A DNA stretch of 15,617 nucleotides, taken from Promethearchaeota archaeon (lineage in GTDB: Archaea > Asgardarchaeota > Lokiarchaeia > Sigyniarchaeales > SOKP01). The notes beneath the pieces were generated by a model that worked only from the letters and a program-made list of their open reading frames with translations, was not told the origin of the DNA and did not search any database. Shown here one piece after another: positions 1-15,617 of this stretch. Within the stretch, counting starts at the first letter, position 1, and every line of letters starts with the position of its first letter. The stretch is from positions 1-15,617 of the forward strand of contig JAEOTP010000022.1 of the NCBI GenBank assembly GCA_016839765.1. Reading direction: 5' to 3'. The position numbers were made by a program, and so were the translations under genes.

Positions 1-1
1 T

Positions 2-1759
2 ATAGTTAAAACTTTATTAAAGTTAAAGCATATAAATGGTTATTTTTCAGAGTTAGGATACTTTTATCCTTACAGTTATTTAAAAAGTGAGTTTGAAAAA
101 AGTTTAAAGAATCAAGGAAATATTAGTCTTGAGCAATTTAACTACTTGCCATTGGGATTGATAAAAAAAATTATTAAACATATTTCTAACTCTACTAATC
201 AAAAATTATTATTAGCTAAAAATAATACCGCGTTTTATTCTTTAAAAACAATAAAGCAAGAAATTAATTCTAAAGCTTCAAAAGATAGTATTGTGGATGT
301 AAAGATTTACCGCGAATTGTTAACTGAAAAAAGTTTTATTAAATTAATAAGAAATCTTCCCAAGGATTATTTAACAAAGTATCGTAAGGGAACAATTTTA
401 TTAACGAATTTAGGATTGATGAAAATTAAGAATGAAATTGAAAATTCCAAAATTTTAGGATATTTATCTATACCTAAAATCTCTGAAAAATTAGGGATTA
501 ATAAAATTTTATTAGTGGATGTTTTAGATCATTATATCGACCAAAGAAGTGGCATTTTTAACAAGGAAAAAAACATATTTTATTATTCCAAATTTTTAAA
601 TGATAAAATTGAGAAAATCAATCAACTTTCTGATAGTAAAGAAAAGGAAAATCAGATACTACAACTAACAGAAGAATTAAACATTCAAAAGGATCTTATA
701 TTAGCAAAAATTGATGAAAATCTAAAACTTATTGGTGAGGATATAAAACAGCAAGACAAAATAGTTATCACTGAATATCTTGAAAAAACAGGAATGCCTG
801 AGGGAGTATTTTTTGATTTTATAGATGATCTAGGAATTGATTATCTGAAAAAAGGGGATATTTTAATTTTCAATGAAAATAAAATAAAAGAAGCTGAAAA
901 AGAAATAAGAAGTATATTAATAACCAAATCGAAGACTCAAGATCACATTTTACTTGGAGATATTGATATAACTTCAAGCTTAGTTGAGAGCTTGTTAAAG
1001 GAGATGCAGAATGATGAAGAAATTAAAGGAATTTTTTATAAGGATGACGTTGAAAAAAAGTTTTATACCCAAAAAGGCATTGAAAAACTAATAATTCAAA
1101 ATAGCTCTATTTTTTCTTTTCATGATCTTTTTTATGATAAAGAATTATCAGAGAAAGAAATTGAATTATTACGTTCAATTCTTGAAAAAATGTTAAATAA
1201 AAGAATTTTAAAAGGGGAGTTTGATGAAGAAAGCCTCACATTCTCAAGTTTTGAAGTATTATTCGCTCAAGATTATAATTTTATGCTAAGAGAGTTTGAA
1301 AAAACTGTAAACAGTTATAATCATATTTTTAATTTGGAATTTCATAAAGTTAAAAAGATTTTAACCAAAAGTAATGAAACTATTTTTCCGCAAGAGATAA
1401 AAAAGATTCAAGAATCAATTGATAGAATTAATGAACAATATGTTAGATGGAGAAGTGGATTAGAAGCTTTTATACGGAAAGTAAATATTCAACTGTTAAA
1501 AAAACAGGGATACTCGATGAAAAAATATAAGATGATGATTTCCTCAACAGATAAAAAAGAAGATATCAAATTATTTGAGGATGACCCAGAAGTACAAGAA
1601 AATTTGAAACAATTTACATCTTGGATCAAATTATTCAACGATCTAGAATTAAAATATGGTAACATTCTCTTTTACCAAAAAAGATTAATAACTAATCCAG
1701 GCAATAATGAAAATAAGAAAAAACTTGAAAGTTTATTGGAACAATTAGAATTATTATAG
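2..1759 (+). CDS. Large tandem winged-helix repeat protein (UFL1/PCI-like), 5'-truncated by the window edge
   Basis: The frame is open from base 2 (IVKTLLKLKHINGYFSELGYFYP...) into the listed 146..1759 ORF, so the TTG at 146 is probably not the true start. Recurrent motifs INGYFSELGYFY, RSGIFNKEKNIFYY, IKGIFYKDDVEKKFYT and LKGEFDEESLTF resemble PCI/winged-helix wing strands. The C-terminus is helical/coiled-coil-like. Confidence 0.55.
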   Translation: MVKTLLKLKHINGYFSELGYFYPYSYLKSEFEKSLKNQGNISLEQFNYLPLGLIKKIIKHISNSTNQKLLLAKNNTAFYSLKTIKQEINSKASKDSIVDVKIYRELLTEKSFIKLIRNLPKDYLTKYRKGTILLTNLGLMKIKNEIENSKILGYLSIPKISEKLGINKILLVDVLDHYIDQRSGIFNKEKNIFYYSKFLNDKIEKINQLSDSKEKENQILQLTEELNIQKDLILAKIDENLKLIGEDIKQQDKIVITEYLEKTGMPEGVFFDFIDDLGIDYLKKGDILIFNENKIKEAEKEIRSILITKSKTQDHILLGDIDITSSLVESLLKEMQNDEEIKGIFYKDDVEKKFYTQKGIEKLIIQNSSIFSFHDLFYDKELSEKEIELLRSILEKMLNKRILKGEFDEESLTFSSFEVLFAQDYNFMLREFEKTVNSYNHIFNLEFHKVKKILTKSNETIFPQEIKKIQESIDRINEQYVRWRSGLEAFIRKVNIQLLKKQGYSMKKYKMMISSTDKKEDIKLFEDDPEVQENLKQFTSWIKLFNDLELKYGNILFYQKRLITNPGNNENKKKLESLLEQLELL

Positions 1760-1763
1760 AATT

Positions 1764-2048
1764 TCAAATTTTTTCTTTTTCAATTTGAGCTATTAGCTTA
1801 TCAACATTTATTCTTTGGTTTAATTTTATTTTGTATGTTTTTGGACTAAAAGAACCATTTATCTCTAAAATGCCCTCTTTTTCAAGATAATCCAATGATC
1901 GCCATATAAAGTTTATTTTTGATCGATTTGAAGATTTTATATTATTGCATCTTCTGATTCTCTTAGTATTTACTACAGTGACATTATTATCTATTAATTT
2001 ATTAATAGCATCAAGAGTTTCTTTTAAATTTTTCAAGAAGAAGTCCAT
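1764..2048 (-). CDS. Small basic winged-helix DNA-binding protein (94 aa)
   Basis: ATG start; helix-then-wing pattern KINFIWRSLDYLEKEGILEINGSFSPKTYKI; convergent with ORF1, 4-bp gap. Confidence 0.55.
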   Translation of the reverse strand: MDFFLKNLKETLDAINKLIDNNVTVVNTKRIRRCNNIKSSNRSKINFIWRSLDYLEKEGILEINGSFSPKTYKIKLNQRINVDKLIAQIEKEKI

Positions 2049-2074
2049 AAGATCTTCGCTTAGGGATAATTAAT

Positions 2075-2126
2075 ACTTTATAAGTCGTATATTTAGTTAT
2101 ATTCAGAGATTTATAAAGTTTTTTTC
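2075..2126 (-). promoter_or_regulatory. Putative archaeal BRE/TATA promoter plus 9-bp inverted repeat upstream of the wHTH gene
   Basis: The minus strand reads GAAAAAAAC-TTTATAAA (2126-2110). ACTTTATAA (2075-2083) and TTATAAAGT (2111-2119) are reverse complements. The AT-rich background lowers significance. Confidence 0.35.
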
Positions 2127-2211
2127 TTCTAATAAGAAATTATGTAAAATCGTAATATCATGAGAAATTAGAATTATTCAAAAGATATCATTGCAATTTT
2201 TAATTTAAATT

Positions 2212-3813
2212 TCAATGTCGAAATACTCTTTTACCGCAAAATACCAATGCACAATTTAATTCATCAGCCTTCTGAATAACTTCATTATCTCTGATTGAAC
2301 CTCCAGGATTAATTATAGCTTTCGCTCCTGCTTTTGTAGCAGCCTCTAATCCATCAGGAAAGGGGAAAAAAGAGTCAGTTCCCATTATTGAGTCTTTCAG
2401 CTCATTTCTATGTCCAAATTCTATTGCTTTTTGAGCTGCAAGCTTAACTACATGGATTCTTGATTGTTGCCCAGCACCAATACCTATAGTATAAATACCA
2501 TCTTTATATACTTGAACAAAAGAAGCAGAATTCGATTTCGCCCACTTTGAAACTTTATAGGCAAAAATCAAAGCTTCTTTTTCATCAGTATCCACCTTTC
2601 TTTTACTTACAACTTTCCATTCCTTGATAATGGGTTTAAAATCATACTCTTGAATAACAGCTCCTCCTAAAGTTGTACGTATTTCAAATTGTTTATAAAT
2701 TTCATCTCTTTTATCAAGGAAGTTTCCATATTCAAGAATTCTTATGTTTTCTTTTTGTTTCAATATTTCTAAAGCTTCTCCTTCAAATTCTGGAGCCAAT
2801 AATACTTCTACAAAAATCTTTTCCTTATTAATGATAAAATCTGCTACTTCTTCTGTAAGTTTTTGATTAACGCCCCAAACCCCTCCAAAAGCTGATAGAG
2901 GGTCACAGCTGTAAGCCCTTTTTACTGATTTCAATAAATCTGTTTTATCAATAGCAACTCCATTTGGAGATGTATGCTTCAAAATTGCAGTGACATTATG
3001 ATCTTTACCAAAATCCAAGAGCATTTGAATACAAGAATCGATATCTAGATAATTATTGAATGAGATTTGTTTTCCACCAAGTTGTTTAAAATTGTGAAGC
3101 CCATATTTAGTTGATACGTCAAGATAGTAAGCAGCTCTTTGATCCCAGTTTTCTCCGTAACGACAATCTTGAACTTTCTTATATGTCTTATTTATGAAAT
3201 CTCCCAATTTAATATCTGGATTGTAGTATGATTGTAAATAATCTGCTATAGCAGCATTATAGTCTGTCATAATAATAAATACTTCTTGAGCAAGTTTAGC
3301 TCTTATTTCTTCGCTAATCCCCCCTTTCTTTTTTAATTCATTTAAAATTGTAGTATAATATTTTGGACTTGGAACAACAACGACATCGGGATAATTTTTA
3401 GCAGCAGCTCTTATCATTGTAGAACCCCCTATATCAATCATTTCAAGAGCTTCGTCTAAAGTGATACTCGGTTTATTTATTGCTTCTTTGAACGCATATA
3501 AATTGCATATAACCATATCTATAGGGGGAATGTTATATGTATTAGCATCTTTTAAATCTTCTTCTAAATCCCTTCGAAATAAGATACCCCCCGCTATTTT
3601 TGGGTGGAGAGTCTTTACCCTGCCATCAAATATCTCTGGAAAATTTGTATAATCTGAAATTTTTGTATATTTAATCCCATTTTTTTCTAATAAACTTCCA
3701 GTACCACTAGTAGATAGAATATCAATTTTAAATTCTTTAACTAGACTTGATACAAAAGGAATTAAATCACTCTTATCAAAAACACTTACTATTGCTGTTT
3801 TAATTTTTTTCAT
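2212..3813 (-). CDS. purH: Bifunctional AICAR formyltransferase / IMP cyclohydrolase
   Basis: SVFDK, STSGT, GRVKTLHP, DIGG..MIRAAAKN, RYGEN, SFNNYLD, KH, DPLSAFGG, DSFFPFPDG, PGGSIRD and a C-terminal RVFRH. Confidence 0.97.
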   Translation of the reverse strand: MKKIKTAIVSVFDKSDLIPFVSSLVKEFKIDILSTSGTGSLLEKNGIKYTKISDYTNFPEIFDGRVKTLHPKIAGGILFRRDLEEDLKDANTYNIPPIDMVICNLYAFKEAINKPSITLDEALEMIDIGGSTMIRAAAKNYPDVVVVPSPKYYTTILNELKKKGGISEEIRAKLAQEVFIIMTDYNAAIADYLQSYYNPDIKLGDFINKTYKKVQDCRYGENWDQRAAYYLDVSTKYGLHNFKQLGGKQISFNNYLDIDSCIQMLLDFGKDHNVTAILKHTSPNGVAIDKTDLLKSVKRAYSCDPLSAFGGVWGVNQKLTEEVADFIINKEKIFVEVLLAPEFEGEALEILKQKENIRILEYGNFLDKRDEIYKQFEIRTTLGGAVIQEYDFKPIIKEWKVVSKRKVDTDEKEALIFAYKVSKWAKSNSASFVQVYKDGIYTIGIGAGQQSRIHVVKLAAQKAIEFGHRNELKDSIMGTDSFFPFPDGLEAATKAGAKAIINPGGSIRDNEVIQKADELNCALVFCGKRVFRH

Positions 3814-3933
3814 AAAAAATCATCCCATTTTTGCTAATATTATTAAATTAAATATCTTAATTTTATTAAATTGCTTTATAGACAATTAATAAACAGGAAT
3901 TTAATAATGATTACTTATATAATTTCATAGTTC

Positions 3934-5400
3934 CTAATATTTTCCCATTAGATCATGTGTTCTTACTTCTTGACGACCGAATGGAGTAATTACACCGATT
4001 TTTACGTTTTTCATGGCTTCAATTTTCCTTGCTCCGGCATATACCATTCCATTGATTAATCCTTCCTTTAATGATAGAATGACTCCATCAAGATCTCCAA
4101 CATAAGGGATATATGCTGATATCCCTTCAGCGAGTATTTTTGAGCCTTCTATATAGCGATCCGATATGAAACCAGAAGTTCTTGCTTCTTTACTACCCAT
4201 ACCCCTATATACTTTCACTTTCTGCCCTTGCAAAGTATCTATATATCCGGGGCTTTCTGTACAGCCTGCAAAGAAATGTCCAGACATGATTAAATCAGCT
4301 CCTGCAGTTAATGCTTTAGGAATATCACCTGGATTCTTAAAGCCTCCATCAGCAATTAAACTAAGTTCTGACTTATAATCCTTAATAGCATCCGCTACTT
4401 GAGCAGTTGCAAATAAAGTAGGTGCTCCTACTCCGGTTTGAATTGAAGTAGTACAAATCGAACCCGAACCCATTCCTACTTTTAATCCTATAAACTTGTC
4501 TTCAGCAAAATCACATTGAGAAATAATATATTCTGCCGCTTCATACGTACCGATATTTCCTAGTACAAAATCTGATTCTAGTAAATTCATTAATTTTTTC
4601 GTACCTTCAATATCCGCTATTTTGTAAAAATCAGCAACATCGATAAAGAAAATATCAACATACTTATCTATTTCTTTTAACATATTTTGAGCCCGTAACG
4701 ATTCGGGAAATTTAGGAGATAAGGCTAACGCGCAGATTAAATGACCATCCTCATCCATTGAAGCTAAAGGAAATTCTGGGGCCAAATCTTTTTTAGTAAT
4801 TAAACCTTTAAGACGTCCATTTTCTATTACCGGTAGTTTTTCAATTCTATGCTTAAAAAGTTTATTTAAAGCTTCCTCTCTAGATGCACCGGGTTCAATA
4901 GAGATAACGTTTTTTGTCATATATTCCTTTACTTTACCGTTCTTAATATCATTCTCGGAATATGGCATATCCCGTTTTGTTAAAATGCCACATACTTTAT
5001 TTTCGTCATTAACTACTACAAGTCCGCTAATATTATAATTTTCCATCATAAATTTTGCATTAGTGATTGGATCATCAGGAGTTATCGTCGCAACATCTAC
5101 AATAATAAAGGATCTTGTCCTTTTAACAATTCTTACCATTTCTAATTGTCTTTCATATGAACAATTACGATGAAGTACTCCTAATCCTCCTAATAAAGCC
5201 ATTTTAATAGCCATTATTTCTTCTGTAACTGTATCCATAGCTGCTGTCATAATAGGTAAATTAAAACGATAAGATCCTAATTTAGAGGAAATATCTACAT
5301 CATTTGGTTCAAAGTTCGTATAACCTGGTTGTATGAGAATATCATCAAAAGTAGCAATTATATCTTCATAATGAACCTTTTTACGAAAGTGATCAGACAT
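3934..5400 (-). CDS. guaB: Inosine-5'-monophosphate dehydrogenase with tandem CBS domains
   Basis: TFDDILI, AAMDTVTE, a CBS pair, catalytic loop GMGSGSICTT, ADGG, YRGMGS, flap RY dyad (SDRY) and AEG; GGAG-type RBS upstream. Confidence 0.93.
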   Translation of the reverse strand: MSDHFRKKVHYEDIIATFDDILIQPGYTNFEPNDVDISSKLGSYRFNLPIMTAAMDTVTEEIMAIKMALLGGLGVLHRNCSYERQLEMVRIVKRTRSFIIVDVATITPDDPITNAKFMMENYNISGLVVVNDENKVCGILTKRDMPYSENDIKNGKVKEYMTKNVISIEPGASREEALNKLFKHRIEKLPVIENGRLKGLITKKDLAPEFPLASMDEDGHLICALALSPKFPESLRAQNMLKEIDKYVDIFFIDVADFYKIADIEGTKKLMNLLESDFVLGNIGTYEAAEYIISQCDFAEDKFIGLKVGMGSGSICTTSIQTGVGAPTLFATAQVADAIKDYKSELSLIADGGFKNPGDIPKALTAGADLIMSGHFFAGCTESPGYIDTLQGQKVKVYRGMGSKEARTSGFISDRYIEGSKILAEGISAYIPYVGDLDGVILSLKEGLINGMVYAGARKIEAMKNVKIGVITPFGRQEVRTHDLMGKY

Positions 5401-5485
5401 TTTTATCTCCCTGATTGATTTTATTATTGTTTAAGATTCAATGTAATTAATTTTTAGAATTTAAATATTATTAATAAAGATGAGA

Positions 5486-5535
5486 CATATTATAAAATTT
5501 TATCAATTTATAATATGAAAAATATATATTTTTCA
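5486..5535. repeat. Two overlapping perfect inverted repeats upstream of guaB
   Basis: CATATTATAAA (5486-5496), 10-nt spacer, TTTATAATATG (5507-5517); plus the 20-bp palindrome TGAAAAATATATATTTTTCA (5516-5535). Confidence 0.7.
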
Positions 5536-5617
5536 AGTACGCTTTTATTTAATTCTTACAAGGAGAATATTGTCAATTATCAATATTGAGTTGAAATTTA
5601 TTGTAATTTTGTAACCG

Positions 5618-6544
5618 CTACATACGTGTTAAGTTTGTTCTTTGCATATTTTGAATTCGAGAGTCATTGATGAAATGATCTAGAGTTTTTATGAACATTT
5701 TTCTATCTAGTTTGATATTTGGAGTTTCTATAGAACAATAATTACTTAAATGATCATTAAAAACTTGCGAAGTGACATTATGTCCCAAATTTGCTATGAT
5801 ATCTCTTTCTTCTTTTAAATTTTCAATAGGAGATAATAATTCAAATTCATTGTTCTTCCATTTATTCCAAAGTTCTGAGAATGGTACAATATTTAATGTT
5901 CTGAACCTGAAAATTGTTGGATTAATTTCTGTTAAGATTTTAGCAGTTTCATTAACATGTTCTTGAGAGAATTTTTTACCACCTAATCCAAGAATTACAT
6001 ATAAACTTAGTTTTATCCCTGCTTTTAAAATGCGTTTTCCTGCTTTTGTCATAGATTTAGCATTTGTGCCTTTTTTCATTATTCGTAATATTTTGCTACT
6101 TCCAGTTTCTAATCCCATATAAATTATATCTAATCCTGCTTCTGCCAATTGTTTAAGTTCATCATCCGATTTTCTTAGGATATCTAAGGCTTTTGCATAA
6201 CAACTCACTCTTGGAACACTTTTAATTTGCTTTCTAACATATTTGATAATTTCTACTAAATATTTTGTAGGAGCAGAAGTAGGATTACCACCAGCTAAAA
6301 ATACGGGATATCCATGATAATTATGTTCTTTATAATAATCGATATCCTTTAATACATCTTCTATTGGTCGGATTGCATAATTTTGAATAATCCCATACAT
6401 TCCTTTATACGTTCCACAAAAGACACAACGATTCCATGAACAACCGCCCGTAACTGGAATCAATATTGAACGAGAGGCACCTTCAACTGGAGGTCTAATA
6501 ACTATATATTCAGTTGGTACAATTTGTAAATCCGTGTTATTCAT
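5618..6544 (-). CDS. Radical SAM protein (RPP.E...S.L..T.GC family), function unknown
   Basis: RPPVEGASRSILIPVTGG followed by CSWNRCVFC (CX4CX2C), FLAGGN, YMGLETGS, YVILGLGG and DHLSNY. Confidence 0.9.
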   Translation of the reverse strand: MNNTDLQIVPTEYIVIRPPVEGASRSILIPVTGGCSWNRCVFCGTYKGMYGIIQNYAIRPIEDVLKDIDYYKEHNYHGYPVFLAGGNPTSAPTKYLVEIIKYVRKQIKSVPRVSCYAKALDILRKSDDELKQLAEAGLDIIYMGLETGSSKILRIMKKGTNAKSMTKAGKRILKAGIKLSLYVILGLGGKKFSQEHVNETAKILTEINPTIFRFRTLNIVPFSELWNKWKNNEFELLSPIENLKEERDIIANLGHNVTSQVFNDHLSNYCSIETPNIKLDRKMFIKTLDHFINDSRIQNMQRTNLTRM

Positions 6545-6745
6545 TTAAAAAACTAATTTTTATTTAATTTCTGTTAATTAATATTCGAATTAATTTTTAA
6601 GTATTATAATGAAAAATATCCGTTTTTAATTATATTATTTTTAATATAGCAAAAAATATCCTTGAAAATAAAATTTGAAATAATATCTTATTTTATATTA
6701 TTTATCATTTTATTATTTCTCCCAGATTAAAAGAATTAATAAATA

Positions 6746-7366
6746 TTGGTGTTTAAATTGAAAGGAACTATTGAACAAGAAAAAATAATATTTTATACTT
6801 TTAAAACGGTCATAATTGGTGCTCAGAGTGTTGGAAAGACTTGTTTATTCAATCGATTTTGTTTTAATTCTTTCAATTTCGATACATCACTCACAATTGG
6901 GATAAATTTTCACTCGATAAATTTAAAAATTAAACAACAAGACCAAATAGATATGTTGGGTGAAAACTTTATTGTTAATTCCATTTTTGATTTTGGTGGT
7001 CAAGAAAGATTTAAACCTCTACTTCCAAAATTTTTAGAAGGTGCTAATGGTGCCTTATTAGTATTTGATTTAATCAATAAAAAAACCTTTTCCCAACTAG
7101 ATTTTTGGTATAATCAGCTAATAGAACACGCTAATGGCTATTATATTCCTAAAATTTTAGTGGGTAGTAAATTCGATTTGGTAGGAAATACTCCTAAAGA
7201 AGAAAGAGTTGAAGATAAGGCAATAAATCAATTTATAGAAGAAAATAAATTAGATAGATTCTATAAAACATCAGCTTTAGAAAATTGTAATGTTGTAGAA
7301 GTATTTAAAGAATTAAGTAATTTAATGCTTAAAAAACAAAATTCTAATTTTGTTGTATTAGAATAA
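6746..7366 (+). CDS. Rab-like Ras-superfamily small GTPase
   Basis: G1 GAQSVGKT, G2 TIG, G3 DFGGQERF, G4 SKFD, G5 TSA. The TTG at 6758, 6 nt after GGTG (6748-6751), is a plausible alternative start. Confidence 0.92.
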   Translation: MVFKLKGTIEQEKIIFYTFKTVIIGAQSVGKTCLFNRFCFNSFNFDTSLTIGINFHSINLKIKQQDQIDMLGENFIVNSIFDFGGQERFKPLLPKFLEGANGALLVFDLINKKTFSQLDFWYNQLIEHANGYYIPKILVGSKFDLVGNTPKEERVEDKAINQFIEENKLDRFYKTSALENCNVVEVFKELSNLMLKKQNSNFVVLE

Positions 7367-7376
7367 AAAATTAAAT

Positions 7377-8453
7377 CTAAAATTCTCTCATATAAATATA
7401 ATCGGAGAATTCATTAAAGAAACTTTTTTGCTCCTTATTTAAATCTGGATAAATATCCTTCAAATAATTTTTACCCTGAGAAACCAAATTTTTTGAGAAA
7501 TGTTCTGCTGTAATGACCGAATTTGTTTCAGCAAAAATGAGTTCCACTTTTTTAACCTCATCCTTCGATAATTCATCCATGCGATATATTTCATTTAGAG
7601 TTTTGGATTGTTCCTCATTTGAATTCTGAATTGTTAGAATATAAACAAAATTTTTCTTGATTTTCCTTCTAATATCTTCTTTCAAATCAAGTATATCATC
7701 ACGAATGGCATAAGCTTGACCTATTCTTAACATTGCTTCACTTAATGGTCTTATTTGATAATGCAAATTTCCTTTAGCCAAAATTGCTCCTACTTTAACA
7801 GATTTTTCAAGTAATCTTGCTCTTTGCATCTCAGCAATATTAAGATATTGTTCTAGAGTCATAGTAATATTATGATAATTCATATATTCTTCGATTATAT
7901 GACCCTTAATTAAAAAATCCATTGCTTCAGTATATTCATTGATAGCTAATAATTTCAAATAATCAGGAAATGTTGAACTTTTAAGTATATTCAATCCTAA
8001 CAGGTATCCATGAGTCCCACCCAAAATACTCATATCTCTCCCATACATTTCAATAATATCTTCTTTATGAGAAAATTCAAGATTTTTGTAAACTCTTTCT
8101 ATCTCTTTTTTCAACTGGATATGAAATGTTGGTTTAGTTCTCCTTTGTTCTTCATTATCTATAAGATCATCATGTATTAAATGACCACTATGTAATAATT
8201 CTACTGCTAAAGAGACTTCGCGAATTTGTTCAATCTGTTCCGTTAAATAAATTGGATTTACAATTCCAATAAATGCTGCAATCAATAATATGGAGTGAAG
8301 TCTTTTTGCTTTTTTATTCAATATAAATTCTTTTAATTGTGAGATAAAATCTTTTAGGAGTATTTCGTGCTCACTATCATTCAAATTATTAAAATATTTA
8401 GCTAATTCAGCATCAATAGCTAATTTTTCTTTTCTAAGGAATTCTTCAATCAT
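7377..8453 (-). CDS. Trans-isoprenyl diphosphate synthase family protein with degenerate motifs
   Basis: KRL motif, VELLH..HLIHDDLID..EQRR (FARM) and IGQAYAIRDDILD (SARM). Confidence 0.85.
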   Translation of the reverse strand: MIEEFLRKEKLAIDAELAKYFNNLNDSEHEILLKDFISQLKEFILNKKAKRLHSILLIAAFIGIVNPIYLTEQIEQIREVSLAVELLHSGHLIHDDLIDNEEQRRTKPTFHIQLKKEIERVYKNLEFSHKEDIIEMYGRDMSILGGTHGYLLGLNILKSSTFPDYLKLLAINEYTEAMDFLIKGHIIEEYMNYHNITMTLEQYLNIAEMQRARLLEKSVKVGAILAKGNLHYQIRPLSEAMLRIGQAYAIRDDILDLKEDIRRKIKKNFVYILTIQNSNEEQSKTLNEIYRMDELSKDEVKKVELIFAETNSVITAEHFSKNLVSQGKNYLKDIYPDLNKEQKSFFNEFSDYIYMREF

Positions 8454-8594
8454 AAAGTATACAACTTTTTCATATATCTTGCTATAAATATAAAAAACTA
8501 CTTAATATATCTTTTTAACTAAACAAGATTTTTATGCTTTTTATTACAATAGTTAAATAAAGTAAATTATACAAACTCGTATGTGTTGTAAAGA

Positions 8595-9107
8595 ATGTTA
8601 ATTGCTGTTATATCAGATACACATGATCATCAAGATAATATTCTAAAGGCGGTTTCAATCATGAATGAAAGGAATGTTGATGTATTAATTCATTGTGGAG
8701 ATTATTGCTCGCCTTTTACAAGAAGATGGTTCGATAACTTGAATCAGACTATAAAGAATAATTTTTTTGGAGTATTTGGAAACAACGATGGTGATCAAGT
8801 ATTTTTAAGGAAAAATCTGGGTCAAATTTGTAAATTTGTCGAAAATGGTCATGAGCTAGTTAAAGAATTTGATGGAAAAAAGTTAATTGCCTCACACATG
8901 CCAAAACCAGAAACGATAGATTCATTAGCAAGATCAGGCACTTTTGATATTGTTTTATCAGGTCATACTCATTCAATTGTGAATAAAAAACTTGACATAA
9001 ATGTTTTAGTACTAAATCCCGGGGAAGCTTGTGGATATTTAACAGGAAAAGGTACTTTTGCAGTAATTGATACAAACAAATTAGAAGCTGAAATTATATA
9101 CCTCTAA
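8595..9107 (+). CDS. Metallophosphoesterase, YfcE/MJ0936 family
   Basis: SDTHD, HCGD, GNND, SH, GHTH and NPG motifs of the calcineurin-like fold. Confidence 0.92.
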   Translation: MLIAVISDTHDHQDNILKAVSIMNERNVDVLIHCGDYCSPFTRRWFDNLNQTIKNNFFGVFGNNDGDQVFLRKNLGQICKFVENGHELVKEFDGKKLIASHMPKPETIDSLARSGTFDIVLSGHTHSIVNKKLDINVLVLNPGEACGYLTGKGTFAVIDTNKLEAEIIYL

Positions 9108-9177
9108 TTTTATTTTTTTATATTTGTTTTTTAAAATTTAATAAGTTTTTTTTAATTATTTTCCATTTATCTTTATT

Positions 9178-10395
9178 ATGGTTTTACCTTTAGAGAATAT
9201 TGTTGTATTAGATTTAAGTCGCATGCTTCCTGGTCCTTATTGTTCAATGATATTATCGGATTTAGGTGCAGAGGTTATACATATCAACGATCCAAGATTT
9301 CCATACGGAAATCCTCCACCTTTCTTTCAGAAAGGGAGATTTAGAGAGAGTGCTTTTAATTCGATCCTCATGAGGAATAAGAAGTCAATTTCACTTAATC
9401 TCAAAAAAGAGAAAGCTTTAGAAATTTTCTATAAATTAACAAGAAAAGCAGATGTGATTTTAGAAACTTTCAGACCAAAAATTACAGAAAAATTGAATAT
9501 TGATTATGAAACTATTTCAAAAATTAATCCATCTATTATATATTGCTCATTGACAGGATACGGTCAAAATGGTCCCTATGAACAAATTGCTGGGCATGAT
9601 TTAAATTATATTGGCATTTGTGGGATTTTAGAACTAAATAAAGAACGAGAATTTTTTGGCAAGGAAGAACAAGAAAGAAAGCCCATTGTACCAGGTGTAC
9701 AAGCTGCGGATATAGGAGGCGGATTGGTTTCAACTATTAGTATTTTAGGTGCTATAATCGAAAGAGAGAAAAATTCAGAAAAGCAAGGCCAATATATTGA
9801 TCTTTCTATGACTGATTGCGTTTTTTCATTCATGCCTATGGCTGCAGCTTTTGAATTTTCAAAAGATTTAAATGATGGAATCATTCAGCCGAAAAATCCA
9901 CTTCATGGCGAGGTTCCTTTTTATTCAGTTTTCAGGACTAAAGATAACAAATATTTATCTGTTGGTGCTATTGAGATTAAATTCTGGCGGGAAGTTTGTA
10001 AGGGTATCGGGCGAGAAGATTTAATCCCTAAAGGTAACGCTCAAGGTGTAGAAAAGGAAAAAGCATTCCAAGAAATGCAAAAAGAGTTTTTAAAGAAAAC
10101 TCAAGATGAATGGTTTGAGATTTTTATCAATAGAGACGCTTGTGTTATGCCAGTAAAAACCTTTAGTGAAGCTTGTAATGATCCACAAATTAAAGCAAGG
10201 AAAATGATAGTCGAGCTGGATCATTCAAAATTCGGAAAAATTCAAAATGTTACTTCACCTATTAAATATTCAAGAACCCCATTAAAAATAAGAAGTTTAG
10301 CTCCAAAAATAGGTAAACATACAGAACAAATATTAAAATCACTTAATTATACAGATACTGATATTAAAAATTTCAAGAAGCAAGGAGTAATATAG
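9178..10395 (+). CDS. CaiB/BaiF family III CoA-transferase, alpha-methylacyl-CoA racemase-like
   Basis: LDLSRMLPGP, DLGAEVI, RNKKSI, ETFRP, TGYGQNGP, GHDLNY, ADIGGG, GQYIDLSM and APKIGKHT. Confidence 0.92.
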   Translation: MVLPLENIVVLDLSRMLPGPYCSMILSDLGAEVIHINDPRFPYGNPPPFFQKGRFRESAFNSILMRNKKSISLNLKKEKALEIFYKLTRKADVILETFRPKITEKLNIDYETISKINPSIIYCSLTGYGQNGPYEQIAGHDLNYIGICGILELNKEREFFGKEEQERKPIVPGVQAADIGGGLVSTISILGAIIEREKNSEKQGQYIDLSMTDCVFSFMPMAAAFEFSKDLNDGIIQPKNPLHGEVPFYSVFRTKDNKYLSVGAIEIKFWREVCKGIGREDLIPKGNAQGVEKEKAFQEMQKEFLKKTQDEWFEIFINRDACVMPVKTFSEACNDPQIKARKMIVELDHSKFGKIQNVTSPIKYSRTPLKIRSLAPKIGKHTEQILKSLNYTDTDIKNFKKQGVI

Positions 10396-10423
10396 CCATA
10401 AATATAGATATATAATCTAAATT

Positions 10424-10428
10424 GGTGA
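10424..10428 (+). promoter_or_regulatory. GGTGA Shine-Dalgarno-like site
   Basis: Lies 6 nt before ATT-CCA-AGA-TAT-TGT, which opens the zinc-ribbon frame. Confidence 0.55.
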
Positions 10429-10434
10429 AAAACT

Positions 10435-11352
10435 ATTCCAAGATATTGTACCGAATGTGGTAATCCTTTAAAAGAAGAATATGAATATTGTGTTAATTGT
10501 GGTAAGTCTGTACAAGAAGTAATGAGTCTTCCTGGTGCTGATAGCTTACGAGAGACAGAGATAAAAAAGGAGAGAAGAGAATCTAAATATATTCTTACTT
10601 CTTTTCAACGTAAAGTTTTCCTACAAAGGATTCTGCCAATATTATTAATAGGCTCAATAATTTGGTTGGTCAGTGAGATATTTTTTGATTTTATGTTTAA
10701 GGAATTTGAATTTAATTTTGTATTTTTTGTTTTTTATATATGTATGATAGTCCTTGAATTAAATATATTTATTATATTTTATTTTGTGTCAAAAGCGGAT
10801 AAAACTGATGCCGGGCTTATAATTTTTTTCATATTTTGTTTTATAGCAGGTATTCTAAGTCTTCCAATAATAATTTTCACTGAATTTCTCCCTCAAGTCC
10901 GTATGTTTATTACTTTAACACTTGGAGCAATAATTATAGTCTGTATAATTGGTATTGTTTTAAGGGTAAAATATTTCGCCAAAGGATATTTATGGGCTCA
11001 CATTATTCTTTTTTTAATAGGAACTGCGATAATGGAATTTATATTTATTATTCTTTTTAATATACAGAATTTCTTATTGACGATCCCTATTACATTGGCT
11101 TATATATCTATTGTATCACTAACAACAATGTTTTATGGGGCAAAAGCAGTACAAAAAAGTGAAAAAAGCCCTTGGATATACATTTTCTTTAAAGTTGAAG
11201 CTATATTATTACTAGCCCTTATAATAGCGATAGTTATTGTAGTAGTAGTTCTTATATTTATTTTAATTGCTATTGCAGTTGGTGATTCCAATATCAATTT
11301 ATCTGGTCTTAGTGGGGGGAGCGGAACCAGAAGAAAGAAGAAAGAAAAGTAA
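10435..11352 (+). CDS. Zinc-ribbon + ~7-TM membrane protein (Bax inhibitor-1/TMBIM-like); proposed ATT start, 305 aa
   Basis: The in-frame extension upstream of ATG 10522 encodes PRYCTECGNPLKEEYEYCVNCG (CxxC-x10-CxxC). About seven hydrophobic segments follow, then a Gly/Ser-rich and basic tail RRKKKEK. The gene is confident; the exact start and family are less so. Confidence 0.65.
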   Translation: MPRYCTECGNPLKEEYEYCVNCGKSVQEVMSLPGADSLRETEIKKERRESKYILTSFQRKVFLQRILPILLIGSIIWLVSEIFFDFMFKEFEFNFVFFVFYICMIVLELNIFIIFYFVSKADKTDAGLIIFFIFCFIAGILSLPIIIFTEFLPQVRMFITLTLGAIIIVCIIGIVLRVKYFAKGYLWAHIILFLIGTAIMEFIFIILFNIQNFLLTIPITLAYISIVSLTTMFYGAKAVQKSEKSPWIYIFFKVEAILLLALIIAIVIVVVVLIFILIAIAVGDSNINLSGLSGGSGTRRKKKEK

Positions 11353-11403
11353 GTAATAAACATTTAATCATTATTAAATTTAAATACCAGATAAAAAGAC
11401 ATA

Positions 11404-11411
11404 TTTATATA
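11404..11411 (+). promoter_or_regulatory. Putative TATA box upstream of comD
   Basis: TTTATATA preceded by purine-rich AAAAGAC, about 65 nt before the comD ATG. Confidence 0.3.
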
Positions 11412-11475
11412 AAAATCTAGTTGAATAATCTTTAACTAATTAATGTTTATAATAAAGCTGAGTTAACTATTCCAC

Positions 11476-11976
11476 ATGAATATTGATCAAAAACTATATG
11501 AGATAATAAAAGATTTCGGAATAGATTTGGTCTTATCAGTGCCCTGCATATTATTAAAGGGCATTTTGGATTTAATAAATGAAAGAAAAGAATTATTACA
11601 TATCCCTGTCACCCGTGAAGAAGAGGGCGTTGGAATTGCAGCAGGAGCTTATCTTGGTGGAAAAAGACCTGCAATCTTAATACAAAATTCAGGTTTAGGA
11701 AATTCTATAAATGCCATAACATCTCTATTAGAATTATACAATATTCCTATTATTTTTATTATGAGTCATAGAGGAGGAAAAGGTGAAAAAATCTTAGCGC
11801 AAATACCGATGGGAAAAATTACTAATAAACTGTTAGATTTAACTGGAATAAAAACTTGGTCCATAAAATCCAGCAAAGAAATCACAAAACTTAAAGAAGC
11901 AATTATTTATAGTCAAGAACATAACTGCTCTGTTGGCATTCTTCTACAAAAATCATTATGGAGTGAGGAAATATGA
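11476..11976 (+). CDS. comD: Sulfopyruvate decarboxylase subunit alpha (phosphonopyruvate decarboxylase-related)
   Basis: SVPC, TREEEGVGIAAGAYLGG, QNSGLGNSINA, SHRG and AQIPMG; ATGA overlap with the beta subunit. Confidence 0.88.
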   Translation: MNIDQKLYEIIKDFGIDLVLSVPCILLKGILDLINERKELLHIPVTREEEGVGIAAGAYLGGKRPAILIQNSGLGNSINAITSLLELYNIPIIFIMSHRGGKGEKILAQIPMGKITNKLLDLTGIKTWSIKSSKEITKLKEAIIYSQEHNCSVGILLQKSLWSEEI

Positions 11977-12530
11977 AAAGATTTGATGCAATAAATAGAA
12001 TTGCGGAAGTTTTAACTGAAGAACTCGTAATTTGCAATATTGGAATTCCTTCAAAAGAATTATACCATCTCAGAGATCGCCCTCAAAATTTCTATATGAT
12101 GGGTTCGATGGGTTTAGCATCTTCTATTGCTCTTGGATTAGCAATTTCTCAACCAAGAAAAAAAGTATGGTGTATTGATGGAGATGGTTCTATACTCATG
12201 AATCTTGGCAGTCTAAGTACTATCGCAAATGTTAATCCAAGTAATTTAATTTTGATTGTAATTGATAATGAATCTTATGGTTCTACGGGGGATCAATACA
12301 CTCATACCCATAATAATACTAATTTAGAAATAATTGCTGAAGGTGCTGGCTTTAAGTCAATAGTAAAGATTACAAAAGGAGAGAAAATTAAAAATATCCT
12401 GAGAGATTTAGGTAAAGGATGTCATTTTGTTTTAATTAAAACTAAACCTGGAAGTGCTCTGGTTAATAATATTCCTCTCAAACCAATAGAAATTAAAAAT
12501 CGATTTATGCAATCATTTACCAAAAATTAA
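11973..12530 (+). CDS. comE: Sulfopyruvate decarboxylase subunit beta
   Basis: CNIGIPSKEL, NFYMMGSMGLA, TPP-binding GDGSILMN...DNESYGSTG; GAGG RBS; translationally coupled to comD. Confidence 0.88.
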   Translation: MKRFDAINRIAEVLTEELVICNIGIPSKELYHLRDRPQNFYMMGSMGLASSIALGLAISQPRKKVWCIDGDGSILMNLGSLSTIANVNPSNLILIVIDNESYGSTGDQYTHTHNNTNLEIIAEGAGFKSIVKITKGEKIKNILRDLGKGCHFVLIKTKPGSALVNNIPLKPIEIKNRFMQSFTKN

Positions 12531-12547
12531 ACAAATTTCAATAAACT

Positions 12548-13072
12548 ATGTCAAAAAAAATAGAGGCACTAAAAGAAGTTTTGAAAAAGAACCCTAGTAA
12601 TTCAAATGCTTGGATACAAATTGGATATTTGTATTTTCAAAAAGATGAATATCAAAATGCTATTAAAGCTTATAAAAAGGGCATTGAACTTAATTCAAGT
12701 GAAGCTATTAATTGGCATAACTTGGGACATATCTATTATGAAATTGAGGAATATGATGATGCTACTAAAGCATTAAAAAAAGCTTTAGAATTAAATCCTA
12801 ATCTAGCAATCACATGGTCTGAGCTTAGTTCTGTTTATATTGATATGGGGAATTTTGATAAAGCTATTATTGCTTGTAAAAATGCCTTGAAACATAACTC
12901 TAAGGATGAATCTGCTTGGACCAATCTGGGTTCAGCATATTATAATCAGAAATTATATGATAAGGCAATTGAAGCTTTAAGTAAAGCATTAGAAATTATA
13001 CCTCATTTAGAGTTTGCTCAAAAATTACTTAAGTTAGTAAAGAAAGCTAAAAATGAAGAATTAAAAAAATAA
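12548..13072 (+). CDS. Tetratricopeptide repeat protein (about 4 TPRs)
   Basis: 34-aa periodic motifs: AWIQIG..Y, NWHNLG..Y, TWSELS..Y, AWTNLG..Y, each followed by A...ALELNP-like endings. Confidence 0.93.
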   Translation: MSKKIEALKEVLKKNPSNSNAWIQIGYLYFQKDEYQNAIKAYKKGIELNSSEAINWHNLGHIYYEIEEYDDATKALKKALELNPNLAITWSELSSVYIDMGNFDKAIIACKNALKHNSKDESAWTNLGSAYYNQKLYDKAIEALSKALEIIPHLEFAQKLLKLVKKAKNEELKK

Positions 13073-13179
13073 TTTAAGAAAAAAACACTCAATTTTTTTA
13101 ACACATAATTTTATTTAATAATTGTTTTATTATATTTTAAGGAGTATTAGTCCTTCAATTAACGTTTTACTATTTAAAA

Positions 13180-14748
13180 ATGACGGAAGATTTTGAAAGA
13201 GATGAAAATGAAGACCCTGATGATGATAGAGAGAATATCCAAGAGGAAGAAAGAGTTAGTAAGCCAGTAGTTATTAAAGCTGAAGCTTATAAGACAATAA
13301 TCTTATATGCCAGTAGATATGCAAATCAAGCATTACCAGCTAAAGATTGGAAGGAAATCTATGGAATTTTGACGGGCTACTCAGATGAGGATTTTGTTTA
13401 CGTAGAGAACAGTTATGCTTTAACTTTTGGACATGATACGGATGTAAGTTTAGATGAGCGGCATTATGTTTTTATTGATGAGATACAACAACAATTAGAT
13501 AAAGAAGAGCAAGGTCATTTTATTGTAGGCTGGTTTCATTCTCATCCAGGATTATCTCTCTTTTTTTCTTATGTTGATTTAATAAATCAATTAGGATTTC
13601 AAGCGAAATATAGTGATGCCATTGGATTAGTATTTGATCATACGCTATTAGGAAAAAAAAAAGAAGAGAAGATTGGTGAGAACATTCTTACTAAATATGA
13701 CACAGGATTTGAAATTTATCGATTAACCGATGTAAATTTGGACCCAAATTCTCCTGAATTTGAAAATAATTATTATAAAGTAGATTATATAGTTAAAGGG
13801 TTAAATAAGTATTTCTTTGCGAATGTTTTATCAGAATTGTCTGCGTTAGTTGCTGCTGGCAAGCCCTTACAATCAGCATATAGAGAAGACTATAAACAGA
13901 GAATAGGGATTAAAGACATGCAAGATTTTGAAAATAGTAGCTCAAATTCGGATAATTATATATCTGAAATAGATTTAAAATCAGAGCCTAAGGATTTAGT
14001 TAATATTCCTATGAATGAGGATTTCTCTTTTGGATTTAGTAACCTTTTTTATGACACATCAAACCAAGAAAGTCTTTCTGAATCTACTAGTTTAAAAGAA
14101 CGAGCCGAACATTTAATATATGAGGGAAATAAGGCATTTCAGAATAAGGATACATTTACAGGAATTGAAAGATACCGTCAAGGTATCGAAAAATATAGAG
14201 AATTAGATGATATTAATCGCGTTTTTGATTTATTGAGAACTGTAGCAAAATTATGTATTTCAAATAATCATTTGGTTCTAGCAGAGGAATTTGCAGATGA
14301 GTTATTCGAGTTGTCTAAGCAAAGTGATGAATTGTTTTATTTAGGAGTAGCAAGTTATATAATTGGATATATATCTTTAAAAAAAGGAGATAAACAAGTT
14401 TTAAAGGATGCATTGAAAAAAATTGAAAACTCAGCTATATATTTTGGAAAAGTAATGGATTATGCTGGAGCTGGTATGAGTTATAATAAAATTGCTACAA
14501 TGTATCAAACAAGACTTAAAAATTATGATAGTGCATGTCTTTTTTATAAAGAAGCTATAGAAAATTATAATAAAGCTATAATTCATAGTCATCCTTTAAG
14601 AAAATCTCTCTGGAGTAAACCTGAATTACTTAGTGAAAAAATAATTGAATTAAGAGATTTAGTTGATGAGCTAATACCAAATGTTGAGAATTCTGAAATA
14701 AAAGAGAAAATAATTAACGACCTCAAATTTATAAGATACAACTATTAA
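13180..14748 (+). CDS. JAMM/MPN+ metalloisopeptidase (Rpn11/CSN5-like) fused to a C-terminal TPR/alpha-SNAP-like solenoid
   Basis: KEIYGIL (catalytic Glu, 13354) and VGWFHSHPGLSLFFSYVD (HxH-x7-S-x2-D, 13537-13578); acidic N-terminus; Ser/Asn/Asp-rich linker; helical repeats at the C-terminus. Confidence 0.88.
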   Translation: MTEDFERDENEDPDDDRENIQEEERVSKPVVIKAEAYKTIILYASRYANQALPAKDWKEIYGILTGYSDEDFVYVENSYALTFGHDTDVSLDERHYVFIDEIQQQLDKEEQGHFIVGWFHSHPGLSLFFSYVDLINQLGFQAKYSDAIGLVFDHTLLGKKKEEKIGENILTKYDTGFEIYRLTDVNLDPNSPEFENNYYKVDYIVKGLNKYFFANVLSELSALVAAGKPLQSAYREDYKQRIGIKDMQDFENSSSNSDNYISEIDLKSEPKDLVNIPMNEDFSFGFSNLFYDTSNQESLSESTSLKERAEHLIYEGNKAFQNKDTFTGIERYRQGIEKYRELDDINRVFDLLRTVAKLCISNNHLVLAEEFADELFELSKQSDELFYLGVASYIIGYISLKKGDKQVLKDALKKIENSAIYFGKVMDYAGAGMSYNKIATMYQTRLKNYDSACLFYKEAIENYNKAIIHSHPLRKSLWSKPELLSEKIIELRDLVDELIPNVENSEIKEKIINDLKFIRYNY

Positions 14749-14825
14749 ACCTCTTTTTGATATTTACACTTTTTAATAATAAAAAAAAATATATTCTAAG
14801 GTATATTATTTTAATTACTTCTTTT

Positions 14826-14830
14826 GGTGA
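14826..14830 (+). promoter_or_regulatory. GGTGA Shine-Dalgarno-like site
   Basis: Lies 7 nt before in-frame ATA-CCA-CGT-CGA-AAA. Confidence 0.5.
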
Positions 14831-14837
14831 TGTTATT

Positions 14838-15518
14838 ATACCACGTCGAAAACAGAAAATTAAATATTCTAGAAAAATCGCTTGTAAGCATCTAAAACCG
14901 TTAGGAGATATTTCTAACAGTCTGCAACCTTTATGTGTCTGTCCTTCAAGAGATTTAATACTCGGTAGGAGAGCTTACGTATGTCAGGTATGTTCAATCT
15001 ATGATCCTGCAAAATCTAATAGTAAAATCCAAGAAGTTTATGAAGAGAGTAGAAAAATTGCGGAAAAAAAGATCTTAGAGAAAAAGATTAGTTTAGAGGA
15101 TTTCGAACTTAAAGAGCTCACAGGAGATGACGAAATTGACTTAACTTTTGATGAATTTGAAGAAGAAGAGGAAGAAGAACCTTTAAAATTTGAAAAACGT
15201 AAAGTTGGAAAAGATGAAATAATCGAGGCTGAAGAATTTGGAGATTTAGAATGTCCATTTTGCGGGGAAATCTTTGAAGATTTAAGATCACATATATCAT
15301 CTTGTGAATTTGCTCCTGATGATGTTAACATAGATGATGTGCTCCCAAGTCGCAAGAAGAAGAGAAAAAAAACTACTGCACCCAGTTCTCAAGCTAAAGA
15401 AGATAAGGAAAAAGAAAAACAAGTGTGCCCTTATTGTGGTAAAGAATTTGTTAGATTAGGACGACATCTTAAGTCATGCCCTAAAAAGCCTCAAGACGCA
15501 GAAGAGGAGAATGAGTAG
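14838..15518 (+). CDS. Multi-zinc-finger protein (N-terminal Cys/His cluster, acidic tract, two C2HC fingers); proposed ATA start, 226 aa
   Basis: CKH...CVC...CQVC, then CPFC-x9-H-x3-C (15252-15305) and CPYC-x9-H-x3-C (15426-15479). The listed TTG start at 14757 runs through A/T tracts that look intergenic. Confidence 0.65.
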   Translation: MPRRKQKIKYSRKIACKHLKPLGDISNSLQPLCVCPSRDLILGRRAYVCQVCSIYDPAKSNSKIQEVYEESRKIAEKKILEKKISLEDFELKELTGDDEIDLTFDEFEEEEEEEPLKFEKRKVGKDEIIEAEEFGDLECPFCGEIFEDLRSHISSCEFAPDDVNIDDVLPSRKKKRKKTTAPSSQAKEDKEKEKQVCPYCGKEFVRLGRHLKSCPKKPQDAEEENE

Positions 15519-15539
15519 TAGAAATAAAGAATAATAATT

Positions 15540-15617
15540 ATGGTAAAGAAGGATAATATATATTATTGTCACCCTGTTTTTCGTCCACCAAGCGAAGCTC
15601 ATTCTTTATTAATTCAA
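15540..15617 (+). CDS. N-terminus of a second radical SAM protein (3'-truncated)
   Basis: MVKKDNIYYCHPVFRPPSEAHSLLIQ; RPPSEA.SLLIQ matches the N-terminal signature of the family of 5618..6544. The Cys motif lies beyond the window. Confidence 0.7.
   Translation, partial: MVKKDNIYYCHPVFRPPSEAHSLLIQ

Follow-up and report, generated by a model that had tools for sequence, protein, structure and literature searches.

Near-cognate start codons behind strong Shine–Dalgarno motifs are very probably used by two flagged genes, and by some 3% of genes overall, in a Promethearchaeota archaeon and its family

The window, meaning the whole 15,617 bp stretch of DNA that was analysed, raises the question of where translation starts in two genes in which a GGTGA motif is followed, after 6 or 7 nt, by ATT or ATA and a CCA codon. 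The initial annotation proposed that this lineage uses strong Shine–Dalgarno (SD) sites to start at AUH codons, and that gene callers truncate or extend the genes concerned. The first proposal was supported by genome-wide enrichment and by the comparison of orthologues, and the second was borne out at both loci. Near-cognate codons (ATT, ATA, ATC or ACG) located behind a strong SD very probably start the two flagged genes and about 3% of the genes in this Asgard archaeon (Lokiarchaeia) and its family, all such calls being based on comparative sequence evidence.

The candidate start sites in the window

The features are listed in Table 1. At the first site, the arrangement was found as described: GGTGA, a 6-nt spacer, and ATT followed by CCA AGA TAT TGT. 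The TGA at 10426–10428, inside the SD, is in frame and bounds the open reading frame. The first in-frame ATG, GTG or TTG is ATG 10522, beyond the zinc ribbon, and callers start the gene there, yielding a 276 aa protein with the ribbon missing. In orthologues, ATT was retained before Ser or Lys. For this protein, nothing stronger than a weak lead came from the Atlas.

Table 1. Position of the candidate initiation signals and genes within the window
Feature	Position	Strand	Supporting observation
Small Ras/Roc-family GTPase, canonical TTG start	6746..7366	+	Orthologue comparison
Shine–Dalgarno GGTGA	10424..10428	+	Complementary to genus 16S 3' end; kept in 7 orthologues, 6–7 nt spacing
Inferred AUU start codon	10435..10437	+	Six genomes have ATT, G007 has TTG; four in-frame stops upstream
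305-aa membrane protein, N-terminal zinc ribbon at ~10444–10509	10435..11352	+	Pfam PF13240, E 2.4e-5, just under cut-off
Pyrimidine tract TACTTCTTTT directly 5' of SD	14816..14825	+	Conserved across family
Shine–Dalgarno GGTGA(T)	14826..14830	+	GGTGA in 24/32 near-cognate orthologous contexts; AGTGA in 5/6 ATG contexts
Inferred AUA start codon	14838..14840	+	Orthologues: ATA 11, ATT 11, ACG 7, ATG 6, ATC 3
226-aa zinc-finger protein, faint PF28519	14838..15518	+	Conserved in Promethearchaeota

The second site also had the reported layout, with a 7-nt spacer and ATA followed by CCA CGT CGA. The sole in-frame canonical codon upstream is TTG 14757, 27 codons back, to which the callers in this clade extend the gene; 92 of the 120 homologues were either padded or cut by callers. 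The codon before P-R-R-K was exclusively ATA, ATT, ATC, ACG or ATG in 38/38 orthologous contexts (counts across related genomes being non-independent samples), so that, ATG apart, only codons one base from AUG occupied the site. ATG itself stood at this position in 6 of the 38 contexts. The repertoire is wider than the AUH class initially proposed, as some relatives have ACG in this place: Thr was encoded there by ACG in 7/7 cases checked, while ACG is the rarest Thr codon (8% of Thr codons). On a quick, unrooted tree, the start-codon label underwent at least five forced changes. The region 5' of the start codons was not conserved as protein.

The GTPase gene had been cited as a parallel case. 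The GGTG-N6-TTG motif does exist (GGTG at 6748–6751, TTG at 6758) and is formed by the codons TTG GTG. The parallel itself was rejected: the start is a canonical TTG, probably at 6746 and not at 6758. The motif (6748–6760) is probably incidental, because the codon at 6746 is ATG in one orthologue and GGTG is missing from another.

Enrichment of ATH codons behind GGTG motifs

The genome-wide count with out-of-frame controls revealed an in-frame enrichment. Near the 5' ends of open reading frames, ATH (ATT, ATA or ATC) lay 5–7 nt behind GGTGA in frame in 35/135 cases. The control values were 10/254 for the other frames (p 4e-10), 98/1274 for the interior of reading frames (p 2e-9) and 19/237 at a spacing of 11–15 (p 5e-6). 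At GGTG sites without a nearby ATG, GTG or TTG, an in-frame ATH was present 5–7 nt downstream in 53%, compared to 15% for decoy motifs (p 5e-21). No ATH excess was seen behind the five decoy motifs, and there was little or none behind SDs of the GGAGG/GGAG type. For a broad SD set, the ATH ratio relative to non-SD 5' positions was only 1.2–1.4, the strong signal being limited to GGTG-type sites. The spacing was short and fixed, as in SD-led initiation, with a peak at 4–9 nt for ATG and at 5–7 nt for ATH behind GGTG(A). In the 6-nt class, where the GTG of the SD is out of frame, ATH was present at 33 of the 50 sites, 30 of them devoid of an upstream ATG, GTG or TTG. By this measure, about 90 genes of the genome (~3%) would start with ATH.

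The residue following the candidate codons resembled that of ATG starts, with Ser in 17% versus 7% internally (p 3e-4). The suggestion that Pro at position 2 favours AUH starts did not hold: Pro followed 10% of ATH starts and 7% of SD-led ATG starts (p 0.30), and Ser or Lys takes its place in the orthologues of the first gene. In aligned pairs, SD+ATH candidates faced ATG in 6/24 cases, whereas internal Ile did so in 20/663; the candidate sample is small and includes some internal false positives. A homology screen flagged 29 of 304 genes, of which 8 were accepted by eye; the others were put down to shadow frames, possible frameshifts or non-coding sequence that close relatives have conserved. 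The ATH excess was seen across the family and was absent from four other Asgard lineages, in a sample restricted to Asgard archaea outside families f9, f17 and f21.

Alternative explanations

It is highly likely that the ATH codons at both flagged sites, and the ACG of relatives at the second, are true near-cognate starts. The canonical codons could instead be the real starts (TTG 14757, or in relatives a GTG or TTG in or just behind the SD-like motif), with Ile, Met or Thr internal. Callers do pick such codons, and 24 of the 32 near-cognate contexts of the second gene hold an in-frame GTG or TTG 2–3 codons upstream. However, such codons are also found in 5/6 ATG contexts and are therefore a by-product of the motif. 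The frame of the motif shifts (5, 6 or 7 nt), but the position of the codon preceding P-R-R-K does not. A canonical codon is absent from the vicinity in eight contexts, and genomes G007 and G024 carry an in-frame stop 2 codons before the start position. Furthermore, an internal Thr would not be restricted to ACG, and the 27-codon extension to TTG 14757 is not conserved. This explanation, which is inapplicable at 10435, appears most unlikely. There, ATG 10522 might be the start, which would make the zinc ribbon a silent remnant, since most orthologues in the genus lack the ribbon and start near the same point, and in G019 the ribbon is frameshifted. Against this, six other genomes, with identities as low as approximately 43%, retain the ribbon cysteines and show synonymous changes. 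G013, G022 and L206 have no counterpart of ATG 10522 (a canonical codon first appears 64 codons in for G013), and in G007 the identical SD is followed by TTG in place of ATT. A start at ATG 10522 is very unlikely and would leave the genome-wide signal unaffected.

Recoding, whether by read-through of the TGA, by a frameshift from the out-of-frame GTG of the motif or by RNA editing of the codon to AUG, would draw on that TGA and GTG only. It is highly improbable: three further in-frame stops lie upstream of TGA 10426, the orthologue spacers of 5, 6 or 7 nt make a fixed frameshift impossible, and no single editing chemistry converts U, A and C at the third position plus C at the second. As the genome is a metagenome assembly of 96 contigs, an assembly or sequencing error could also be thought to conceal a canonical start. 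This is hardly credible, as contigs of the probable source run are identical across both sites, those of two other studies cover 10424 and have no indel listed at that place, and dozens of independent genomes share the arrangement. No indel restoring a canonical start was seen in the independent assemblies. A mitochondrial-type code with AUA read as Met was rejected because internal ATH behaves as Ile: in alignments, internal ATH (pooled) faced ATG in 2% of cases, and internal ATG faced ATH in only 10%, even though ATA is twice as common as ATG.

Initiation machinery and comparison with known systems

In 11 genomes from the genus, GGATCACCTCC forms the 3' end of the 16S rRNA (this assembly has no 16S), and GGTGA pairs with it, consistent with its proposed role as an SD. 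The initiator tRNA, read by eye, is normal, with a CAU anticodon, A1-U72 and three G-C pairs (C91 11313–11447, intron-containing). The genes of aIF1, aIF1A (two copies), aIF2-beta, aIF2-gamma and KsgA are present with open frames, which excludes the loss of one of these fidelity factors as the cause. No change explaining a relaxed start selection was found by eye in these five factors (of aIF2, the beta and gamma subunits only), the initiator tRNA or the 16S 3' end, although subtle substitutions may have escaped this inspection. The N-terminal extension seen in aIF2-gamma has a patchy distribution in the family and occurs in family f2 as well; it therefore does not track the trait and was rejected as the cause.

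We propose that a strong SD would hold the small subunit so that the near-cognate codon is placed in the P site, where the ordinary Met-tRNAi (CAU) would pair with two of its three bases. The products would be M-P-R-Y-C and M-P-R-R-K, made with an efficiency below that of AUG. The strong SD may offset the weak codon, since ATG orthologues mostly carry a weakened SD. The likely start of aIF1 was ATH in all 21 family copies (ATT 15, ATA 4, ATC 2), 16 of them without a canonical option; in this genome the first canonical codon comes 40 codons later. This conserved weak start in the gene of a fidelity factor, of the infC/eIF1 type, suggests an infC-like feedback. The chances seem about even that aIF1 sets the start stringency, its ATH start providing negative feedback as for IF3 and infC. 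A broader and rather doubtful possibility is a family-wide relaxed start rule in which the ~90 genes on AUH or ACG, roughly one-seventh of the SD-led genes, would make up a regulon under the control of an autoregulated aIF1, as the archaeal equivalent of the IF3/eIF1 feedback. The start codon of aIF1 opens archaeal autoregulation to direct test.

Bacterial infC starts with AUU and is autoregulated by IF3 (PMC4705826). The likeness lies in a third-position near-cognate start behind an SD and in a weak start carried by the fidelity factor's own gene, here aIF1. In E. coli such starts are rare (infC and pcnB), whereas here they concern ~3% of genes, extend to AUA, AUC and ACG, and the factor is the eIF1-like aIF1. 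In eukaryotes, eIF1 is autoregulated through a poor AUG context, and CUG, ACG and AUU serve as near-cognate starts. The factor family (SUI1) is shared, and here too Met-tRNAi would read one-mismatch codons; scanning and Kozak context operate there, while here ribosome placement would fall to the SD, and the weak element is the codon. Animal mitochondria start at AUA and AUU, AUA often being reassigned to Met with a modified tRNA wobble base. They likewise use AUH as ordinary starts in an AT-rich genome, but here internal ATH behaves as Ile and aIF1 is retained.

For SD-led initiation in Pyrococcus and Sulfolobus, only AUG, GUG and UUG are listed, and SDs have been called rare in Lokiarchaea, from one annotated genome (PMC7531240, PMC6237735). 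Those archaea share the GGAGGUGA-type SD, the anti-SD AUCACCUCC, a similar spacing and a complete aIF1, aIF1A and aIF2 set. They differ in start codons, which here are not limited to AUG, GUG and UUG and very probably include AUH and ACG; in vitro, the aIF1 of Sulfolobus selects against AUU (PMC4705826). The literature searched, in which most subscription journals are not covered, contained no description of AUH initiation in Asgard archaea. With a few percent of genes on AUH or ACG, the family would be a naturally occurring case for studying what determines P-site stringency. It also bears on the origin of eukaryotic start strictness from an Asgard ancestor, the Asgard archaea being the group closest to eukaryotes. 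As a result of the ATH and ACG starts, gene finders cut or pad proteins in this family, and N-termini are misannotated in these genomes: the protein starting at 10435 is deprived of its ribbon, and aIF1 would be annotated without the zinc knuckle.

Start sites in the window

Both motifs flagged by the initial annotation, GGTGA followed after 6 or 7 nt by an ATH codon (ATT, ATA or ATC), were present as described at positions 10424 and 14826 of the window, in an assembly of 3.32 Mb with 29.7% GC. Most of the closest named loci carry the label Promethearchaeia or Promethearchaeota, names of the Lokiarchaeia (Asgard archaea). At 10424, the TGA of the Shine-Dalgarno (SD) motif is itself an in-frame stop and three further stops lie upstream; the earliest canonical codon (ATG, GTG or TTG) of the zinc-ribbon membrane protein gene is the ATG at 10522, 3' of the ribbon. 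Upstream of the motif at 14826 there is a single canonical codon in frame, TTG 14757, which would lengthen the zinc-finger gene (putative start 14838) by 27 AT-rich codons. Sequencing errors that would hide a canonical start were not observed, the contigs of the probable source run being identical at both sites; contigs from two other studies spanned 10424, with no indel listed there. Gene callers do misplace such N-termini, as had been anticipated: the 10435 gene is recorded as a 276 aa protein starting at ATG 10522, and in the 14838 family the inferred codon is the called start in 28 of 120 proteins.

Two side proposals did not stand. The GTPase gene, offered as a parallel case (GGTG-N6-TTG, 6748-6760), most likely starts at TTG 6746, judging from an orthologue with ATG there. 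Proline at position 2, suggested as possibly favouring ATH starts, followed 10% of ATH and 7% of ATG starts (p 0.30), compared with an internal frequency of 4%; it is a mark of N-termini generally and not of ATH starts.

The tract TACTTCTTTT, kept across the family between the JAB-domain and zinc-finger genes, is possibly a terminator or a transcription-start element. The overlapping ORF opened within the SD was seen in the subclade of the source genome only. The TPP-enzyme pair resembles the sulfopyruvate decarboxylase ComD/ComE; its non-Asgard relatives found were mostly bacterial.

Coordinates of the features (C, contigs of the source genome; L, loci)
Feature	Location	Remark
Zinc ribbon of the 10435 gene	window 10435-10521; L002-L019	one subclade and G007 only
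TPP-enzyme N/C gene pair	window 11476-12530	
JAB/MPN domain fused to C-terminal TPR/SNAP-like region	window 13180-14748	synteny with zinc-finger gene across the family
TACTTCTTTT tract	window 14816-14825	immediately 5' of the SD
GTG and ATG out of frame within the SD	window 14827-14832	open ~22-codon overlapping ORF
Initiator tRNA-Met	C91 11313-11447	
aIF1, likely start	C91 35519, minus strand; L052-L053, L125-L143	
aIF1A, two divergent copies	C47 4912-5118; C63 901-1107	
aIF2-gamma	C67 196732-198291, minus strand	open frame, 519 aa

ATH codons downstream of GGTGA across the genome

The 16S gene was not assembled in the source genome. In 11 genomes of the genus its 3' end is GGATCACCTCC, complementary to GGAGGTGATC, and ATG is enriched 4-9 nt 3' of GGTGA, which supports the motif as an SD here. 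Of 135 GGTGA sites close to the 5' end of a long ORF, 35 had ATH and 26 had ATG in frame 5-7 nt downstream. The excess of ATH was confined to this frame and position, the controls giving 10/254 for the other frames, 98/1274 for sites within ORFs and 19/237 for a spacing of 11-15 nt, and was absent at five decoy motifs. In a sharper test, sites explained by a nearby canonical codon were removed; ATH then followed 88/166 GGTG sites (p 5e-21) and 49/75 GGTGA sites (p 4e-19), compared with 68/466 decoys. In the 6-nt spacing class, where the GTG of the motif is out of frame, ATH was found at 33 of 50 sites, 30 of them without an upstream canonical codon. As a caution, a broad SD definition gave an ATH ratio of only 1.2-1.4 over non-SD 5' positions, a background that itself contains true ATH starts, and the excess was small at GGAG-type sites.

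The size of the excess corresponds to approximately 89 genes among 2695 ORFs (3.3%), and a homology screen, read by eye, gave eight clear cases in 304 genes (2.6%). Across the genome, SD-preceded ATH candidates faced ATG in the orthologue in 6/24 pairs, compared with 20/663 for internal Ile, and their second residues resembled those of ATG starts. We consider it very probable that near-cognate starts, one base away from ATG, are real in this lineage.

Orthologues of the two genes

Among 38 distinct contexts, the codon before P-R-R-K in the 14838 gene was ATA (11), ATT (11), ACG (7), ATG (6) or ATC (3), and no other; ATG does stand at this codon, in a minority of contexts. The 120 database homologues have Ile (75), Met (29) or Thr (11) there, five being truncated. 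These are unlikely to be tolerated internal residues, although a GTG or TTG is also available 2-3 codons upstream in 24/32 near-cognate contexts. The gene in the window has no such codon, the frame of the SD varies among relatives, and in most of them in-frame stops lie 2-17 codons upstream. An internal Thr derived from ATA or ATT would also be expected more often as ACA or ACT, whereas all seven Thr codons looked up were ACG, which represents 8% of Thr codons in the source genome. In favour of a start codon varying by one base, a quick unrooted tree required approximately 16 changes among Ile, Met and Thr, at least five of them forced for Thr, indicating repeated swapping and not a single event. 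The SD is weakened to AGTGA in five of the six ATG contexts, which are mutually related, and near-cognate contexts retain GGTGA or GGTTG/GGTCG; this suggests that a strong SD may compensate for a weak codon.

In the 10435 gene, the codon is ATT in six genomes and TTG in G007, always preceded by GGTGA, and paralogues start with ATG or TTG. Since most orthologues of the genus are without the ribbon, which is frameshifted in G019, this gene by itself is the weaker case.

Taxonomic range and initiation machinery

Reviews list AUG, GUG and UUG as the only archaeal starts and describe SD sites as rare in Lokiarchaea (PMC7531240, PMC12993045); our literature search turned up no description of AUH initiation in this group or in other Asgard archaea. 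Near-cognate initiation is notable here for its scale and for its inclusion of aIF1. Other family members showed the ATH excess (43/67 vs 17/169, p 1e-16), the sister family f2 weakly so (4/7 and 2/6). There was none in 200 kb from each of four other lineages (f5 1/13, f15 1/24, f4 1/30, f7 0/4); the boundary is provisional because three of these are GC-richer and the fourth offered few sites. In genome G033 (L155-L164, 54% GC), ACG follows two GGTGA sites in frame and ATH none, possibly the same habit using a GC-rich codon.

The likely aIF1 start is ATH in 21/21 family copies (ATT 15, ATA 4, ATC 2), 16 of them with no canonical alternative ahead of the zinc knuckle; in other Asgard families it is TTG, GTG, CTG, ATA or ATG. 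Sulfolobus aIF1 prevents AUU binding in vitro and IF3 self-regulates through its AUU start (PMC4705826), as eIF1 does through poor context (PMC6237735). A negative feedback acting through aIF1, which would resemble that of IF3, is therefore plausible as a hypothesis. In genera g1, g12, g15 and g16, the SD-like motif of aIF1 contains a start-stop pair, TTG-TGA, in frame and 3-4 codons upstream of the likely start.

Internal ATH behaves as Ile, so the genetic code is unchanged. The initiator tRNA has a CAU anticodon, A1-U72 and three G-C pairs, and aIF1, aIF1A, aIF2-beta, aIF2-gamma and KsgA are all present with open frames. In the simplest reading, the SD would set the position at which Met-tRNAi pairs with a codon carrying one mismatch. 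The initiator tRNA gene, miscalled as tRNA-Gly by ARAGORN, is interrupted by an intron following position 37 and, apparently, by another insertion ahead of the T arm. The aIF2-gamma protein carries ~100 additional N-terminal residues, by eye a helix-hairpin-helix-like domain and a linker; frames of 480-600 aa are patchy in families f1 (the source family) and f2, and ~400 aa elsewhere. Two copies of aIF1 were found in each of genomes G007 and G106.

Follow-up and report, generated by a model that had tools for sequence, protein, structure and literature searches.

What does an archaeal protein do that carries a JAMM protease site and a helical-repeat solenoid on one chain? The question is raised by a gene near the end of the window (the whole stretch of 15,617 nucleotides analysed here), in which an earlier note, made from the letters alone, had recognized an intact Rpn11/CSN5-like JAMM protease, a low-complexity linker and an alpha-SNAP/TPR-like solenoid. 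We refer to it as JAMM-TPR, and its parts are as follows:

13180..14748, forward strand: JAMM-TPR gene, 522 aa, single copy in the genome
13180..13257, forward strand: acidic, disordered N-terminal arm, residues 1-26 (pLDDT<50; 14 D/E in 27 residues; length varies among homologues)
13258..13887, forward strand: JAMM/MPN+ domain, residues 27-236 (Pfam JAB; structure match to 6FNN)
13354..13356, forward strand: catalytic Glu59, invariant
13423..13470, forward strand: Ins-1 segment, about residues 82-97 (alignment to CsRpn11/Rpn11 Ins-1; conservation)
13537..13578, forward strand: zinc-binding motif H120-x-H122-x7-S130-x2-D133 (sequence; invariance in homologues)
13888..14085, forward strand: flexible linker, residues 237-302 (41-174 aa among homologues)
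13996..14010, forward strand: L-x-x-I-P motif in the linker, residues 273-277, conserved
14086..14745, forward strand: helical-repeat module, residues 303-522 (four long-helix TPR hairpins and a two-helix cap; LGN/Pins-like geometry)
14464..14568, forward strand: fourth repeat, residues 429-463, the alpha-SNAP-like segment of the earlier note (Pfam SNAP E=0.044, TPR_12 E=0.049)
14590..14613, forward strand: H-P-x-R-x3-W loop before the cap helices, residues 471-478, a family signature (W in 32/33, H/P/R in 29/33 members)

The open reading frame, both folds and the linker between them are all present as the earlier note had claimed, and JAMM-TPR is a real, lineage-specific enzyme design. The JAMM/MPN+ domain consists of a first helix, the core, a short Ins-2-like loop, a fourth helix and a terminal G-K-P-x4-Y-x-E motif. 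An AlphaFold model of the 522-aa protein shows the MPN domain (about residues 27-226) and the helical domain separated by a disordered stretch (226-299, pLDDT<50); the two domains fold separately and are undocked, and the pTM of 0.47 fits two domains without mutual docking. The linker, from about residue 237 to 302, is acidic and disordered in the model. No membrane segment is present (top 19-residue hydropathy 1.15), and a promoter/terminator scan did no better than chance.

The catalytic domain bears out the complete JAMM motif that had been read from the sequence: E59, H120, H122 and S130 are invariant in 120 close homologues and D133 is kept in 119 (with a gap in one), while all five residues are retained in 19/19 representatives spread over the order. 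Pfam JAB matches residues 28-141 above its cut-off (E=1.3e-14). The Rpn11-like wording of the motif also held up, since the top matches among solved proteins are Caldiarchaeum Rpn11 (CsRpn11; 48 bits) and yeast Rpn11 (44 bits), followed by CSN5 (26-38), BRCC36 (22) and AMSH (18), with a haloarchaeal desampylase model reaching only E=0.03. The best superposition was obtained with the CsRpn11-ubiquitin complex 6FNN (Z 20.1, 1.9 A over 147 residues), Rpn11 and CSN5 structures lying within about one Z unit of it, and EMC9 aligned at Z 17.6 and 2.4 A. The first and fourth helices rank among the most conserved parts of JAMM-TPR. Ins-1, which positions the ubiquitin tail in Rpn11-type enzymes (PMC6043591), has conserved positions at G84, V89 and Y96, plus an acidic residue at 88.

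How widely is this design distributed? The genome is that of an Asgard archaeon of Lokiarchaeia type. Homologues are labelled Promethearchaeota/Lokiarchaeia by their sources, and their ESM Atlas cluster has 91 members, 98% of them archaeal. By a tail-profile search the fusion occurs once per genome in 57 of the 61 genomes of its family, and in 4/14, 1/1 and 4/4 genomes of the other three families of the order; in 118 Asgard genomes outside the order the search returned eight weak, partial TPR matches and no fusion. For four genera of family f2, three single-contig genomes among them, the search came back without the fusion, so that it is not essential to the order; several genera that retain other long-tailed JAMMs have no counterpart of it. 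The 4.4-Mb genome G026, a single contig, likewise gave no match. Asgard Rpn11-like JAMMs were already known (PMC6043591), and database record P0029 names both domains automatically; we found no published description of the fusion in the literature covered, which largely leaves out subscription papers.

Candidate modifiers of two types are at hand in the same genome, along with E1s and three E2 matches. One type terminates in a single Gly and lies with E1, E2 and JAMM genes on contig C17; the other terminates in Gly-Gly with short tails and lies on contigs C33, C95 and C76; several SAMP/MoaD-like proteins are also encoded. E2 is present in 81/81 genomes of the order. UFM1 and UFL1 gave no Pfam match in this genome, a search that could miss divergent forms. 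The single-Gly modifiers belong to a ubiquitin-E1-E2-JAMM operon (L003:1946-7313, that is G000:C17:125945-131312, G000 being this genome) and have long acidic N-terminal arms; next to it are another copy and a membrane protein whose C-terminal ubiquitin-like domain is without the Gly. Proteins of about 550-590 aa with two weak E2-like matches (L170-L174; G150:C12, G138:C45) were seen in five genomes checked.

We considered whether the fusion is co-inherited with either operon modifier and rejected this, because the fusion, its site intact, is present in G150, G070 (100% complete) and G138, where neither operon modifier is detected and the only JAMMs are five long-tailed ones. These genomes retain one core E2 and, standing alone, an 84-aa ubiquitin that ends in Gly-Gly-Ile. 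Across the order 70/81 genomes have this ubiquitin, mostly at 73-100% identity, and it carries a tail of 1-2 residues after Gly-Gly in 23 of 30 copies read; at the loci read (L176:1489-1740 in G150, and 69 other genomes of the order have the gene) it stands outside E1-E2 operons. It also occurs in genera without the fusion, and was not found in the present assembly (95.9% complete) or in three close relatives. We take the stand-alone ubiquitin as the leading candidate substrate and the modifiers encoded in the clusters as alternatives to it.

On balance, and at slightly better than even confidence, we favor JAMM-TPR as a soluble Zn-dependent JAMM isopeptidase that would act on a Lokiarchaeia modifier, with the TPR module presumably choosing the target. 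CsRpn11 alone matures pro-ubiquitin and removes isopeptide-linked ubiquitin, using Ins-1 (PMC6043591, PMC5654768). By this scheme the N-terminal domain of JAMM-TPR would take up the C-terminal end of a ubiquitin-like modifier in its Ins-1 groove and, like CsRpn11, cut after the terminal glycine; this would free conjugates of the tag and might also process precursors with short pro-tails. The flexibly tethered TPR module would bind a particular substrate or complex, which would set JAMM-TPR apart in function from the others among five to seven JAMM proteins. The invariant site, the CsRpn11-like fold, the motifs common to the operon JAMM (see below), the presence of modifiers and E2s and the separately folded, undocked domains count for this reading; against it count that the fusion tracks no one modifier, that its gene does not adjoin those for ubiquitin, E1 or E2 and that no match of the tail names a partner. 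Plausibly, JAMM-TPR is a deubiquitinase-like enzyme with a built-in targeting domain, which is the part of the earlier note's interpretation that finds support.

A major question is what kind of module the tail is. Modelled alone, residues 303-522 form ten helices at pLDDT 95, and the closest structures are Pins (Z 19.8, 3.0 A over 173 residues) and LGN (Z 18.6, 2.8 A over 159 residues), LGN also filling the top four Foldseek places. Further matches are a Deinococcus protein (Z 18.2), NASP (16.7), BtubC (16.4), KLC1 (15.7) and PlcR (15.1), while EMC2 and PCI subunits are absent among the top structural matches listed. Profile comparison placed a consensus TPR (5e-7) ahead of alpha-SNAP (0.005) and Sec17 (0.87), and across the tails of 33 members the Pfam matches were Rgg_C in 26, SNAP in 22 (E<=0.01) and TPR_12 in 16. 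The tail is all helix and has no winged-helix end, and hence is not PCI-like by secondary structure. It is a generic long-helix TPR with LGN/Pins closest, and a tail of generic TPRs only, which had been named beforehand as an outcome that would speak against the reading of the earlier note, is largely what we find. A C-terminal Y-N-F, considered as a signal (for instance a proteasome-gating tail), was set aside, as it is confined to family f1 and the ends of distant members differ.

The full module is almost confined to the JAMM-TPR family in a search of 1.84 billion representatives. In protein P0156 (Logan SRR28370465), however, it follows a C39-like cysteine peptidase domain with Q/C/H/D spacing (ESM Atlas 0.94; the ten best family matches all fall in the C39 clan); a 569-aa JAMM gene follows immediately downstream, and the neighborhood is the usual one. 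It is also found on P0150, with a small Cys-rich domain, and partial copies lie behind LRR or TIR domains; the H-P-x-R-x3-W loop is present in tail copies fused to other domains too. Such company is expected of a portable binding module, and the one sample with a C39-like domain in place of the JAMM is suggestive of a peptidase swap. Elsewhere in the order, C39-like domains without this tail are frequent: these peptidases (L109-L120) make up an unannotated Lokiarchaeia family in 26/81 order genomes, with up to four copies each, one of which (L119:54-2150) is fused behind a putative thiamine-phosphate kinase-like domain.

These tail matches bear on the alternative that survives best, which we nonetheless regard as unlikely: a regulated peptidase with a non-ubiquitin substrate, in which the TPR would be a peptide or protein sensor switching the JAMM on, in the manner of RRNPP proteins or TPR-CHAT. 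Among the Pfam matches of the tail Rgg_C is the most frequent, the structure matches include PlcR, Rap and NprR, and by shape the top ESM Atlas match is TPR-CHAT; the lack of co-inheritance with modifier operons and the occurrence of the tail on a C39-like peptidase point the same way. By contrast, Ins-1 and a fold nearest to a proven ubiquitin protease argue for a ubiquitin-like substrate, RRNPP-type matches rank below LGN/Pins, and modifiers and E2s are found throughout the order.

We next turn to the kinship of the JAMM domain. This genome holds seven MPN genes, two short ones, both in ubiquitin-E1-E2 operons, and five long-tailed ones; JAB matches number 4-7 in most family f1 genomes versus 0-4 in other Asgard. 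A tree of 109 JAMM domains over 161 columns, with SH-aLRT support only and weak deep support, unites the fusion family with the remaining long-tailed paralogs of Lokiarchaeia (86) and sets the operon JAMM beside them (85); Rpn11, the one eukaryotic MPN included (CSN5, AMSH and BRCC36 were compared by score), falls with other Asgard JAMMs (91). Profile scores of the family give a clearer picture: 332 and 318 with the Lokiarchaeia paralogs, 216 with the operon JAMM, 108 with eukaryotic Rpn11 and 103 with bacterial JAMMs. By these scores the JAMM domain of JAMM-TPR is one branch of a local Lokiarchaeia expansion. It shares with the operon JAMM a motif in the first helix and the G-K-P-x4-Y-x-E motif; as the operon JAMM ends at the latter, the same motif (residues 227-236) marks the domain end in JAMM-TPR, which suggests, from sequence comparison, that JAMM-TPR is a JAMM duplicate that acquired a tail.

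Several relatives deserve mention in their own right. A tandem pair of long-tailed MPN genes (L002:8998-11880; G000:C6:94997-97879) has the look of an active/inactive pair like Rpn11-Rpn8 or BRCC36-Abraxas: the canonical JAMM motif is absent from the second gene in 17 of 30 copies read, mostly because a zinc-binding His is gone (replaced by Arg in this genome), and a few copies differ in spacing only. Such pairing has been stated as not known in archaea (PMC6043591). A 316-aa JAMM paralog (L002:6880-7827; G000:C6:92879-93826) has a Ser-to-Asp spacing one residue longer than its orthologues, and its activity is uncertain. In non-Loki Asgard classes (L049-L078), many JAMMs close with a hydrophobic helix that probably anchors them in the membrane; by profile they form the Asgard group nearest eukaryotic Rpn11.

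The linker adds a further tie to the paralogs. L-x-x-I-P occurs in 14/21 representatives against 1.5 expected from shuffles (kin that are not independent), and a paralog that has no TPR, and in which zinc ligands are often lost, carries it in 30/30 copies. Its retention there means that it is probably not a TPR-docking signal, and the idea that it docks in the TPR like the autoinhibitory motif of kinesin light chain is weakened accordingly, the two domains also being undocked in the model. Judged by its sequence distribution, the motif probably serves the MPN part or a shared partner.

Could JAMM-TPR be a subunit of a Lokiarchaeia-specific MPN complex, with the TPR as substrate receptor, BRISC-like though evolved separately? 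This we hold to be somewhat less probable again than a sensor-controlled peptidase, and it is compatible with the isopeptidase reading. In such a complex JAMM-TPR would pair with a second copy of itself or with a long-tailed paralog, the often inactive one among the candidates, the contacts being made by the first and fourth helices. These are among its most conserved parts and form the crystal dimer interface of CsRpn11, yet CsRpn11 is monomeric in solution (PMC6043591). The shared L-x-x-I-P and the clustering of the paralogs in the tree favor such a complex, whereas the gene lies far from the paralog cluster and the fusion is missing in several genera that keep other long-tailed JAMMs. The joint claim that it is the receptor in a PCI-free multi-MPN deubiquitinase complex, independently built from duplicated JAMMs and acting on the conserved stand-alone ubiquitin, with active, inactive, stalked and TPR-bearing copies held together by the conserved helices and L-x-x-I-P, is more doubtful still.

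Two further readings, the first of them that of the earlier note, fare worst. We consider it very improbable that the tail is a SNAP-type adaptor linking tag removal to membrane fusion or AAA-driven complex disassembly: Sec17 (Z 16.2, 5.8 A over 201 residues) and gamma-SNAP (Z 15.6) do align over most of the module and two-thirds of the 33 members match Pfam SNAP, but SNAP fits are loose (5.8-6.2 A, against 2.8-3.0 A for LGN/Pins at Z 18.6-19.8), the query falls below the Pfam SNAP cut-off of 25 bits (13.7 for the whole protein, 17.2 for the tail alone; one of three homologues scanned whole reaches 27.1), and the 18 SNAP matches at E<=0.01 in this genome are all in other genes. The weakly SNAP-like segment 429-463 is thus real, but SNAP identity is not specific, as TPRs, LGN/Pins, KLC, NASP and RRNPP-type domains match equally or better; the proposed link to membrane disassembly found no footing in a protein without a membrane segment and a 96%-complete genome with no SNARE over cut-off. 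Equally remote is the idea that this one chain, MPN plus helical scaffold, is a remnant or a precursor of the proteasome lid or COP9 signalosome, for which speak the Rpn11-like motif, an AU test that does not reject a clade of the fusion family with eukaryotic Rpn11 (p=0.42) and a weak PCI-like gene two genes downstream in several f1 genomes, and against which speak the confinement of the fusion to one order, the all-helix tail, the PCI-like match itself (E=0.0085, under the cut-off, and none at the loci examined outside f1) and an Rpn11 that is nearer by profile to other Asgard JAMMs (202 and 183) and to the operon JAMM (150) than to the fusion family (108). Yeast Rpn11 likewise matches the operon JAMM of this genome at 57 bits versus 44 for JAMM-TPR. 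A special closeness to lid and signalosome is not supported, the profile score with eukaryotic Rpn11 being level with that for bacterial JAMMs and far under the 216-332 seen within Lokiarchaeia.

The neighbors of the gene are metabolic, TPR and zinc-finger genes, and ubiquitin, E1 and E2 genes are not adjacent. In this assembly, where the contig breaks off within the next gene, the PCI-like neighbor was not found; PCI matches in this genome are weak (best E=1.2e-4), similar ones occurring in 12/14 control genomes. The gene directly downstream is the following:

14757..15518, forward strand: Cys-rich N-domain, acidic middle and C2HC zinc fingers (one or two); translation probably starts near 14832-14838

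It adjoins the fusion across family f1 and in part of f2, and lies elsewhere in f4. An obligate tie between the two was rejected, because the zinc-finger protein is present in 78/81 order genomes, fusion-less ones included; it is an order-wide, single-copy protein whose novel Cys-rich N-domain has five invariant Cys. The upstream TPR gene (12548-13072) was dropped as part of a module, being present at 5/15 loci only. Elsewhere in the window, a 5'-open 585-aa ORF (2-1759) resembles tandem winged-helix units and has no Pfam, PDB-sequence or UFL1 match, and a Rab/Ras-like small GTPase gene (6746-7366; Pfam Ras E=1.5e-33), convergent with a prenyltransferase-like gene, is kept in the neighborhood at most f1 loci and in f2.

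How does JAMM-TPR compare with known systems? Characterised archaeal Rpn11-type enzymes are short, broad-specificity and stand-alone. CsRpn11 of Ca. Caldiarchaeum subterraneum (PDB 6FJU, 6FJV, 6FNN; PMC6043591, PMC5654768) is a soluble archaeal enzyme that shares with JAMM-TPR the complete JAMM site, Ins-1 and a host genome with ubiquitin, E1 and E2, but is short, stand-alone and encoded beside its ubiquitin operon, whereas JAMM-TPR lies away from the operons, carries extra residues behind the first helix and continues into a long linker and the 220-aa TPR module. With eukaryotic Rpn11/PSMD14 and CSN5 it has in common the MPN+ fold (Z about 19), the motif wording and the fourth helix; it lacks matched Rpn11 C-terminal bundle helices and a PCI partner on the chain, and the fusion family is not the Asgard group nearest Rpn11, its profile likeness to Rpn11 being no better than for bacterial JAMMs of the same class. 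For the tail, the fold is like that of LGN/Pins, kinesin light chain, NASP and RRNPP-type TPRs (Z 15-20; 2.8-3.0 A for LGN/Pins), at 11-15% identity and with four repeats plus a family-specific loop and cap. Alpha-SNAP/Sec17 share local repeat wording and a helical-hairpin stack, and differ in that the tail is shorter, fits more loosely, scores below the family cut-off and has no SNARE partner found.

Two eukaryotic systems combine the same elements differently. AMSH/STAMBP has a JAMM and a helical targeting domain on one chain, an N-terminal MIT rather than a C-terminal ten-helix TPR; with the weakest JAMM likeness (18 bits), this is an analogy only. In the ER membrane complex, EMC8/9 and EMC2 bring an MPN fold to work with a TPR solenoid, as in JAMM-TPR, but they are separate chains and EMC8/9 is an inactive MPN without a catalytic site; no specific match to EMC2 was listed for the tail.

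JAMM-TPR leaves the origins of the proteasome lid and of SNAP-driven membrane fusion unexplained, and therefore carries less weight for eukaryogenesis. What the family does suggest is that one Asgard order specialized deubiquitinases through duplication and added targeting domains, parallel to what eukaryotes did with AMSH and BRCC36, and JAMM-TPR is a single soluble chain for probing substrate-targeted deubiquitination in archaea.
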